Shown here piece after piece: positions 1 through 64,000 of a stretch of 64,000 nt of DNA (positions are counted from its first letter, which is position 1; each line of letters begins with the position of its first letter). Origin of the DNA: Nitrospirota bacterium. Its GTDB lineage: Bacteria > Nitrospirota > Thermodesulfovibrionia > Thermodesulfovibrionales > JdFR-88. The notes beneath the pieces were generated by a model. That model ran no database searches and was not told where the DNA came from. It saw nothing but the letters and a program-made list of their open reading frames with translations. A program made the position numbers and the translations under genes. Location of the stretch: assembly GCA_021789935.1 (NCBI GenBank), contig JAJYIR010000012.1:2219-66218 (forward strand). The letters run 5' to 3'.

Positions 1-135
1 TTCATGGAGGTTGAAAGAGCCCTTCTTTCAGAAAAGCTCGCCAAAAACGGCGATATAATCGTTATCACCGCCGGCATACCCAATAAACAGGGCACTACCC
101 GCCTGATGAAACTGCACGTTATAGGCAAAGAGTAA
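1..135 (+). CDS. pyk: Pyruvate kinase, C-terminal fragment (5' truncated by window)
   Basis: Frame 1 reads FMEVERALLSEKLAKNGDIIVITAGIPNKQGTTRLMKLHVIGKE*, matching the pyruvate kinase C-terminal pattern (GD.IVITAG.P...GTT.LMK.H). Confidence 0.75.
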   Translation, partial: FMEVERALLSEKLAKNGDIIVITAGIPNKQGTTRLMKLHVIGKE

Positions 136-182
136 CACCGCCGCTTTTCCGCCCGAACGCCCGGGAACCGCCATTAATTTCA

Positions 183-196
183 GTCATTTTTTTGAC
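183..196. promoter_or_regulatory. Candidate upstream activator site for a sigma54 enhancer-binding protein (FleQ/FlrA-box-like)
   Basis: GTCATTTTTTTGAC is GTCA-N6-TGAC, about 60 bp upstream of a sigma54 -24/-12 element. An IHF-like AAACAGATACTTA (240-252) lies between them. Confidence 0.45.
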
Positions 197-257
197 AAAC
201 TGCTCCCCGGACTGACCTCTTTTTAATTTTATTCATATAAAACAGATACTTATGTTC

Positions 258-273
258 TGGCATGGTATTTGTT
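258..273 (+). promoter_or_regulatory. Sigma54 (-24/-12) promoter of the fliL operon
   Basis: TGGCATGGTATTTGTT matches TGGCA-N6-TTGC with one mismatch (GT for GC at -12). Confidence 0.6.
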
Positions 274-330
274 TATTATTCTCACGAAGCGCAATTGAAA
301 CCATTCAAACAATGGAGGATGTCAAAAAAA

Positions 331-816
331 ATGCCTGACGAATTACAGAGTGAAGCCGCAGGCGGGCCCGCGGACCCCGGAAAAAAGAAATTTCCTCTTA
401 AAATGGTGCTGATAGGGGTGATTGCGGTGGTTGTTATAGGAGGGGCCGGGCTTTATCTCTTCAAGGGGGGCAAAAGCTTCAGCCACTCTTCAGCTTCTGC
501 TAAAAAGAAGGCGGATGCGGTCAGTCCTCTGGTTGCCCTGGAACCTTTCATCCTCAACCTGGCCGATCCCGGCAGGTTTTTAAAGATGACCTTGCAGTTT
601 GAAGTGACGGACGCGGCGGGCGAGCAGCTTGTAAATATGAATAAACCCCAGCTCAGGGACGCCATAATTACCCTTTTGGGCAGCGAGACCGTCGACGATA
701 TTTCTTCGGCTGACGGAAAGATGCAGCTTAAGGACCAGATAATTCTCAGGGCCAACCAGGAGTTGGGGAAGCCAGTGGTCAAGAACGTTTACTTTACGGA
801 ATTCGTGATGCAATGA
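331..816 (+). CDS. fliL: Flagellar basal body-associated protein FliL
   Basis: Single TM segment, LEPFILNLAD motif and C-terminal VYFTEFVMQ. Start moved from 262 to ATG 331 (GGAGG at 314-318); ATG 319 is also possible. Confidence 0.9.
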   Translation: MPDELQSEAAGGPADPGKKKFPLKMVLIGVIAVVVIGGAGLYLFKGGKSFSHSSASAKKKADAVSPLVALEPFILNLADPGRFLKMTLQFEVTDAAGEQLVNMNKPQLRDAIITLLGSETVDDISSADGKMQLKDQIILRANQELGKPVVKNVYFTEFVMQ

Positions 817-1805
817 GCGACGTACTTTCACAGGAAGAAGTCGATGCCCTGTTAAAGGGGGTAGACGCCGGCGATATAGATACGGAGGCGGTAGAGCGCA
901 AGGTCTCCGGGGTCCACAGCTACGATTTTACCAGCCAGGAGAGAATAATCCGCGGACGCATGCCCGGCCTGGAGATAGTGAACGAGCGGTTTTCAAGGCA
1001 TTTCAGGAATTCGCTTTCCAACCTCATCATGAGGTTCGTGGACATCAGCGTAAACAATATGCAGATCGTAAAGTTCGGCGAGTTCATGAAGAGCATCCCG
1101 TTTCCATCAAACATAAACGTATTCAAAATGAACCCGCTAAAAGGCTATGCGCTTGCCGTGATGGAGGCGCCCCTTGTCTTCGGTCTCGTCGAGTTCTTCT
1201 TTGGGGGCAGGAGCACCCCTTATGTGAAGTCTGAGGGGAGGTCCTTCACATCGATAGAGAACATGGTCATAAAGAAGATAACGAACCTTGTCCTTGCCGA
1301 CATCGCCGAGGCATGGTCCATTATCCTCAAGGCCAATCCTGAGTATGTGTTCTCGGAGATGAACCCGCAATTTGTCACCATCGCCACTCCAAGCGAGATA
1401 GTGATCAAGGTGGAGATCAACGTGGAGGTCGAGGACTTCATGGGGAAACTATTTCTTGCATTCCCGTATTCGATGATCGAGCCGGTAAAGGACAAGCTCA
1501 ATTCAGGCATACAGGGCGAAAAATTTGATATAGACGCCAGGTGGGTGTCCAAGCTCAAGGATACGCTGTTTGATTCAAAGGTGCTGGTGGCGGCCGAGCT
1601 GGGCCGGGCACAACTTACCTTCGGACAGGTACTGGACCTTGGGGTGGGCAGCGTCATAAAAATAGGCAAATCGGTTGAAGACGAACTGGATGTACGCGTA
1701 CAGGGCGTCCGTAAATTTATGGGCCGTCCCGGCCAATGCAGGGGCAATCAGGCGGTCAAGGTAACCAGGGTCATCGAGCCCAAGGCAAAAGAGGAGAGCT
1801 TATGA
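813..1805 (+). CDS. fliM: Flagellar motor switch protein FliM
   Basis: N-terminal [10 protein letters not shown] CheY-binding peptide, FFGG motif, C-terminal SpoA domain. Confidence 0.95.
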
Positions 1806-2137
1806 ACGAAGAAAGCAAATTAAAGGAGCTTCAGGAGGAGGCAGCCGCTCCGCAGGAGCCTGTTAAAGGCCAGCAGCCCAAAGACATAGATTTTCTGCTG
1901 GACATACCGCTTGAGGTTACAGTGGAGCTTGGCAATACGCGGATGCTGATAAGGGACTTGCTTCAGCTTGGGCAAGGGTCTGTAGTGGAGCTGGAAAAGC
2001 TTGCGGGAGAGCCTTTGGAGGTGCTTGTGAACGGCAAGCTGGTGGCCAGGGGAGAGGTCGTTGTGATCAACGAGAAATTCGGAGTCCGTCTTACGGACAT
2101 AATAAGTCCCGTCGAGAGAATAAGGAATCTCAGATGA
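1802..2137 (+). CDS. fliN: Flagellar motor switch protein FliN
   Basis: [13 protein letters not shown] and [21 protein letters not shown] motifs. Start set at ATG 1802, overlapping the fliM stop. Confidence 0.95.
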
Positions 2138-2418
2138 TACTGACTTACTTAAGAATGTTCGCCGCGCTGGGCCTGGTCATAGGCCTCATATATGCGGCGG
2201 CCGCATTCGTAAGGAAACGCCAGGGCAAGCCCGGCATTCTCAGCATGCTGGCATACCAGGGGTTCGGGCCCAAAAAAGGGATCGCCCTGATGAGACTCGG
2301 AAATGACGTCCTCCTGGTGGGCGTCACTCCAACGGAACTTAAGCTGATGAAGATATATTCCAGCCGGGAGCTGGAGCTTGAGAGCACGGAACCGCGGAAA
2401 AAGGACGGGACCCTATGA
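2134..2418 (+). CDS. fliO: Flagellar biosynthesis protein FliO
   Basis: Short TM followed by [19 protein letters not shown]; lies between fliN and fliP. Confidence 0.8.
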
Positions 2419-3068
2419 GCTTCAATTCGCCAAACTCCATGGTCGGAGTCTTTTTCCTTATAAGCTTCCTGTCTGTCCTTCCGGCCATATTGATAATGTT
2501 CACATCCTTTACGAGGATAGTGATAGTGCTGTCATTCATGCGCCAGGCCATCGGCGGACAGCAGATACCGCCGAACCAGGTGATAATAGGCCTTTCGATA
2601 TTCCTGACGCTCTTCATCATGTCGCCTACTCTGAATACGATAACCAAGAACGCCCTTAACCCGTACATCGCGAAGCAGATACCCATGCAGGAGGCCCTTG
2701 ACAGGGCCGCTCCTCCCATAAAGACCTTCATGCTGAAACAAACCAGGCAGAAGGACCTGGCGCTGTTTGTGAAGATAGCCAGGCAGGACAATTTTGACGG
2801 GATGAACATAACGAACCCGCAGGGCCTGCCGTTGAGGGTAATAGTGCCGGCGTTTGTGATAAGCGAGCTTAAAACAGCATTCGAGATCGGGTTTCTGATT
2901 TATCTGCCCTTTCTGGTCATAGACATGATAGTCTCCAGTATCCTGCTTTCCATGGGTATGATGATGCTGCCGCCGTCGCTCATATCCTTGCCCTTCAAGC
3001 TGCTGCTGTTCGTGCTTGTGGACGGATGGAACCTGGTTACCGGATCAATAATAAGGAGCTTCCATTGA
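2415..3068 (+). CDS. fliP: Flagellar export gate protein FliP
   Basis: TSFTRIVIVLS, PPNQV, PAFVISELKTAFEIGF and FVLVDGW motifs. Confidence 0.95.
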   Translation: MSFNSPNSMVGVFFLISFLSVLPAILIMFTSFTRIVIVLSFMRQAIGGQQIPPNQVIIGLSIFLTLFIMSPTLNTITKNALNPYIAKQIPMQEALDRAAPPIKTFMLKQTRQKDLALFVKIARQDNFDGMNITNPQGLPLRVIVPAFVISELKTAFEIGFLIYLPFLVIDMIVSSILLSMGMMMLPPSLISLPFKLLLFVLVDGWNLVTGSIIRSFH

Positions 3069-3334
3069 ACGCGGACGTTTTAAGGGAAATATCTGCCCAG
3101 GCTTTCAAGACGATACTGCTTGCCTCGGGCCCTATGCTGCTCGTCAGTCTTATTACCGGGCTCCTGATAAGCATTTTCCAGGCCGTGACCCAGATACAGG
3201 AATTTACTCTCACTTTCGTGCCCAAGATAATAGCTGTCTTTGTATGCCTGTTTGTCATGGCCCCCTGGCTTACCAAGATCATGGTCGATTACACGCACGA
3301 CCTAATAACCAATATCCCCAATTACGTGAGGTGA
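3065..3334 (+). CDS. fliQ: Flagellar export gate protein FliQ
   Basis: GLLISIFQAVTQIQEFTLTFVPKI motif. Probable TTG start at 3065. Confidence 0.92.
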   Translation: MNADVLREISAQAFKTILLASGPMLLVSLITGLLISIFQAVTQIQEFTLTFVPKIIAVFVCLFVMAPWLTKIMVDYTHDLITNIPNYVR

Positions 3335-3345
3335 AGGGTTTTTTT

Positions 3346-4116
3346 ATGCAGGCGGCAGACATGAACATATTCGCATCTTACCTCCCGGTTTTCCTCCTCG
3401 TGCTTTTACGCACCGGGACCGCGATCGCCTTTCTGCCCTTTTTCTCCAGCACCCTTTTCCCGCTTCGTATTCGCATAGTTTTCGCTGTTGTGCTTGCCCT
3501 TGTGCTCACGCCGGTTGTGAATTTTCCCATGCCATCAAGGCCCGAAATAGCGGGCGTGATCATAAGGGAGGTCATTTTCGGCATGGCGATAGGGTTTTGT
3601 TTCAGGCTCGTGTTTTTCGCAGTGGAGATGGCCGCTCAGATCATGAGCGTTTCGATGGGGCTTTCCATGGCCACTATCCTTAACCCGGAGCTCGGCCAGG
3701 CCACCGAGCTCACTACGCTGTACAGTATGCTGGCAATGCTTTTTTTTCTTAGTGTGAACGGGCACTATGAGCTTATATATGCCTTTGTAAGGAGCTTCGA
3801 GTGGGCCCCGCCGGGGAATGTCTCCATCAGCCGTTTGGCCCCCGCGGTTCTCGGCATGGCGGGCAAGATGTTCGTTATCTCTTTTAAGCTGGCCGCTCCT
3901 ATTATCATAGCGGGGCTGGCGGTCAACCTTCTTCTTGGTTTTATGCAGAAGGCGGCCCCGCAGATGAATATCTTTTTCGTGGCCTATCCCTTGTATATGA
4001 TTGTGGGTTTTGTGTTGCTGATACTGGGGCTTCCGGTATTCATGAACGTAATAGGTTCTTATTTTGACGGCGCAAGAAGCGACGTGTTCAGGATCATTTC
4101 GCTGGCTAAAGGATAA
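3346..4116 (+). CDS. fliR: Flagellar export gate protein FliR
   Basis: Polytopic membrane protein with KAAPQMNIFFVAYP. Start set at ATG 3346 (3361 possible). Confidence 0.92.
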   Translation: MQAADMNIFASYLPVFLLVLLRTGTAIAFLPFFSSTLFPLRIRIVFAVVLALVLTPVVNFPMPSRPEIAGVIIREVIFGMAIGFCFRLVFFAVEMAAQIMSVSMGLSMATILNPELGQATELTTLYSMLAMLFFLSVNGHYELIYAFVRSFEWAPPGNVSISRLAPAVLGMAGKMFVISFKLAAPIIIAGLAVNLLLGFMQKAAPQMNIFFVAYPLYMIVGFVLLILGLPVFMNVIGSYFDGARSDVFRIISLAKG

Positions 4117-4124
4117 AGAGGGCA

Positions 4125-5159
4125 ATGGCCGAAAACGACGAACGAACAGAACAAGCGACGCCCCGGAAAAGGCAGCAGGCCAGGGAAAAGGGGCAGGTCG
4201 CAAAAAGCCGCGAACTTGGTCCGATGGCCGCCACAGCCGGCATCATCGCGGTGTTCTATTTCGACGGCCCCTCGGTAATTGCCAGGGTTTCCACGATGAC
4301 CGGTAAATTCCTGTCGCTTAGTTACGGGACGGACCCCATCGCGGTGGCGAAGGTGGCCGCGATCGGCATGTTCTACATACTCATGCCATTCCTCGGACTG
4401 GCCTTCGTGCTGGCCCTCGGCACCGGGTTTGCCCAGGGCGGGCTTGTGATTAAACCCCTGAGTTTCGAGGTAGACAAACTGAACCCCGCTTCGGGGTTGT
4501 CCAGGATGTTTTCAATGAACGGTTTCATCGAGCTGGGAAAGAGCTTTTTTAAATTCCTGCTGGGGGGCGCGGTCCTTTATGCCGCCATAAAGAAGGCCTT
4601 TCGGGTACTGCCCGCCACTCAGGCCATGGGCGTTGGCGCCCTGGAGAAGACTGCCTTTTCCTTCATATCCAAGGCGGTGCTGGATGCATTCGGGATTTTC
4701 CTTGTCATAGCGTTGGCCGATTATGTTGTCGAGAGGTTCAGGTTCGAGCGCTCCATACGCATGAGCAAGGAGGAAATAAAGCAGGAATACAGGGAAAGCG
4801 AAGGCGACCCGGTAATAAAATCCAGGATCAAGAGCCTTCGCAGAGAGGCCGCAAGGAAGAGAATGATGCAGGAAGTGCCCAAGGCCACGGTTGTCATTAC
4901 GAACCCCACTCATCTGGCAGTGGCACTTCTTTACGACAAAGAATCGACCCCTGCTCCGAAGGTAATAGCGAAAGGCGCCGGTTATGTGGCGGCAAGGATC
5001 AAGGAGATCGCAGCGGAGCACGGAGTGCCCATAGTGGAGGACAAGCCGGTCGCAAGGGCGTTGTTCAAACAGGATTTGAATTCCTACATCCCGGAGGAGC
5101 TTTACAAGGCGGTGGCAAAGATAATAGCCTACGTTTTCAAGCTCAAGAGAAAGGTCTGA
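4125..5159 (+). CDS. flhB: Flagellar export switch protein FlhB
   Basis: TEQATPRK, EGDP and NPTH autocleavage motif. Confidence 0.95.
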   Translation: MAENDERTEQATPRKRQQAREKGQVAKSRELGPMAATAGIIAVFYFDGPSVIARVSTMTGKFLSLSYGTDPIAVAKVAAIGMFYILMPFLGLAFVLALGTGFAQGGLVIKPLSFEVDKLNPASGLSRMFSMNGFIELGKSFFKFLLGGAVLYAAIKKAFRVLPATQAMGVGALEKTAFSFISKAVLDAFGIFLVIALADYVVERFRFERSIRMSKEEIKQEYRESEGDPVIKSRIKSLRREAARKRMMQEVPKATVVITNPTHLAVALLYDKESTPAPKVIAKGAGYVAARIKEIAAEHGVPIVEDKPVARALFKQDLNSYIPEELYKAVAKIIAYVFKLKRKV

Positions 5160-5168
5160 GGGCAAGAA

Positions 5169-7205
5169 ATGAAATTCCTTACACTGATCAAAGAAAGGTC
5201 TGACCTGGTGGTAGCCACAGGCGTGATGGGCATACTGGCCGTCATGATATTGCCGGTGCCGCCTTTCCTGCTGGACCTCTTCCTGTCCCTTTCCATCTGC
5301 CTGGCGATCATCATTCTTGTCACTGGGATCTACGTCAAGAGACCTCTGGATTTCTCGGTCTTTCCCTCCGTACTGCTCCTGGTCACTCTCTACAGGCTTT
5401 CCCTTGAGGTCGCCTCTACCAGGCTCATCCTTCTTAATGGAAGTGACGGGCCGGATGCCGCAGGAACCGTGATAAAGTCCTTCGGCAAGTTCATTGTGGG
5501 CGGCAACAGCGCCGTGGGTTTTATAGTTTTTCTTATCCTGATAGTAATAAATTTTGTCGTCATAACAAAGGGCTCCGGAAGAGTGGCCGAGGTGGCCGCA
5601 CGGTTTACCCTTGATGCTATGCCCGGCAAGCAGATGGCTATAGACGCCGATTTGAATGCAGGACTCATAGACGAGGAGGAGGCCAGGAGAAGACGCTCCC
5701 AGATATCCAGAGAGGCGGATTTTTATGGCGCAATGGACGGCTCAAGCAAATTCGTCCGGGGCGACGCCATCGCCGGGCTCGTTATAACCGCCATAAACAT
5801 TGTAGGGGGGCTTGTGATAGGGATATTCCAAAAGGGTATGCCTATCGCCCAGGCCGCAAATACATACACCATCCTGACCATAGGCGACGGACTTGTCTCC
5901 CAGATCCCCGCCCTGCTGGTGTCCACGGCGGCCGGTATAATCGTGACCCGCGCGGGCCAGGAGAGGGACCTTGCAAAAGAGATAACGAACCAGCTCATAT
6001 TTAACCCTAAGGCCCTGGGTAGCGCGGCCGGCATAATGGTCTTACTCGGATTGATACCCGGGTTGCCCCATGTGCCTTTTTTCCTTCTGTCCGTCTCCTC
6101 CGGGGCGCTCGCCTACGCGATAAACAAGGCCGAGCCGGATGAGAAACAGGACCCGGTCCTAAAACCCCAGGCGCCCCAGGAAAGCCCGCTGGAAAAGTTC
6201 CTTGAGATAGAACCGCTCACTCTGGAGATCGGCTACGGGATCATCCCGCTTGTGGAGTCAGAGGGCTCGGAGCTCCTTGGCAAGATCAAGGCCTTAAGAA
6301 GGCAGCTTGCGTCCGAGCTTGGCTTCATAGCCCCTTCCATTCATATAAAGGACAACCTGCAGCTGAGACCGCATGAATACAGTTTCCTCATCAGGGGTGT
6401 GGAGGTAGGCAAAGGCGAAGTCATGCCCGGCTATTATCTTGCCGTGACCAGCGCCGAGGCCACGAAAATAGAAGGCATACCCGCGAAGGAGCCCGCCTTC
6501 GGGCTTCCGGCCCTATGGATAAAGGAAGCCGGGAAGGAGAATGCCCGGATGAGCGGCTACACCGTCGTGGATCCGGCTACCGTCATAGCCACACACCTTA
6601 CGGAGCTTATAAGAAGCCATGCATGGGAGCTGCTTACAAGGAGCGAGGTCCAGGGGCTCTTAAACACTCTGTCCAAGAACAATCCCAAGATAGTCGACGA
6701 GCTTTTGCCCACGCACATCTCGCTTGGCGGAGTGCAGCGTGTGCTTCAGAACCTGCTGAAGGAGCGGGTACCCATAAACGACATGCTAACCATAGTGGAA
6801 ACGCTGCTGGATTATGCGCCCACCACAAAAGACACCGAAATGCTGTCCGAGTTCGTAAGGCAGTCTCTGGCCAGGTTCATAAGCAGGCAGTACTTGTCGG
6901 AGACGGGCGATATCAAGGTCATGGCCCTTGATCCGCGTTTCGAAAAGGCCATCGCCCAGTCGGCCGAGGCCGGCGGGATTGTAAATCCGGAGACCGTTCA
7001 CAGGCTGATAAAGGCCATCGAATCTGCCGTAAGGGACGGAAAGTTCCGCGGCATGCAGCCCATAATACTCTGCTCATCACACGTAAGAAGGCTCGTAAGG
7101 AAAATCATGGAGAAGTTCATTCCTTCTCTCGTCGTCCTTTCTAATGCCGAAATAGCGCCATCCGTGAAAATCTATACAACCGGGGTCCTGAAATATGAAG
7201 ATTAG
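5169..7205 (+). CDS. flhA: Flagellar export apparatus protein FlhA
   Basis: RVAEVAARFTLDAMPGKQMAIDADLNAG FHIPEP signature. Confidence 0.97.
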   Translation: MKFLTLIKERSDLVVATGVMGILAVMILPVPPFLLDLFLSLSICLAIIILVTGIYVKRPLDFSVFPSVLLLVTLYRLSLEVASTRLILLNGSDGPDAAGTVIKSFGKFIVGGNSAVGFIVFLILIVINFVVITKGSGRVAEVAARFTLDAMPGKQMAIDADLNAGLIDEEEARRRRSQISREADFYGAMDGSSKFVRGDAIAGLVITAINIVGGLVIGIFQKGMPIAQAANTYTILTIGDGLVSQIPALLVSTAAGIIVTRAGQERDLAKEITNQLIFNPKALGSAAGIMVLLGLIPGLPHVPFFLLSVSSGALAYAINKAEPDEKQDPVLKPQAPQESPLEKFLEIEPLTLEIGYGIIPLVESEGSELLGKIKALRRQLASELGFIAPSIHIKDNLQLRPHEYSFLIRGVEVGKGEVMPGYYLAVTSAEATKIEGIPAKEPAFGLPALWIKEAGKENARMSGYTVVDPATVIATHLTELIRSHAWELLTRSEVQGLLNTLSKNNPKIVDELLPTHISLGGVQRVLQNLLKERVPINDMLTIVETLLDYAPTTKDTEMLSEFVRQSLARFISRQYLSETGDIKVMALDPRFEKAIAQSAEAGGIVNPETVHRLIKAIESAVRDGKFRGMQPIILCSSHVRRLVRKIMEKFIPSLVVLSNAEIAPSVKIYTTGVLKYED

Positions 7206-8277
7206 AAAATTCAAAGCAAAAAACTTTGCCGAGGCGCTGGAGCTTGTGCGCAAAGAGCTTAGCGAGGATGCCGTCATACTCTCAACTGAAGAAAAAAGCG
7301 GCATGAGGCCGTTTGTCGAGGTGACTGCTGCGGTGGATTTCGACCTGGACAGGGCTCCCGGGCAGGCGGCAGCCGCCGCGACCGCCCCGGGCGACAGCGC
7401 GGAGGCCGGATTTCTGCGCTTCAGGGACGAGATGGCCGGACAGTTCAAATCGGAAATAAACGAGCTTAAGGCCGCAATCCACGATATGAAGATCGGAGGT
7501 GTACTCAACTCTTCCATGGACCGCGGGAAAAAATCGCTCCTTAATTATCTCCGGGAAAGGAAGATAAAGGACGAGTTTGCGATAAGGCTTTGCGAAAAGG
7601 CAAAGGACTTGAAAGATCTCCATCGGATTATAGCGGCGGACCTCAGGACGAAGCGCGAACGCGGCGGGAAAAAGGCGTTCATGCTGATAGGGCCCACCGG
7701 CGTCGGGAAGACCACCACCGTGGCCAAGCTCTGCGCCAGGGCCATAAAGGAAGGCAAAAGGGCCGCCATCATAAACCTGGACACTTACAGGATAGGCGCG
7801 GGGGAACAGGCCAGGATCTATGCCCGCATAATGGGCATTCCGCTTGCGACCGCGTCGACCCCCGCGGAGCTGAGGAGCCATGCCGCCGGTTTCGCAAAGA
7901 CCAGGGACGTTATATTTATAGACACTACCGGCAGAAACCCCAGGGATGATTCATATATCGAGTATATCGGCAATATGTGCGCCGCAGTCCCGGCGGACCT
8001 GGCGCCCATGGAGTTGCATCTGCTCATGAGCGCCTCAAGCGATGATGAATTCATGACCGAGGCTTACTCCAGCTACAAGAGGCTGCCTCTTGATTGCATA
8101 TCGTTTACGAAGGTGGACGAGGCTGTCAGGTTCGGTTCCATATATAACCTGCAGATGGTCTACGGAAAGCCTGTGGCTTATATTGCCACGGGGCAGAGAG
8201 TGCCTGATGACATAGAGTTCCTGAATGAGACGACCCTTGGGAACCTGATACTCGCGAAAGGATGCTATAAATGCTGA
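7195..8277 (+). CDS. flhF: Flagellar SRP-family GTPase FlhF
   Basis: GPTGVGKTTT, DTYRIGA, DTTGR, TKVDE and GQRVPDD motifs. Confidence 0.93.
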   Translation: MKIRKFKAKNFAEALELVRKELSEDAVILSTEEKSGMRPFVEVTAAVDFDLDRAPGQAAAAATAPGDSAEAGFLRFRDEMAGQFKSEINELKAAIHDMKIGGVLNSSMDRGKKSLLNYLRERKIKDEFAIRLCEKAKDLKDLHRIIAADLRTKRERGGKKAFMLIGPTGVGKTTTVAKLCARAIKEGKRAAIINLDTYRIGAGEQARIYARIMGIPLATASTPAELRSHAAGFAKTRDVIFIDTTGRNPRDDSYIEYIGNMCAAVPADLAPMELHLLMSASSDDEFMTEAYSSYKRLPLDCISFTKVDEAVRFGSIYNLQMVYGKPVAYIATGQRVPDDIEFLNETTLGNLILAKGCYKC

Positions 8278-9107
8278 AGAAAAACGGGAAGGGGCAGGTA
8301 AAAACGCTGGCCGTTGCGAGCGGAAAGGGTGGCGTTGGGAAGACCAACGTGGTGATTAACCTCGCGGTGGCCGCAAGCAGGCTCGGGAAAAAAGTGATAA
8401 TCCTGGATGCTGACCTTGGATTGAGCAATGTGGACGTGATGTTGCAGCTCGCCCCCAGGTATAACATCCAGCACGTATTGTCCGGCGAGAAATCGCTGGC
8501 GGAAATAATGGCCGACGGGCCGCACGGGATAAAAGTCCTCCCGGCCAGCTCCGGCGTCCAGGAATTGACCTCCCTTGACGAGTTTCAAAGACTCAAGATA
8601 ATGGAGGAGTTCGACGCCTATACGGGGGATTTCGACCTGCTCATCATAGACACGGCTGCGGGCATTTCGGAGAACGTGGCGTTTTTCTGTGTTGCGGCCC
8701 AGGAGACTGTGATCGTCACTTCGCCCGAACCCACGGCCCTCACAGACGCGTATGCGCTCATCAAGGTCCTTTTCACCCGCTACCAGGAGCGCGAATTCAG
8801 CATAATGGTGAATTCCGTCAGGGGCCCGGAGGAGGCCTACGATGTGTTCAAAAGGCTGATGATGGTTACCGGGAAATTCCTGAACGTGTCGCTTAATTAC
8901 CTCGGATACATTCCGTTCGACGGTTCAATCAGAAAGGCCGTAAGGGCGCAAAGGCCGTTCATAGACATGTTTCCCTCCAGCGACGCCTCCCGGCAGGTCT
9001 GCGGAATGGCGGAAAAAATCATGGAATCCAATGGCAAGGTAAAGGGGTCGCTTCAGTTCTTCCTTGGCAATATGATATCCGGAACGGGTCCGGCGAGGTG
9101 CAAATGA
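8271..9107 (+). CDS. flhG: MinD-like flagellar number regulator FlhG/FleN
   Basis: SGKGGVGKT, DADLGL and PEPTALTDAYALIK motifs; follows flhF. Confidence 0.92.
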   Translation: MLKKNGKGQVKTLAVASGKGGVGKTNVVINLAVAASRLGKKVIILDADLGLSNVDVMLQLAPRYNIQHVLSGEKSLAEIMADGPHGIKVLPASSGVQELTSLDEFQRLKIMEEFDAYTGDFDLLIIDTAAGISENVAFFCVAAQETVIVTSPEPTALTDAYALIKVLFTRYQEREFSIMVNSVRGPEEAYDVFKRLMMVTGKFLNVSLNYLGYIPFDGSIRKAVRAQRPFIDMFPSSDASRQVCGMAEKIMESNGKVKGSLQFFLGNMISGTGPARCK

Positions 9108-9820
9108 TAAGCTATGCCTTGATGAACGAAGAGGAGAAGGAAGCCCTGATAAAGGAGTTCCTTCCGTTCATCAAGTATACGGCATACAGGCTTGCCTGGA
9201 GGCTCCCGGTACATCTTACGGCCGAGGACCTGATAAGCGTAGGGACCATGGGGCTGCTGGACGCGGTCAGGCGCTATGACCAGGAGAGGGCGAGGCTGAA
9301 GACATTCGTGGAATTCCGCATTAAGGGGGCCATGCTCGATGAAATAAGGGCAAACGATATGGTCCCCAAATCCATGAAGAAGAAGATAGACTCGCTAAGG
9401 AAGACCCACGCCAGGCTCGAAAAGGAGCTTTGCCGCCTGCCTTCGGAGGAAGAAATAGCCAAGGCGCTGGACATCACGGTGGAGGAATATCACCAGACTC
9501 TGCAGGACGCAAACAACTGCATCGTGCTGAGGTTTGAGGATTTCAAGGGCAACAATGATGACGGAGACCTGGACATCGCCGATTGCCTTAGTGACAAGGA
9601 GGCAAAAAATCCGCTGGAGCTCCTGGAGGACACAAAGCTCAGGGAGGCGCTGGCGGGGGCCATTGACCGGCTTCAGGAGAAAGAAAAGAAGATACTTTCT
9701 CTTTATTACTGGGATGAACTGACCATGAAAGAGATAGCCAATGTGCTTGATCTGACCGAGGGGAGGGTCTCTCAGCTCCATAAACAGGCCCTTTTAAGGC
9801 TCAAGGCGCAGTTCGGGTAA
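9098..9820 (+). CDS. fliA: Flagellar sigma factor sigma28 (FliA/WhiG)
   Basis: RIKGAMLDEIR and ELTMKEIA..LDLTEGRVSQLH motifs. Start could be 9104 or 9122. Confidence 0.93.
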   Translation: MQMISYALMNEEEKEALIKEFLPFIKYTAYRLAWRLPVHLTAEDLISVGTMGLLDAVRRYDQERARLKTFVEFRIKGAMLDEIRANDMVPKSMKKKIDSLRKTHARLEKELCRLPSEEEIAKALDITVEEYHQTLQDANNCIVLRFEDFKGNNDDGDLDIADCLSDKEAKNPLELLEDTKLREALAGAIDRLQEKEKKILSLYYWDELTMKEIANVLDLTEGRVSQLHKQALLRLKAQFG

Positions 9821-9874
9821 AGAAAAGGGCCAGGATTGACGATATATATATTTAAAACAGGAGAAAATTGAACA

Positions 9875-11068
9875 ATGACTTTGACGGACCAGAAGATAAG
9901 AGGCCTAATAAATGAGTTGGGGTCCGGCGGCGCTTCTGCCAGGCGCAGGGCGGCCGAGGAGCTATCAAGCGGAGATGAACGGGCGTTGCTGCCGCTCATT
10001 AAGGCCTTGGGAGACAAAAACCCCGGGGTCCAGGATGCCGCCATGCGCTCGCTCATAGACATTGGCGGAGAGGCCGCTGCGTATATGGTGCTGCCGCTTC
10101 TGCGCGGGGACGCCTTTATAAGAAACACCGCAGTCATAATCCTGCAGGAGATCGGTGCGGACGCGGTCCCGATGCTTGGCCCCCTTTTAAACGACAAAGA
10201 CGAAGACATTCGCAAATTCGCCATAGACATGATATACGAAATAGGTTCCTGCGACCGGCCGGATGTGCTGCTGGCCATTCTTAAGGGCGACCCTAATCCA
10301 AACGTCCGGGTTTCTGCCGCAAAGGCCCTGGGCGCTCTCCGGTACGAGCAGGCGGTCCCCGCTTTGATCGAGGCGCTGAGAGACACTGAATGGGTCTGTT
10401 TTTCCGCTCTTGAGGCCCTCTCGCAGATTAAAGACAATTCATCTGTAGAGGCGGTGGCGGAACTGCTCTACAGCCCTTCGGAGGCCGTCAGAAGCGAGGC
10501 CATCCAGGCGGCCGCTGCCATCGGGACCGAAGATGCGCTTAACGCTCTAAGAGAGCATCTTGCGATGGAGGACTTGCCGGAATCCGAGAAGCTTCTGACT
10601 GTAAGGGGCCTTCTTTCAGCCGGAGTTGTCCCGGAGTCAAAAGGGGCGGCCGAAACCATGCTCAATCTGCTTATGGAGGGCGACTGGGACGACAAGCTGC
10701 TGGCCTTCATGGGACTTTCCGCCATCAAGGACGAGAGGGCGCTTTTTCATATCATCGATGCTGCCGGATCCATCAGTCCCTCCTCTCCGGATTCCGAGCA
10801 CAAATTTCATGAGATAAAGAGCGCGCTCATGGGGTTCGGGTGCCAGGAGGCCCTCCTGACCCTGGTAAACGACGGGCGGCTGAAATTCAAGGGACTCGCT
10901 TTCCTTATAGAGCTTCTTGGCGAGATGAGGTGCGCAGAGGCGGCCCCTTTGATCAGGCCTTTGCTGGCAAGCAATCTACATGACATAAAAAAGGCAAGCG
11001 CAAAGGCACTCTGGGAGCTTGAGGGCAATTCGGCCGGTCTTTCCGGGGAAGACAGGGAAAGCGCTTGA
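9875..11068 (+). CDS. HEAT/PBS-lyase repeat protein associated with the chemotaxis cassette
   Basis: Repeated L..D....VR..AA.ALG helical motifs; immediately upstream of cheR. Confidence 0.8.
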   Translation: MTLTDQKIRGLINELGSGGASARRRAAEELSSGDERALLPLIKALGDKNPGVQDAAMRSLIDIGGEAAAYMVLPLLRGDAFIRNTAVIILQEIGADAVPMLGPLLNDKDEDIRKFAIDMIYEIGSCDRPDVLLAILKGDPNPNVRVSAAKALGALRYEQAVPALIEALRDTEWVCFSALEALSQIKDNSSVEAVAELLYSPSEAVRSEAIQAAAAIGTEDALNALREHLAMEDLPESEKLLTVRGLLSAGVVPESKGAAETMLNLLMEGDWDDKLLAFMGLSAIKDERALFHIIDAAGSISPSSPDSEHKFHEIKSALMGFGCQEALLTLVNDGRLKFKGLAFLIELLGEMRCAEAAPLIRPLLASNLHDIKKASAKALWELEGNSAGLSGEDRESA

Positions 11069-11889
11069 TAGTCACGGGTGTCATTCTACGGGATGAGAGC
11101 TTTAAGCAATTAAGGGATTTCATTTATGAACAATGCGGTATTTTTATACCCGACACCAAGAAATACCTGATTGAGAAAAGGCTTGCGGGCAGGCTTCAGG
11201 TAAACAGGCTGAATGATTTTGACCAATATATGGAACTTCTGCGCGGAAGCCGGCACGGGGAGGAGATCACTCCCCTTATAGACGCCATCACTACGAACGA
11301 GACATATTTTTTCAGAGAGCCAGACCATTTCTCCGTTTTTTTGGATCATATCGTGCCGGAGCTGCTGCGGCCGGGGATGAAAAATATCAACGTTTGGTCC
11401 AGCGCCTGCTCTACGGGAGAGGAGCCCTACACGCTGGCAATTCTCCTTAAGGAGAAATACCCGGGTTTGAAGTTCGGCATTCTCGGCTCGGACATAAGCA
11501 ACGCGACTTTGGAGGCCGCCAGGAAAGGGGTTTACAATTCCTATTCGGTCAGGAACACCCCGGAGCAGTATGCCGCAAGATATTTCAGGCGGTGCGACAA
11601 CTGCTATGAACTTTCTCCGGTCGTAAAAGAATGCGTGAGATTCATTAACATAAATCTTGTAAGCGATAGAAAAATCAATTTCCCTGTGGGCATGGACGTC
11701 ATCTTTTGCCGGAACGTTCTCATATATTTTGACGTGAAGTCCAAGAGAAAGGCTGTTTCCAACCTTTATGACAGCCTTAACCCGGGAGGGTATCTGATTA
11801 TCGGGAAATCCGAGGGGCTTCATGATATTACACGGGCTTTCAAGCCCGTGATCATTAATAATACATTAATCTACCAGAGGGCAATGTGA
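11065..11889 (+). CDS. cheR: Chemotaxis methyltransferase CheR
   Basis: TTNETYFFRE, WSSACSTGEEPY and FCRNVLIYF motifs. TTG start. Confidence 0.93.
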   Translation: MIVTGVILRDESFKQLRDFIYEQCGIFIPDTKKYLIEKRLAGRLQVNRLNDFDQYMELLRGSRHGEEITPLIDAITTNETYFFREPDHFSVFLDHIVPELLRPGMKNINVWSSACSTGEEPYTLAILLKEKYPGLKFGILGSDISNATLEAARKGVYNSYSVRNTPEQYAARYFRRCDNCYELSPVVKECVRFININLVSDRKINFPVGMDVIFCRNVLIYFDVKSKRKAVSNLYDSLNPGGYLIIGKSEGLHDITRAFKPVIINNTLIYQRAM

Positions 11890-11890
11890 T

Positions 11891-12271
11891 ATGAAAATCC
11901 TTATTGTCGATGACTGCCGTACCACCAGGAAGCTCCTGAGCCTTTACGTCAAGGCCAAGGGGTTCGAGGTCGCCACCGCGGAAAACGGCCTTGACGCAAT
12001 GGAGAAGATCGCTCAAGGCAGCATAAATATGATAATAACGGACCTGAATATGCCGTTCATGGACGGGATAGAACTTACGAAGACGCTGAGGGCGGACTCC
12101 GCATGCTCCCATATTCCCGTGCTGATGGTAACCACGGAGAAAGACGCCGATGAAAAAAGGAGGGCATGCGAGGCCGGGGTGAACGGTTTCATGATGAAGC
12201 CGGTGAGCGCCGAGGACGTTGTAAAGAATGTCAGGAGCCTGATGAAAAACATGTTCGGACAGGAGGTATAG
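11891..12271 (+). CDS. Single-domain response regulator (CheY-like)
   Basis: ILIVDD, ITDLNMP, VTT and KP receiver residues are intact. Confidence 0.85.
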   Translation: MKILIVDDCRTTRKLLSLYVKAKGFEVATAENGLDAMEKIAQGSINMIITDLNMPFMDGIELTKTLRADSACSHIPVLMVTTEKDADEKRRACEAGVNGFMMKPVSAEDVVKNVRSLMKNMFGQEV

Positions 12272-12670
12272 ATGAATTTAGACACCAAGATGAAAATCCT
12301 CGTGGTGGACGATTTTTCCACGATGAGGCGCATTGTCAAAAATATCCTTAAGCAGCTTGGATTTGAAAGGATGGAGGAGGCCGAGGACGGCCAGCAGGCA
12401 TATAACAAGCTGACGAGCGAGGGCGGTTTCCAGTTCGTCGTGAGCGACTGGAATATGCCGAACATGGACGGACTGGACCTGCTCAGGAAGGTCCGCGCGA
12501 ACCCTGAGCTCAAGGACATGCCTTTTCTGATGATCACCGCGGAGGCGGAAAAACACAAGGTGATAGAGGCGATAAAAGCGGGTGTCAGCAATTATGTGGT
12601 GAAGCCGTTTACGGCCGAGGTCCTCAAGGAGAAGCTGGACAAGATCTTTGAAAAAAGGGCACAGGGGTAG
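12272..12670 (+). CDS. cheY: Chemotaxis response regulator CheY
   Basis: [13 protein letters not shown] and [10 protein letters not shown], very close to canonical CheY. Confidence 0.95.
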
Positions 12671-12673
12671 GCC

Positions 12674-14506
12674 ATGTCAGATGATATGGAAGAGATAATA
12701 GCGGATTTCATCGTCGAGGGAGAGGAGACCCTCGACCGGATAGATCCGCTGTTTATTGAGCTGGAGGAGAAAGGTTTCGACCCGGGGATAATAAACGAGA
12801 TATTCAGGGGCATGCACACCATGAAGGGGGCCGCGGGTTTTCTCGGCTTCCAAAAGATTGTGGATGTATCCCACAGGGCGGAGACGATCCTCAAAAAAGT
12901 GCGTGACAAAGAGATATCCCTGGAGCCCCGGCTTGTGGACGTGATCCTTAAGAGTTTCGACATGGTGAGGCTCCTTATCGGAAACATAAAGGCAAAGGAC
13001 CATGCGGAGACGGATATCTCCCGGATGTTGGAAGACCTTGATGATGCCCTCAAGGCATCTGAAAAAAACCCGTCGAAGACGGTCGTAAAGGCAAGGCCGG
13101 CCGTGATCGAAGCGCCGGCATGCGGGACACCTGAGGCCCATGCCTGCCCGGAGCCCGTCCCGGACGGCGCCGGGAAAACGAAAACCGCGCATTTGCCTTC
13201 AGAAGAGGCCCGGACCCCGCAGAAGGAAATTAAAAATGAGGCCATCCAGAACCTGAGGATAGGCGTGGATAAAATAGACCATGTCATGAACCTGACCGGC
13301 GAGGTGGTGCTTATCAGAAACAGGCTCCTCAACCTGGCGGGCGGCCTTGAACACAGGTACGCCTCAGATCAGCAGGTCGAGAGCCTTCTGGAGGCCGTCT
13401 CCTTTCTGGACCTGCTCACGTCCGACATGCAGCTTGCGGTGATGCGGATGAGGATGCAGCCGCTAAAAAAAGTGCTTGGCAAGTTCCCTCGCATGGTGAA
13501 GGAGATATCCGCTCCGCTCGGAAAGAATGTGGAGCTTAGGATCTCGGGTGAGGACACAGAAGTGGACAAGTCCGTTATAGAGCAGATAGGAGACCCTCTT
13601 GTCCACATAATCAGAAACTCCATCGACCATGCCATTGAGCCAACGGAGGAGAGGACCGCCATAGGGAAGCCGGAAAGGGGCGTTATATCGATAAACGCCA
13701 GCCAGAAGGGCAGCCAGATTATCATAGAGGTTTCGGATGACGGCCGGGGAATAGACGTTGAGAAGGTCAAGCGCAAGGCGATAGACAAGGGACTCATAAG
13801 CGAGGAGGACGCGTCGGCCCTGGGCCGGGAGGGGGCAGTCAATCTCATATTCATGCCCGGTCTTTCCACAAACGACGTGGCCACGGAGCTGTCCGGCCGG
13901 GGCGTCGGTATGGACGTCGTCAAGAACAATGTATCCAGGCTTAACGGGTTCATAGAGATAATGACTAAAAAAGGCGAAGGCACTACCATCAGGATAAGCC
14001 TGCCGCTTACACTGGCCATAATCCATGCCCTGCTGGTGGAGGTAAAGGGCTCCGTTTACGCCATACCGCTTACACTCGTCGATGAGACCCTTAAGGTGGC
14101 GAAAAGTGAAATACAGGGGCTTTTGCAAAAAAGGGTCCTCAATATCAGGGGGCGGGTATATCCATTTTTTGAGCTGTCCGATCTCCTGGACGGACAATCC
14201 GGTTCTCCAGGTATTCATCTGCCCGGTTTCCCCGGGAATGTCACGCAGCAATCCTCTCCAGGGGCCGTGGAGGACTCCGCGGGCAGGTATGTTATCGTTG
14301 TCGCTGTCGCCGACAGCAGGTTCTGCATCGGGGTGGACAGCCTTCTTGGTCTTCAGGAGGTCGTCATCAAATCCATAACCGGCTCCAGCAACGTCGCTCC
14401 CTGCATACTCGGGGCCACCATATCGGGAGACGGAAAGGTGATATTGATAATGGACCTGGGTCATATCGCCCGCAGCCTGTTTGATAAGGAGCGCGCGCAG
14501 GTATGA
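12674..14506 (+). CDS. cheA: Chemotaxis histidine kinase CheA (Hpt, dimerisation, HATPase and CheW domains; no evident P2)
   Basis: FRGMHTMKG, HIIRNSIDH, DDGRG and SGRGVGMDVV motifs, plus C-terminal P5. Confidence 0.95.
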   Translation: MSDDMEEIIADFIVEGEETLDRIDPLFIELEEKGFDPGIINEIFRGMHTMKGAAGFLGFQKIVDVSHRAETILKKVRDKEISLEPRLVDVILKSFDMVRLLIGNIKAKDHAETDISRMLEDLDDALKASEKNPSKTVVKARPAVIEAPACGTPEAHACPEPVPDGAGKTKTAHLPSEEARTPQKEIKNEAIQNLRIGVDKIDHVMNLTGEVVLIRNRLLNLAGGLEHRYASDQQVESLLEAVSFLDLLTSDMQLAVMRMRMQPLKKVLGKFPRMVKEISAPLGKNVELRISGEDTEVDKSVIEQIGDPLVHIIRNSIDHAIEPTEERTAIGKPERGVISINASQKGSQIIIEVSDDGRGIDVEKVKRKAIDKGLISEEDASALGREGAVNLIFMPGLSTNDVATELSGRGVGMDVVKNNVSRLNGFIEIMTKKGEGTTIRISLPLTLAIIHALLVEVKGSVYAIPLTLVDETLKVAKSEIQGLLQKRVLNIRGRVYPFFELSDLLDGQSGSPGIHLPGFPGNVTQQSSPGAVEDSAGRYVIVVAVADSRFCIGVDSLLGLQEVVIKSITGSSNVAPCILGATISGDGKVILIMDLGHIARSLFDKERAQV

Positions 14507-15753
14507 AAACCGAAATAATAAAATCCGCACAAACAAAAACTGTTTCCGGAGGTGTAGGCATGCGGCAGTACATTGGCTTCAAGCTGGGCTCGATGGAATA
14601 CACAATTCCAATACTGAAGGTCCGTGAGATCATAAATACCCCTGTAATCACGCGGATGCCGCAAGCCCCCGTTTACATCGAAGGGGTAACGAACCTGAGA
14701 GGAAGCATCATAGTCATAGTCAGTCTGAGGGCGCTCCTTAACATTAACGGTTCTCAGGATGAAGGCACCAGCGGAAAGATCATCGTCGTGTCAAGCGGGA
14801 AGATCACCTTTGGCGTGCTCGTTGACGGGATAACCGGAGTTGTTGAGGTAGACGATTCGGCCGTCGAGCACCCCGAGAGGTTTTTCTCCGAAAGGATGGA
14901 GCAGATAAAGGGGGTTGCCAGGATAAATGACAAGCTGCTTGTGCTGCTGGACCCAAGGAAACTTATTCCCTTTGAGGATGCATCGCTCTTCGAGGACGAT
15001 GTCCTTGATGTCACCGAGATCGGGGATGGCCATGTGGAAGTAACGAAAAGAGTGCAGACCATGGCCGGAGAGGTGAAGATCAAGGAGGTCCAGGACGCCA
15101 AACAATTTTTTGAGAAAAAGCTGGCTGGCGGCGACTGTGACAGCATTGTGAGCGAGGTCATGGGATTTCTTGACGCCATAGGGAACCAGGATTACGAGAA
15201 AGCCGAAACCGTCATCCAGGGCATCATGACGAAAGGCCGCGGCGACTTGTACAACGAGGTGGGCAAGGTGACCCGCAAGCTCCATAACTCCATAAAGAAT
15301 TTCAAGGAGGCAATTGACCCCAAGCTCAGGGGAATGGCCGAATTTGATATGCCCCAGGCGGTTGACCGCCTCCAGTTCGTTATTGACAGGACGGAGGAGG
15401 CCGCCAACAAGACAATGAGTTTTGTCGAAGGCTATATACTCAGGATGGACGAGCTTTCCTCCCACATAAGGCAAATAAAAGAGCCCCAGGAATCGGCTGA
15501 TTATCTTAAGGATTTCAAAAACAAACTGGAGGATGACCTGACCGAGGTACTGACGACGCAGTCATTCCAGGACCTGACCGGGCAGGCCCTCAAAAAGGTC
15601 ATAGATCTGGTGGGAGATATCGAAAAGGAGCTAGTAGTGCTGATAACCAGTTTTGGCGGTAATTTGGAACAGCAGGGCTCCTCCCGGGCGCTCGTTTCAG
15701 AAAAGGTCACGCAGGAAGGCGTCGACAGCCTTCTTACCGAGCTGGGTTTTTAA
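14503..15753 (+). CDS. CheW-CheZ fusion protein
   Basis: N-terminal CheW (VREII, GVTNLRG, GVLVDGI). C-terminal CheZ (RLQFVIDRTEEAANKTM, catalytic SFQDLTGQ, tail TQEGVDSLLTELGF). Start may be ATG 14560. Confidence 0.85.
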   Translation: MKTEIIKSAQTKTVSGGVGMRQYIGFKLGSMEYTIPILKVREIINTPVITRMPQAPVYIEGVTNLRGSIIVIVSLRALLNINGSQDEGTSGKIIVVSSGKITFGVLVDGITGVVEVDDSAVEHPERFFSERMEQIKGVARINDKLLVLLDPRKLIPFEDASLFEDDVLDVTEIGDGHVEVTKRVQTMAGEVKIKEVQDAKQFFEKKLAGGDCDSIVSEVMGFLDAIGNQDYEKAETVIQGIMTKGRGDLYNEVGKVTRKLHNSIKNFKEAIDPKLRGMAEFDMPQAVDRLQFVIDRTEEAANKTMSFVEGYILRMDELSSHIRQIKEPQESADYLKDFKNKLEDDLTEVLTTQSFQDLTGQALKKVIDLVGDIEKELVVLITSFGGNLEQQGSSRALVSEKVTQEGVDSLLTELGF

Positions 15754-15876
15754 ATTGTTTACTTCATCAGGCAATGCAGGAGGGGGAATTTTAATGACAA
15801 CAGGCACTAAAAAGAAAATGAAGACCGGCGATTTCCCCGGGGGCGCTTTCTTCCGGCAAAGAAAGGCGGTTTTGCC

Positions 15877-16998
15877 TTGGTAACAGTCCTCGTTGTGGAC
15901 GATTCCGCATTCATGCGCAACGTCCTTTCCAAGATGCTTGAATCGGACCCCGGCGTAAAGGTGGTTGGGACTGCCGGAGACGGGCTGGAGGCCGTGGAAA
16001 AGGCAGCGGCGCTCAGGCCGGACGTCATTACCATGGATGTCGAGATGCCGGGAATGGACGGCATTGAGGCACTGAAGAGGATAATGGCTGAAAACCCGGT
16101 ACCCGTTATAATGCTGAGCTCCCAGACCAGCGACGGGGCAAGGGTGACCCTGCATGCGCTTGAACTGGGGGCCATGGACTTCGTCTCTAAAAATCTCTCG
16201 GATTCCTCTCTGGACATAATGAAAATAAAGGGAGTGCTGGTTGAAAAAGTAAAGCATCTGGGGCAAAAAAAATTGTTCCCCAGGCCGGCAAGGCAACCCC
16301 AACGGGAAGTGCATGTTCCGGCCGATGCGTGCGGGGGCCGCATAAATGCCGACATAGTGGCCATTGGGACCTCAACGGGAGGGCCTAAATCGCTGCAGCA
16401 GATAATACCTTTTTTGCCGCGTAACTTCCCTGTGCCTGTGCTCGTCAGCCAGCACATGCCGGCCAATTTCACTAAGCCGTTTGCCGAAAGGCTGGACCAG
16501 CTTTCGGCCCTGGACGTGAAAGAGGCCGAGCACGGAGAGACGGTAAGAAGCGGCGTAGTCTATATAGCGCCAGGCGGAGGGCACATGAGCCTTTCCTGTG
16601 GACTGCCAAGGCCGGCCATCACCATCAGCCACGGCGGGGACTTTATCTACAGGCCGTCTGTAGATGCCCTGATGTCCTCGGTTGCCCTTTATTTCCCGGA
16701 AAGGTCCATTGGCGTGATACTTACAGGCATGGGCAATGACGGATTAAAAGGGCTTGAAAGTCTTAAGCGGGCAGGCGGAAAAGTAATCGCGCAGGACGAG
16801 AAGACCTGTGTCATCTATGGGATGCCCAGAGCGGTTGTTGAGGCCGGTCTCGCCGACAGCGTGCTTCCTCTCGGGGAGATACCGGAGGCCATTGTGAAAT
16901 ACGTATGCGGACCATATTGCCAGCCCGACCCCAGGATTGACCGGCTGAAGGACGGGTTGACGGGTGTCAGGGGCGGAAATTATAATAGTCCAACCTAA
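15877..16998 (+). CDS. cheB: Chemotaxis methylesterase CheB
   Basis: Receiver domain plus GTSTGGP, QHMP and GMGNDG catalytic motifs. TTG start. Confidence 0.95.
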   Translation: MVTVLVVDDSAFMRNVLSKMLESDPGVKVVGTAGDGLEAVEKAAALRPDVITMDVEMPGMDGIEALKRIMAENPVPVIMLSSQTSDGARVTLHALELGAMDFVSKNLSDSSLDIMKIKGVLVEKVKHLGQKKLFPRPARQPQREVHVPADACGGRINADIVAIGTSTGGPKSLQQIIPFLPRNFPVPVLVSQHMPANFTKPFAERLDQLSALDVKEAEHGETVRSGVVYIAPGGGHMSLSCGLPRPAITISHGGDFIYRPSVDALMSSVALYFPERSIGVILTGMGNDGLKGLESLKRAGGKVIAQDEKTCVIYGMPRAVVEAGLADSVLPLGEIPEAIVKYVCGPYCQPDPRIDRLKDGLTGVRGGNYNSPT

Positions 16999-17000
16999 AG

Positions 17001-18221
17001 ATGGCCAGGATTTTAATCATAGATGACGATCTGGAGATTGCGGAGATACTCGACTTGTACTGCGATTTCCTGGGTTATGAGGCCGACACCGTATCCTCCG
17101 GAACGCAGGCGATGCAGAAACTTGCAGACAACGGCTTTTACAATGCCGTCTTCTGCGATCTCACGCTTCAGGACCTGAACGGGTTCAAGATCTTTGAAAA
17201 GATCAGCGAGTCGGACCCGGAACTGGCTGGCAGGTTCATACTTCTCACCGGGGCCTCCCTGGACGGGGAGGTTGGGCTACAGGTAAAGCTAAAGAAGATC
17301 AAGGTCATCCAAAAACCTTTCAATTTCGATGATATAAAAAATTCACTGGAGTCTATCGAAGGGCGGGGGGCCGATTCGAAGAACATCCTTCTGCAGACGG
17401 GCAATCTGCCGGCCGTGCCCGCGGTCGCTGCCAGGATACTTGAACTTGTGGGTAATGAAAATACCGCCTTTGAAGAGCTTAAACAGGCCATAATGGTGGA
17501 CAATTCATTGACGTCACGGGTACTGCAGATGGCAAATTCGGTTTTTTTCCGGCTTCGGCAGAAAATTGACACTGTATCGGACGCCATAGCAGTACTCGGG
17601 TTCAACACGATACAGACTATAGCCCTTGCCGTCTCCACTCGCAATATCTATAAGAACTTCGGGTTGATAGAACAAAAGCTATGGGAGCACAGTCTTGGGG
17701 TTTCACTGGCGGCGGGGTTAATAGTGGACGAAGTGCGTTTCGGCAGGAATGTAAGGGAGGAGGCCGTTGTGGCCGGGCTTCTGCATGACGTCGGCAAGGT
17801 CATAATGAACAACGGCCAACCGGAGAAGTTCTTGCGTCTTGTTCAAATCGTTCATGAGGAGCGGGTGCCGTATCACACCGTTGAAAAGGATGTTTTCGGT
17901 TTCAGCCACGCTCAGCTTGGCTCGATGCTTGCTGAAAAATGGGGTTTTTCCGAGTCCCTTTCAAGCGTTATACTCCACCATCATGGATGGAGGAAGCTGG
18001 ACAAGGCCTCCATGGGCGGGGCGGACAGGCTCTGCCATGTTGTATCCCTTGCCGATGCGCTTTGCGCCAGGCTGGGCATCGGCTACAAGGAACCGATGCT
18101 CGATTTTGACCTGGGCGAGGAAGAGCTTAGAGGGCTGCTGAAGATCGAGGCCGGACCATATGGCGAGCTCGCATCTACCTTCAAGGAAACGTATCTTCTC
18201 GAAAAGATGCTTTTCACATAG
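17001..18221 (+). CDS. Receiver-HDOD domain protein
   Basis: N-terminal REC, then LP..P, VLQMANS, LWEHSL, GLLHDVGK and WGF HDOD motifs. Confidence 0.85.
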   Translation: MARILIIDDDLEIAEILDLYCDFLGYEADTVSSGTQAMQKLADNGFYNAVFCDLTLQDLNGFKIFEKISESDPELAGRFILLTGASLDGEVGLQVKLKKIKVIQKPFNFDDIKNSLESIEGRGADSKNILLQTGNLPAVPAVAARILELVGNENTAFEELKQAIMVDNSLTSRVLQMANSVFFRLRQKIDTVSDAIAVLGFNTIQTIALAVSTRNIYKNFGLIEQKLWEHSLGVSLAAGLIVDEVRFGRNVREEAVVAGLLHDVGKVIMNNGQPEKFLRLVQIVHEERVPYHTVEKDVFGFSHAQLGSMLAEKWGFSESLSSVILHHHGWRKLDKASMGGADRLCHVVSLADALCARLGIGYKEPMLDFDLGEEELRGLLKIEAGPYGELASTFKETYLLEKMLFT

Positions 18222-18237
18222 GAGGAGGCAAAAGGAA

Positions 18238-18390
18238 ATGTCAATTGAACCCGTAGGCAGCGTGCCGCAGGCCCCTGCAATAATAAGGCATGAGGACAAT
18301 CCCCCGCGTAAAAAGAAAAAAGAAAAGGAAAAAGAGGACAGGTCTGACGATGAGAAAAAGGGAAAAAGAAAGATAGACATAACCGTCTGA
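18238..18390 (+). CDS. Small Lys/Glu-rich hypothetical protein (50 aa)
   Basis: GGAGGAGG upstream of ATG 18238; MSIEPVGS...KGKRKIDITV*; in line with the operon. Confidence 0.55.
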   Translation: MSIEPVGSVPQAPAIIRHEDNPPRKKKKEKEKEDRSDDEKKGKRKIDITV

Positions 18391-18416
18391 AGACTGACCG
18401 GTGGATAGGGGCTGAA

Positions 18417-18788
18417 ATGTTCTGGAAAAAGAAAAAGAGTTCTCAAAATGCGGCAAAGGGAATTAAATATCCAGATGGGAAAAAACGGACCTCCGGGAAA
18501 CCGGGCATCGATATTGACGCCCTTAAGAAGCTGGAAGAAAGAATAGACGAGAAGATATCCCTCCTGACGGCCATTGAGGAAAAGGCCGGCAAAAAGCTAG
18601 AGGCCCTGGAGAAGCTTATGTATTCCTCCATGGCATCCAAACCGGCCTCCGGTATGATAAACCGCAGCGGCGAGATCCTGGCGCTTAAGGAAAAAGGGCT
18701 GGATGTACAGGAAATATCGAAGATACTTTCCGTCCCCGCAGGCGAAGTGGAGCTTATCCTCAGCCTGAAAGGAAGCGATCAGGCCTGA
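18417..18788 (+). CDS. Coiled-coil protein with C-terminal HTH-like motif (DUF2802-like, flagellar-cluster associated)
   Basis: C-terminal LKEKGLDVQEISKILSVPAGEVELILSL. Confidence 0.6.
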   Translation: MFWKKKKSSQNAAKGIKYPDGKKRTSGKPGIDIDALKKLEERIDEKISLLTAIEEKAGKKLEALEKLMYSSMASKPASGMINRSGEILALKEKGLDVQEISKILSVPAGEVELILSLKGSDQA

Positions 18789-19173
18789 AAAATTCTCCCC
18801 CCCATTTTCCCCTCTCATAATTCACTAATGGTGCCCCAACAGTTTTTCCCGGATTCCGCCTTCTCTTAGCCACGTCTTCTTTCATTCTTCATTGCCCGAA
18901 AGCCTTAACCGGCGTCCAAAAATTTTACCTGCATCCCGCTAAAGACATGCGGAATAACCAAACCCGGGACAACTGACCCTCAACCGTTAAATAATTGGCG
19001 CTGCCGGTAAATATTGCCAGCAGGGAATTTTTTTCCTGCCACGGTTTTTATGTCCTTCCGGATAGGCCCCGCAGGGGACTTTATCCGTCCGGATGAGGAA
19101 AGGCCTTGTGAATATTGGCTTTTCGGCCTTTTCCCACACCTGTTGAAAAAGCCATGGGGGGTATTTTCTTTAA

Positions 19174-19189
19174 TGGCATTGAAATTGCT
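19174..19189 (+). promoter_or_regulatory. Sigma54 promoter of flgFGAHIJ
   Basis: TGGCATTGAAATTGCT, exact GG-N10-GC spacing. Confidence 0.8.
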
Positions 19190-19200
19190 TTAGTTGAGGC

Positions 19201-19908
19201 ATGTACAAAGGAATATACATAGCTCTATCAGGTGCGGTGCTGAAGCAGCTTCAAATGGACGGAGTAACGGAGAATCTTGCAAACGCAAACACGCCGGGCT
19301 ACAAGAAGGAAGGTTTATCATTCCGGGATTATTTGATAAACCCGCCGGCAACCACGCTTGAACAGGAGGATAGGGTTTTGAGCACATTATCCAGCCAACG
19401 GACCGACATGTCCCAGGGGACCGTTTTCAAGACGTCAAACCCCATGGATATCTCCATCGACGGGCAGGGTTTCATAGCGCTGGAGGGAAACCGCTATACG
19501 AGGCGGGGAGATTTAAAAAGGAGCAGCGACGGTTTTTTGACATCGTTTAACGGAATAAAGGTCCTCGGAGAAAAAGGGCCCATAAAGCTCCCCAAAGGGA
19601 GCGTATCGATAGACTCCAGCGGAGGAGTGTTCGTAAACGGGGAGCAGGTGGACACGATCAAGCTGGTGGATCTGTCAAGCCAGACGGGGCTGGCGAGGAT
19701 GGGGTCCGGCATCTTCTATTCAAAGGCCGCGGTGGTCAGTTCGGATGCTACGGTGAAGCAGGGTTATCTTGAGGCCAGTAATGTGGATGTGATCAAGGAG
19801 ATGGTCGGGATGATCGACGCTCTCAGGGAGTATGAGACCTTCCAGAAGGCCATCCAGACATTCGATTCGGCTGCCAGTAAAGTAGTAAACGATATGGCGC
19901 AGATGTAG
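19201..19908 (+). CDS. flgF: Flagellar rod protein FlgF
   Basis: NLANANTPGYK, YTRRG and QGYLEASNV motifs; precedes flgG. Confidence 0.85.
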   Translation: MYKGIYIALSGAVLKQLQMDGVTENLANANTPGYKKEGLSFRDYLINPPATTLEQEDRVLSTLSSQRTDMSQGTVFKTSNPMDISIDGQGFIALEGNRYTRRGDLKRSSDGFLTSFNGIKVLGEKGPIKLPKGSVSIDSSGGVFVNGEQVDTIKLVDLSSQTGLARMGSGIFYSKAAVVSSDATVKQGYLEASNVDVIKEMVGMIDALREYETFQKAIQTFDSAASKVVNDMAQM

Positions 19909-19955
19909 TTCTCAAAAAAGATTTATTTGCTGAAAAAACAAGGAGGTTTTGAGGG

Positions 19956-20750
19956 ATGTTAAGATCGTTGATGATTGCCGCAACCGGCATGGAGGCGCAG
20001 CAGATCAACATAGACGTGATATCCAACAATCTGGCGAACGTCAATACCACGGGTTTCAAAAGGAGCAGGGCGGACTTCCAGGACCTGATATACGAAGATA
20101 TGAGCGCTCCGGGGACTTCCTCCTCCAGCAATACACAGCTGCCCACAGGCATACAGATAGGGCTAGGCGTCAAGCCGGCGGCGGTGCAGAAGATATTTCA
20201 GCAGGGTGATTTGTCTCAAACCAGCAACCCCCTGGATCTGGCAATACAGGGAGACGGCCTTTTCCAGGTGGACATGCCCGATGGCACAATCGCGTACACG
20301 AGGGCAGGTTCATTCAAGCTGGACAACAACGGGCGCATTGTGAACTCGAATGGATATCCGCTGGAACCCAACATCTCGATACCCCTTAATACTACCCAGA
20401 TAAACATAGGAGCTGACGGCACGGTCACGGTGGTGCAGGCGGGCAGCACGACCCCTGTCAACGTTGGCCAGTTGCAGCTGGCCAAGTTCACCAATGAGAG
20501 CGGCCTCCAGGCCATGGGGGACGGGCTTTATACTACCAGCGGTTCCTCCGGGGACCCTATCCTGGCCAACCCGTCAGTGGATGGGATGGGCACTATTCAG
20601 CAGGGATATCTCGAACTTAGCAACGTAAACGTTGTTGAAGAGATGGTCAATATGATAGCGAGCGAGAGGGCGTACGAGATAAATTCCAAGGCGGTCCAGG
20701 CGTCTGACCAGATGCTGATGGATACCAATAATATGAGAGCGGCCGCATAG
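19956..20750 (+). CDS. flgG: Flagellar distal rod protein FlgG
   Basis: [25 protein letters not shown] and RAYEINSK motifs. Confidence 0.95.
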
Positions 20751-20755
20751 AAGCC

Positions 20756-21472
20756 ATGAAGAAAAGAGTCGCCATCTCGTTAGTGTTTCTGCTCCTGGCG
20801 GCCCCGGCCTGCATGGCGGACGGCCCCGCCAACGTGAAGGCCGTGCTTAAGGCGTATGTCGAGGGGCGGTACCACTGGAGCAACGTCCGGATAGAGGACC
20901 TTGTCATGGGTAACGCCCAGCCTGGCGGGCTTCCGGAGTCCATAAGCATTATCAAAGAGCCACCCGGCAAAACGGTCTTCGGGCTTGGTTTTGCCGGCGG
21001 GCTCAATGTGACGGCAACCGCGGTGGTCACCGGGTACGTAAATGTAGTGAAGAGCGCGCATCTGCTCAGGATAAACTCCGTTGTCGGGCCGGGTGATGTG
21101 GCATCCTCTCCGGTAGAGGCGTCCAGGCTCCCCAAAGACGGTTTTTTCAAGGAAGACTCCCAGGTGGTGGGCCAGGTGCTTACGTGTTCGGTTGGGTCTG
21201 GGGTCACTATCATGAGCACGATGGTGAGCAAAGCCCCTCTGGTGAACAGAGGGCACAGGGTGACGATAATGGTGGATTCCCCCGGCTTCAGGATTACCAC
21301 GGCGGGGGAACTGGTGGAAAGCGCCCGCGTGGGGGGCAACGCCAAGGTCATGAACCTGTCTTCAAGGAAGATGCTGTCAGGAATTCTGGTGGATGAAAAT
21401 ACTGTACGCATCCGGGAAGTCCCATTCCTTGGGGAAGGCCGTAGCGCGGAAGCATATCAGGCGGCAAGATGA
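20756..21472 (+). CDS. flgA: P-ring assembly chaperone FlgA
   Basis: Signal peptide and SAF-like C-terminus (LVNRGHRV, VMNLSSRK); lies between flgG and flgH. Confidence 0.8.
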   Translation: MKKRVAISLVFLLLAAPACMADGPANVKAVLKAYVEGRYHWSNVRIEDLVMGNAQPGGLPESISIIKEPPGKTVFGLGFAGGLNVTATAVVTGYVNVVKSAHLLRINSVVGPGDVASSPVEASRLPKDGFFKEDSQVVGQVLTCSVGSGVTIMSTMVSKAPLVNRGHRVTIMVDSPGFRITTAGELVESARVGGNAKVMNLSSRKMLSGILVDENTVRIREVPFLGEGRSAEAYQAAR

Positions 21473-22200
21473 AAAAGAGTTTTTTTATGTTAAAAGATGA
21501 TTTTTTTGCGGCCCGGGCGATGCCGGTGTTTCTGCTGCTGCTGCCTTTTGCGGCGTGCGCCACGGTCCCCAAGCTTCCTCCTCCACCCCCAAAGTACGTA
21601 TATCATGAAAAGAGCAGTCCGGAGGCCTCGCATTACGCCAACAACTCGCTCTTTACGGACCAGGCAAGCCTTTTCGAGGATCTGCGTGCCAGGCGGCTCA
21701 ATGATCTTGTGACGATCAATGTCCTGGAAAATATAACAGGTTCCGGGCAGGCCGATACAAATACATCGAGGAATTCAACCCTTGACGCGAATGTGACCGG
21801 CTTTTTCGGGGCACCCCTGAACCTTGGCATGACCAACCTTTACGGCAACGGGAATACCTTTTCGCCTTCCGTGTCCGGCAACATGTCGGACAGCTTCAAG
21901 GGGAGCGGCGCCACCACAAGGGCCGGCACACTGGCAGGCACTATAACGGCCAAAGTCGTCCAGGTATTGCCGAACGGGAACCTGGTGCTTCAGTCGAGGA
22001 AAGAGATAACCATAAACAACGAAAAACAGATACTTATTTTCGAAGGGATATGCCGCCCATACGATATAGCCTCTGACAACACCATAGCAAGCAGCAGGAT
22101 CACGGACGCCAAGGTGTACTTTGTCGGGGACGGTGTGGTGCAGGAGAAGCAGGGGCCGGGATGGCTGGTCAGTTTCCTGGATAAGGTATGGCCGTTCTGA
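21469..22200 (+). CDS. flgH: Flagellar L-ring lipoprotein FlgH
   Basis: Lipobox FAAC; VVQVLPNGNL, RPYDI and GWL..FLDKVWPF motifs. Confidence 0.9.
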   Translation: MKKSFFMLKDDFFAARAMPVFLLLLPFAACATVPKLPPPPPKYVYHEKSSPEASHYANNSLFTDQASLFEDLRARRLNDLVTINVLENITGSGQADTNTSRNSTLDANVTGFFGAPLNLGMTNLYGNGNTFSPSVSGNMSDSFKGSGATTRAGTLAGTITAKVVQVLPNGNLVLQSRKEITINNEKQILIFEGICRPYDIASDNTIASSRITDAKVYFVGDGVVQEKQGPGWLVSFLDKVWPF

Positions 22201-23351
22201 TGGCAGGCACGGATACGAAAAGAACCACGGGGAAAAAGGCAATGCCTTTTACGAGAAGGACATTGTTTATAGTCCCGCTCCTTTCATTATTGCTGCTGTC
22301 ATTCTCGGCGGCGGCCGTGGCGGAGCGAATAGAGGACATAGCCACTTTTCAGGGGATGACGGAAAACCAGGTGGTGGGTTACGGTCTTGCGGTCGGGCTT
22401 GCCAGCACCGGAGACACCGGGAACGCCACCATGGAGGCAATTGCGAATGTTCTTGAGAGGATGGGGCTTACCGTCGCGCCAACTGACATAAGGGCAAAGG
22501 ACACGGCCGCCGTAATCGTAACGGCGACACTGCCTCCTTTTCCAAAAGCGGGCATGAAGATAGACGTTAACGTCTCGGCCCTGGCCGATGCAAAAAACAT
22601 ACAGGGAGGCACTCTGCTGCTTACGCCTCTTTATGGGCCGGACGGCAAGGTTTACGCCCTTGCCCAGGGGCCGGTATCCATAGGCGGTTTTGTAGGGGGC
22701 GGCGGGGGAACAAGCGTTCAGAAAAACCATCCAACCGCAGGAAGGATACCCGAGGGCGCTATTATCCAGAAAAACCTGCCCTTCACGCTGGGCAACGGGA
22801 AGACGATAAAGCTTTTCCTTCATGATCCGGACTTTACCACTGCGGCCGGAATAGCAACCAAGATAAACACCTCGTTCGGGCCGGACTGCGCGGAGGCCTC
22901 GGACCCCTCAACCATATCGATAAACATACCCGCCGCTTACTCGGACCGTGTCGTGGAGTTCATCAGCATGGTCGGGGAACTGGACGTCTCCGTGGACGAG
23001 CCGGCTAAAGTCGTGATAAACGAAAGGACAGGCACCATAATAATAGGGGAAAATGTCAGGATAGCGCCTGTTGCCATCGCGAACGGGAACCTGACCGTGG
23101 AGATAAAGACCACTTACAATGTCTCCCAGCCGCCGCCTTTTTCCCCGGCTGGCTCCCAGACCCTGGTGGTGCCCAATACAAACGTAAAAGTGCGGGAGCA
23201 AAAGGCGAGTCTGATGGAGGCCTCCGGGTCTACCCTTGGCGAAGTGGTGAGCGCCCTTAACGCACTCGGGGTCACTCCGCGGGACCTCATCTCGATCATG
23301 CAGGCGCTGAAGGCTTCAGGCGCCCTCAGGGCAGAACTGGAGATAATTTAA
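22188..23351 (+). CDS. flgI: Flagellar P-ring protein FlgI
   Basis: GYGLAVGL..TGD, GGTLLLTPL and AKVVINERTGT motifs. Start may be 22242. Confidence 0.93.
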   Translation: MAVLMAGTDTKRTTGKKAMPFTRRTLFIVPLLSLLLLSFSAAAVAERIEDIATFQGMTENQVVGYGLAVGLASTGDTGNATMEAIANVLERMGLTVAPTDIRAKDTAAVIVTATLPPFPKAGMKIDVNVSALADAKNIQGGTLLLTPLYGPDGKVYALAQGPVSIGGFVGGGGGTSVQKNHPTAGRIPEGAIIQKNLPFTLGNGKTIKLFLHDPDFTTAAGIATKINTSFGPDCAEASDPSTISINIPAAYSDRVVEFISMVGELDVSVDEPAKVVINERTGTIIIGENVRIAPVAIANGNLTVEIKTTYNVSQPPPFSPAGSQTLVVPNTNVKVREQKASLMEASGSTLGEVVSALNALGVTPRDLISIMQALKASGALRAELEII

Positions 23352-23360
23352 TCTTAAGAA

Positions 23361-24149
23361 ATGAATATAGACGACGCTATAAGCCCTGAAAGCCTTAAAA
23401 AATATATCGGTCAAAAAGGCCCGGACGCCATGAAGGCCGTAGCGGAGAATATGGCGATGATCTTTTCCAATGAACTCGTAAAAGAGATGCGTGACACAAC
23501 CATGGAGGACAACCAGGATTATGGCCAGAAGACCTATACGAGCATGTTCGATATGGAGCTTGCCCGCCTCCTGGCGGACAAAGAGACTGGGCTAAGGGAC
23601 ATGATACTTAAGCAGCTGGAGCAAATAAATAATAAAGTAACGCATGAAGAATCACCGTATAACTCATCGAATTCAAATGGAAAAACAAAAACCTCTGTGC
23701 AATCAACAGGCGTTGGACCGGCGATCCAAAGGGAGCTTCCAGCTGCAGGCAGCATGAAGAGCATTATGGATAAAAAAATAAGAAGCATGATAAAGTCCGC
23801 ATTCGGCGGCCAGGCTTCCAACGCGGTGGCTGTCGCCTTTGCTGAAAGCTCGGGAAATCCCGGCGCCACTCACTATAATGCGCCTTATGGAAGCACGGAT
23901 TACGGTCTATTTCAAATAAACGATAAATTTTGGGCGGACCGGCTTATGAAAAAAGGCATTATAAACAGCGTTTCTGATCTGTTCGATCCGCAAAAGAATA
24001 TCCAGGCCGCCGCGTGGATATATAAACAGGGCGGCTGGAACCTGTGGACATCAGTCCGGCAAGGGAGGGTGCAGCTTGGTTCCCCGGACATTATGGAGGC
24101 GGATAACGTTCAGGGCGGTTCCGGAAGCGCGGATTCGACGAATTTTTAA
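23361..24149 (+). CDS. flgJ: FlgJ-like rod-binding protein fused to a lysozyme-like/SLT domain
   Basis: N-terminal rod-binding motif (IF.NELVKEMR...YTSMFDMELAR); C-terminal AESSGNP...GSTDYGLFQIN...DPQKNIQAA. Confidence 0.75.
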   Translation: MNIDDAISPESLKKYIGQKGPDAMKAVAENMAMIFSNELVKEMRDTTMEDNQDYGQKTYTSMFDMELARLLADKETGLRDMILKQLEQINNKVTHEESPYNSSNSNGKTKTSVQSTGVGPAIQRELPAAGSMKSIMDKKIRSMIKSAFGGQASNAVAVAFAESSGNPGATHYNAPYGSTDYGLFQINDKFWADRLMKKGIINSVSDLFDPQKNIQAAAWIYKQGGWNLWTSVRQGRVQLGSPDIMEADNVQGGSGSADSTNF

Positions 24150-24213
24150 TTTTTTAAAAAAACTTGAAATTATAAAAAAAAGGGGGCATGGAGGGCAGGC
24201 CGAGTTGAAAAAC

Positions 24214-24241
24214 TAAAGATTTCCTTCTGGATTTACGATAA
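24214..24241 (+). promoter_or_regulatory. Sigma28 promoter of flgMNKL
   Basis: TAAA-N16-TACGATAA, same spacing as the fliC promoter. Confidence 0.7.
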
Positions 24242-24286
24242 TAAGATAATAGCGGCACACATAAATCGCCGCGCGGAGGAAATTTA

Positions 24287-24577
24287 GTGAAAATAAACAA
24301 TAACAAGCCGCCAGACGGGCCTGAACCTCACAACATAAAAAAGCCTATTGAAACCCCCAGGGCGGGACCTCCGGCAAGCGGGTCCGGGACGGGTCCGTCG
24401 GACAGTATCAGGATATCAAAGCAGGGTAAGGAAGCGGCCCAGCTTATCGATGCCATAGGGAAACTTCCGGATGTAAGGACGGACAAGGTGAGTGAGGTAA
24501 AGCAGGCTATGGAATCGGGAAATTACAAGGTGGATGCCTCTAAAGTGGCACAAAAGATGATAAGCGAGATAGTTTAA
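24287..24577 (+). CDS. flgM: Anti-sigma28 factor FlgM
   Basis: DSIRIS and PDVRTDKV..VKQAMESGNYKVD motifs. GTG start after GGAGG. Confidence 0.9.
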   Translation: MKINNNKPPDGPEPHNIKKPIETPRAGPPASGSGTGPSDSIRISKQGKEAAQLIDAIGKLPDVRTDKVSEVKQAMESGNYKVDASKVAQKMISEIV

Positions 24578-24584
24578 AAAACCA

Positions 24585-25052
24585 ATGACCAGCGCGCCGG
24601 AAAAAATAAAGAGTGTGCTTGGGGAGCAGATAAAGGAGTATAAAAATCTGCTCGCCCTGTTGAGGATGGAGAGGAAGCACCTCATCGACTTCGACCAGGA
24701 AGGAGTTGAGGACCTCGCCAAACAAAAAGACACCGCGGTGCTCAAGTTGCGGCTCCTCGAACAGGAGAGGCTCCGGCTTATGGAAGAGTTTTCACGCGTC
24801 AGCGGGCGCAGGGACGGCATGAGTCTGCAGGATGTCTCAAGCATGACCGGCGATGGCAGTTTCCTCGATATCCGCCGCCAGTTGATATCTCTGCTGCAGG
24901 GTATACAGGAACTGAACGAGTTCAACCGGATATTAATAGACAGGTCGCTGCAATATATCGGGGATTCTATCGATTTCCTGGGAAAAGCCGGCGCCAGGAC
25001 AGGCCGCGTTGACGGCAGGACCAAGGGCCTGGTGGTATCGAGGCAGATCTGA
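24585..25052 (+). CDS. flgN: Flagellar chaperone FlgN
   Basis: Helical protein with ELNEFNRILI; lies between flgM and flgK. Confidence 0.8.
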   Translation: MTSAPEKIKSVLGEQIKEYKNLLALLRMERKHLIDFDQEGVEDLAKQKDTAVLKLRLLEQERLRLMEEFSRVSGRRDGMSLQDVSSMTGDGSFLDIRRQLISLLQGIQELNEFNRILIDRSLQYIGDSIDFLGKAGARTGRVDGRTKGLVVSRQI

Positions 25053-26674
25053 TGAGCGGGCTGAATGACATCCTGAATATCGCGCAATCGGGCCTGTTTG
25101 CAAGCCAGACAGCCTTAAACACGACAAGCAATAATATCTCCAACGTAAACACGCCGGGTTATTCCGTTGAAACCACACAGCTTGAACCCGTTGATTATAT
25201 CGATTTAAGCGGCAGCTCTGGCAGCCCGGGGGGCGTAACCGTTGCCGGGATACAAAGACAGAACAATTCTTTTCTTCAGGCCCAGATATATCAGGCGCAG
25301 CAGAACATGAGCGGCGCGGACTCTTCCAGTAATACGCTGGGACAGGTCGAGCAGGCATTCAATGAGACCGGGCAAACCGGGCTGTCGACGTACTTCAGTA
25401 ATTTTGTGAATGATTGGCAGCAAGTCGCGTCGAACCCGTCCGATTCCGCCGGCAGGACCGCCCTTTTGGGAGACGCTCAAACGCTGGTTTCCGCGGCCAA
25501 GGACACTCAAGGCGCCATCCAGGACGCCGTAAAACAGGCAAACGATGCGATTTCCGGCACTGTGAAGACGGTAAACTCCCTGGCCGCGAACATCGCACAG
25601 CTTAACAATCAGATTGCCGAAGCCCAGGGGGACACTACGGGCGGCCTGAGCCAGCTGCTGGATGAACGCGATAACCTCATGAACCAGCTTTCCCAGTCCA
25701 TCAGTTTCAACTTCTATACGGACAACACCGGCCAGGTGACCATTATAAGCGGAATGCAGAACCTGGTCAGCGGAAGCCAGGCCAACACGCTTTCCGCCCA
25801 GCAGGATGCCAATGGCGATTACCAGCTTTATCTTGCCGGGACGAATATCACCTCGGATGTTACGGGAGGTTCCATGGGCGGGGTCATATCCGCCAGGAAC
25901 GCCGCTGAGACGCAGGGGCTATTGCCTCTAAACCGGTTCGTGGCGGCCCTTACCCAGCAGGTAAACATAACCCAGGAACAGGGCTACGGGCTTGACGGCA
26001 GCACAGGAAACTCTTTTTTCAGTCCGCTAACTCTTGCCACAAGCGCCGATTCCAGCGCCTCTATAGCGGCTTCGGTCACTAACGAAAGCCAGCTTACCCT
26101 GGACCAATACAATATAAAAATAGACGGAAGCGGGAACTATAACGTTTATGACACCCAGACTGGCTCGCTTGTGACATCCGGTACATATACATCGGGCGGG
26201 GCAATCAATTTTGAAGGCATACAGGCCACTATAACCGGGGCGCCCGCCGCCGGAGATACCTTTACGATTGACCCGCTTAAAAACGCGGTAAGCGGTTTCC
26301 AGGTGGCCCTCACGGACGGCAGCCAGGTGGCAGCCGCATCTTCATCATCCGGGGTGCCCGGGGACAACTCAAATGCTCTCGCCATGTTGAACACGCTGAA
26401 CAACACGCAGGTTTCCGGCCTCGGCGGGCAGACCCTTATGGGTTATTATCAGGGCATCGTTTCTACCACCGGGACCGCAAGCGCATCCGCCTCTGACAGC
26501 CAGACTTTCGAGAGCAACCTTCTGGCCCAGTTAAACCAGCAGCGAGACTCCATATCCGGGGTCTCTATTGATGAGGAGTCCGTAAATCTCATAAAATACC
26601 AGCAGGCGTACCAGGCTGCGGCGAAGGTCGTAGAAACGACGAGTCAACTTTTTCAGACCCTGATGAGCATATGA
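25052..26674 (+). CDS. flgK: Hook-filament junction protein FlgK
   Basis: NISNVNTPGYS, LLDERD and SGVSIDEE.VNLIKYQQAY motifs. Confidence 0.92.
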   Translation: MSGLNDILNIAQSGLFASQTALNTTSNNISNVNTPGYSVETTQLEPVDYIDLSGSSGSPGGVTVAGIQRQNNSFLQAQIYQAQQNMSGADSSSNTLGQVEQAFNETGQTGLSTYFSNFVNDWQQVASNPSDSAGRTALLGDAQTLVSAAKDTQGAIQDAVKQANDAISGTVKTVNSLAANIAQLNNQIAEAQGDTTGGLSQLLDERDNLMNQLSQSISFNFYTDNTGQVTIISGMQNLVSGSQANTLSAQQDANGDYQLYLAGTNITSDVTGGSMGGVISARNAAETQGLLPLNRFVAALTQQVNITQEQGYGLDGSTGNSFFSPLTLATSADSSASIAASVTNESQLTLDQYNIKIDGSGNYNVYDTQTGSLVTSGTYTSGGAINFEGIQATITGAPAAGDTFTIDPLKNAVSGFQVALTDGSQVAAASSSSGVPGDNSNALAMLNTLNNTQVSGLGGQTLMGYYQGIVSTTGTASASASDSQTFESNLLAQLNQQRDSISGVSIDEESVNLIKYQQAYQAAAKVVETTSQLFQTLMSI

Positions 26675-26687
26675 GAGGTATGAACAC

Positions 26688-27695
26688 ATGAGAGTCAGTT
26701 CTTTTTCGATCTACAACCAGGTCTCCAGCTCCCTGGACCAGGACATGTCCACCATAACCCAGCTTGAAAACCAGCTTTCCTCCGGAAAGAAGTTCAGCAA
26801 GAACTCCGATGATGTAACCGGCGTCATAAGCGCCATGGACTATAACCTGGACCTGAACCAGGACAGCCGTTACTTAAGCAACATCGACAGCGCAAATGCC
26901 CTCATGGGCGATGAGGCGACCGCAATGTCTTCTACAATGGATGCGCTCAACAACGCCAAGGAGATCGCGCTTGAGGGAGTAAGCGGCACAACAAACAGCC
27001 AGGATATGGCGGCGTTGGCCCAGCAGGTGTACCAGATAAGGGACGAACTGCTTGGATACGCGAACACGAAGACCGCGGACGGCTCAAGCGTGTTTGCCGG
27101 TTATCAGACGCAAACTGACGCATTCAACAATTCTACTTATGCATACCAGGGGGATTCCGGAATCGTAAACGCGAAGATATCGAATTCCCAGCTTATGCCG
27201 GTGAACGTGACAGGAAGTGACGCCTTCTCTTTTACCCTTTCAGCCCCAGTGACCGTCACGCAGGCAGACGGTTCGTCTTTTACCTATACGCAGGGCAGCG
27301 GCACCACTATAAACGTCCAGATAACGGACAGTAGCAATAATGTCGTGGACAGCTTCAGCTTCTCCAACTTCATGCAGCTTACCAACCTGCTGGGAAATGC
27401 GCTTAATAGCGGCGACACCAGGAGGGTCAGCGCGCTGATGACCCCGCTTGACGACGCCGTCAACCAGGCCGCAAGCGTAAGCTCAGAAATAGGCTCGAGG
27501 CAAGACAGGCTTACCAACCAGCAAAGCTCCATCCAACAGGACCAGGCCAACACTCAAGTCCTCCTTTCGGGCGTTCAGGACGACGATTTGGCTCAAACCG
27601 CAACCCAGTTGGCAAAGTATCAGGCGGCCATGCAGGCCCTGGAACAATCAACGGCAAATATATCCTCTCAGACCCTGCTTGATTTTCTGAAGTGA
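26688..27695 (+). CDS. flgL: Hook-filament junction protein FlgL
   Basis: MRVS, QLSSGKK...SDD, VFAG, YQGD and TLLDFL motifs. Confidence 0.9.
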   Translation: MRVSSFSIYNQVSSSLDQDMSTITQLENQLSSGKKFSKNSDDVTGVISAMDYNLDLNQDSRYLSNIDSANALMGDEATAMSSTMDALNNAKEIALEGVSGTTNSQDMAALAQQVYQIRDELLGYANTKTADGSSVFAGYQTQTDAFNNSTYAYQGDSGIVNAKISNSQLMPVNVTGSDAFSFTLSAPVTVTQADGSSFTYTQGSGTTINVQITDSSNNVVDSFSFSNFMQLTNLLGNALNSGDTRRVSALMTPLDDAVNQAASVSSEIGSRQDRLTNQQSSIQQDQANTQVLLSGVQDDDLAQTATQLAKYQAAMQALEQSTANISSQTLLDFLK

Positions 27696-27800
27696 TTATC
27701 CAATAAAATATAGCCAGGTCCCCTTTTTTTGAATGCCCCCGTCAGAAAGAGGAGCGGGGCAGGGGAGAATTCTCAGAAAGTCTTTTGAAAGGCGGGCAGG

Positions 27801-28040
27801 ATGCTTGTATTGACGAGAAAATCCGGGGAGGCCGTAAGGATAGGGGAAGACATCACCGTTACTGTGGTCGAGGTCAGGGAGGGGCAGGTCCGGCTGGGTA
27901 TCAATGCGCCGCAGGGCATCAGGATATATCGCGAGGAGGTCTATGAACGGATAGTCAAGGACAACCTCGTGTCCTCCTCCATCTCCATTGACGAGTTCAG
28001 TAAAATAAGAGAGGCGGTGAAAGGTGAAGATAAAATTTAA
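27801..28040 (+). CDS. csrA: Carbon storage regulator CsrA
   Basis: MLVLTRK.GE..RIG and VRLGINAP..I.IYREE motifs, with the extended C-terminal helix typical of FliW-regulated CsrA. Confidence 0.95.
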   Translation: MLVLTRKSGEAVRIGEDITVTVVEVREGQVRLGINAPQGIRIYREEVYERIVKDNLVSSSISIDEFSKIREAVKGEDKI

Positions 28041-28413
28041 GACCTCCCGTTTTGGAGACCTGGAGGTTGAAGACTCCAGGGTAATAGATTTTCCGCATGG
28101 GATACCCGGGTTTTCCTCCCTTAAGCGGTATGTCCTTATGGACTACAAGGACACCCCTTTAAAATGGCTCCAGTCTGTGGATGACCCGCATGTGGCCTTC
28201 ATTGTTGCGTCACCCGAGACCGTGACAACCGGATATCAGGTAAATGTGGACGAACCGGCCAGGCGTTCCCTGGCCCTTGCGCGGGAGGAGGACCTTGCCG
28301 TGCTTCTTATCCTCAGGGTGCAGACAGGCAAGGTGATTGCCAACCTGAAGGCCCCTCTGCTTTTAAACTCATCATTGATGAGAGGCATTCAGTTCCTGCC
28401 TGAGAGGCTTTAA
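28024..28413 (+). CDS. fliW: Flagellar assembly factor FliW
   Basis: TSRFG, FPHGIPGF, WLQS and ANLKAPLLLN motifs. GTG start. Confidence 0.92.
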   Translation: MKIKFKTSRFGDLEVEDSRVIDFPHGIPGFSSLKRYVLMDYKDTPLKWLQSVDDPHVAFIVASPETVTTGYQVNVDEPARRSLALAREEDLAVLLILRVQTGKVIANLKAPLLLNSSLMRGIQFLPERL

Positions 28414-28628
28414 AAGAGTCTGGGGAAAAAACCTTTTTTTGATGGATGCCCTATTAAGGTCCCGCGGCATGACGAATAAAGACAAAATCTGTAAAAATTA
28501 AAAATACTATTTATGAGAAGCGTCAAAAGACCGTCAGGACCGATCTTCCATGCGCCTTTTTTGCCATTCTCTTCCGTCAAATCCCCTGTATTAAGCCCCC
28601 TTATCATTAAAATTAAATCTCTTTTTGT

Positions 28629-28644
28629 TGGCATAGTAATTGCT
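28629..28644 (+). promoter_or_regulatory. Sigma54 promoter of the glycosylation genes
   Basis: TGGCATAGTAATTGCT, exact GG-N10-GC spacing. Confidence 0.8.
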
Positions 28645-28720
28645 TTTTAAGACTGCATTGAAGTAATTGACGGATGTTTGACATCCGCGTTAAGGCGGGT
28701 TTTGAGACAAAAGGGGGAAA

Positions 28721-31700
28721 ATGCTGGACTATTTGACGAATGGCAAAGCGGTCGTTACGATTGTCGAGCCTCCGGGGTATCCTCACAGCGCTGCATTCCG
28801 GGAGATTGCCGAGACCGTTTATTACGGGCTTAAGGCGCAAATAAAAAAAATCGGGGTAAACAACTTTCTTGATGACGGTTTGAACATTATTTTTGGGGCA
28901 CATCTGCTTACCCCGAAGCAGATGAACTCTCTGCCCGAATGCTCGGTGATATACAACCTTGAACAGGTAGATCCCTCTTCCATGTGGAAGGGGATAAAAC
29001 CCCTGCTCGGACGCTTTCCGGTCTGGGATTACAGCCTTCGCAACATAGAGGCGTTCAGATCCATGGGGTATGGGGGTGCCGTTTTCCATGTGCCTGTCGG
29101 GCACCGTCCGGAGATGACGCGCATCCAGCCTGCTCCCGTTCAGGATATAGATGTTCTTTTTTATGGCTCCATAAACGAACGCAGGGAAAAAATACTGGCG
29201 GCGTTAAGGCGCCAGGGACTCCGGGTGGAGGCGCTTTTCGGCGTTTACGGCGCGGCGCGCGATGCCCGCATCTCAAGGGCAAAAGTGGTCCTCAATCTCC
29301 ATTTTTACGAGTCCAGCATATTTGAGCTGGTGAGGGTCTCCTATCTGCTTTCAAACGGGAAGGCCGTAGTTGCCGAATGCAATGAGAATACGGAAATAGA
29401 CCGGGACATTGAGGGAGCGTTCATCTCTGCCCGCTATGACCGGCTTGTCCACGAATGCAAAGCTCTTGTTAAGGATGGCGAAAGAAGAAAGGCGCTTGAA
29501 ACCTCTGCCCTGAAGAGGTTTTCCGCCAGGGATGAGGACGTTTATCTGGATGCGGGCCTGGCGTGGGCAAATTCTTTCCTGGAAAAGAAGATGAAAAGCG
29601 GAGGCCGCGGTTTTTCCCTTTCTTCGACCGAAGATGCGCCAAAACGTATGAATCTGGGTAGCGGCAAGGATTTTCGACCTGAATTTCTTAACGTGGACTG
29701 GAATGATTACTGGTGCCCCGATATAATCCTGAACCTGAATGAGCCAATCCCGTTCGGTAAGGCGCTGCCCTCCACCCGGTTCGGAGATCTGGTTCTCGAG
29801 GAAAACAGTTTTGACGAGATCATGGCAAATGATCTTTTTGAGCACATACGAGAGCTTCAGGCCCTGATGACGTCGTGCCTTAAACTGCTCAAGGATGGGG
29901 GAGAGCTGAAACTGAAAGTCCCTTACGACTTAAGCTATGGCGCATGGCAGGACCCCACTCATATCCGGGCTTTCAATGAGAAGAGCTGGCTTTATTACAC
30001 GGATTGGTTCTGGTATATGGGCTGGACGGACGCAAGGTTCGATCTGGCCTCCATGAAATTAAATCTGAGCGATTATGGGAACACATTGCGGGAAAAGATG
30101 CCGGATGAGTCCCTGGTGCGGCAGCCGCGGGCGGTTGACAATATGGAGGTCGTATTGCGCAAACGCCCATTGACACCCCAGGAGCTCGATTTTGAAAAAG
30201 AACAAAACAAAGGCATCAAACCTTACGTGTTGGCTGAAGGGAAGAAGGCTGCCGCTGATTCCCATGGCGGACCAGGGGCCAGCTTTTCCGGCCATAGTGA
30301 AGAAAAAATATCCGCTGGTTCAGACGTCCCCGATGCGGCTTCAGTAGAGAATGAGTTTTTTGTTGAGAGGAAGGAGGCCGCCGGCACGAACGGGCTCGTC
30401 TCTATTGTGCTCCCGGTGCCGGACCGGCTGAAAGAGATACAGAAGTGCCTTCAAAACATTGAGAAGCATACCCCTGAACAGCATGAGATAATCCTGGCCG
30501 CCCATGGATTAGGGAGCGGTGCCGCAAGGTGGATAAAAAAGCAGGCGGAAGCCAATCCCGGATACAAAATCGTTGAAACAAGCGGGGCCGGCTTTGCGAC
30601 CATGTGCAATGAGGGCGTCAGGGCATCATCGGGCGGGTACATAGTTTTTCTGGACAGCGGCGTGGAAGTGACCGAGGGCTGGCTTGCCGGGATGCTTGCC
30701 TGCATGGAAAATATTGAGGGCGGCCCCGCAGAGGATGTCATTGGCGGCCCCCCCATAGTGGGCCCGATGTGCAACGTTGCGGAAGGGTTTCAGAAAGCCG
30801 GCTGGTTGGAGGCAACAAAGACGGGTGGAGGCGAAAAGAAGGGCAGCTCTGGCTGGCAGGAGTACGCGCCGGCCTTCAGGGCCGATAATCTGCACCGCCG
30901 GGTCCCCGCGCAGAGACTGGACGATTTTTGCATAATGGCCGGCCGCACGTTATTTAAGAAAACCGGTTTTTTTGATGAGGCATTAGTGTCCCGGCCCTAT
31001 GCCGTGCTGGATTTCATTCAGCGCGCGGTGCTCGGAGGCTCAAGGTGCTTCATAGCTGCAGATACGCTTGTTTACAGGGACCCGCAGGAGGCTGAAAAAG
31101 GATCGCAAGAGGAAAAAGACGACGGCAGAAAAGCCTTCGATGAGAAATGGAGTCCCATGGATCCTCAAAGCCCGGAGGCGAAAAAGCTGGGAGCTATAAG
31201 ACTTTTTGAATCCGGAGTGCAGGCGGACCACATGGGCGACCTTGGAAAGGCGGTGGAGAACTTTGTCGAGGCCATAAAGAATTCCCCCATGGATAATTCG
31301 CCGTTCGTTAAGGGGCTTTATTACCGGTTCGCGCGTATGCTCATCCGGGGCGGGGAGTTCAGGCACGCGCTGGAAGTCCTCTCGAAGTTGCCAGAGGGGC
31401 CCGGTACAGGGACGGCTGAACCGGACTTTTTTGACCCGGTGCTTGATAAAAAAGAGGCCGCAGGGCTTGAACTTGCGGGATATTGCAGAGACGGCCTTGG
31501 AGAATCTTTGGAAGCGGATGAACTCGCCCGAGGCGCGCTTAAGCTGCACGGGGGGGCGGGGGCCCTTAACCTGATGGGCCTTATTGAGTTCAAAAAAAAT
31601 TCGCCGGCAAACGCCGCTTCATATTTTGAGGAGGCGATAAAGGCCGATGCTGGTTACGGCGAGGCGTATGCCAATCTCGGTGCGCTCAGATGGACGGAAG

Positions 31701-34700
31701 GCAGGAAGGAAGAGGCGTTTGGTTTTTTTGAAAAGGCTTTTGTCCTGTCCCCCGCTGCGGAAGATATAATCACCAACTATTACAGCGCTCTTACCGAGAT
31801 GTGTTCCGTTAAAAAGGACATTCTGGACAAGGCCATACCGATCGTAAAACAGGCCATCGTCTTTTATCCGGCAAAAAAACGTTTAAGGCATATTCTAGCG
31901 GAGTTTTACTTCAGGAGCGGCCGAAACAGGGATGCGCTCGAAGTGCTTGAAGATGGCTTTTTGTCCTTCGGGGTTGATGATGAATCGCTTTCCATCGCTC
32001 TGAAGATAAGAGACCTGCTTGGGCCGGAAGATATCGTTCCCGGCGACGGCAAGGGCGAAAAAACTCTGTCCATCTGCATGATAGTAAAAAACGAGGAAAA
32101 AAACATCGTGCGCACTCTCCTGAATCTGAGGCCGCTTGCGGACGAACTGATAGTTGTGGATACGGGCTCTTCCGACCGAACGAAGGATATCTCCAGGGCG
32201 CTTGGGGCACGGGTCTTTGATTTCGACTGGACGGGAGATTTCTCGGCCGCGAGGAACTTCTCCATCTCAATGGCAAGGGGCGGCTGGATATTGGTGATGG
32301 ACGCGGATGAGGTCATATCCCCGTCAGACCGCAAGGAGCTGAGGGCGCTTATCAGGGGCCACAGGCAGGCCTATGGCATCACAACAAGAAATTACGTCCT
32401 TTCTCCGGGCGCCTGGGGATGGACGGAAAACGATGGCGCATATCCGGAGCAGGCCGGAACGGGCTGGATACCCAGCACGAAGGCAAGGCTCTTTCCCAAC
32501 GATGAGAAGATACGTTTCAGAAACCCCGTGCACGAACTGGTGGAGGTCTCGCTTGAGGAAGCCGGCATAAAAGTTGTGCTCTCGGGAATACCAATTCACC
32601 ATTATGGGAAACTGGTCGCGGGCAAGGTTAAGGAAAAAGGCACCGATTATTACGAGATGGGCAAGGCGAAGCTTTCCGGCAAGGGCAGTGATGATTTTAA
32701 GGCGGCCATGGAACTTGCAGTACAGGCGGGAGAGCTTGGCAGGTGGGAAGAATGTCTCGAAAACTGGAGGAAGGTCTCAGACATCAGACCCGGTTACAAG
32801 GCGGCGTACCTGGGGATGGCGGACGCATTGTGGGGGCTCGGCCGCTATGAAGAGGCCATGCAGGCCATAGACAAGGGTTTCGAGTCGCCGCTTGACCGGA
32901 TGGAGACAAGTCATTTATATGCGCGCTGCCAGGTATTGTCAGGCAAGGCTGAGGCCGCGGTCTCATTGCTTGAAAAAAGCAGGAGCAAGCACCCCATGGT
33001 CCTGTCCACACTGGCCCTGGCGTATCTTTGCACAGGCAGGAAGGAAAGGGCAAAAGAGCTTGCAAAACAGGCTGGCCGGGTCCTGAATATGTCCGCCCTG
33101 TTTGCCAATTATGCCAAGAAATTGATAGAAACAGGCAGGCCGGATTATGCGGCCCCGATTATTGAATATCTGACGGGAAAAAAGATCGCGGACCCCGCAA
33201 TGCTGGCCCACGGTTATCTTAAGGAAGCGAGTTCAGGCAACCCGGAACTTGCCCTGTCCGGCGGACCGGACCAAAAAGATGAAAAAAATCCGGTTTCTTT
33301 GTGCAAGGACCCTTCTGCCTCCGCCGGAAATGTGGTCCCCGGCGGAAGTCCTCAAAAAGGCAATATTTTGATAATAGACCCGCGTTTGCCTTGGTTTGAC
33401 AAAACATCGGGGTCATTAAGGCTCTTTTCCATCCTGCGGCTTCTGAGAAAACAGGACTATCATGTTACGTACATTGCGCGCGACGGCATGGACCAGGATG
33501 ATTACACAAGGGTGTTACAAAAGATGGGAATTGAGGTCTATGCCACAGATCCGCAAAAGTTGCGCCAAATCGGGGTGGGAATACAGGGCAAGAATTTTCC
33601 CGATATCGATTTAAAGCGAATACTGACCGAACGGTCTTATGACATAGCAATATTGTCCTTTTATGATGTCGCGCTTCAATATCTGCCTGAAATACGGGCA
33701 CATTCCCCAAAAACAAAGATACTGATAGACACTGTTGACATCCATTTTGTCCGGGAACAGAGAATGGCCCAATTAAACAACAGTAAAAAATTGCTGGAAA
33801 AGGCGAAGGAGACAAAGGACAAGGAACTGAGTATTTACGGCAAGGCCGACGCCGTTATAACGGTCACCGAAAATGACTGGGAACATATAAAGGGTTATCT
33901 CCCATCGGTTGCGCACTATGTAATACCAAATATCCATGCCTCCGATAACGGCCCTGTGGAATTGAATGATCGGGCCGGCCTGGCATTTGTGGGGAATTTC
34001 AATCATTTGCCAAATGTAGACGCTGTAAGTTATTTCCTGCGCGAGATATTCCCAAAGGTCAGGGAAAAGCTGCCGGATATAACATTAACGATTATTGGAC
34101 CATACCTCCCAAAAGATATTGTCTCTCTGAAGAGCGACGATATTATTGTGGCGGGCTATGTGCCGAAAACTGAACCATACCTGAAGAAGGCCAGGGTCTC
34201 CATCGCCCCGCTTAGATACGGCGCAGGCATGAAGGGGAAGATAGGGGAGGCAATGGCGCACGGGGTGCCCGTGGTCACAACTTCCGTTGGCGCCGAGGGC
34301 ATGGGCCTCACTCACGGCGCAACGGCCATGATAGCGGATTCGCCTGAAAGTTTCACGGAGTGCATTGTTAAATTGTGCTCCGATGACCGGCTCTGGCACA
34401 AAATATCGGCCGATTCAAAGAAATTTATAGCGCAGAACTACTCGTTTGAAAAAGTTGGCGCGCAATTGGCCCACATGTTGAGAAATGTGACAGGTGAAGG
34501 ACGGACGTCTCCCGGGGCAGGCGTGGACATTGCGCGGGCGGGGGGCAATGTGCTTGTGCTTGGCATATATCTGGCTGACCAGATGAACAACGTTGATGAG
34601 ATCGTAAGACAGTTCAATGCGCCAGGCAAATGGCGTGTGGTCCAGAAATGGGCGGCGATAGGGGAGAGAAGGGTTAATGGACATGTTCAAAAAGTTACAT

Positions 34701-35248
34701 GCAAACAATTTCAAAAGGGCCTTCCAAAATTCACCCTTTTAAACGGGATGCTCTCAGGTGAAGATCTGCGGAAATATGATTATATAATTATTTGCGACGA
34801 TGATATAAAAATGGAAGAAGGTTTCCTGGACAAATATCTCGACCTCGTAGCCAAACATGATTTTGCCCTCGCCCAGCCGGCCAGGACCCATAACAGTTAT
34901 ATAGACCACCATTTTGTGGAACAATTGCAGGGGCTCCAGGCCAGGCAGACGCGCTTTGTCGAGATCGGCCCGTTTTTTTCCATCCGCAAGGACATTTACT
35001 CTGATATCTTCCCGTTTGATGAGACCTCGCCCATGGGATGGGGCTATGATTTTGTGTGGCCATGCCTTATAGAGCGCCTAGGGCTGAGGATGGGGATAGT
35101 GGATGCCGCTCCGGTGGAGCATAGCATGCGAAAGCCTGTTAAGAACTACAGCTATGAGGAGGCCCGCTCCTCCATGGAAAAATACCTTTCCAAAAACAGA
35201 AATATGCCCAAAACCGAGGCTTTTAAGATATTGGAGTCCTATGCGTAA
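28721..35248 (+). CDS. 2175-aa multidomain glycosyltransferase (GT-B-like, SAM methyltransferase, degenerate GT2, TPR, GT2, TPR, GT4, DUF707-like); probable flagellin glycosylation enzyme
   Basis: Motifs in order: DIDVLFYGS..AKVVLNLH; NLGSGKD..FEHI..QDPTH; VSIVLPV..LDSG; TPRs; LSICMIVKNEE..DTGSSD..DADE; PLRYGAGMKGKI.EAM..GVPVVTT; ICDDDI..FVEIGP..GWGYD. Confidence 0.8.
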   Translation: MLDYLTNGKAVVTIVEPPGYPHSAAFREIAETVYYGLKAQIKKIGVNNFLDDGLNIIFGAHLLTPKQMNSLPECSVIYNLEQVDPSSMWKGIKPLLGRFPVWDYSLRNIEAFRSMGYGGAVFHVPVGHRPEMTRIQPAPVQDIDVLFYGSINERREKILAALRRQGLRVEALFGVYGAARDARISRAKVVLNLHFYESSIFELVRVSYLLSNGKAVVAECNENTEIDRDIEGAFISARYDRLVHECKALVKDGERRKALETSALKRFSARDEDVYLDAGLAWANSFLEKKMKSGGRGFSLSSTEDAPKRMNLGSGKDFRPEFLNVDWNDYWCPDIILNLNEPIPFGKALPSTRFGDLVLEENSFDEIMANDLFEHIRELQALMTSCLKLLKDGGELKLKVPYDLSYGAWQDPTHIRAFNEKSWLYYTDWFWYMGWTDARFDLASMKLNLSDYGNTLREKMPDESLVRQPRAVDNMEVVLRKRPLTPQELDFEKEQNKGIKPYVLAEGKKAAADSHGGPGASFSGHSEEKISAGSDVPDAASVENEFFVERKEAAGTNGLVSIVLPVPDRLKEIQKCLQNIEKHTPEQHEIILAAHGLGSGAARWIKKQAEANPGYKIVETSGAGFATMCNEGVRASSGGYIVFLDSGVEVTEGWLAGMLACMENIEGGPAEDVIGGPPIVGPMCNVAEGFQKAGWLEATKTGGGEKKGSSGWQEYAPAFRADNLHRRVPAQRLDDFCIMAGRTLFKKTGFFDEALVSRPYAVLDFIQRAVLGGSRCFIAADTLVYRDPQEAEKGSQEEKDDGRKAFDEKWSPMDPQSPEAKKLGAIRLFESGVQADHMGDLGKAVENFVEAIKNSPMDNSPFVKGLYYRFARMLIRGGEFRHALEVLSKLPEGPGTGTAEPDFFDPVLDKKEAAGLELAGYCRDGLGESLEADELARGALKLHGGAGALNLMGLIEFKKNSPANAASYFEEAIKADAGYGEAYANLGALRWTEGRKEEAFGFFEKAFVLSPAAEDIITNYYSALTEMCSVKKDILDKAIPIVKQAIVFYPAKKRLRHILAEFYFRSGRNRDALEVLEDGFLSFGVDDESLSIALKIRDLLGPEDIVPGDGKGEKTLSICMIVKNEEKNIVRTLLNLRPLADELIVVDTGSSDRTKDISRALGARVFDFDWTGDFSAARNFSISMARGGWILVMDADEVISPSDRKELRALIRGHRQAYGITTRNYVLSPGAWGWTENDGAYPEQAGTGWIPSTKARLFPNDEKIRFRNPVHELVEVSLEEAGIKVVLSGIPIHHYGKLVAGKVKEKGTDYYEMGKAKLSGKGSDDFKAAMELAVQAGELGRWEECLENWRKVSDIRPGYKAAYLGMADALWGLGRYEEAMQAIDKGFESPLDRMETSHLYARCQVLSGKAEAAVSLLEKSRSKHPMVLSTLALAYLCTGRKERAKELAKQAGRVLNMSALFANYAKKLIETGRPDYAAPIIEYLTGKKIADPAMLAHGYLKEASSGNPELALSGGPDQKDEKNPVSLCKDPSASAGNVVPGGSPQKGNILIIDPRLPWFDKTSGSLRLFSILRLLRKQDYHVTYIARDGMDQDDYTRVLQKMGIEVYATDPQKLRQIGVGIQGKNFPDIDLKRILTERSYDIAILSFYDVALQYLPEIRAHSPKTKILIDTVDIHFVREQRMAQLNNSKKLLEKAKETKDKELSIYGKADAVITVTENDWEHIKGYLPSVAHYVIPNIHASDNGPVELNDRAGLAFVGNFNHLPNVDAVSYFLREIFPKVREKLPDITLTIIGPYLPKDIVSLKSDDIIVAGYVPKTEPYLKKARVSIAPLRYGAGMKGKIGEAMAHGVPVVTTSVGAEGMGLTHGATAMIADSPESFTECIVKLCSDDRLWHKISADSKKFIAQNYSFEKVGAQLAHMLRNVTGEGRTSPGAGVDIARAGGNVLVLGIYLADQMNNVDEIVRQFNAPGKWRVVQKWAAIGERRVNGHVQKVTCKQFQKGLPKFTLLNGMLSGEDLRKYDYIIICDDDIKMEEGFLDKYLDLVAKHDFALAQPARTHNSYIDHHFVEQLQGLQARQTRFVEIGPFFSIRKDIYSDIFPFDETSPMGWGYDFVWPCLIERLGLRMGIVDAAPVEHSMRKPVKNYSYEEARSSMEKYLSKNRNMPKTEAFKILESYA

Positions 35249-38183
35249 AGGGACTGAACAGGCCCGCCTCGCCCCCGGTCCAAATCCGTTTCAGGGGCTT
35301 GCAAATACCGTTGCCTTAAGCGTGATAATCTGCACGTACAACCGCGCTGAGCTGTTAGGAAAGGCCCTTGAAGGGTTTGAAAGGCAGACGCTTGGCAGGG
35401 ATAAATTCGAGGTCATCATCATAGATGACGGATCATCCGATCAAACAAGGCAGGTTGCGGAGGCGTTTGCCGGCAGGCTGACGTTAAGGTATTTCTACCA
35501 GAAAAACGCCGGGCTGGCCGCGGCCAGAAACCATGGCGTATATGTTTCAAGGGGCAGGATACTCTTTTTCTCCGATGATGATGATGTCGCGGCGCCGTCA
35601 CTGCTTGAAGAGCATCTCGATACGCATATGCGGTATCCGAAGCCAAATTTTGCCGTCCTGAACTATACCGGGTGGGCTCCCGGACTTCATGTGACGCCTC
35701 TTATGCATTTTGTTACCGAGGTGGGCTGTTTTTTATTCTCATACCCGCACATAAAGCATGGCAGCATATTGGACTATACCTATTTCTGGGGCGGGCGGAC
35801 TTCGTGCAAGAGGGATTTCCTGATAGAGAACGGTGTTTTTAACTCTGTGTTCCGCTTCGGATGCGAGGACATTGAGCTTGGCTACCGGCTCTCCAAAGCA
35901 GGCCTCAAGGTCGTCTTTAATAAAAACGCCGTGTCTTACATGGCCCGCCCCGTGAGTTTCGAAGAATTTTGCAACAGGCTGATAAAGCAGGGCAGGTCGC
36001 AATACATTTTTAGCGAAATGCATAGCGATCCCGCCGTTCAAAGCTGGGCCGAGATACCGATGGCCGGAAAATGGCCGGAAATAGAAGGCTCATTCGACAG
36101 CATGAAAAAAGCCGCGATGGAGCTTGATACATTTGCAAACAATGAATTGAAAAAAGGCGTGGTAATAGACGTTACTGCCAGAGAGCATCTTTTCAAGGCC
36201 TACTGGTGGGTCTTCAGAGCCTGCAAGATAAAGGGCATGGCCCAGGCCAAGGCGGAGCAGGAAGGCGGCCATTGCAAGGCGCTGAAGCAGGTGCCGGATG
36301 CGGCGCAGCTCCCTTCTGAACAAAAAGCCGTAGTCTCATCTGGAACCGGGCAAAACGAGGCATTGGCGCTGCCGTTTGACCAGTATCAAAGATACAGAAT
36401 GGTCGCCGATATAATAAACAGGTTCAGAGGCGGGGATGAAAGATTCAGCATAATTGATGTGGGCGCGGGTTATGAGGAAAATCTGAAAAAATTTCTGCCT
36501 GGGGACAATATATACTGCCTTGACAAAGATTATCCGGAATCTCTTCTGCAGAAGGGCAATTTTATTTCAGGAGGGTTCACCAGGTTAAGCACGGAGGAAA
36601 AATATGATTTTGTTGTCTCGATGGACTGCTATGAGCATATAGCGCCGGCAGACAGGGAATTGTTTATAGACAGACTGGCCGGCACCTCCAAAATGGCCAC
36701 GATCATCGCGGCACCATTCGATACCGAAGGCGTCAGTGAGATGGAGATGCGCGCCAACGAATTATACAGAGTGGCACGTGGCACAGACTACAAATGGTTG
36801 AAGGAACACATTCAAAACGGGCTTCCGTCGCTGGATTTCACTTTGCGGCTTGTGAAAAGCCGGGGTTTTGAACCCGCCATTGTCCCAAATGGATATCTTG
36901 AGCGCTGGATTGAGATGATGCCCATATACCTGCTTGCAGGGGAAAGGAGCGAGTTTTCAGAGATCCTGCGCGCTCTTTCGATTTTTTACAATGTGAATTT
37001 TTATCTGGATGACAACAAAGGCCCTGCATACAGGCATGTACTGATTATAAATAAAATGAAATGGCCTGAAACGTCTTCTTTCGATGATCTGGTTTCTCCG
37101 CGGCCGGAAACTGATGAAGATATGGACTTCAAAAAACAATTGCTTAATGCCTACCTTGGGCAAATAAAATGTCTGTTCCAGATGGTCGAATCCGAAGACA
37201 AGGAATCTTTTTTGGGAGAACTGGACCAGAGAAATAATGAAGTTAAAAATCTGGAGGCCGAACTTAAGGAGAAAATCGCTCGTAAGACCTCCATAAGGGA
37301 CAATGATGGCCGGTTTCTGACCAAGTGGGTCAATTTTGAGTTTTGTTCTTCATGCAATTTGCGCTGTAAATGGTGTTCCCTGGACCACTCGAAAAAAAAA
37401 TGGCTCATGACCGGTGAAATACTGGCCAAGGCCCTGGATGAACTTGCGGAGAGCACAAATTTCGATATAGACCGAATCGATTTGCATAATGCCGGAGAAG
37501 TGCTGCTGCATCCGGACCTGGAAAGAATGCTCCTCGTTATCAAAGAGAAAAAGGAGGCATTCCGCCGTAAGCCGACTGTCCACCTTCTGACCAATGCAAT
37601 GCTTCTTGATGAAAGGCGGTCTGCAATAATCACCGGATCGGACGCCCTGGATGAGATAAGGTTCAGTGTCGACGGCGGGAATCCGGAAAATTATAAAGAA
37701 ATAAGGCGCGGGGGCGATTGGAACACAGTAAAAAATAATGTTTTGAATTTCATCGGTCAAAACAGGGAAAAAGGGAACAAGATCAAAACCGGGGTGATCT
37801 GTATCGTGCCGCCCGGGATGCCTCTTAAAACAGATTGGATGGATGATGATTTCCGCGCCCTTTTTTCCCGGATTGACAACGTTGAACTCAGGCATCCCCA
37901 CAATTGGGATGGCAGCAAGGACTTGCATCTGGAAAGTAATATCCATAAAACCGAAGGCCAGTTATGCAAGTTTCTTCTAAAAAACCTTGTCGTTCTGCCA
38001 AACGGGGATGTGACAGTGTGCTGCGCGGACCTCAATTCGCGTGGAGTCGTCGGAAATATAGCGGAAAATTCACTTGAGGAGATATATCTTTCAGCGCGGC
38101 GTTTGAGCATGCTCGATCTGTACAGAAACGGAGAGATGGAGAATATAGTTTTATGCAAGAATTGCGCCGGTTATTATGAATAA
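35241..38183 (+). CDS. GT2, methyltransferase and radical SAM/SPASM fusion protein
   Basis: SVIICTYNR, DDGSSD, FSDDD and EDIELGYRL; IIDVGAG; CNLRCKWC (CxxxCxxC) and C-terminal C..NGDVTVCC..GNI..CKNC. Start moved to ATG 35241, overlapping the upstream stop. Confidence 0.8.
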   Translation: MRKGTEQARLAPGPNPFQGLANTVALSVIICTYNRAELLGKALEGFERQTLGRDKFEVIIIDDGSSDQTRQVAEAFAGRLTLRYFYQKNAGLAAARNHGVYVSRGRILFFSDDDDVAAPSLLEEHLDTHMRYPKPNFAVLNYTGWAPGLHVTPLMHFVTEVGCFLFSYPHIKHGSILDYTYFWGGRTSCKRDFLIENGVFNSVFRFGCEDIELGYRLSKAGLKVVFNKNAVSYMARPVSFEEFCNRLIKQGRSQYIFSEMHSDPAVQSWAEIPMAGKWPEIEGSFDSMKKAAMELDTFANNELKKGVVIDVTAREHLFKAYWWVFRACKIKGMAQAKAEQEGGHCKALKQVPDAAQLPSEQKAVVSSGTGQNEALALPFDQYQRYRMVADIINRFRGGDERFSIIDVGAGYEENLKKFLPGDNIYCLDKDYPESLLQKGNFISGGFTRLSTEEKYDFVVSMDCYEHIAPADRELFIDRLAGTSKMATIIAAPFDTEGVSEMEMRANELYRVARGTDYKWLKEHIQNGLPSLDFTLRLVKSRGFEPAIVPNGYLERWIEMMPIYLLAGERSEFSEILRALSIFYNVNFYLDDNKGPAYRHVLIINKMKWPETSSFDDLVSPRPETDEDMDFKKQLLNAYLGQIKCLFQMVESEDKESFLGELDQRNNEVKNLEAELKEKIARKTSIRDNDGRFLTKWVNFEFCSSCNLRCKWCSLDHSKKKWLMTGEILAKALDELAESTNFDIDRIDLHNAGEVLLHPDLERMLLVIKEKKEAFRRKPTVHLLTNAMLLDERRSAIITGSDALDEIRFSVDGGNPENYKEIRRGGDWNTVKNNVLNFIGQNREKGNKIKTGVICIVPPGMPLKTDWMDDDFRALFSRIDNVELRHPHNWDGSKDLHLESNIHKTEGQLCKFLLKNLVVLPNGDVTVCCADLNSRGVVGNIAENSLEEIYLSARRLSMLDLYRNGEMENIVLCKNCAGYYE

Positions 38184-38299
38184 TTTTGAAATCGTCCGTC
38201 TTAATCTTTCCGGACGCTCAGCCCGGGTCAGCGTCCCGCGGCATGAGACAAGAAAGTGAAATCAATAACCTATTGATTTTATTGCTTTATTTTTCCGAT

Positions 38300-38327
38300 T
38301 AAAGTTTTCCCCCTCCTATTCCGATAA
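38300..38327 (+). promoter_or_regulatory. Sigma28 promoter of fliC
   Basis: TAAAGTTT-N12-TCCGATAA. Confidence 0.8.
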
Positions 38328-38403
38328 ATAACCTAAAGGTTCAGAGCGGCTCCAGAAGGAGGTGACCCGCAAGACTTTCGGAGCTCAGCAAAGGACCGTT
38401 AAA

Positions 38404-38438
38404 CGGCAAGGATGCCGGAACTAAAATTCATGGAGGAA
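38404..38438 (+). promoter_or_regulatory. CsrA binding sites in the flagellin 5' leader
   Basis: Hairpin CGGCA-AGGA-TGCCG (38404-38417) and TTC-ATGGAG-GAA over the Shine-Dalgarno (38427-38438). csrA-fliW lie upstream. Confidence 0.7.
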
Positions 38439-38444
38439 GAACAA

Positions 38445-39263
38445 ATGTCATTAGTAATCAACACGAACCTTTCATCGATCGACGCACAGCGGAACCTGAC
38501 TGTGACCGGGCAGGACCTTAAAGTAGCAATGCAGAGGCTTTCTTCGGGCCTCAGGGTCAACTCGGCAAAAGACGACTCCGCCGGTTTTCAGATCGCAAGC
38601 AGCATGACCTCACAGATAAACGGTCTGAACCAGGCGGTAAGCAACACCAACAACGCGAACTCCATGGTGCAGACCATGATGGGCGCCATGAACCAGATCC
38701 AGGACTCCCTGCAGAGGATGAACGAGCTTGCGGTAGAAGCCTCTGACGGCAGCACCCAGAACGACCTCACATCAATCAACGACGAGTACCAGGCGCTCAT
38801 GTCGGAAATAGACACTATCGCCAACCAGACCAAGTTCAACGGCACGAACGTGCTCAACGGCTCTACTGCGATAACATTCCAGATAGGTTATGAAAACAGC
38901 TCGAACGACCAGCTGGCAGTGACCACTGTCAACGAGACGTCCACCGCTCTGACCATAAACAGTACGGATCTGTTATCACAGGCGAACGCCCAATCGGCCA
39001 TCAGCTCGATTTCGAGCGCTCTCAACAAGCTCAGCCTGGATGATGGAGCGCTGGGCGCGGTCAGCAACAGGCTGGACACCCAGGCGGCCAACCTCCAGAA
39101 CGTTTCAGAGAACACCACGGCCGCACGGTCCCAGATAGTAGACGCAGACTTCGCCGCGGAGACCGCTGAAATGACGAAAGATACGGTCTTGCAGCAGGCC
39201 GGTATATCGGTCCTGGCTCAGGCCAACCAGCAGCCGCAGATGGTGCTTAAACTGTTGCAGTAA
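38445..39263 (+). CDS. fliC: Flagellin (short, D0/D1 only, 272 aa)
   Basis: INTN, RLSSGLRVNSAKDDSAG, T.FNG, LGA..NRL and DADFAAE motifs. Start moved to ATG 38445 after GGAGG. Confidence 0.95.
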   Translation: MSLVINTNLSSIDAQRNLTVTGQDLKVAMQRLSSGLRVNSAKDDSAGFQIASSMTSQINGLNQAVSNTNNANSMVQTMMGAMNQIQDSLQRMNELAVEASDGSTQNDLTSINDEYQALMSEIDTIANQTKFNGTNVLNGSTAITFQIGYENSSNDQLAVTTVNETSTALTINSTDLLSQANAQSAISSISSALNKLSLDDGALGAVSNRLDTQAANLQNVSENTTAARSQIVDADFAAETAEMTKDTVLQQAGISVLAQANQQPQMVLKLLQ

Positions 39264-39272
39264 AAGAAACCT

Positions 39273-39314
39273 GGTGGAAGGCGATTTGAAAAAATCTCCT
39301 TCCACCCCTTTTTT
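39273..39314 (+). terminator. Intrinsic terminator-like hairpin after fliC
   Basis: GGTGGAAGG...CCTTCCACC stem followed by CCTTTTTT. Confidence 0.6.
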
Positions 39315-39326
39315 AAGGGGTGAGTT

Positions 39327-39647
39327 ATGGAAATCAAGCCGTCTAATCAGTCTGGGGTGAACCCTGCTTCCGGATTGGCGAAAGCTGCAACGGAGGCTGA
39401 ACGGACGCAATCCGCCGGCAAGGGGCAAAAGGCAGCAGAGGAAAGCTCGAGGAAGAAGGCCGTGCAGCAGACCGCGACGCAGGCGCAGGACAAGACGATT
39501 TTTGCATTGGACAGCGAAAACAGGGTGGTCATACAAAGGCTTGACGCAAATGGCAAGGTCCTCCAGCAGATACCGCCGGAGGAGTTCGGCCCGGTGGCCA
39601 AGGAGCTTAAGGCGCTTATGAAAAACATTTTCAGCAGGGAGGCGTAA
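39327..39647 (+). CDS. flaG: Flagellar protein FlaG
   Basis: VVIQ.LD..GKVLQQIPPEE motif; lies between fliC and fliD. Confidence 0.85.
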   Translation: MEIKPSNQSGVNPASGLAKAATEAERTQSAGKGQKAAEESSRKKAVQQTATQAQDKTIFALDSENRVVIQRLDANGKVLQQIPPEEFGPVAKELKALMKNIFSREA

Positions 39648-39650
39648 AAA

Positions 39651-41156
39651 ATGGCCGAATGGACGGGTCTGGTATCAAGTTCCACCGGTATGTATTCGGG
39701 GCTTAACATCTCCCAGATAGTCAGTACTATTGTGCAGGCGGACAGCCAGCCCCTGACCGACCTGCAACACAAGGTTAGCGCGGACAACGCCCAGATAAGC
39801 GCATACGGAAGCCTGGCAAGCTCCCTTTCGAGCTTGAATACGCTGTCGCAGAGCATGAGTCTACCCACCATTTACGGGATGGCGGCCACCTCCTCGGACA
39901 GTTCCGTACTTACGGCAACGGCAAGCTCTACCGCAGCTTCCGGCACTTACAGCATAACGGTAAACCAGCTCGCGCAGTCGCAGAGCATATATTCGGCGGG
40001 TCTGGCCTCGGAGACTTCCACGGCTGTAGCCAACTCAGGAGACACGGGGTTTCAAATCCAGGCAGGTAACGGGAATTCAGCCTCCATAACATACGATTCG
40101 GCAAATAACGTCTTTGACTTTGGAGGACAGACGTACTCCAATAGCCTCGATGGAGTGATGAACGCAATCAACGCGGCAAGCCAGGCTGACAGCCTTGGGG
40201 TGGCCGCATCAATCATAAATAACGGGTCCACATACCAGCTTGTCTTATCCTCAAACAGTGCCGGTGCGGCAAACAGAATGAAGATAATGGTCGAGCCGTC
40301 GGGAAGCTCATCATATGGTGACGCCACCGGCGCATCCGGAATCAACCAGCTCGCCTTCGACCCGACCTATAATACCGGCGGCAGTGTAAGCGGCTACGGA
40401 TCGTACACGAACATGCAGCAGTCCATGGCCGGCCTTGATGCCAGCTTCTCATTAAACGGCATCAGCGTAACCCGGCCCACGAATGACATTACCGATCTTG
40501 TAAGCGGGGTGACGATAAACCTTCTTCAGTCCAGCTCAAACCCGGTCAACCTGACCGTAGCTAACGACAACGCCGGGTTCACCACCCAGATAAACAGCTT
40601 TATCTCCACTTACAACACGGTCATGAGCGCAATAAACGGGGCCATAGGCAACCAGTCCAAGCAGGGCGCGCTTTACGGTGACAGCCTTACAAAAGATCTT
40701 CGCGGCACGCTCTATGACATGACTACGAATCCGTATAACGGGACCTCACTTGCGGCCCTTGGCTTAACGCACGATGATACCGGCAATCTTGCGCTCAATA
40801 CGACAGCATGGAATGCCGCGCTCGCCGCGGACCCAAACCAGGTGCTTGGCGCGATAAACCAGATGGCCTCATCGCTCCAGTCCACGATGAATTCTTACAT
40901 AAACAATATTATTCCTAATGCCGAATCAGGGTTGAACAGCCAGATATCGCTCTACCAGCAGCAGGAGCAGCAGCAGCAAAACGAGCTCAATACCATACAG
41001 CAGGCGCTGACGCTGGAGTTCCAGAACATGGAGCAGACCCTCAGCACGATTGACTCGCAAAGCAGCGCCATGTCAAACATGTTGAGTTCAGGCTCGACTT
41101 CCTCATCCACATCGACCGGCACAAGTTCAAGCAGCAGCGGAGGGACCACGGCATGA
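39651..41156 (+). CDS. fliD: Filament cap protein FliD
   Basis: SGLNI.QIV, G.YSITV.QLAQ, AGLDA.F.LNG...TRPTN.I.D..SGVTINL and L.GDS motifs. Confidence 0.88.
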   Translation: MAEWTGLVSSSTGMYSGLNISQIVSTIVQADSQPLTDLQHKVSADNAQISAYGSLASSLSSLNTLSQSMSLPTIYGMAATSSDSSVLTATASSTAASGTYSITVNQLAQSQSIYSAGLASETSTAVANSGDTGFQIQAGNGNSASITYDSANNVFDFGGQTYSNSLDGVMNAINAASQADSLGVAASIINNGSTYQLVLSSNSAGAANRMKIMVEPSGSSSYGDATGASGINQLAFDPTYNTGGSVSGYGSYTNMQQSMAGLDASFSLNGISVTRPTNDITDLVSGVTINLLQSSSNPVNLTVANDNAGFTTQINSFISTYNTVMSAINGAIGNQSKQGALYGDSLTKDLRGTLYDMTTNPYNGTSLAALGLTHDDTGNLALNTTAWNAALAADPNQVLGAINQMASSLQSTMNSYINNIIPNAESGLNSQISLYQQQEQQQQNELNTIQQALTLEFQNMEQTLSTIDSQSSAMSNMLSSGSTSSSTSTGTSSSSSGGTTA

Positions 41157-41524
41157 TAAGTCAGCAGTATGCAAGCAACGCGTACATGAAAACCATGGTA
41201 AACACATCGGCATCCAAGCTGGATCTGGTCATAATGCTCTATGACGGCTCGATAGAGTTCCTCAAAAAGTCCGTGTTTTACATGAACCAGAAGGACGTTG
41301 GTAAAAAGCTCCTTTATATGGACAAGGCCATGGCCATAATACATCACCTTATGGCGACCCTGAACATGGAGGCGGGCGGCGAGATAGCCCAAAATCTGCA
41401 AAAGCTGTATATGTACATGCTTACGGAGCTTACCATTGCGAATATAAGGAACGACGCAGAGAAGATAAACCGTGTGGAGGGGCTCCTTAACACTCTCCGG
41501 GAAGGCTGGAAAGGGATAAGATGA
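41153..41524 (+). CDS. fliS: Flagellin chaperone FliS
   Basis: LVIMLYDG, GGEIAQNL..LY.YM and LREGW motifs. Confidence 0.92.
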   Translation: MISQQYASNAYMKTMVNTSASKLDLVIMLYDGSIEFLKKSVFYMNQKDVGKKLLYMDKAMAIIHHLMATLNMEAGGEIAQNLQKLYMYMLTELTIANIRNDAEKINRVEGLLNTLREGWKGIR

Positions 41525-41715
41525 CCATAAATCCGTTCCAGATAAACCAGATGATGCAGACGTACGGAAGGACGCTCAAGCTGTCCCCGGGGACTCTGCT
41601 TGAAAAAGACCAGCCCGAGCCCGAGGATGTCGTAATGATCTCATCGGAGGCCAAGAAAAAGCAGATTCTCGAGGAGGCCAAGAGCGCGGTCCTTGAAAGG
41701 ATAAGACGTGCCTGA
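41521..41715 (+). CDS. Small flagellar-associated hypothetical protein (resembles the DVU0524-type FlgM-associated family)
   Basis: MTINPFQINQMMQTYG...DVVMISSEAKKKQ; translationally coupled to fliS. Confidence 0.5.
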   Translation: MTINPFQINQMMQTYGRTLKLSPGTLLEKDQPEPEDVVMISSEAKKKQILEEAKSAVLERIRRA

Positions 41716-41763
41716 TAAAAAACACCGGACAGTTGTCGCCGGAATTTTTTTGGGCTTGCGATT

Positions 41764-42360
41764 GTGAATAAAAAGGATTTCAGGATCCTGATCGTAGACG
41801 ATGACGATATAGCCCGCGAGGTTGTGGGCTCCGTCTTGTCCAGGGAGGGATATTCCGTGCTGTCCTCGCGAGACGGGCTTCAGGCCATAAGCACGCTTAT
41901 GACGGAGGAGGTTGGAATGGTCATAACGGATTACCGGATGCCGGGAGCCGACGGGCTGGAGGTCCTCAAATCCGCTGTCAGGGCAAGCCCCGACATCTCT
42001 GTGGTCATAATAACCGCTTACGGGACACTTGATGGCACTTTGGAGGCCATTGCGGAGGGCGCTTATGATTATCTCACCAAGCCCTTCAAGATACAGCAGA
42101 TAATCATAGTGGCCGACAGGGCTTTCCGCAGAGCGAGGCTGATAAAGGAGAACCACGATCTGAGGCAGCAGCTCAGGGAAACTTACAGGGACATAAAACT
42201 CCTCAAGACCGTCTCTGACGGCGGAAATCCCTGCATCACGGCGGATTGGATAGAGAAGGTTGAAAGGCTGAAGTCCAGCAACATACTCAGCCTTGCGGAA
42301 GCGGAAATCCTGAAAGAAAGGTTGATCAGGGGGGATGGAAGGCAGGATTTTAATAGTTGA
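41764..42360 (+). CDS. Response regulator (REC plus short coiled-coil tail)
   Basis: ILIVDDD, ITDYRMP, ITAYG and YLTKPF motifs. GTG start. Confidence 0.85.
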   Translation: MNKKDFRILIVDDDDIAREVVGSVLSREGYSVLSSRDGLQAISTLMTEEVGMVITDYRMPGADGLEVLKSAVRASPDISVVIITAYGTLDGTLEAIAEGAYDYLTKPFKIQQIIIVADRAFRRARLIKENHDLRQQLRETYRDIKLLKTVSDGGNPCITADWIEKVERLKSSNILSLAEAEILKERLIRGDGRQDFNS

Positions 42361-43819
42361 CGACGATCCCGTAGTCCGGGAAGTCCTGGATCAGATAATA
42401 GCGCGAGTGGCCGCGCAAAAGCCTGACGTGGCCCGTGACGGCATGGAGGGGCTCCAGAAGGCGCAAGAAAATGATTACGACATAATCTTCACGGACCTGA
42501 AGATGCCCCGTCTGGGCGGGATGGACTTTCTCAAGGAGATAAAAAAGATAAGGCCGGACATTTCGGTGGTGGTGATCACCGGGTTCCCGACGGTGGAAAA
42601 CGCTGTCAGCGCGATGAAGGAGGGCGCCGATGATTTCATAACCAAGCCCTTCAGCATAGATGCCGTCCAGAACGTGATCGGCAGATTGCAGGGCGCAAGG
42701 AAACTCAGCCGGGAAAGCGGCGGGCAAAACCTTTCTCCCGAATCGGTAAAACGGTTGAACTCGGACCTTTTTTCGAAGATACAAAAGATAAACCTCCTTC
42801 ATTCCGTCAGCTCCGAGCTGGACGGGATAAGCAGCAACCTCGAGGTCTATGAGAAGGTTGTTGGCATGACATCAAAACTCCTTTTCGCAAGGGAGGTCTC
42901 ATTCGGTATCGTGGAGTCCGGATACCTGAAGATAAAGAAATCGAAGGGCACCGGGGAAAGTGACGTGCCCATAGCGGGCAGTTTCCTGGAGAAGGTCATC
43001 AGGAACGGGAGGCATTACCTGGCGCCTGCCGGGGAGATCAACCCGCATTCGGGCAACCTCCTTACAGCCCCCATGCTTTCGATCCCATTTTCCATAAATG
43101 GAGAGGTCTATGGCATCCTTAGCGCCTCGGACAAGACCGATGGGACGTGTTTCAGCGAGGACGAGATAGGGCTGGTCCTGACGTTCGCCAAAAAGGTGGG
43201 CCTTAGGATAGAGAACAATGCCCTCTACGACGTTTTCTACTCAAGCATGGTCAGCGCGCTTAAATCGCTTGTAATCAGCATAGAGGCAAGGGACTCCTAT
43301 ACCAAACAGCATTCCGAGCGCGTGACCGGATACGCTCTTCAGATAGCGGAGGTCATGAATCTGAGTCAGGAGGAAAAAGACGCCATAGGCTTTGGCGGAT
43401 ACCTGCATGACATTGGGAAAATAGGCGTGCGGGACAAAGTCCTGACGAAGCCCGGCGTTCTGGACGATGACGAGCTGGCGGAGATAAAGCTTCATCCCAT
43501 CATAGGGGACAACATAATGGCGCCGCTCAGGTTCCTCCCCAGGGAAAAAGCCCTCATCCGGCATCACCATGAAAGATTTGACGGCAAGGGTTACCCGGAC
43601 GGACTTGCCGGGGAGCAGATCCCTATTATAGTGCGGATACTTTCGGTTGCGGACACCTATGACGCCATGACCAGCGTGAGACCCTACAGATCTGCAAAGC
43701 CCCACCAGTCCGCAATGAAAGAGCTTATAAGGTGTTCCAATACCCAGTTCGACGGCGAGGTCGTCCAGGCATTCATCCGGACCCCGGCTGGCAAGGGCGT
43801 AAAACTAACGACTCCATGA
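42335..43819 (+). CDS. REC-GAF-HD-GYP c-di-GMP phosphodiesterase
   Basis: LHDIGK, HHERFDGKGYPDGL and VADTYDAM..RPYR motifs. Confidence 0.9.
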   Translation: MEGRILIVDDDPVVREVLDQIIARVAAQKPDVARDGMEGLQKAQENDYDIIFTDLKMPRLGGMDFLKEIKKIRPDISVVVITGFPTVENAVSAMKEGADDFITKPFSIDAVQNVIGRLQGARKLSRESGGQNLSPESVKRLNSDLFSKIQKINLLHSVSSELDGISSNLEVYEKVVGMTSKLLFAREVSFGIVESGYLKIKKSKGTGESDVPIAGSFLEKVIRNGRHYLAPAGEINPHSGNLLTAPMLSIPFSINGEVYGILSASDKTDGTCFSEDEIGLVLTFAKKVGLRIENNALYDVFYSSMVSALKSLVISIEARDSYTKQHSERVTGYALQIAEVMNLSQEEKDAIGFGGYLHDIGKIGVRDKVLTKPGVLDDDELAEIKLHPIIGDNIMAPLRFLPREKALIRHHHERFDGKGYPDGLAGEQIPIIVRILSVADTYDAMTSVRPYRSAKPHQSAMKELIRCSNTQFDGEVVQAFIRTPAGKGVKLTTP

Positions 43820-45405
43820 GCGCGCTGGATGATATAATGGAGAAATTCCATAATAATATGCCGGTCGCAACAGTTGCCGGTGCGGACAGGAAAGGCCAAA
43901 AACGTGCGGATATGGCTTCAAACGACAGAAAAAATATAGTTTTCATAGGCGGACCGCTTCCGGCCGGGGCGATCAGGTCTGCGTTCAGGTCCAGAAGAAG
44001 GAACTTCAGGCTCAGATTCGTCCCTGAGGCGGAGGCCACCGAGATATCAAGGGATGAGACCATTAGGGGTCTGTTCATAACCGCTCCGCTGCCCGGGGCG
44101 GACTGGCGTGAATTCATAAAGAAACTCAAGTTCCTGAACGGCCAGATCCCGGTGATCGTTTTGCAGGAGCAGGAGGACGAGGCCATGGCCTTGCAGGCGC
44201 TGGCCGAAGGGGCATATGACTGTGTTGCCATGGATTGGCCGGAGTTTGCGGAGAGGCTCCCGCATGTGTTTGAAAAGGCGGCTGCCCGCAGCGCATACGA
44301 CGCAAACAGGCACTGGCTTGAAAGCATAGTCTTCGAAAACCACACCAGATGGCTGGCTTTTTTCGACGCGATCACCGATTTCATTTTTATGGTGGATGAG
44401 AACGAAAGGATTTTGAAAATAAACTCGGCCCTGGCAAGTGCGTACGGAAAACACCCGAAAGACGTGACCGGTATGAAGTGGCATGATTTTCTAGGAGGTG
44501 AGCTTGCTGCGGAGCTTAAGGCGCTCAAGAGAAAAAAAGGGTCCCAGCCGGCGGAACGGAAGATAAAGGACGATTATTATCTTGTAAGCGTTTTCCCTTT
44601 GCGCTATGAGGAACAGGACCTGACCATCTATTTTCTCAAGAACATAACCGAGATGAGGCGGCTCAAGGACCAGCTCTTCTATTCCGACAAACTGGCATCC
44701 ATAGGGCTGCTGGTCTCCGGGGTCGCCCATGAGATAAACAACCCGCTTACCGGGATAATCGCTTACACGGAACTTTTAAAGATGAGGGCCGTTGACGAGG
44801 ATCAGCACGTGGTCGCAGGCAAGATAATGGCGAGCGCGGAGAGGTGCAGGAAGATCGTGGAAAACCTGCTCACTTTCTCGAGACAGCGCACCCTTGCAAA
44901 GAGCTTCGAGTGCATAAACGACATTATAGACCGCACGGTAGAGCTTCGCAGTTACTGGCTCAGGCTGGGCGGGGTTGAGATAGTCAGGGACTTTGAAGCC
45001 GTGCCCGCCCTGTTCATGGACACGCAGCAGATGCAGCAGATGCTTTTAAATGTCCTGATAAACGCCGAACAGGCCATCGCCGGCGCCGGGGTGGAAAAAG
45101 GCAGGATAGAGTTCAAGACATCATTTGATCCTGGCAGCCGGAAAATGACCGTCAGGGTAACGGACAACGGCACCGGCATACCGGAGCAGATAATTGACAA
45201 GATATTTGATCCTTTTTTTACCACCAAGCCGGTGGGCATCGGAACCGGCCTTGGCCTTTCCATTTCCCACGGCATCATAGGGGAGCACGGAGGCAGCATC
45301 AGGGTGGAGAGGCCGCCGGAAGGTGGATGCCGCTTCATAATAGAGGTGCCCCAAAAGCAGACCGATGAGATCATGAAGGAACAGGCAAAAGAGGATACCC
45401 GGTGA
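43816..45405 (+). CDS. Cytoplasmic sensor histidine kinase (degenerate REC, PAS, HisKA, HATPase)
   Basis: [19 protein letters not shown] and [15 protein letters not shown] motifs. Start is 43816 or 43912. Confidence 0.88.
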
Positions 45406-45421
45406 TGGAAAGGGCAGAGAA

Positions 45422-46276
45422 ATGCTGATCATAATCGGCGCCATAGTGGTCCTGGTATCGGTAGGCGGCGGGTTCCTGATTGAACATGGCAACCCCAGCA
45501 TACTGTGGGACCCGGCCGAGTTGCTGATAATCTGTGGGGCGGCCCTGGGCTCGTTCGTGCTGGCCTCCCCCTCCAAGCTCCTTGCGGAAGTGCTGAAAAA
45601 TGTGCGCGGCTCAGTGGGGGGTGGCAGGAAACAGAGCAAGAAGAAGCAGCTCGACCTGCTCATCCTGCTGTACAGGCTTTTTCACAAGGTAAGGAAAGAG
45701 GGGCTGGTTTCCATAGAGTCCGACATAGAGAAGCCGGGTGAAAGCCCGATATTCAAGACCTACGAAACGGGGCACTCAAACCAGGATGTTATCGATTTCA
45801 TATGCGACAACCTGAAGGTGATAATAACCACGAACGTGCCCGCGCATGAGCTTGAGACCCTTATGGAACTGGAGATAGAGACCCGGCAGCACGAGGCCAT
45901 GGGGCCGTCAAGGGGCCTGGCCAAGCTGGCCGACGCCCTTCCGGGTTTTGGCATAGTGGCGGCGGTCCTTGGGGTCGTCCTTACGATGGGCCAGATAGAC
46001 CAGCCCCCGGCCGTGTTGGGGCATGATATAGGCTCAGCGCTCACCGGGACCTTCCTGGGGGTCCTCTTGAGCTACGGTTTTGTGGGCCCGTTGGCCACCA
46101 ACCTCGAACACATGGCGCAAAGCGAAGAGATAGATTTTCAGGTGGTAAAAGTTGCGATAGTGGCCTTCGTGGGCGGCGCGGCCCCGCAGATAGCCGTCGA
46201 GTTTGGCCGGAGGGCCATCCCCGGGGATAACTGCCCCTCATTCAACGAGCTGGAAAAGGAGCTCAGAGGCAAATGA
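45422..46276 (+). CDS. motA: Flagellar stator MotA
   Basis: [30 protein letters not shown] and AVEFGRR motifs (enterobacterial H+-type subfamily). Confidence 0.93.
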
Positions 46277-47070
46277 ACGACGGCGGCAAGATTATTATCA
46301 GGAAAAAAGTGAAGAGTAGACACGCGGAGGGGCATAGCGGCGCATGGAAGGTGGCGTATGCCGACTTCGTGACCGCTATGATGGCCTTTTTCCTCCTGAT
46401 GTGGCTCATAACGATGGTCTCCCCCGAAAAGAGGGCCAGGGTCGCCCAGTATTTCAAGCAGTTCAGCATCTTTACTAAAACCGGGGAGTCCTTCATGAAC
46501 AAATCCAGCAGCGTCTTCGACGAATCCGGCTCCAATGCATCGAAGATAGACCTGGATATGAAAAAAAATTTTCAGGCCCAGAGGGGCGGCATGGACAGCC
46601 CCCAGCAGATAATGAAAAATCTGCAGCTTGCTATCCATAAGCAGCTGGGGACTGCCAATGACCAGATAAAGGTGGATATCTATGAAGGCGGAGTGCGCAT
46701 CCAGATAATGGACAGTAAGGGCAGGCCGATGTTCGATTCAGGGTCTGCAAACCCGACCCCCTATGCCAAAAAAGTGCTGGAGGTTATCGGGGAATACATA
46801 AAGGCCATGCCAAACAGGGTGGCCATTGAAGGCCATACGGACGCCCTCCCATATGTAAAAGGCGACCGGACGAACTGGGACCTTTCCACCGAAAGGGCGC
46901 TCTCCACAAGGAGGGTGCTTCAGGTTTACGGCCTTGAGCCGGCGCGCGTATCGAGGGTTGCGGGATATGCGGACACCGTCCCGCTTGTCAAGGGGGACCC
47001 CCTGGACCCGAGAAACAGAAGGATCAGTATCATACTGCTCTTTGGCGGTACCTATCACAAGCCGGGCTGA
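46273..47070 (+). CDS. motB: Flagellar stator MotB
   Basis: WKVAYADFVTAMMAFFL, EGHTD, NWDLSTERA and NRRISI motifs. Confidence 0.95.
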   Translation: MNDGGKIIIRKKVKSRHAEGHSGAWKVAYADFVTAMMAFFLLMWLITMVSPEKRARVAQYFKQFSIFTKTGESFMNKSSSVFDESGSNASKIDLDMKKNFQAQRGGMDSPQQIMKNLQLAIHKQLGTANDQIKVDIYEGGVRIQIMDSKGRPMFDSGSANPTPYAKKVLEVIGEYIKAMPNRVAIEGHTDALPYVKGDRTNWDLSTERALSTRRVLQVYGLEPARVSRVAGYADTVPLVKGDPLDPRNRRISIILLFGGTYHKPG

Positions 47071-47092
47071 CATACAGAAATTTTTTAATTGA

Positions 47093-47968
47093 ATGGACAA
47101 AAACAGAAGGTTTTACCTTAGGATATATCCGTCAAAAACGGACCCTGTCAAACTCGCCTTCAAGAGGGAGGAACTAAGGCAGGTAATCCCTTACGTTCGC
47201 GTAAAGGACATCAGCATCGGCGGTATCGGCATCGAGATTTCCGATTCGGTGCCTGGGCACGAAGGTCTTTTTCTTCCTGGCACAAAAATAGAGGAAATCG
47301 GCATTGCCCTCCCTTTCGAAGGGCCGTGCATTTTTTCGGGCGTTGTGCGGTTCATGTATGAGGCATTAAGGGGAATAGAGTTTCTCCTGGACCATGTAGA
47401 GCAGAAAAAGATTGCCAGGTACATATATATGAGGGAAATGGAGATGCTTGGAAGAAACACCTCCAAATGGGCAGGAGAGCCCGAAACGGGCCTTTTTAAT
47501 GAGAAGCGGTACAAGTGGATAATGGATATGGAAGCCCTCAATGCCGGCAACCCCTTGCTTAAGCATGAGGCCGGAAAGAAAAAGATACTCGTGATAGACC
47601 ACAGCCCGGAAAGTATTGGGAATTACTGCTCGCTTCTGTCCACATGCAAGGCGTTTGAGGTATATTCCAGCGACTTTGCGAAGGCTGCGGAAATGGCGCT
47701 TGAGATAAAGCCGGACCTGATCCTGATGGATTTATCGGCTTCTGACCGGGAGGGGCTCCAGTGCCATACCATGAAACGGCTGAAGAGATACCCGGCAATC
47801 AGCCAGGTGCCTGTATTCATGGTGACTACCGGGAACAGGAAGGAAGCGGTGCTCACCGCCATGCGGTACGGGGCCGATGATTTTATAATCAAAACGGTCG
47901 GGGAGGAGTTCATCCTGGACAGGATAAAGACCTTCCTGGACGGGGATAAAGAGAAAAAACCCTGCTAG
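47093..47968 (+). CDS. PilZ-receiver fusion protein
   Basis: PilZ RxxxR (RFYLR) and DxSxxG (DISIGG); C-terminal REC (PDLILMD, GADDFIIK). Confidence 0.75.
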   Translation: MDKNRRFYLRIYPSKTDPVKLAFKREELRQVIPYVRVKDISIGGIGIEISDSVPGHEGLFLPGTKIEEIGIALPFEGPCIFSGVVRFMYEALRGIEFLLDHVEQKKIARYIYMREMEMLGRNTSKWAGEPETGLFNEKRYKWIMDMEALNAGNPLLKHEAGKKKILVIDHSPESIGNYCSLLSTCKAFEVYSSDFAKAAEMALEIKPDLILMDLSASDREGLQCHTMKRLKRYPAISQVPVFMVTTGNRKEAVLTAMRYGADDFIIKTVGEEFILDRIKTFLDGDKEKKPC

Positions 47969-48170
47969 TGTAGTGTCCCTAACAGTTCTTTATATTTGGC
48001 TCTGGAATGTTTTGGGCCGTCATTCCCGCGCAGGCGGGAATCCAATTTACAAAAACGTCAAAATGGATGCCCGATTAAGACACTCGGGCATGACGACCTT
48101 AGAGATGCTTATGTTTCTAAACCTTACTTGAAAGCTGTTATGTAAAGCTATTTACGGGACAGGACACTAG
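47965..48170. mobile_element. Putative MITE (non-autonomous IS derivative) bounded by CTAG
   Basis: Left end CTAGTGTAGTGTCCC and right end GGGACAGGACACTAG form a 13/15 inverted match. No coding capacity. Confidence 0.6.
48018..48095. repeat. Inverted dimer of CGTC-type REP palindromes (dRS3-like ATTCCC-N8-GGGAAT)
   Basis: CGTCATTCCCGCGCAGGCGGGAATCCA (48018-48044) and TGGATGCCCGA...TCGGGCATGACG (48064-48095). Confidence 0.75.
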
Positions 48171-48534
48171 ATGTGTCTTGTCTTTTTATAGCGGATTGAT
48201 AATTTTTAATAAAAACGCTTCGTTGGCCCTGCGCGCAAATTTGTTTTTCCTTATGAGTTCATTTAAAATAAAAATCAAAAAAAGGCGGTCGCGGGTATAA
48301 AATAAGACCTGTTTTCTCCGCTCTGCGGGCATATGCGGCTGGATCCTTTGTTTTATTGGATTCAGGGCTGTTGAAAGCGGCGTGCTTTCATGAAATAACA
48401 GGATTTTTTAAAGTTGGTGGCCATTCAAAACGGACCGTTTCTAATATGGCCCGCCGGTTTTTTGTGGATTCGTATCTTTTTGTTGCGTCCGGAAGGAAAG
48501 TTCAGCAATTTCTTCTTAGAGGGAGGTTATCAAA

Positions 48535-50034
48535 TTGGGTAAGGGTTTTTCTTTTCCGCATCCTTTTTTTTCCTCGAAGTCCAGCTGGAAGTGGTTCATA
48601 CTGACCACAGTTCTGGTTGGCGCGACGATGTCGGCGCTGGATGTGAGCATCGTGAATGTGGCGATGCCTACGCTCCAGCACAGCTTTAATGTATCGCTGG
48701 CGCTCATAGAGTGGGTTGCGATGGCCTATATGCTGACGCTAACCATATTCCTTCCCCTGTTTGGAAGGCTTGCCGACATGTATGGACGGACAAAGCTCTA
48801 TACAACGGGCTTTGTGGTCTTTACCATAGGCTCGGTCCTTTGCGGGATGTCGCCGACGGCTTCTTTTCTTATTTTTTCCCGTGTGCTGCAGGCGGTGGGC
48901 GCCGGGCTTCTGCAGGCCAACTCGGTGGCAATCATTACCGCTGCGTTTCCCGGCAACGAGCGTGGAAAAGCCATAGGCATTCAGGGCGCGGTCCAGGCGG
49001 TTGCCATGTCCATAGGGCCATTTGTTGGCGGGCTGCTTATCAAGGCGGTAAGCTGGAGGGCCATATTCTATGTAAACCTTCCCATCGGCATAATCGGCGT
49101 TTTAATGGCGCTTCTGATACTGCCCAAAAGCGAAAGCAGCGGCAAAAAGGAGAAGATCGATTTTTTTGGCATACTTACCTTCTCCCCGGGGCTTGCCTGC
49201 ATGGTCCTTGCCCTGAACAAGGGTGAGAAACTGGGCTGGACATCGAACACCATACTGGCGTATTTCGCCCTTGCGGCTGTGTTGCTCACCGCGTTCGTCA
49301 TTACCGAGCTGAAGGTTGAACACCCAATGATAGACCTGAAGCTGTTCAAAAGCTACACCTTCAGCGCGGGAAACATCACCGGCATGCTTTCCTATTATGT
49401 TCTGTTCGCGATACTCTTCCTCATGCCTTTTTACATGGAGGAGGTCCTTCACTACGGGGTCGCCCTGACAGGCAGTCTTCTTACACCCATTCCTCTTGCG
49501 ATGGCGTTCGTGGCGCCGGTTGCGGGCTCTATCTCGGACAAGCACGGCTCCAGGGTAATGACCACCTCCGGGATGCTTGTTTGCGCACTTGCAACGTTCT
49601 TCCTCATGTTCATGGGCGAGTCCGCCCACCTTACCTGGCTTGTGCTGGATTTGGTCGTCCTCGGCATAGGGATGGGAATGTTCACGCCGCCAAACAACAG
49701 CGCAATAATGGGCGCCGCTCCCAGGGAGAAGCTTGGTCTTGCCGGCGGCATCCTCAACATGACGAGGTCTCTTGGCCTTATTTTCGGTGTGGACATCTCG
49801 GGCCTCATCTTTACCAGTCTTAAGCATAGCTACTATGTTTCCAAGGGCTTCAGTCTGGCCGACACAAAGACCATCCCTGCAGAAGTAAGGAATGATGCCT
49901 TCATGCACGGGTTCATGGTGGTGATGGGCGTGCTCGTGGGAATAAACATAATTGCCGCAATCCTTTCGGTTGCCAAGAAGGATGAAGGTCTCCTGAGCGC
50001 CGAGGAGATGAAGGAGTTTGCTGCCGGGGACTGA
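48535..50034 (+). CDS. MFS transporter, DHA2 (EmrB/QacA-like) family
   Basis: LDVSIVNVAMP, GRLADMYGR, WRAIFYVNLPIG and HPMIDLKLF motifs; about 14 TM. TTG start. Confidence 0.9.
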   Translation: MGKGFSFPHPFFSSKSSWKWFILTTVLVGATMSALDVSIVNVAMPTLQHSFNVSLALIEWVAMAYMLTLTIFLPLFGRLADMYGRTKLYTTGFVVFTIGSVLCGMSPTASFLIFSRVLQAVGAGLLQANSVAIITAAFPGNERGKAIGIQGAVQAVAMSIGPFVGGLLIKAVSWRAIFYVNLPIGIIGVLMALLILPKSESSGKKEKIDFFGILTFSPGLACMVLALNKGEKLGWTSNTILAYFALAAVLLTAFVITELKVEHPMIDLKLFKSYTFSAGNITGMLSYYVLFAILFLMPFYMEEVLHYGVALTGSLLTPIPLAMAFVAPVAGSISDKHGSRVMTTSGMLVCALATFFLMFMGESAHLTWLVLDLVVLGIGMGMFTPPNNSAIMGAAPREKLGLAGGILNMTRSLGLIFGVDISGLIFTSLKHSYYVSKGFSLADTKTIPAEVRNDAFMHGFMVVMGVLVGINIIAAILSVAKKDEGLLSAEEMKEFAAGD

Positions 50035-50061
50035 TGTCTCCTGAACCTTTACATATCTTCA

Positions 50062-50100
50062 AAACGGGCCGGAGAACAGCAGAATCCTCCGGCCCGTTTT
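50062..50100 (+). terminator. Terminator-like hairpin after the MFS gene
   Basis: AAACGGGCCGGAG...CTCCGGCCCGTTTT. Confidence 0.6.
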
Positions 50101-50166
50101 GCATTGACCGGCGCCAGGATTTTCTCCCGGCTTTATTTTCAGATGGTTTTTCTGTAAACTTAGCGT

Positions 50167-51120
50167 ATGATGAATTTTAAAGATCTCCTGGATGAATCCG
50201 TTAAGCTTCACGGGCATCTTTGCGCCGGACAGGTGCTTGGGGTGCGGATGTCCATGGCGGGATTAAGAGAGGCCGGTATTTTCGCCCCCAGGGGGGCCGA
50301 CAGGAAAAACCTTATTGTCTTTGTCGAGATAGACAGGTGCGCGACTGACGCCATACAGTCCGTAACCGGGTGCAGCCTGGGCAAAAGGACTATGAAATTC
50401 GCGGACTATGGCAAGATGGCTGCAAGCTTCCTGAACCTGAAAAACGGGAAGGCCGTAAGAGTGCTGGCCAAAGAGGAATCCAGGCAAAGGGCAAAGGAAT
50501 ACTTCCCCGAAATTGAAAATCGTTACGAGGCGCAGCTTGAGGCTTACAAGATAATGCCGGAGCAGGAGCTTTTCGAGATTTCAGAGGTCGTCATAAAGAT
50601 TAAGCCGGAAGACATGCCTGGCCGCCCGACCGGCAGGGTGCCCTGCGCAAGGTGCGGAGAATATGTGCAGGACTCCAGGGAAGTAACGCACGGGGATATT
50701 AATTTGTGCCGGCCGTGCTCAACGGAGGCCGGTTATTACGAGGGTCCTTTTTTTTCATCTAGCGTTATGCACAAATTGCATAACGATTTTGAAATCAAAT
50801 CGAAGCTCTGGATTGAGTCAGGGGGAGGGCCTTTTTTTGGCCGGGGCAAGGTGCTTCTGCTGAAGGCCATAGACAGGCACGGTTCCATAAGCCAGGCGGC
50901 GAAAGAGGTGAACATCCCGTACAGGAAGGCATGGGGCTATATCAAGGCAATGGAAGAAAGACTCGGCATCCCTCTTGTGGAGTGCAAGGCTGGAGGGAAA
51001 AACGGCGGCGGCGCGACCCTGACTCCAGAGATAAGGGATTTCCTTGCCAAGTATGACCGGATTGAAAAAGAGATGCGGCTGAAGACGGATGAAAAGTTCA
51101 GGGAGATATTCGGATTATAA
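50167..51120 (+). CDS. FmdE-family (FwdE-like plus Zn finger) domain fused to a ModE-type winged HTH
   Basis: HGHLCAGQVLGVRM, EIDRCATDAIQ and CARCGE..CRPC; then KSKLWIE..FGRG..LLKAIDRHGSISQAAK..YRKAW..GG..GGGATLT. Confidence 0.85.
   Translation: MMNFKDLLDESVKLHGHLCAGQVLGVRMSMAGLREAGIFAPRGADRKNLIVFVEIDRCATDAIQSVTGCSLGKRTMKFADYGKMAASFLNLKNGKAVRVLAKEESRQRAKEYFPEIENRYEAQLEAYKIMPEQELFEISEVVIKIKPEDMPGRPTGRVPCARCGEYVQDSREVTHGDINLCRPCSTEAGYYEGPFFSSSVMHKLHNDFEIKSKLWIESGGGPFFGRGKVLLLKAIDRHGSISQAAKEVNIPYRKAWGYIKAMEERLGIPLVECKAGGKNGGGATLTPEIRDFLAKYDRIEKEMRLKTDEKFREIFGL
50763..50785. promoter_or_regulatory. ModE-box-like perfect palindrome inside the fmdE-modE ORF
   Basis: CGTTATGCA-CAAAT-TGCATAACG. Confidence 0.65.
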
Positions 51121-51162
51121 TTTTTTTTAGGGAAAAATATGGGGATATGAGGTATTCAATCC

Positions 51163-52257
51163 ATGTGCGATGAGTTTTTTCCCCCGATAGGAAAAGGCGG
51201 CAGCGGGGGTGGAAGCAAAAAGAAAAAGACCGTTCCGGTATCACTGGCAGCCGGAATGGTGCTTGCCCACGATATTACCGAGGTACGTCCGGATTTTAAG
51301 GGGCGGGCGTTCAGGAAGGGGCACATCGTCAAACAAGAGGATATCGCCCACCTGATGAGGCTGGGAAAGGAACACCTTTATGTCCTTGCTCTGGCCCCTG
51401 AGGAGATGCACGAGGACGAAGCGGCGTCAGTGATGGCGGCAGCCGTTATGGGCAAGGGCGTGGAAGCGGGGGAGTGCCGCGAAGGGAAGATCAATGTGTC
51501 CGCCTCTATTGACGGGCTTTTAAAAGTAGACAAAGAGGCGCTGATGGAGTTCAACATGCAAGGCGAAATAATGTGCGCCACCTTGCACGATGGCACCGTT
51601 GTGCGGAAAGGGCAGACGGTAGCGGCCACACGAGCAATACCGCTTGTCGTGGACCGCCGGGCTGTGGAGCTGGCTGCCGGCATTGCACGCGAAAAAGGAG
51701 GCATCGTAAAGGTCCTGCCGGTCAGAAAGCCCAAAACAGGTGTTGTGATTACCGGCGAAGAGGTGTTTTCGGGACGGATAAAGGACGCCTTTGCCCCCGT
51801 CATCAGGGGGAAAATAGAGGCATTGGGCGGGGAAATAATCGGTATCGCCTATGCCCCCGATGATGAAAACTTCATCGCGGCAAGGCTAAGGGAATTCCTG
51901 AATAAGGGGGCGGACCTGCTTATCGCGACAGGTGGAATGTCCGTGGATCCGGACGACGTCACCAGGTTTGCCATAAGGGATTTAGGCGCCCGGGACATCA
52001 CATATGGGGCGGCGGTGCTGCCAGGCTCGATGTTCCTTTCGGCCACCATAGAGAACGCGAAGGGTGCTGTTGTGCCAGTCTTAGGAGTACCTACCTGTGC
52101 CATGTACGGCAAGACAACCATATTGGACCTCATGCTGCCAAGGATACTTGCGGGAGAGGAGATTGGCAGGAGGCAGCTGGCGGAACTTGGGCACGGGGGC
52201 CTGTGTCTCCACTGCAGCGTGTGCCGCTGGCCCGTTTGTCCTTTTGGAAAATTTTGA
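51163..52257 (+). CDS. Molybdopterin-binding protein (MoeA-like/MoCF biosynthesis domain)
   Basis: GMVLAHDIT, TGGMSVDPDD and GAAVLPG motifs; C-terminal CLHCSVCRWPVCPFGK. Confidence 0.8.
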   Translation: MCDEFFPPIGKGGSGGGSKKKKTVPVSLAAGMVLAHDITEVRPDFKGRAFRKGHIVKQEDIAHLMRLGKEHLYVLALAPEEMHEDEAASVMAAAVMGKGVEAGECREGKINVSASIDGLLKVDKEALMEFNMQGEIMCATLHDGTVVRKGQTVAATRAIPLVVDRRAVELAAGIAREKGGIVKVLPVRKPKTGVVITGEEVFSGRIKDAFAPVIRGKIEALGGEIIGIAYAPDDENFIAARLREFLNKGADLLIATGGMSVDPDDVTRFAIRDLGARDITYGAAVLPGSMFLSATIENAKGAVVPVLGVPTCAMYGKTTILDLMLPRILAGEEIGRRQLAELGHGGLCLHCSVCRWPVCPFGKF

Positions 52258-52277
52258 CCTGTTCCCGGAGATCCATC

Positions 52278-53231
52278 ATGGAACTTAGAGACTCTTTTGG
52301 CAGGAAGATAGACTATATAAGACTCTCCGTAACGGACAGGTGCAATCTTCGCTGCATATACTGCAACCCGGGTAACGCTTCGAGGTGTTCTTTAAATCCG
52401 GGCAAGATGCCGAAATTCGAAAAAATAACCCGTTTTTTGCGTGTTGCCAGGAAATACGGGTTAAAAAAGGTAAGGCTCACGGGGGGCGAACCTCTTTTAA
52501 GGAAGGATATAGTCCATCTGGTCCGTGAGATCAAGGCCATTGGTATAGAGGACCTCAGCCTTACCACAAACGGCCTTCTGCTTCCGTTTTTTGCAACGGA
52601 GCTCAAGATGGCGGGGCTGGACAGGGTAAATATAAGCCTTGACTCCCTGAATCCGGACCGCTACGGATCAATAACCGGCGGCGGCAGACTGGGCGATGCT
52701 CTTCGGGCCATCAGGGAGGCCGAAAAGGTCTTTTGGCCGGCCCCGGTCAAGATAAACATGGTCCCTATAAAGGGCGTAAACGGAGACGAAATACGCGGTT
52801 TTGCTCAAATGACCCTGGAGAACCTTTTTCATGTCAGGTTCATAGAGCTTATGCCGGTTGGCGGCAGTGCCTTTGAGGAAATGAGAATCACGTCCGGGGA
52901 AGCCAAGGATGCGATATCCTCCATGGGCGGGCTTCTTCCTCTTGGCCGTTCCGGCTCTTCAGACAACTACGCGCTTCCGGGCGCCAAGGGAGTGATAGGT
53001 TTCATAAGTCCCATGAGCGGCCATTTATGCGATTCCTGCAACAGGCTGCGCATAACGCCGGCGGGCAAAATAAGGCCCTGTCTTTTCTCGGACCATGAGC
53101 AGGACCTGAATACGGCTTCCACCGAAGATGAGATGGAACGGTTATTGCTCATTTCAGTATTGAGCAAAGAGAAAGGGAGTCTTCTTAAGAGGGCTGTACA
53201 GTTCGATACCATGCAACAGGTTGGGGGTTAA
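52278..53231 (+). CDS. moaA: GTP 3',8-cyclase MoaA
   Basis: RLSVTDRCNLRCIYC, TGGEPLLR, CDSCNRLR and C-terminal GG. Start moved to ATG 52278. Confidence 0.93.
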   Translation: MELRDSFGRKIDYIRLSVTDRCNLRCIYCNPGNASRCSLNPGKMPKFEKITRFLRVARKYGLKKVRLTGGEPLLRKDIVHLVREIKAIGIEDLSLTTNGLLLPFFATELKMAGLDRVNISLDSLNPDRYGSITGGGRLGDALRAIREAEKVFWPAPVKINMVPIKGVNGDEIRGFAQMTLENLFHVRFIELMPVGGSAFEEMRITSGEAKDAISSMGGLLPLGRSGSSDNYALPGAKGVIGFISPMSGHLCDSCNRLRITPAGKIRPCLFSDHEQDLNTASTEDEMERLLLISVLSKEKGSLLKRAVQFDTMQQVGG

Positions 53232-53234
53232 GGC

Positions 53235-54059
53235 ATGTTCAGAAAGGGTTTTCCCCAGATTTTTGTTAAAAGGTTTTTGGCCGTTCCAGTGATTTTTTTG
53301 TTGGCCGCCGCCTTTTTTGTAACTTTTTGTCCGCTGGAGGGACACGCCGCCGCTCAAAACAATCAAGATATCACCGTCTCGGCGGCAATAAGTCTTAAAA
53401 ACGCCTTCAACGAGATAGCAAAGATATACGAGGAAAGGAACCCGGGCGTAAAAATACTATTCAACTTCGGGGCTTCGGGCAACCTGATGATGCAGATAGA
53501 GGAGGGCGCGCCGGTGGATGTCTTTGCCTCCGCAGCCGAAAAACAGATGGACGATCTGGCGGGAAAAGGGCTCATAGCGCCAGGCTCCAGGGTGGATTTC
53601 GCCGAAAATACCGTTGTCCTCATCGTTCCATCGGGACAAAAGAGCGCATTTGTCAAAGGCTTCATGGACCTTACGGACCCTCGCATAAAAAGGATCGCCA
53701 TAGGCAACCCCAAGTCCGTGCCCGCCGGAATGTACTCGGAAGAGACTCTCAAATATTTTGGGCTTGGGACTTCCGTAAGTAAAAAAATTATATACGGCGA
53801 GCATGTGAGGCAGGTGCTTGAATACGTTGCAAGGGGAGAGGTGGACGCTGGTCTCGTTTACTCCACGGATGCCAGGATTGAGGCGGGGCAGGTGAGGGTG
53901 GCGGCTGTCGCGCCGCCCGCCAGCCACAAACCGGTCGTGTACCCCATAACGGTCGTCAGAGGGTCGGCAAACGAAAAACTCGCGCGGACTTTCGTGTCTC
54001 TGGTTACATCACCGGAAGGTAAGAAAATCCTCCGGAAATACGGGTTTGAATCGAAATGA
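53235..54059 (+). CDS. modA: Molybdate ABC transporter substrate-binding protein
   Basis: Signal peptide; SAAISL, FGASG.L..QIEEGAP, VPAG and VYSTDA motifs. Confidence 0.92.
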   Translation: MFRKGFPQIFVKRFLAVPVIFLLAAAFFVTFCPLEGHAAAQNNQDITVSAAISLKNAFNEIAKIYEERNPGVKILFNFGASGNLMMQIEEGAPVDVFASAAEKQMDDLAGKGLIAPGSRVDFAENTVVLIVPSGQKSAFVKGFMDLTDPRIKRIAIGNPKSVPAGMYSEETLKYFGLGTSVSKKIIYGEHVRQVLEYVARGEVDAGLVYSTDARIEAGQVRVAAVAPPASHKPVVYPITVVRGSANEKLARTFVSLVTSPEGKKILRKYGFESK

Positions 54060-54134
54060 TTTTTTGTCCCCTTTTATTTTTTCTTTTTTCTTTCTCTTTT
54101 ACGCCTTTGACCGGCTGGGAGACTTGGTGAACCT

Positions 54135-54800
54135 ATGAGCGCTAACGGGATGTTTTCGCTCAGGCTGTCGTTTCAGGTTGCCCTGGTAGTGACATTTTTC
54201 ATACTGCTTGCCGGTGTCCCGGTCTCTTACATTCTGGCGAGGAAAAAATTCCGTGGCAAGGAACTTCTGGACGCGCTTTTTACGCTTCCCCTGGTGCTCC
54301 CGCCGACGGTAACGGGATATTACCTGATAGTCCTTTTGGGCCGGAACGGGTTTTTTGGCCGTCCGCTTTACAACCTCACCGGCTGGACTGCCATGTTCAC
54401 CTGGTGGGCGGCGGCGGCGGCCTCCTTCGTGGTGTCCATACCGCTTATGATAAGGACCTCCAGGGCCGCGATAGAATCCGTGGATGAAAACCTTGTGAAC
54501 GCTTCCTATACACTGGGACATGGAGAGCTCAAGACCGCGCTCAGGGTGGTGCTCCCTCTTGCGAAAAAGGGAATAATGGCCGGGGCAGTGCTTTCCTTCG
54601 CAAGGGCGATAGGCGAGTTCGGCGCAACTCTGATGTTTGCCGGCGACATACCCGGCAAGACGGAGACCATGCCGCTTGCCATCTACAATTACCTTGAAAA
54701 CGGAGAGTGGGACAGGGCGCGGGCCATGGCCATCATACTTACCGTTTTGTCAGTGTCGGTCATATATATCGCCAACAGGTTAAGCAAGAGGATATTTTGA
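54135..54800 (+). CDS. modB: Molybdate ABC transporter permease
   Basis: LPLVLPPTVTGY and FARAIGEFGAT motifs. Confidence 0.93.
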   Translation: MSANGMFSLRLSFQVALVVTFFILLAGVPVSYILARKKFRGKELLDALFTLPLVLPPTVTGYYLIVLLGRNGFFGRPLYNLTGWTAMFTWWAAAAASFVVSIPLMIRTSRAAIESVDENLVNASYTLGHGELKTALRVVLPLAKKGIMAGAVLSFARAIGEFGATLMFAGDIPGKTETMPLAIYNYLENGEWDRARAMAIILTVLSVSVIYIANRLSKRIF

Positions 54801-54802
54801 AA

Positions 54803-55561
54803 ATGGGGCTTTCGGTCAACATCAGGAAGAGGCTCAACGGGTTTTCCATGGACGTCAACTGGCGCATGGAAAACGAGTTTGCGGTATTGTTCGGGCGCTC
54901 CGGAGCCGGAAAGTCACTTACTCTAAGGTCCGTGGCAGGGCTCATCAGGCCGGATGCCGGAACGATAATTTCGTCTGGAGAGGTGCTTTTTGACTATGCG
55001 GCGCGGATAGATATCTCACCGCAAAAAAGGGGGTTCGGTTACGTTTCCCAGGACCCGGCGCTGTTTCCTCATATGACAGTGCGCGGGAATATTGAATATG
55101 GGATAAAGAAAAATAAAAATAAAAAACCTGTCCTCAAGGGAAAAGACAAAGACCCGGAGGAAAGCTTGAATTATATTCTGGATGCCTTCGGGATAAAAAA
55201 ACTCGGGGACAACCGCCCGGACGAGATATCAGGAGGGCAAAAGCAGCGTGTCGCCCTGGCAAGGGCCCTCATCGGCAGGCCCAGGGCCCTTTTGCTCGAT
55301 GAGCCTTTTTCGGCGCTTGATGCCCCGCTGCGCGCTGAGATGGGAAGGCTTCTCGTGGAAATAAGACGGGAGTTTAATATCCCCGTAGTGCTGGTTACGC
55401 ACGATCTTGCAGAGGCCCGCGGACTGGCCGGAAGACTTATCATTTACCATGGAGGGAAGGTCATCCAGGAGGGTTCGCCTGAAGATGTTATCAGAAGCCC
55501 GGCCAGCGAAGATGTTGCCTCGCTGCTGATGCTGCCGGAAAACAGGGCCGTTTTTTATTGA
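54803..55561 (+). CDS. modC: Molybdate ABC transporter ATPase (no C-terminal TOBE domain)
   Basis: GRSGAGKS, ISGGQKQR and LLLDEPF motifs. Start moved to ATG 54803. Confidence 0.88.
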   Translation: MGLSVNIRKRLNGFSMDVNWRMENEFAVLFGRSGAGKSLTLRSVAGLIRPDAGTIISSGEVLFDYAARIDISPQKRGFGYVSQDPALFPHMTVRGNIEYGIKKNKNKKPVLKGKDKDPEESLNYILDAFGIKKLGDNRPDEISGGQKQRVALARALIGRPRALLLDEPFSALDAPLRAEMGRLLVEIRREFNIPVVLVTHDLAEARGLAGRLIIYHGGKVIQEGSPEDVIRSPASEDVASLLMLPENRAVFY

Positions 55562-55601
55562 TCCATCACAATAGAGCAATAGAGCTTAAAAAGAAAGTTA
55601 T

Positions 55602-58307
55602 TTAGAGCTTCTCTATCCTCACGGCGCAGGACTTGTACTCCGGAGTGCCCGTTATGGGGTCCCTGTGCGGCGAAGTGAGCAGGTTTGTGAGAACGTCCTG
55701 GTGATGGAATGCCAAAAAGACGTTTCCCTCCTGGGAGCGTTCGAATACTCTCACCTTTACTTTTATTTCCCCCCGCCTGGAGCTGACCTTCACCATCTCA
55801 CCGTGTTTGATGCCCAGCTTCGCTGCATCGGCCGGGCTAAGCTCCAGCAGCTCTTCAGGGAACATCTCCATGATCCCCTTTGAGCGCCTGGTCATCGATC
55901 CGTTGTTGTAGTGTTCGCGCCTGCGGCCTGTGATGAGCACAAATGGATAATCCGCGTCAGGGACTTCTCCTGATCCCTTGTGCTCAAGCGCGATGAACCT
56001 GGCGCGCCCGCCGGGCCGGGAGAACATTTCCTGGTAAAGAGTGGCTGTCCCCGGATGGTCCTTGGTGGGGCAGGGCCACTGTATGCTGCCCTGATCAAGC
56101 CGCGCATAGCTTATGCCCCCGTAAATGGGAGCCAGCGACGCTATTTCATCCATGATTTCCGAAGGATGGTTGTATTTCATTTGATAGCCCATCCTTGAGG
56201 CTATCTCGCAGAAGACCTCCCATTCGGCCTTGCCGGAGACGGGTTCCACAGCCTTCCTGATTCTCTGCACTCTTCGCTCTCCGTTTGTGAACGTGCCTTC
56301 TTTTTCAGCGAAGCTGGCGCCAGGCAGCACCACATGGGCAAAACGCGTGGTCTCGGTGTGGAAGATGTCCTGCACGACCAGAAACTCCACTGAGGCAAGC
56401 GCCTGGCGTATGTGGGAGATATCCGGGTCCGTATGGGCCGGGTCCTCGCCGAGGATGAAAAGTCCTTTGAAAGTGCCTTTTTTTGCCTCATCGAGCATCT
56501 CTACTGATTTGAGCCCCGGTTTTGAGGGCAGTTTTACTCCCCAGGCTTTTTCGAATTTCTCCCTGACCTTGGGGTCGGTTACCGGTTGGTATCCGGTAAA
56601 AGCGGCCGGTGCAGGCCCCATGTCCGAAGCGCCCTGGACATTGTTTTGCCCCCTGAGCGCCATTATGCCGGTGGCGGGTCTGCCTATATGGCCGCAGACG
56701 AGGGCCAGGTTGGCCACGGCCATGGCGTTTTCCGTGCCGGTCTGGTGCTCGGTCACTCCCAAACCGTAAAGGATCATGGCGTTTTTTGCCCCGGCGTATA
56801 TCCTGGCAGCCTCTACCAGCTTCTCGGGGGAAACGCCGGTCAGTTCGTGAACATGAGCGGGTGTGTATTTCTCCACTGCGTCCTTCAGATCTTCGAACCC
56901 TTCGGTCCTTTTTTCGATGAAATCCCTGTTATAAAGGCCTTCCTTGAGTATTACATGCACAAGTCCGTTCAGAAGGGCGATATTGGAGCCGGGTTTCAGG
57001 TTGAGCCAGACGTCAGCCCATTTGACCAGCTCTATCTTCCTGGGGTCTGCGACGATTATTCGGGCCCCGTTTTTTATCGCCTTGTTCACATGAATGGAGA
57101 TCACCGGATGTCCTTCGGTGGTGTTCGATCCGAAGATCAAAAGCGCATCCGCCTCCGATATCTGGTCGAAGGAATTGCTCGCGGCTCCCGCCCCTAAAGA
57201 TGTGGCCAGACCGGCCACAGTTGGGGCGTGTCAAACCCGGGCGCAGTTATCTACGTTATTGCTGCCCAGGACCGTGCGGACCCATTTGGAGACCAGGTAA
57301 TTTTCCTCGTTGGTGCAGCGCGAAGAGGAAAAGGCCCCCACGGCATCCGGACCATACTTTTCCTTAATCGCTCCAAAGCGGCTTGCTATGAGGTCCAGGG
57401 CCTCATCCCATGTGGCTTCGCGGAATTTCCCGCCTTCTTTTATAAGAGGGGTTTTTATCCGGTCCTCATGATGTATGAACTCATAGCCGAAGCGCCCTTT
57501 TATGCACAGGTTCCCTTTGTTGACGGGAGAATCGTAGTCAGAGGTGACCTTCGTCACCTTGCCATGCTTTACATTCAGGAAGAAGGAACAACCCGTCCCG
57601 CAGTAAGAGCAAGTGGTTTTAACCTTTTTTACGGAAAGGTGCCGGCCCGTTCTGGCGGAGGGCTTTTCCACAAGGGCTCCTGTGGGGCACGTGGAGACGC
57701 ACTGGCCGCAGAAAAGGCAGTTTTCAGGGGATAGGGGTTTGCCGAAAGCGGTGTCCGGTTTCGCGTGAAAGCCTCTGCCGGTCATATCTATGGCTCCCTT
57801 GAGCATCACGTTTTTGCAGATGTTCACGCACCTGCCGCAAAGGATGCATTTGTTCGGGTCGAAAGTTATGAAAGGGTTGTCTTCCCTTTTTGGGAGGTCC
57901 CACCGTTCGCCTTCGTACCTGGCGGGGGCCGCATCATATATAAAGGCTAATTCCTGCAAGGAGCAGTCTCCGGCCTTTTCGCAGCGCAGGCAGTCATTCG
58001 GGTGGTTGGAGAGAATGAGGGAAAGCATCGTCCTTCTAAGTTCAGTGAGGTTCTCGCTTTCCGTCGTGATCTCCATACCGTCTTGTATCGGGGTCGTGCA
58101 GGAAGAAAGCGGCCTGTTTATCCCTTTTACTTCCACCAGGCACAGCCTGCAGCCGCCATAAGGTTCCAGGCGAGGGTCAAAGCAGAGGGTGGGGATGAAT
58201 ATGCCCGCCTCCCTGCAGACCTCAAGGATGGTCTTACCTTCTTCACAATCGATCTGTTTTTGATTTATAAGGATCTTAATCAACTTCCCAGCCTGTTTAC
58301 CATCCAA
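55602..58307 (-). CDS. fdhF: Selenocysteine-containing formate dehydrogenase alpha subunit with N-terminal Fe-S domains (901 aa, one gene read through UGA at 57231-57233)
   Basis: The two same-frame ORFs join as DNCARV-U-HAPTVAGL. Also RGQNNVQG, [2Fe-2S]/[4Fe-4S] Cys motifs and TPEYK; SECIS directly after the UGA. Confidence 0.92.
57189..57228 (-). promoter_or_regulatory. Bacterial SECIS element
   Basis: mRNA after the UGA: CGCCCC-AAC-UGUGGCC-GGUCU-GGCCACA-UCUUUA-GGGGCG, with the same loop region as the E. coli fdhF SECIS. Confidence 0.85.
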
Positions 58308-58480
58308 TTTTTTGCCTCTCCTTTCGCCGCAAAAAACTTTCCCAAAAAGACATGTTTGTTTCTTATTTTACCCTGCGGCTGGTAAATTTCTCAAACATTT
58401 ATCTATAAATAATAATAATGCCGTTATCACCCGGGTATGTCGCGAAGGTCCGCAGTGAAGGGGCGCGATGAAAAGACATG

Positions 58481-58522
58481 TTGACTATATTTTTTTTGTC
58501 CTTTAAAATGTGCATATGCACA
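58481..58522 (+). promoter_or_regulatory. Sigma70 promoter with an overlapping palindromic operator upstream of the DUF134 gene
   Basis: TTGACT-17bp-TAAAAT (58481-58509) overlapping TGTGCATATGCACA (58509-58522). Confidence 0.7.
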
Positions 58523-58546
58523 AAATCAAAATATCCAGGGGTGTTT

Positions 58547-58846
58547 ATGTCTCCAAGGCCTAAGAAAGAGCGGGTTTGCGGGTGCAGCTTCATGGGTAGG
58601 GCATTCAAGCCCACCGGCATCCCGATGACCAGGATAGAGAAGATAACACTTTTAAGGGACGAACTTGAAGCGATTAAGCTCTGCGATATGGACGGACTGA
58701 CCCAGGAGCAGGCAGGGCTTAAGATGGGTATTTCGAGGGGGACTGTTCAGCGGATATTGACGAGTGCAAGGAAGAAAGTGGCGGAGGCCCTGTCCGGATG
58801 CAAGGCCATCGTGCTTGAAAACATTATTTGCAAAGAGGAGGAATAA
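58547..58846 (+). CDS. DUF134 (UPF0251) HTH protein
   Basis: MSPRPKK.R, FKPTGIP and DELEAIKLCD..GLTQEQAG..MGISRGT motifs. Confidence 0.85.
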   Translation: MSPRPKKERVCGCSFMGRAFKPTGIPMTRIEKITLLRDELEAIKLCDMDGLTQEQAGLKMGISRGTVQRILTSARKKVAEALSGCKAIVLENIICKEEE

Positions 58847-58847
58847 G

Positions 58848-59219
58848 ATGAAACTGTGTTTTCCCGTAAGTGAGCCTCAGTCGCTTGGCAGCAGGGTGTA
58901 CGGGCATTTCGGCTCGGCCCCGGCATTTATCGTGTTTGATACTGAAACCAAAAAGGAAAAGCCTGTCCTGAACGCCGACTCGCATCATGCCCACGGGATG
59001 TGCAGCCCCCTTAAGGCGCTGGCGGGCGAGCAGGTGGACGCCGTTGTGGTAGGGGGAATAGGCAGGGGCGCGCTTATGAGACTGAACGGGGCCGGCATAA
59101 AGGTTTATAAGGCCTTCGAAGGGACGGTCGCTGAGAATATAAAACTTTTTGAGGACGGGCGCTTGCCTCTTTTCAGCCCCCTGGCAGTCTGCTCCGGACA
59201 GGAAGGCTGCGCGCACTAA
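58848..59219 (+). CDS. NifB/NifX-family (dinitrogenase FeMo-co binding-like) protein
   Basis: HFGSAPAF, HAHGMC and VVGGIG.GAL..L...GIKVY motifs. Confidence 0.85.
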   Translation: MKLCFPVSEPQSLGSRVYGHFGSAPAFIVFDTETKKEKPVLNADSHHAHGMCSPLKALAGEQVDAVVVGGIGRGALMRLNGAGIKVYKAFEGTVAENIKLFEDGRLPLFSPLAVCSGQEGCAH

Positions 59220-59316
59220 AAAGACTTCAGCGGAATGCCTGAAGAAAATTCAGGCATCAGACCGGTAAGGACCCGGACACAATAAATTGTCCGGATACAA
59301 GGAAACCAGGAGAAAA

Positions 59317-59700
59317 ATGGAAAACAAAAATAAAAATAAAAAATTCGTTTTCATCATTACGCATTCCTACGATAACCCGGACGTGGTGGCCGGGGCGATG
59401 CAGCTTGCCACAAACATGAAGGCCTTTGACATGGAGCTCGATTTCTTCTTTATGGACAAAGGCGTACTGCTTGCGAAAAAGGGATTTGCAGAAACGCTCT
59501 CATGGCAGAAAAAGGACGAATTTTCACCTGTAGGGGAGCTCTTGAAGACGCTCATGGATTTCGGCGCCAGGTTCTACATCTGCGCTTCCTGCGTTAAGCA
59601 CTATGAGCTGGACAAAGCGGAACTCATAGAAAATTCCGAGATAAAACCCGGCTCTTTTTTGGCGGAGATGCTTCTGGAGCGGCAGAGCCTCAGCTTCTAA
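59317..59700 (+). CDS. DsrE-family protein
   Basis: FFMDKGVLLAKKG and GARFYICASC motifs. Start at ATG 59317 after AGGAG. Confidence 0.75.
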   Translation: MENKNKNKKFVFIITHSYDNPDVVAGAMQLATNMKAFDMELDFFFMDKGVLLAKKGFAETLSWQKKDEFSPVGELLKTLMDFGARFYICASCVKHYELDKAELIENSEIKPGSFLAEMLLERQSLSF

Positions 59701-59717
59701 CGTAGTTTTTATTTTTT

Positions 59718-59755
59718 AAAAAAAGAGGGGCTCCTTTCATCTGAGCGGAGCCCCT
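59718..59755. terminator. Terminator between the convergent dsrE-like genes
   Basis: AGGGGCTCC...GGAGCCCCT preceded by A7, which is a U-tract on the minus strand. Confidence 0.6.
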
Positions 59756-59796
59756 GGACAAGTGGGAAGATTAAATATCTCAAATAGAGGAATGCG

Positions 59797-60210
59797 CTAT
59801 ATAAATAAACTGCTCTGGGATTCCTGTGCGTATTCTATGAACCTGTCCGCATCGGCCACTTCCACATCTTCCACCAGGTCTTCTTTCTTGTACCCCATCA
59901 TTTGCATCGTCGCCGAGCACGCCACGAACTTGACCCCCGCGTCCCTGCACATCTGCAACATCTCGGGGATACCCGCCCAGTTTATATTTTTTGCCATTTG
60001 AGGCAGCATTTCCATTCCCGAAGGCGGTGGTATCTGTTTGTTCTTCTCTTTATGCAGGATGTTAAGGCCGCCGAACGCGAAGAATATCCTTACTTCCGTA
60101 TCCATGGCCGCTGCCGTGGAACCGATGACCAGTGGTGCATATGCCATGTCCAGAGTGCCTTTACTGGCGATTATGGCCATCATCTTCTTTGAGTCGCCGT
60201 TTCCTGCCAT
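59797..60210 (-). CDS. DsrE2/DrsH-like (peroxiredoxin-like) sulfur carrier family protein
   Basis: IIASKGTLDMAY, FFAFGGL and GVKFVACSATM motifs. Confidence 0.8.
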   Translation of the reverse strand: MAGNGDSKKMMAIIASKGTLDMAYAPLVIGSTAAAMDTEVRIFFAFGGLNILHKEKNKQIPPPSGMEMLPQMAKNINWAGIPEMLQMCRDAGVKFVACSATMQMMGYKKEDLVEDVEVADADRFIEYAQESQSSLFI

Positions 60211-60389
60211 TTGCCGAATCCTCCTTCTCGGAAGAAGTCATATTACCAAGAAGGAATATACTTGTCAATTAATAATGAAACTCTTAAATAAATTCCTAAA
60301 CTCTATGATTGATATTACCTAAAATTGCAATTATAAAGCAAACTCAATATTCCCAAAAAACCAAAATACTCAGGCTTTTTTTGTGGCCC

Positions 60390-60419
60390 TTGACAGTGAA
60401 CTATCGTTCACCCTAGAAT
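60390..60419 (+). promoter_or_regulatory. Sigma70 promoter with an SOS-box-like operator in the spacer
   Basis: TTGACA-[GTGAACTATCGTTCAC]CC-TAGAAT; the operator is GAAC-N4-GTTC. Confidence 0.75.
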
Positions 60420-60425
60420 AGGGGC

Positions 60426-61043
60426 GTGAGGGATACCAGGGAAGAGCTGCTCAGGTCACGGGCGGAAGATATAGCAGGGTTTTACCGGCGGAAAGGCAGG
60501 ATGCCCAGTTTTTCTGAGATCGGGCAGCTGGCAAACCTGGCCTCCAAAAACGCGGTCTTCAAGCTGGTTGGAAGGCTTGAAAGGCTGGGTGTTCTCATGC
60601 GGGATGAAAAAGGCAGGCTCATACCACTGGGGCCGATGTCAGACGAGAAAATGGCATATGGAAAAAAGCCTGTAAAGGTGCTTGGCACCGTTGAAGCGGG
60701 TTTTCCCAGTCCGGCCGAGGAGGAGCTTTCAGGCAACCTGTCTCTGGATGAGCTTTTGATACAGAACCGGGAAGCCACTTTCCTCCTGAAGGTCTCCGGA
60801 GATTCCATGTCCGGGGCGGGAATACTGCCCGGTGACATGGTGATTGTGGACAGGGGGCTTGCGCCCAAAAGCGGTGACATAGTCATTGCCCAGGTAGATG
60901 GCGACTGGACGATGAAGTACCTCAGAAAAAGGGGAAGCGATGTCCAGCTTATTCCGGCAAACCCCGCATATAAACCCATCAGGCCCAAAAGCGAGCTCAA
61001 GATAGCCGGGGTTGTGACCGCTGTTGTAAGGAAGTACAGGTAA
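60426..61043 (+). CDS. LexA/UmuD-type S24 autopeptidase with N-terminal HTH
   Basis: MPSFSEI HTH, VEAGFPSPAEE cleavage site, catalytic GDSM and TMKY. GTG start. Confidence 0.85.
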   Translation: MRDTREELLRSRAEDIAGFYRRKGRMPSFSEIGQLANLASKNAVFKLVGRLERLGVLMRDEKGRLIPLGPMSDEKMAYGKKPVKVLGTVEAGFPSPAEEELSGNLSLDELLIQNREATFLLKVSGDSMSGAGILPGDMVIVDRGLAPKSGDIVIAQVDGDWTMKYLRKRGSDVQLIPANPAYKPIRPKSELKIAGVVTAVVRKYR

Positions 61044-61121
61044 ACGGGCTGGATTTTCCCGGCCTGCCGCAGCTGGCGTATGTCAAGCTGGCAGATATCA
61101 AACTGATTGGAGACCCGATCC

Positions 61122-62468
61122 ATGAACCTTGAAACACAACAACAACAAAAAGAACAAAAACCCCTTACAGTCCATTCATGGCCGCAGGCAATACTCCATT
61201 TGGATGCTGACGCCTTTTTTGCCTCATGCGAACAGGCCATACACCCCGAACTCAGGGGCAGGCCGGTCATAACGGGCAAAGAGCGGGGCATTGTGGCCGC
61301 TGCAAGCTATGAGGCCAAGTCCAGGGGGGTTGGCCGGGGGATGAGGCTTTCCGAGGTAAAGAGGGTCTGTCCCGATGCTGTCATAGTGCCATCCGATTAT
61401 GAGACGTACAGTCTTTTTTCGTTAAGGATGTTCGAGATAATGAGGCGCTTTTCTCCGGACGTTGAGGAGTACTCTATAGATGAGGCCTTCATGGACTTGA
61501 CAGGGTTCAGGCGGAGTTTCCATGGTCCTTATGAAATGATAGCAGGGAAAATGCAGGCTGCCATCGAGGCCGAACTTGGCATAACGGTCTCCATCGGCGT
61601 AAGCCTCTCGAAGGTGCTTGCGAAGGTGGGCTCAAAACACGGAAAGCCAAAAGGGCTTACGATAATACCCGGAAGGGACATCCACCTGTATCTTCAGAAT
61701 CTGCCTGTCGGGAAGCTCTGGGGAATCGGGCCAAATACCGCCGCCTATCTTAATAAATTCGGCATCCAAACGGCGCTGGAGTTTGCGAGGAAGGACGAAA
61801 AGTTCGTCCGCGGGCACCTTTCAAAACCTTACCTGGAGATCTGGCACGAGCTGAACGGAAGGAGCGTCTACCCGGTCACATGCGAGTCAAAAAGCGCTTA
61901 TCAGTCCATCAGCAAAGCCAGGACCTTTACCCCGCCGTCAAAAGACGAGGCGTTCGTGTATGCGCAGCTTTCAAGGAACCTGGAGAACGCCTGCATGAAG
62001 GCCAGGCGTTATAACCTGCTTGCGTCAAGACTCGCCATATTCATTCGCAGGCAGGATTTCAGGAGCGAAGGTGTGGAGGTGAAGATGAACCTCCCGACGG
62101 CTTTTCCCTCCGGCCTGTCCAGTCCCCTTAAGGAGGGGTTCAGATATATTTTCCGTCACGGGGTGCTTTACCGGCAAACGGGCGTTGTCCTTGGGGGCCT
62201 GGTGCCCGAAAACAGCCTGCAATTTTCCCTGTTTGACGATGCCAGGAGGATTGAGAAGATGACCCGCGTCTATGACGCGGTGGACAGGCTGGCCCAAAAA
62301 TTCGGCAAGTATACGGTCATGCACGCTTCTTCCCTTCCCACTAAAATCCAGGCGCAGCACGAAGGGGAAAGGGGCGATGTCCCGGAAAGAAAACGGGAGA
62401 AAAATCTCTTCAGGGGTGAAAACGGAAGACGGCGGCTTGGGATGCCTGTTTTGAGGATCAAGGTATAG
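61122..62468 (+). CDS. Y-family DNA polymerase (DinB/UmuC-like)
   Basis: HLDADAFFAS, AASYEAK, YSIDEAF, LWGIG and QFSLF clamp-binding-like motif. Confidence 0.9.
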   Translation: MNLETQQQQKEQKPLTVHSWPQAILHLDADAFFASCEQAIHPELRGRPVITGKERGIVAAASYEAKSRGVGRGMRLSEVKRVCPDAVIVPSDYETYSLFSLRMFEIMRRFSPDVEEYSIDEAFMDLTGFRRSFHGPYEMIAGKMQAAIEAELGITVSIGVSLSKVLAKVGSKHGKPKGLTIIPGRDIHLYLQNLPVGKLWGIGPNTAAYLNKFGIQTALEFARKDEKFVRGHLSKPYLEIWHELNGRSVYPVTCESKSAYQSISKARTFTPPSKDEAFVYAQLSRNLENACMKARRYNLLASRLAIFIRRQDFRSEGVEVKMNLPTAFPSGLSSPLKEGFRYIFRHGVLYRQTGVVLGGLVPENSLQFSLFDDARRIEKMTRVYDAVDRLAQKFGKYTVMHASSLPTKIQAQHEGERGDVPERKREKNLFRGENGRRRLGMPVLRIKV

Positions 62469-62500
62469 GTCAAACTAAAAAAGTGTGCTTTAATATAGCC

Positions 62501-63286
62501 ATGGGAACTAAACTTGAGAGATTTTCCCTGGCTTTCCTTTTCGCTTTGCCCCTTGTATTGTCCCTCTTTTTTTCAACTCCGGGAACTTCCCTGGCGGGCA
62601 CTGCGGGTTTCTTCGGCGGCCCAGACGGTCTATCCTCCGGTTCTCCTTCATGCCCATTTTTGCTATGCAGTTTTGGTTCAATCAGCCCGTCAATGCCGCG
62701 CTTGCACCGCGCAGGCCCTTACGCCGGGGAATTTCTGGTTGCAACCAGGCAGCTTACGGACTCTGTTTTCTCGGAGACCGTTATACTGCTGATAGAATAC
62801 GGCAGTGACGGCGCGATGGGTCTGATAATAAACAGGCCATCCAAGGTGCCGGTCTCAAAACTCTTCCCTGAGATCAAAGACCTTAAAAAAAGAAACGACC
62901 TGGCTTATATCGGAGGGCCCGTGGAGCTGTACGAGGCTTTTTTGCTTCTGAATTCAAAATCGAAAAATCCGCCCGGGCAAGCGCTTCGTATTTTTGACGG
63001 AGTTTATATCAGCCCGGACATGCAGGCTCTAAGGAAAATGGTCGCGGACCCCAAGGCAAAATTCCGCATTTACGCCGGGTACGCGGGCTGGGCCTCCGGC
63101 CAGCTTGAAACGGAGATAAGCCGCGGCGACTGGTACATACTGCCAGCCGATGAAAAAACCCTCTTCGATATGCCCGCCTCTGAAATATGGCCGGATCTGA
63201 TCGATAGGGCCGGCATTGAGGCGATGAATAAAAACGGGTGCTTGACCAAGCCATTAATAAAACTAACCTGCCTCCGGAACTCTTAG
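62501..63286 (+). CDS. YqgE/AlgH family protein with N-terminal signal-like extension
   Basis: FLVAT..L.D..F..TVILL, GAMGLIINRP, GGPV and GYAGWASGQLE.EI motifs. Confidence 0.85.
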   Translation: MGTKLERFSLAFLFALPLVLSLFFSTPGTSLAGTAGFFGGPDGLSSGSPSCPFLLCSFGSISPSMPRLHRAGPYAGEFLVATRQLTDSVFSETVILLIEYGSDGAMGLIINRPSKVPVSKLFPEIKDLKKRNDLAYIGGPVELYEAFLLLNSKSKNPPGQALRIFDGVYISPDMQALRKMVADPKAKFRIYAGYAGWASGQLETEISRGDWYILPADEKTLFDMPASEIWPDLIDRAGIEAMNKNGCLTKPLIKLTCLRNS

Positions 63287-63813
63287 TGTTTTTCTTTTTT
63301 CTTTTTTCTTTTTTTTGATATCCCTCCCGTATTCGAAAATCCGGGATTGTTAATCTTTGCTCCCTTCACCCTCGTCCAAATGTCTGTCCTTCCAAAAAGC
63401 GGAAGAAGGACATAGCCTCTGAGCTTCAGCCGGTTTGGCGATGCAAGCCGCATACTGCCTCTGTAAGTATTTCCGCTCTTGGGGTCGTACAGCCTGCCTC
63501 CCACCCATTGGTTTGTCCTGAAACTGAAGCCTTTCATTATCGTCAAGCCCAGAATGGGACGGTTTCTCAATGCCGGGTTGGGATTTTTGCGGTCGGTTGG
63601 AGGTCCGTTCTTTACCCATACGATTTTGCCGCAAAATTTTGGGCCGCATTCGTATATCCTTACTTTTGCATTGCGGTCCCCGGTGAGCCATAAGCCCATG
63701 ATGGCATCGGCCCCGCTTGAGGACGCCGTCCGGACCACTGGCGCCAGCGCCGCTTGAGCAAGGAGCAGGACAAAAACAAAGCAGGGCAGGATTTTGCCTT
63801 TAAGGGGTTTCAT
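63283..63813 (-). CDS. DUF2147 domain exported protein
   Basis: Signal peptide; GLW, CGKIVW, D.KNPNP.LR.RP and GRLYDPKSG.TY motifs. Confidence 0.85.
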   Translation of the reverse strand: MKPLKGKILPCFVFVLLLAQAALAPVVRTASSSGADAIMGLWLTGDRNAKVRIYECGPKFCGKIVWVKNGPPTDRKNPNPALRNRPILGLTIMKGFSFRTNQWVGGRLYDPKSGNTYRGSMRLASPNRLKLRGYVLLPLFGRTDIWTRVKGAKINNPGFSNTGGISKKRKKKKEKH

Positions 63814-63838
63814 GTGCCTTTTTTGGAGCTGGCTTTCT

Positions 63839-64000
63839 CTACGCCTTCAGGTTTTTAAGAAAGCTTAAAAGCAGCCTGACGCCTATTCCTGTTGCCCCCT
63901 TTGCCAGATAGGGTTTATCCTTGTCTGTCCATGCAGTGCTCGCGATATCCAGGTGGACCCATGGCGTGTTTCCGGCGAATTCCTTGAGGAAATACCCGGC
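63839..64000 (-). CDS. pepA: Leucyl aminopeptidase, C-terminal fragment
   Basis: Minus strand reads AGYFLKEFAGNTPWVHLDIASTAW...GATGIGVRLL..*. Confidence 0.85.
   Translation of the reverse strand, partial: AGYFLKEFAGNTPWVHLDIASTAWTDKDKPYLAKGATGIGVRLLLSFLKNLKA

What the first reader, a model, noticed from the sequence alone, without database searches (positions are those of the whole stretch)
50167..51120. FmdE-ModE fusion: candidate new type of Mo/W-responsive regulator in a TOBE-free locus
Seen: one uninterrupted ORF joins an FmdE/FwdE-like metal-binding domain (HGHLC..C, plus CxxC..CxxC) to a C-terminal ModE winged HTH. It heads moeA-like, moaA and modABC. Neither this protein nor ModC (252 aa) carries a TOBE/Mop domain. 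Known: canonical ModE has an N-terminal HTH and senses molybdate through TOBE domains, and FmdE-family function is unresolved. Inference: FmdE replaces TOBE as the sensor (metal oxyanion or pterin cofactor), which would assign a function to this family.
Basis: partly seen in the sequence, partly recalled or inferred. Interest (0 to 1): 0.75.

Follow-up and report, generated by a model that had tools for sequence, protein, structure and literature searches.

The report
FmdE-ModE fusion regulator with embedded operator
A real gene in a Nitrospirota genome joins a metal-binding FmdE domain to a ModE-type DNA-binding domain, carries its own likely operator inside the coding sequence, and offers a testable function for the long-unexplained FmdE family.

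Summary
Window 50167-51120 (+) is one open 317-aa frame: FmdE domain, four-Cys zinc finger, disordered linker, then a ModE-type winged HTH. It heads a moeA-like, moaA, modABC operon. No TOBE/Mop domain was found anywhere in the 2.47-Mb genome.

The fusion is neither an artefact nor a one-off. All 120 best database relatives are fused, and contigs from another sample show no indel. Within the phylum the split form is commoner. Of 96 HTH orthologues, 13 are fused and 65 have an fmdE-zinc-finger gene within 600 nt upstream.

New here: a ModE-box-like inverted repeat, CGTTATG-N9-CATAACG, lies at the fmdE/HTH junction in all 42 distinct junctions aligned. It is intergenic in some split loci and overlaps the HTH start codon in others. 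In fused genes it is translated as the linker. It is the only good copy in this genome and shows no RNA-type covariation.

So this is very probably an autoregulated ModE-family regulator of Mo/W uptake and cofactor synthesis. FmdE as its sensor is supported by conserved linkage, reversed-order and triple fusions, but not shown. FmdE also pairs with the MoeA-like gene without any HTH, so a cofactor-maturation role is a serious rival.

The parts
50060..50101 (+). Terminator-like hairpin ending the upstream MFS transporter gene (48535-50034). It marks 50102-50166 as the start of a new transcription unit.
   Evidence: Perfect 15-nt inverted repeat with a 12-nt loop (I1), followed by TTTTG.
50167..51120 (+). 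FmdE-zinc finger::ModE-HTH fusion gene, 317 aa.
   Evidence: Open frame; domain hits; PDB sequence hits 2ijl, 1b9m and 2gvi; no indel in contigs of 4 runs.
50206..50577 (+). FmdE alpha+beta core domain (residues 14-137) with a His2Cys2 site: H15, H17, C19, C58.
   Evidence: PF02663 E 1.6e-34. The ligands are invariant in 69 sequences. They correspond to His15/His17/Cys19/Cys55 of the solved homologue (PMC2954224, passages). AF2 pLDDT is above 90. Foldseek hits 2gvi 1.2e-10, 3d00 and 2glz.
50626..50718 (+). C-terminal zinc finger of the FmdE module (residues 154-184; C160, C163, C181, C184).
   Evidence: Weak zf-dskA_traR hit, E 0.0054. Four invariant Cys. The model aligns to 2gvi over 206 columns. 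pLDDT is about 77-84.
50728..50802 (+). Linker (residues 188-212), predicted disordered. It is encoded by the T-run and the operator.
   Evidence: The only segment with pLDDT below 50. Its 'VMQKxHN' conservation coincides with the DNA motif.
50748..50755 (+). T8 run (codons P194-S197), 7 nt upstream of the operator. A T-rich tract lies here in most relatives.
   Evidence: Sequence. The consensus 'ttTTTtt' lies upstream of the motif in 42 junctions. No indel in another sample's contig.
50763..50785 (.). Candidate operator: perfect 9+5+9 inverted repeat with core CGTTATG-N9-CATAACG. Its ATG is codon M201.
   Evidence: A single match in the window, expected 0.02. It is the only site with 1 mismatch or fewer in the 2.47-Mb genome. 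It is present once in every HTH-bearing locus and absent from FmdE-only loci. It is conserved whatever the frame. No compensatory changes.
50839..51078 (+). ModE-type winged HTH domain (residues 225-304). The structured domain runs to about residue 317.
   Evidence: TIGR00637 E 9.5e-26. PDB 2ijl E 7.8e-12 and E. coli ModE 1b9m E 4.9e-9. Foldseek 1b9m and 2ijl.
51163..52257 (+). MoeA-like molybdopterin-binding protein (364 aa). It has no MoeA C-terminal domain and ends in a Cys-rich tail. It is the most constant neighbour of the FmdE/HTH pair.
   Evidence: MoCF_biosynth E 3.8e-20. PDB MoeA 1uz5 E 5.4e-10. Present at 55-80% identity in nearly all related loci, and fused to FmdE-HTH in L058.
52278..53231 (+). 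moaA (GTP 3',8-cyclase).
   Evidence: TIGR02666 295.8 bits against cutoff 284; Radical_SAM and Mob_synth_C.
53235..55561 (+). modA (53235-54059), modB (54135-54800) and modC (54803-55561; 252 aa, no TOBE).
   Evidence: TIGR01256 and TIGR02141 above their cutoffs. ModC has ABC_tran only, and matches positions 1-224 of the 353-position modC model.
55602..58307 (-). Selenocysteine formate dehydrogenase alpha subunit, convergent with modC. It is a likely consumer of the Mo/W cofactor.
   Evidence: In-frame TGA read as ...CARVUHAPT.... Fer2_4, NuoG-type Fe-S, Molybdopterin and Molydop_binding domains. SECIS_3-like hit at 57178-57236, E 8.5e-4, below the gathering score.

Best explanation
The gene encodes a ModE-family transcription factor for Mo/W homeostasis.

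Inferred, well supported: the C-terminal winged HTH, as a dimer, binds the inverted repeat CGTTATG-N9-CATAACG. That repeat lies inside the gene's own linker-coding DNA, upstream of the HTH-coding part and of moeA-like, moaA and modABC. Binding there would control expression of the downstream part of the operon. The means could be occlusion of an internal promoter or a transcriptional roadblock; which one is unknown.

Inferred, about even odds: the N-terminal FmdE-zinc finger module, a dimeric His2Cys2 metal-site domain, takes the place of ModE's di-Mop/TOBE domains. It would couple DNA binding to the Mo/W status of the cell. The ligand could be an oxyanion or thio-anion, or a molybdopterin/cofactor intermediate shared with the MoeA-like protein.

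In most relatives the same system is made of two polypeptides: FmdE-zinc finger plus a 117-130-aa HTH protein. This window carries the single-chain form. The former intergenic operator is read through as a disordered linker.
For: Shown:
- Domain identities and the intact metal ligands.
- No TOBE domain and no second ModE-type HTH in the genome.
- No Moco riboswitch in 49500-58800.

The operator:
- It is the only site with 1 mismatch or fewer in 2.47 Mb.
- It occurs exactly once, with N9 spacing and 2 mismatches or fewer, in 48 of 54 related loci scanned. The 6 without it are the 5 FmdE-only loci and a 37%-identical outlier.
- In 42 distinct junctions, 8 columns are invariant.
- In L005, L017, L026, L033 and L038 it lies outside or out of frame with the HTH ORF, so it is a nucleic-acid element rather than a peptide constraint.
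- 0 of 9 pairs show compensatory change, and 435 of 500 shuffles reach the observed covariation score. This argues for a DNA site rather than an RNA helix.
- It resembles the E. coli ModE consensus ATCGNTATATA-N6-TATATANCGAT as quoted in PMC545781 (passages).

FmdE-HTH linkage:
- Of 96 HTH orthologues, 13 are fused, 44 lie within 100 nt, 9 are separated only by in-frame stops or a frameshift, and 12 lie at 101-600 nt.
- Reversed-order ModE-HTH-FmdE proteins exist: P0150 and P0166.
- FmdE-HTH-MoeA-like triple fusions exist: P0121 and L058.
- Neighbours are Mo genes. A MOT1-type molybdate transporter follows the HTH gene in L039, L040 and L049; modABC follows here and in L004.
- 68 of 85 genomes with the HTH orthologue lack TOBE, against 109 of 216 genomes without it. 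This comparison is confounded by kinship.
Against: - FmdE has an HTH-independent life. In L006, L035 and L037 the same FmdE subfamily is followed directly by the MoeA-like gene, with no HTH and no motif.
- 15 of 91 genomes with the FmdE orthologue have no listed HTH orthologue.
- 14 of 96 HTH orthologues have no FmdE match listed on the same contig, including all 8 rows from family f24.
- Among the 24 representatives I picked for extra length or for spanning the junction, 10 are fused to MobB and 1 to MobA, against 4 to an HTH. This points to cofactor maturation.
- The AF2 model gives no fixed contact between the two halves: pTM 0.56, linker pLDDT below 50.
- No sigma-70-like promoter was found at the operator, so how binding inside a gene regulates is unexplained.
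- The ModE_repress score (89.8) is under NCBIfam's cutoff of 98.5.
- There are no expression or binding data of any kind.
Confidence: 0.45

Rival explanations
1. FmdE-zinc finger is a Mo/W-cofactor maturation or metal-delivery factor that works with the MoeA-like protein, and elsewhere with MobB or MobA. The ModE-HTH is a self-contained autoregulator of the same operon. The two became fused only because they are adjacent, often in the same frame, so a lost stop codon joins them. The FmdE part then has no influence on DNA binding.
For: - FmdE plus MoeA-like pairs occur without an HTH (L006, L035, L037).
- 15 of 91 FmdE-positive genomes have no listed HTH orthologue.
- MobB, MobA and MoCF_biosynth fusions dominate among the picked representatives. 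PMC2954224 (passages) also lists a PF00994 fusion.
- In 8 loci the two genes are in frame and separated by one or two stops, so one point mutation can fuse them (L005, L013-L018, L026).
- The linker is disordered and the model shows no domain contact.
Against: - A 117-130-aa HTH-only ModE has no effector site, and no other candidate sensor lies in the locus or genome: no TOBE, no riboswitch.
- The fused state is kept across 57-97% identity in at least 120 clusters.
- A reversed-order HTH-FmdE fusion cannot arise by simple stop loss from this gene order.
- The linkage holds in 78 of 96 cases within 600 nt.
Confidence: 0.33
2. The conserved palindrome is not the HTH's operator. It could be an RNA hairpin that masks the HTH start codon, giving translational control or coupling, or it could be the site of another factor.
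For: - The motif contains the ATG used as the HTH start in many split loci.
- As RNA it would form a 7-9-bp stem.
- It lies within a transcription unit rather than in a recognisable promoter.
Against: - There is no compensatory change at any of 9 pairs.
- Single changes break pairing without repair, for example CGCTATG with an unchanged right arm in 5 rows (L012, L028, L030, L032, L043).
- The covariation score is not above the shuffles.
- The half-site sequence itself is conserved, and it matches the outer CGnTAT / ATAnCG of the ModE box quoted in PMC545781.
- Its presence tracks the HTH gene exactly.
- In L017 and L038 a separate Shine-Dalgarno sequence and ATG lie downstream of it.
Confidence: 0.1
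3. The fusion is an assembly or sequencing artefact, for example a miscounted T8 homopolymer, and the organism really has two genes.
For: A T8 run lies 7 nt before the junction motif, and split forms are the majority in the phylum.
Against: - Contigs of 4 runs show no indel, including a different sample with its own SNPs around the run.
- Independent assemblies at 97%, 89% and 82% identity are fused at the same place (P0001-P0004; L004).
- 14 fused loci, counting the window, were read through without a stop.
Confidence: 0.02

Closest known systems
ModE of Escherichia coli (PDB 1b9m, 1o7l), the molybdate-responsive regulator of modABC
   Same: - Homologous winged-HTH DNA-binding domain: E 4.9e-9 over residues 227-300; Foldseek E 7e-6.
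- It sits at a modABC / cofactor-synthesis operon.
- The candidate operator is an inverted repeat of similar size whose outer bases (CGnTAT...ATAnCG) match the consensus quoted in PMC545781.
   Different: - The HTH is C-terminal, not N-terminal.
- There are no Mop/TOBE domains.
- The effector module is FmdE plus a zinc finger.
- The operator lies inside the regulator's own coding sequence.
- The repeat is 23 bp rather than 24, with a GCA/A-rich centre instead of TATATA.
Stand-alone ModE N-terminal-domain proteins: PDB 2ijl from Agrobacterium, and the HTH-only ModE genes of Desulfovibrio noted in PMC545781
   Same: 2ijl is the best PDB sequence match: E 7.8e-12 over residues 209-304. The split relatives encode just such 117-130-aa proteins. 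PMC545781 (passages) states that how such domains sense Mo 'is not clear'.
   Different: Here the HTH is covalently joined, or in relatives genetically coupled, to an FmdE module. The Desulfovibrio sites reported there (CGGTCACG-N14-CGTGACCG) are unrelated to this motif.
FmdE family, PF02663 (PDB 2gvi, 3d00, 2glz; PMC2954224)
   Same: Same fold and the same His/His/Cys/Cys metal site plus C-terminal zinc finger. That paper proposed, from the zinc finger alone, a possible role in transcriptional regulation or metal sensing. It also noted that most family members neighbour metal transporters (section 3.7 read).
   Different: The paper lists fusions to PF00994 and PF01980 but none to an HTH. No formylmethanofuran dehydrogenase gene is next to this one.
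TunR of sulfate-reducing bacteria (recalled from memory; not retrieved in any call)
   Same: As recalled, a Mo/W-responsive regulator of modABC built by domain shuffling of ModE parts in anaerobes.
   Different: As recalled, TunR keeps the Mop sensor and swaps the DNA-binding domain. Here the ModE DNA-binding domain is kept and the sensor is swapped.
tfx-fmdECB of Methanothermobacter (PMC3087415, passages)
   Same: A DNA-binding protein gene lies directly beside fmdE in a molybdate/tungstate-responsive operon. The protein binds downstream of the promoter.
   Different: Tfx is not reported there as ModE-like, lies upstream of fmdE, and is not fused to it. The operon encodes the dehydrogenase itself.

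Membership tests
ModE family (molybdate-responsive regulators) | ModE-type winged HTH domain (TIGR00637 / HTH_1) | tested here: met
   TIGR00637 E 9.5e-26 at 225-304, although 89.8 bits is under the 98.5 cutoff. PF00126 39.5 bits is over its 26.6 cutoff. PDB ModE 1b9m and 2ijl are matched by sequence and by fold.
ModE family (molybdate-responsive regulators) | C-terminal tandem Mop/TOBE molybdate-binding domains | tested here: not met
   No PF03459 in the protein or anywhere in the genome (controls positive in 11 of 14).
ModE family (molybdate-responsive regulators) | HTH at the N-terminus | tested here: not met
   The HTH occupies residues 225-304 of 317.
ModE family (molybdate-responsive regulators) | Binds an inverted repeat of the ModE-box type at Mo-related operons, in response to molybdate | not testable with these tools
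   A conserved ModE-box-like repeat was found. Binding and ligand response need experiment.
FmdE family (PF02663) | Match to the family model above its cutoff | tested here: met
   119.3 bits against 22.9, covering model positions 1-133 of 133.
FmdE family (PF02663) | FHGHxC motif and the fourth Cys ligand of the tetrahedral metal site | tested here: met
   H15, H17, C19 and C58 are invariant in 69 sequences. The ligand list comes from PMC2954224, Table 5 and section 3.3.
FmdE family (PF02663) | Auxiliary C-terminal treble-clef zinc finger (present in part of the family) | tested here: met
   C160, C163, C181 and C184 are invariant. The model aligns with 2gvi over 206 columns. The Pfam zinc-finger hit alone is below its cutoff.
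FmdE family (PF02663) | Co-transcription with formylmethanofuran dehydrogenase subunit genes (the original FmdE) | tested here: not met
   The neighbours are moeA-like, moaA, modABC and a formate dehydrogenase. PMC2954224 says only 13 of 208 family members have that context. The rest of the genome was not searched for fwd/fmd genes.

The most novel reading that the evidence does not exclude
FmdE-zinc finger proteins are the Mo/W (or pterin-cofactor) sensing partners of ModE-type HTH domains in TOBE-free anaerobes. They form a repressor that exists interchangeably as two chains or as one. Its operator sits at the gene junction and survives inside the fused ORF as a translated, disordered linker. 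If so, PF02663, whose function has been open since the fmd operons were sequenced and was still called undetermined in 2026 (PMC13355700, passage), would be a metal or cofactor-status sensor and hand-over module. That would apply equally to its MobB, MobA and MoeA-like fusions and to the methanogen fmd operons.
Probability: 0.4. Interest if true: 0.8.

Novelty: new variant of a known kind. Interest (0 to 1): 0.68.

Why it matters
ModE is the textbook Mo sensor, yet many anaerobes carry only its DNA-binding domain. How those proteins sense the metal was called 'not clear' in PMC545781. FmdE is a widespread family with solved structures and no known function.

This locus and its relatives tie the two together in three ways: as neighbours, as fusions in both orders, and as a triple fusion with a MoeA-like protein. 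They also supply a precise 23-bp candidate operator. That turns both open questions into simple bench tests, namely EMSA with and without ligand and with metal-site mutants.

The operator kept inside a coding sequence is also a clear example of a cis-element constraining a protein linker. It warns against reading conserved linker peptides as protein features.

Tried and rejected
- Complex prediction on 2 x FmdE-zinc finger (1-192) plus 2 x HTH (205-317) with alignment A1 gave no answer, score 0.00. It is not used either way.
- The look-up of sequencing runs listed no RNA holder, so nothing can be said on expression, an internal transcription start or a short HTH-only isoform.
The organisms of the reversed-order fusions P0150 and P0166 are therefore unknown.
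- A metagenome scan with P0150 returned only same-order family members, not its own locus. The protein-atlas search gave only the Nitrospirota FmdE-HTH cluster as nearest. The genomic context of the reversed fusions remains unseen.
- The search of earlier findings returned nothing twice.
- The promoter scan found no sigma-70-like site at the operator or in 50102-50166. A TATAAT directly before the motif in L047 and L049 hints at an internal promoter in some split loci, but it is not general.
- A second operator copy was sought in the genome. Only 8 two-mismatch sites were found, which is the background rate.
- The quick tree of 44 concatenated FmdE+HTH rows needs 6 fused/split changes, but well-supported branches force only 1. 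The careful search did not finish, and L043 and L067 were dropped for gaps. Repeated fusion or fission is likely but not shown.
- Literature searches found no paper describing an FmdE-ModE regulator. The only mention is one sentence on an FmdE-'transcriptional regulator' fusion in 3 Methanosaeta assemblies (PMC11237513, passage). Its Table S2 was not read and may hold details.
- The first one search failed because of a wrong frame for L001. It was redone without that reference.
Full report
**1. The observation**

Window 50167-51120 (+) is a single 317-aa open frame.
- Pfam places an FmdE domain at residues 14-137 (E 1.6e-34), an HTH_1 at 231-288 and a weak zinc-finger hit at 154-184.
- NCBIfam places the ModE N-terminal repressor domain at 225-304 (E 9.5e-26; 89.8 bits, below the 98.5 cutoff).
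- The PDB sequence search returns a stand-alone 'putative ModE' (2ijl, E 7.8e-12), E. coli ModE (1b9m, 4.9e-9) and the FmdE structures 2gvi, 3d00 and 2glz.
- An AlphaFold2 model built on 69 homologues has mean pLDDT 83.4. Its two well-folded parts match those same structures.
- The only low-confidence stretch is residues 188-212, between them.
- The four metal ligands of the FmdE core (H15, H17, C19, C58) and four zinc-finger cysteines (C160, C163, C181, C184) are invariant in the alignment. The first set corresponds to His15/His17/Cys19/Cys55 of the solved homologue (PMC2954224, passages read).

**2. The locus**

A hairpin at 50060-50101 ends the upstream MFS gene. Downstream on the same strand, 2-75 nt apart, lie:
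- a MoeA-like protein with only the MoCF_biosynth domain;
- MoaA, ModA and ModB, all above their NCBIfam cutoffs;
- a 252-aa ModC with no TOBE domain.

Convergent with modC is a selenocysteine formate dehydrogenase. The whole genome (2.47 Mb, 100% complete by markers) has no TOBE match. It has one ModE-type HTH, this one. It has a second, 29%-identical FmdE in an unrelated context. No Moco riboswitch was found in 49500-58800.

**3. Not an artefact, not a one-off**
- Contigs of four runs of one study cover 50000-51300 without indels. One comes from a sample that is not marked as a possible source. It carries its own two SNPs next to the T8 run at 50748-50755.
- In the 5.8-billion-protein search, all 120 best hits (57-97% identity, 296-374 aa) carry both Pfam domains. 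Where named, they are Nitrospirota.
- In the 50%-identity representative library the full-length form collapses into very few clusters, P0120 and the 686-aa P0121. So this is one fairly tight clade with many members.

**4. Split forms are the majority**

I searched 301 genomes of the phylum with the whole protein and with the HTH part alone. I took the top 96 HTH rows (at least 44% identity, E up to 2.2e-30) and dropped the lower rows, which are 34-62% identical and are mostly paralogues. I compared their positions with the FmdE rows listed. The result:

| Arrangement | HTH orthologues (of 96) |
|---|---|
| Fused | 13 |
| fmdE-zinc finger gene within 100 nt upstream, same strand | 44 |
| Separated only by in-frame stops or a frameshift | 9 |
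| 101-600 nt apart | 12 |
| Further away on the same contig | 4 |
| No FmdE row listed on the contig | 14 |

- Among the 14 with no FmdE row are the 8 rows of family f24. One search left 326 matches unlisted, so 14 is an upper bound.
- Direct reading of 21 'full-length' loci plus the window shows 14 truly fused and 8 with a stop in the linker.
- A quick tree needs six fused/split changes, but its well-supported branches force only one.

**5. The junction carries a conserved DNA element**

At 50763-50785 the window has a perfect 9+5+9 inverted repeat with core CGTTATG-N9-CATAACG.
- Its expected count in the window is 0.02.
- It is the only site with one mismatch or fewer in the genome.
- The same core, always with N9 spacing, occurs once in 48 of 54 related loci scanned. 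The six exceptions are the five loci that have FmdE but no HTH, and a 37%-identical outlier.
- In 42 distinct junctions it lies 13-60 nt before the conserved KSKLW codons of the HTH domain.
- It is intergenic or out of frame in L005, L017, L026, L033 and L038.
- It overlaps the HTH start codon in many split loci.
- It is translated as 'VMQKxHN' in the fused genes.

The peptide conservation of this disordered linker is therefore a shadow of a nucleic-acid constraint. Changes in one arm are never compensated in the other: 0 of 9 pairs, and the covariation score is no better than in shuffles. This favours a protein-binding DNA site over an RNA helix. Its outer bases match the E. coli ModE consensus as quoted in PMC545781. 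A T-rich tract precedes it in most loci; its role is unknown.

**6. The neighbourhood**

The constant order is FmdE-zinc finger, [motif], ModE-HTH, MoeA-like, often followed by MoaA.
- A MOT1-type molybdate transporter sits between HTH and MoeA-like in L039, L040 and L049.
- modABC follows only here and in L004.
- L058 and P0121 fuse all three proteins into about 690 residues.
- Among 24 representatives that I picked because they were longer than a plain FmdE or spanned the junction, the FmdE-zinc finger module is joined to:
  - MobB in 10;
  - a MobA-like domain in 1;
  - HIT in 1;
  - TrmO_N in 1;
  - DUF364/DUF4213 in 1;
  - a ModE-type HTH at the N-terminus in 2, P0150 and P0166.

This sample is biased by my choice.

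**7. Mechanism**
- Well supported: the protein is a ModE-family DNA-binding regulator of a Mo/W uptake and cofactor operon, and the junction repeat is its site. I put this at about 0.8.
- About even: the FmdE module is what makes it ligand-responsive.
- For that reading: the HTH-only partners have no effector domain. No TOBE domain or riboswitch is at hand. The linkage is kept in 78 of 96 cases within 600 nt. Fusions occur in both orders. FmdE dimers (PMC2954224) could position two HTHs on a 23-bp repeat.
- Against it: FmdE and the MoeA-like protein pair up without any HTH. 15 of 91 FmdE-positive genomes lack a listed HTH orthologue. MobB and MobA fusions point to cofactor maturation. The model shows no contact between the halves.
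- The two readings can be reconciled if a cofactor-handling protein doubles as the sensor. That design is known from enzyme-repressors such as BirA, an analogy I recall from memory and did not test.
- How a site inside a gene regulates is open. It could act through an internal promoter or as a roadblock.

**8. Comparison with what is known, and novelty**

The protein fails two defining ModE features, the Mop/TOBE domains and the N-terminal HTH. It is therefore a ModE-domain regulator, not a ModE. It is a full member of PF02663.

Six literature searches found no description of this regulator. One sentence notes an FmdE-regulator fusion in Methanosaeta (PMC11237513). A 2026 paper still calls FmdE's function undetermined (PMC13355700). 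The architecture is common in databases under vague names. I rate it a new variant of a known kind. It comes with a concrete, cheap test and an unusual embedded operator.

Noticed in passing
window 55602-58307 (-), TGA at 57231-57233: The formate dehydrogenase alpha subunit is split by an in-frame TGA that reads ...CARVUHAPT..., so it is a selenoprotein. A SECIS_3-like hit (E 8.5e-4, below the gathering score) lies at 57178-57236, just downstream of the TGA.
   Followed up: partly
window 51163-52257 and related loci (L004-L058): The MoeA-like protein has no MoeA C-terminal domain. It ends in a conserved Cys-rich tail (GHGGLCxxCxxCxWPVCPF). It is the most constant partner of the FmdE subfamily, with or without the HTH. 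It may be the real functional partner of FmdE.
   Followed up: partly
G182:C4:28869-29213: The HTH orthologue there lies in a 509-aa open frame directly after a separate fmdE gene. This may be an HTH-MoeA-like fusion, a fourth arrangement of the same three modules.
   Followed up: no
L045 (G185:C199), positions 1076 and 2200: This locus has two copies of the motif: one at the HTH gene, and a perfect one between fmdE and an inserted moaA. It is the only locus seen with a second site.
   Followed up: no
L047, L049, L051-L053, between fmdE and the HTH gene: A 300-550-nt spacer holds a 104-138-aa ORF with no Pfam match (two were scanned). In L047 and L049, TATAAT stands directly before the motif, so that the motif's ATG could be a leaderless start.
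   Followed up: partly
window 58478-59219 (+): A DUF134 / sigma-70 region-4-like small protein is followed by a Nitro_FeMo-Co (NifX/NifB-like) domain protein, just beyond the formate dehydrogenase. This is another small putative regulator plus cofactor-binding pair.
   Followed up: no
G000:C38:89461-89886 (L001 1465-2088): A second FmdE plus zinc-finger protein (207 aa, 29% identical) lies next to an acetylglutamate-kinase-like gene and a DNA methyltransferase-like gene (named by eye from the translations, not scanned), with no Mo context. The family has paralogues with other roles.
   Followed up: partly
phylum sample: Families f25 and f28 have TOBE in 49 of 50 and 24 of 24 genomes and never the HTH orthologue. 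Families f1, f2, f8, f10 and f24 have the HTH orthologue and no TOBE. This complementary pattern follows phylogeny.
   Followed up: partly

Follow-up and report, generated by a model that had tools for sequence, protein, structure and literature searches.

A ModE-type palindrome within the coding sequence of an FmdE-HTH regulator is a probable operator linked to Moco synthesis and molybdate uptake genes

The window analyzed here (the whole 64,000-nucleotide stretch of a Nitrospirota genome) contains a regulator gene in which an FmdE domain is joined to a ModE-type winged HTH, and a ModE-type palindrome lies within the coding sequence of that same gene, precisely at the domain junction. The locus thus raises the question of whether such a palindrome is a working operator and, if so, how it might act from within the gene of a regulator. 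As the original prediction had stated, the box is a perfect 9-bp inverted repeat at the FmdE/HTH junction that includes an in-frame ATG (Table 1). Read directly, it consists of CGTTATGCA (50763-50771), CAAAT (50772-50776) and TGCATAACG (50777-50785); an inverted-repeat scan returns the same 9-nt arms, 100% complementary and 5 nt apart, and the regulator ORF (50167-51120) reads across them as S199 V M201 H K L H205 N206 D207. DNA contigs of runs X1-X4, of which X1-X3 may be the source sample, bear out this sequence and show no indel at the box or the nearby T8 run.

The box is also isolated. Allowing up to 3 mismatches, its pattern occurs once in the window, whereas 100 shuffles average 0.02 occurrences and only two of them contain any, and the looser pattern CGTTAT-N9-13-ATAACG also matches once where 0.02 matches are expected. 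Scanning with a position weight matrix had been proposed as a check on the box, and with a matrix trained on relatives to the exclusion of the query genome the box receives 34.4 bits; the runner-up site in the genome reaches 16.8 bits and shuffled-column controls up to 19.6. Over the whole genome (2,471,817 bases, 2.47 Mb) the box is the sole site of its kind, no second one being found by the strict pattern, the relaxed pattern or the matrix scan. In our reading, to which we assign a probability of about 0.8 on the strength of sequence comparisons, this box is a functional operator for the regulator that contains it.

Table 1. Features of the regulator locus and the genes that follow it (window positions).
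Feature	Position	Strand	Description
Inverted repeat	50060..50101	+	15-nt arms, 100% complementary, 12 nt between; 3' of upstream MFS transporter gene
Promoter-like stretch	50127..50166	+	CTTTATTTT, then TAAACT ending 6 nt before regulator ATG; no Shine-Dalgarno sequence
Fused regulator gene	50167..51120	+	317 aa; FmdE core, Cys4 zinc ribbon, disordered linker, ModE-type winged HTH
FmdE domain	50206..50577	+	aa 14-137; Pfam PF02663, 119.3 bits vs cut-off 22.9
Cys4 zinc-ribbon segment	50644..50718	+	C160, C163, C181, C184 invariant in 27 sequences
T8 tract	50748..50755	+	8 nt 5' of box, then TCA (TCG or TTG in relatives)
ModE-type box	50763..50785	.	CGTTATGCA-CAAAT-TGCATAACG; read as probable operator, and codes for linker V200-N206
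In-frame ATG (M201)	50767..50769	+	within left arm; no Shine-Dalgarno sequence upstream
ModE-type DNA-binding domain	50839..51078	+	aa 225-304; TIGR00637 ModE_repress
MoeA-like MoCF_biosynth gene	51163..52257	+	42 nt past regulator gene
moaA	52203..53231	+	TIGR02666, 295.4 bits vs cut-off 284; likely start ATG 52278, from ORF translation
modA	53235..54059	+	in modABC 53235..55561
modB	54135..54800	+	in modABC 53235..55561
modC	ORF from 54707, likely start 54803, modABC end 55561	+	NCBIfam profile match

The protein encoded by the fused gene combines the features of two families. Its FmdE half matches the PDB structures 2gvi, 3d00 and 2glz and has the core, the His/Cys metal ligands and the C-terminal zinc ribbon of the FmdE family; residues H15, H17, C19 and C58 are invariant among 27 aligned sequences, and PF01258 is annotated on many of the listed homologs. 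Judged from the motif rather than from superposition, the invariant His and Cys residues would correspond to the Zn ligands of 2gvi. The other half matches Pfam HTH_1 (aa 231-288) and the ModE structures 2ijl, 1b9m and 1o7l (E = 5e-9), with 2ijl as the top PDB match, and the similarity includes the HTH region SISQ..A..Y+.AW. Its TIGR00637 score of 89.8-92.7 bits (E = 1.2e-26 for 92.7 bits) falls slightly under the curated cut-off of 98.5, and the domain is C-terminal in the fused protein, whereas the ModE family definition places it at the N-terminus. Every one of 120 homologs among the matches listed carries both PF02663 and PF00126. The genome, 100% complete by marker genes, encodes no other ModE_repress domain, and the tandem Mop/TOBE domains of the ModE family are missing: no Mop/TOBE domain was detected in the fused protein or anywhere in the genome by a search that was positive in 11 of 14 control genomes. 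Between the two halves, linker residues 187-212 have a pLDDT below 50 in the predicted structure, so that the linker may well tolerate the sequence constraint imposed by the box.

Among the closest known counterparts of the box is the E. coli modA operator, which reads CGTTATAT-N8-ACATAACG and ends 19 nt before the modA ATG. Its outer half-sites, CGTTAT and ATAACG, are identical to those of the box and enclose an AT-rich spacer; it heads the molybdate uptake genes, and it is bound by a ModE whose DNA-binding domain is homologous to the HTH of the fused protein. In E. coli, the ModE site extends over the -10 element and the transcription start of modA, and ModE represses by occlusion. Three differences separate the systems, for the CG-to-CG span is 23 bp in the box and 24 bp in E. 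coli, the fused regulator carries an N-terminal FmdE domain and zinc ribbon instead of Mop/TOBE molybdate-binding domains and, unlike the modA operator, the site in the query genome lies within the regulator's own coding sequence. A ModE consensus, atCGnTATATA-N6-TATATAnCGat, is given in the accessible part of PMC545781, and the available text of PMC12327845 reports for Methanosarcina acetivorans the EMSA-validated motif RTTATGT-N8-RCATAAY, binding to which depends on the palindrome. The latter has the same half-site (GTTATG / CATAAC) as the box, but its G-to-C span is 22 bp whereas that of the box is 21 bp; the M. acetivorans ModE has one Mop domain and many intergenic sites, whereas the query genome has a single site. 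Hence, the predicted ModE character holds for the half-sites, which coincide with those of E. coli modA, are of the CGnTAT / RTTATG type and fit the M. acetivorans motif (PMC12327845, same portion), but not for the spacing, which is 23 bp instead of the canonical 24 bp. Counted against the operator reading are the 1-bp spacing difference, the HTH score under its cut-off and, as set out below, a clade of relatives without a junction box and an asymmetry in the conservation of the arms.

To follow the box in relatives, we compared 106 unique loci: 21 fused genes, 43 loci in which the HTH gene is separate but adjacent (split loci) and 42 FmdE loci without a downstream HTH. The 23-bp core CGTTATG-N9-CATAACG occupies the junction in 21 of the 21 fused genes, 40 of the 43 split loci and 4 of the 42 loci without HTH, that is, in 61 of 64 loci with a fused or adjacent HTH as against 4 of 42 without. 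All junction boxes found have the 23-bp spacing, the search pattern permitting 21-25 bp. Lack of conservation in homologs, which had been raised as a possible refutation, is thus not what the fused genes present, and what is conserved is a 7+7 core, the perfect 9+9 palindrome being particular to the query genome. In split loci, a distance of 3-102 nt separates the box from the HTH domain that follows it, and many of these boxes fall in non-coding DNA; in 38 of 40 the box ends 3-37 nt before the HTH start; as in E. coli, it is thus found a short distance before a start codon. The arms are near-invariant in these loci while flanks and spacer vary, and in the fused genes, too, the spacer varies and the arms do not. 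In some split loci a small ORF (orfX), which matches no Pfam family, separates fmdE from the box. As for the history of the two arrangements, the best tree needs nine fused/split changes and its well-supported branches force only one, so that repeated fusion or fission is not shown.

Within the fused genes, the box encodes a peptide of the form V-M-[Q/H]-x-x-H-N, and an alternative explanation would be that this linker peptide (V-M-Q-x-x-H-N) is needed as such and the palindrome is its by-product. The near-invariance of M201 and the invariance of H205 in 27 aligned fused proteins are in line with this. The codons, however, are frozen as well: among 21 unique fused coding sequences, His205 is CAT in 21 of 21 and Asn206 AAC in 19 of 20, as against CAC16/CAT5 for His15, CAT14/CAC7 for His17 and AAC11/AAT9 for Asn90, and the median share of the major codon over 147 conserved degenerate columns is 0.52. 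Moreover, the box cannot be translated into the HTH in 23 of the 40 split loci that carry it, 16 of these boxes lying outside any long ORF, the separate HTH proteins begin past the peptide, at MEIKSKLW, and the segment itself falls in the region of pLDDT below 50. An explanation through the peptide is thus scarcely credible. Given the near-invariant arms, the untranslated boxes of split loci and the synonymous sites frozen in fused genes, conservation acts on the DNA and not on the protein. The suggestion that this is dual-coded DNA is thereby borne out, both by the synonymous sites of homologous fusions, which had been named as a check, and by retention of the same box where it is not translated.

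A palindrome that is conserved as nucleic acid could also act as an mRNA hairpin, affecting stability, pausing or the masking of the internal AUG, instead of being a protein-binding DNA site. The 9-bp stem with its 5-nt loop, the AUG within the stem and the folding energy of the 71-nt context (MFE -18.6 kcal/mol, z = -3.86 against shuffles) all lend themselves to such a role. Nevertheless, the arms are conserved in sequence with no compensatory change, and at the inner positions 8-16 and 9-15 the bases can pair in just 12 and 11 of 63 contexts; as no variation occurs among the seven outer pairs, covariation cannot formally decide the matter. The arms equal known ModE half-sites, the presence of the box tracks that of the HTH gene, and an Rfam scan of 49500-56000 identified neither a Moco riboswitch nor any other family, its one match elsewhere being at chance level (E = 0.7). 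We regard an RNA hairpin as a very improbable account of the box. An intrinsic terminator at the box was ruled out, as the T-tract precedes the hairpin and no GC-rich stem precedes the T-tract. In the left arm, C8 (63/63) and A9 (57/63) are kept beyond their mirror positions, and this extra conservation is not what a symmetric dimer site would be expected to explain.

The original prediction also allowed for a fossil operator absorbed during fusion. Absorption fits the split relatives, in which the box stands just upstream of a separate HTH gene; the fossil part does not hold up, since selection on the DNA persists. One might still suppose that the box is functional in split relatives alone and has no present role in fused genes, the more so because no recognizable promoter accompanies it there and because one clade has three loci (L073, L121 and L125) without a junction box, L073 having a box 3' of the HTH gene instead. 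Yet a neutral relic would have decayed, and the box is retained in all 21 fused genes, which share 58-83% protein identity with the query, while the remaining synonymous sites of these genes are near random and the spacer varies but the arms do not. A mere relic is, hence, highly unlikely. It is likewise improbable, if slightly less so, that the operator is real but bound by a regulator other than the fused protein: its spacing is indeed 1 bp off that of validated ModE sites, but the box accompanies the HTH across loci, its half-sites are ModE-type and the sole ModE-type domain of the genome is that of the fusion. Matches with up to 2 mismatches in 41 genomes were as frequent as those of a reversed-pattern control (9 vs 10 in G000), and no wider regulon could be defined from them.

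If the box is an operator, its mode of action depends on where transcription begins. The inverted repeat upstream of the regulator gene looks like a terminator-like hairpin dividing it from the MFS transporter gene, and it was not called by a simple terminator scan. In the query genome the fused gene apparently has a promoter of its own upstream: among eight upstream regions compared, TAAACT occurs exactly 6 nt before the ATG in L001, L002 and L007 and as TAAGCT in L003, and such spacing, with no Shine-Dalgarno sequence, suggests a leaderless regulator mRNA. A consensus promoter scan of 49900-51400 made no call either at the box or directly before the regulator gene. Downstream, the genes lie on the same strand and are tightly packed, with no promoter or terminator called, and the moeA-like gene follows the HTH in the relatives examined as well. 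Scores in the modABC region exceed the cut-offs of TIGR01256 and TIGR02141, and the modC match covers only positions 1-224 of the 353-position model, corresponding to a ModC without the C-terminal TOBE part. As a best reading of these sequences, the operator would control the HTH part together with the downstream Moco and modABC genes.

With its own upstream promoter, the fused gene would have the box some 600 nt inside its transcript, and the mode of action that we propose is a roadblock. A dimer of the fused protein, with its sensor-like FmdE domain and ModE-type HTH, would bind the box in its own gene. Split relatives have the box at the head of a string of HTH, moeA-like, moaA and modABC genes; on fusion of the fmdE and HTH genes it would have been retained and have come to encode a disordered linker as well, transcription proceeding from the upstream promoter. 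In the presence of a metal or cofactor signal, the bound regulator would stop the elongating RNA polymerase at the domain junction, yielding less of the DNA-binding half and less of the Moco-synthesis and molybdate-uptake products, in what would amount to negative autoregulation. Binding by the fused protein, its ligand and the roadblock itself are what we infer from the arrangement. The conserved TAAACT, the lack of promoters at the fused boxes (0/21) and the packed downstream genes without called promoter or terminator support a roadblock, which we hold tentatively, at somewhat below even odds, as the mode operating in the fused gene. Intragenic operators serve as roadblocks or auxiliary sites in other systems (PurR in purB, lac O2 in lacZ, CcpA and CodY sites inside ORFs) and, like the box, they are repressor sites within coding sequence 3' of the promoter. 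To our knowledge, these sit in target genes and none lies at a domain junction within the gene of its own regulator.

The sequence preceding the box may point to a different mode. The T-tract is conserved as DNA along with the box: each of positions -15 to -10 and -8 is T in 19 or more of the 21 fused contexts, and positions -14 to -7 are T in 25-37 of 42 split contexts; the Phe195 codon is TTT in 19 of 19 fused genes, and G occupies position -6 in 18 of 21 fused and 26 of 42 split contexts. A T-tract and G at -6 frozen at synonymous sites fit a promoter-like or extended element better than a roadblock, which needs the operator alone. The same operator could thus overlie an internal promoter, formed by the T-tract and a TTG/TCG hexamer 2-3 nt 5' of the box and starting transcription at or near the box, from which an HTH-only protein (beginning at M201 or nearby, possibly leaderless) and the Moco and mod genes would be expressed, with the regulator repressing by occlusion. 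The 3-37 nt gap of most split loci resembles the 19 nt of E. coli modA, and in some of these loci a good sigma-70-like promoter places the start inside the box (TTGACA-16-TATTAT, 11/12 matches, in L075; TTGACT-18-TATTAT in L009). Also in favor of an internal promoter are the box ATG, from which an open frame runs into the separate HTH gene in 17 of 40 split loci, the T-tract and G at -6 kept at synonymous sites in fused genes, the apparent use of leaderless starts in the lineage and the L073 module, in which T-tract, TTTGAG and box stand together in genuinely intergenic DNA ahead of the moeA-like gene. No Shine-Dalgarno sequence was seen at the box ATG in the split loci inspected. Against it, a sigma-70-like -35/-10 pair at the box was found in none of the 21 fused contexts, nor in the window, and only a minority of split loci gave hits near the box, the TTG is replaced by TCG in 13 of 21 fused genes and by TCA in the query genome, and no common -10 position can be derived across loci. 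Modeling a shared -10 within the box on E. coli or on the promoter of the gene itself led to no consistent placement, and the idea was dropped; a sigma-54 reading of TGCAC...TTGCA was ruled out by its spacing on inspection. We consider an internal promoter in the fused gene only slightly less likely than a roadblock.

Taken together, the fusion, the strict neighborhood of FmdE and ModE-type HTH genes and the absence of Mop/TOBE domains from the genome suggest that FmdE is the partner through which Mop-less ModE regulators sense their signal. Mop-less, N-domain-only ModE proteins are noted in Desulfovibrio and in D. psychrophila, with Mo sensing stated as unclear, in the accessible part of PMC545781; these proteins and PDB 2ijl have, like the fused regulator, a DNA-binding domain without Mop, but that part describes no FmdE partner or fusion for them, and its candidate Desulfovibrio motif, CGGTCACG-N14-CGTGACCG, is unrelated to the box. 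For FmdE proteins, the portion of PMC2954224 at hand describes a treble-clef zinc finger and suggests roles in transcriptional regulation or metal-ion sensing; the structures treated there (2glz, 2gvi and 3d00) share with the fused protein the FmdE domain, the HxHxC...C metal motif and the Cys4 zinc ribbon, and the fusions given in that portion, with PF00994 and PF01980, do not include a ModE-type HTH, nor is a DNA target proposed. No description of either the FmdE-ModE fusion or the intragenic box was found in the full-text literature searched, a body of text that leaves most subscription journals outside.

A wider reading, which we think unlikely, would unite these elements: FmdE would be the sensor (of Mo/W or cofactor) of a Mop-less ModE class, a composite promoter-operator made of T-tract and box would be kept within the coding sequence, and two products would result. 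The full protein would derive from the leaderless upstream start and an HTH-only isoform from an internal, operator-controlled and possibly leaderless ATG. If that two-product reading were true, one binding site would set the linker peptide, a start codon (the ATG of the left arm) and, where split genes overlap, a stop codon (the TAA of the right arm). With the box as operator, a single stretch of DNA would carry two codes, the site of a factor fixing both synonymous positions and the factor's own inter-domain linker peptide, and the box persists across fused, overlapping and separate forms of the genes. For FmdE, a widespread domain of unknown function, the association with ModE-type regulators may offer a function that can be tested.

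The original prediction of a perfect 9-bp inverted repeat with a 5-nt spacer is borne out by the sequence, CGTTATGCA CAAAT TGCATAACG, and by a repeat finder (arms of 9 nt, 100% complementary, 5 nt apart). The box occupies codons V200 to N206 of the regulator ORF plus one flanking base on either side, and the in-frame ATG that had been pointed out is its codon M201. At ≤3 mismatches it is the sole match in the window, as compared with a mean of 0.02 matches in dinucleotide-preserving shuffles (at least one match in 2 of 100), and a relaxed CGTTAT-N9-13-ATAACG pattern gave a result identical to the strict one for window versus shuffles. It is also the single such site in the genome (60 contigs, 2,471,817 bases; the window is C53:2219-66218), and a position weight matrix built from the boxes of relatives, with this genome left out, scored it at 34.4 bits, against 16.8 for the next best site and up to 19.6 for shuffled-column controls. 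Across 41 genomes, matches at ≤2 mismatches were equally frequent for the box and the reversed pattern; there seems to be one box per genome. The T8 run and the box showed no indel in contigs of four public DNA runs, three of which may be the source sample, so that this support is not independent.

The FmdE-HTH fusion is common: both PF02663 and PF00126 were found in all of the at least 120 homologues among the matches listed (57-97% identity). We pooled 30 loci from 40 related genomes and the window's own with 80 from a species-representative collection, nearly all Nitrospirota/Thermodesulfovibrionia, which left 106 loci once duplicates were removed. Scored as CGTTATG-N9-CATAACG with ≤3 mismatches, a box was present at the domain junction of all 21 fused genes (13 perfect, 6 with one mismatch and 2 with two) and at the junction of 40 of the 43 loci with fmdE and an adjacent separate HTH gene (split loci), and in 4 of the 42 loci in which FmdE has no downstream HTH (L025, L094, L098 and L111). 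The three split loci that lack a junction box (L073, L121 and L125) make up a single well-supported clade. In L073 the T-tract and box are instead found 3' of the HTH gene, with about 60 nt between them and the moeA-like gene (L073:3520-3542); L121, a truncated locus, and L125 have no box at the junction, and L125 none anywhere in the locus. All junction boxes are 23 bp long under an expression permitting 21-25 bp, and the consensus of 63 unique contexts reads CGTTATGCA, five mostly A/T bases and G(T/C)CATAACG. Conservation of C8 (63/63) and A9 (57/63) does not extend to their mirror positions, which makes the element asymmetric and the window's perfect 9+9 palindrome atypical. Six loci (L014, L018, L020, L023, L024 and L027) share a short conserved ORF (83-127 aa; for example ...LLVND..VPLNEFTQ..., ending FWLERI.I.T) that runs from an overlap with the 3' end of fmdE to a stop 5-19 nt 5' of the box and matched no Pfam family.

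The pattern of variation points to a constraint acting on DNA rather than on protein. Among split loci the arms hardly vary, unlike the spacer and flanks. Of the 40 split boxes, 23 cannot be translated into the HTH protein, and 16 of the 23 are not read through by any long upstream ORF either; in the remaining 17 boxes an open frame runs from the ATG into the HTH gene. Synonymous-site conservation, proposed as a check in the original prediction, was assessed in 21 unique fused coding sequences, excluding L068, L073, L074, L117 and L122, in which tblastn joins across stop codons. Within the box, His205 is CAT in 21/21 and Asn206 AAC in 19/20, whereas control codons vary (His15, 16 CAC and 5 CAT; His17, 14 CAT and 7 CAC; Asn90, 11 AAC and 9 AAT) and, over the 147 columns in which a degenerate amino acid is conserved, the most frequent codon has a median share of 0.52. 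Only Asp56 (GAC 21/21) and Phe195 (TTT 19/19) are equally frozen outside the box, the latter being part of the T-tract immediately 5' of it. Constraint on the linker peptide alone is contradicted by these frozen codons and the non-coding copies, and a neutral relic should have decayed at the observed divergence. An RNA hairpin is possible and permitted by folding energy, but compensatory changes are absent, pairing at the inner positions is not conserved and the arms correspond to ModE half-sites.

Features of the regulator locus and its surroundings (window coordinates unless stated)
Feature	Position	Strand	Remarks
Promoter-like element	50127-50169		
Regulator gene	50167-51120		317 aa
FmdE domain	aa 14-137		Pfam, 119.3 bits
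T8	50748-50755		Conserved just 5' of box
TAG	50760-50762		
Box	50763-50785		
In-frame ATG	50767-50769		M201
TAA	50781-50783		In right arm
HTH_1	aa 231-288		Pfam
MoeA-like MoCF_biosynth gene	51163-52257		Homologues in loci L010, L073, L125
modC	54707-55561		Positions 1-224 of 353-position model; ATPase part only
Formate dehydrogenase alpha subunit	55602-57218	-	TIGR01591, above cut-off
Second, stand-alone FmdE paralogue, without HTH	G000:C38:89443-90021 (window's own genome)		35% identity to aa 8-185

The HTH part matches ModE_repress (TIGR00637, NCBIfam; E = 1.2e-26) at 92.7 bits, slightly below the curated cut-off of 98.5, and is the only such domain in a genome 100% complete by marker genes. 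Best PDB matches of the regulator were 2ijl (135 aa, named molybdenum-binding transcriptional repressor), E. coli ModE (1b9m, 1o7l) and FmdE structures (2gvi, 3d00, 2glz). An AlphaFold model from 27 sequences (mean pLDDT 77.7) falls below 50 at residues 187-212, and the linker coded by the box, which joins a zinc ribbon (C160-C184) to the HTH domain, is therefore predicted to be unstructured. The ModE family forms dimers. FmdE is also a dimer-forming family (PMC2954224), and a palindromic site hence suits a regulator composed of both. The E. coli modA operator in the K-12 record, CGTTATAT-TGTCGCCT-ACATAACG, is separated from the modA ATG by 19 nt; the E. coli ModE consensus given in PMC545781 is atCGnTATATA-N6-TATATAnCGat, and M. 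acetivorans ModE requires RTTATGT-N8-RCATAAY by EMSA (PMC12327845). The half-sites of the box are those of the modA operator and the M. acetivorans motif, as described in these sources, but lie 1 bp closer together.

The MoeA-like gene, moaA, modA, modB and modC follow downstream of the regulator at short intervals and on its strand. The MoeA-like product, always encoded next after the HTH in the relatives examined, has MCD/MCE at its start and a Cys-rich motif (GHGGLC..C..CR.PVCPFGK) at its end, and scores far under the cut-offs of MoeA models. Given the truncated ModC match and the lack of any TOBE/Mop domain in the genome (11 of 14 control genomes gave a hit in the control search for TOBE), transporter and regulator alike lack the usual molybdate-sensing module. 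The formate dehydrogenase gene, convergent on the end of the mod operon, likely encodes a consumer of the Mo/W cofactor.

We put the probability that the box is a functional operator for the regulator at about 0.8. Because the box goes with the HTH, its half-sites are of ModE type and the genome holds only one ModE-type domain, it is simplest to suppose that the product would bind its own gene; binding by another regulator seems unlikely. In the fused gene, with a putative promoter upstream that would place the box about 600 nt inside the mRNA, the bound protein might act as a roadblock, a tentative proposal to which we give somewhat less than an even chance. A conserved promoter-like element in front of the fused gene, CTTTATTT and then TAAACT at precisely 6 nt from the ATG, with no Shine-Dalgarno sequence, suggests a leaderless mRNA; among eight upstream regions compared, TAAACT recurs at 6 nt in L001, L002 and L007, and TAAGCT in L003. 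To an internal promoter at the box of the fused gene we give a chance only slightly lower than to the roadblock. Against it, no sigma-70-like promoter was found at the box in the 21 fused contexts or in the window scan. In its favor, 38 of 40 split loci have just 3-37 nt between the box and the HTH start, some loci have good promoters that would start transcription inside the box (such as L075, TTGACA-16-TATTAT), and the T-tract at -15..-8 and T-Y-G at -8..-6 are kept in fused genes, at synonymous sites, as in split loci, which a pure roadblock leaves unexplained. With one extra T in T8, the FmdE frame would terminate at the TAG in this gene and at the box TAA in other fused genes; in L021 and L087 the box TAA is indeed the stop codon of a separate fmdE gene, and the box ATG can serve as start of the HTH gene. 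Polymerase slippage at T8 might conceivably yield an FmdE-only product.

A literature search of incomplete coverage yielded no publication dealing with either the fusion or the site, and the available part of the FmdE structure paper (PMC2954224) names other fusions only. ModE operators and intragenic repressor sites are already known kinds. What is new is a site within the regulator's own coding sequence, at a domain junction, which measurably shapes the linker peptide and local codon choice and persists in fused, overlapping and separate gene arrangements, and the pairing of a ModE DNA-binding domain with FmdE instead of Mop domains.
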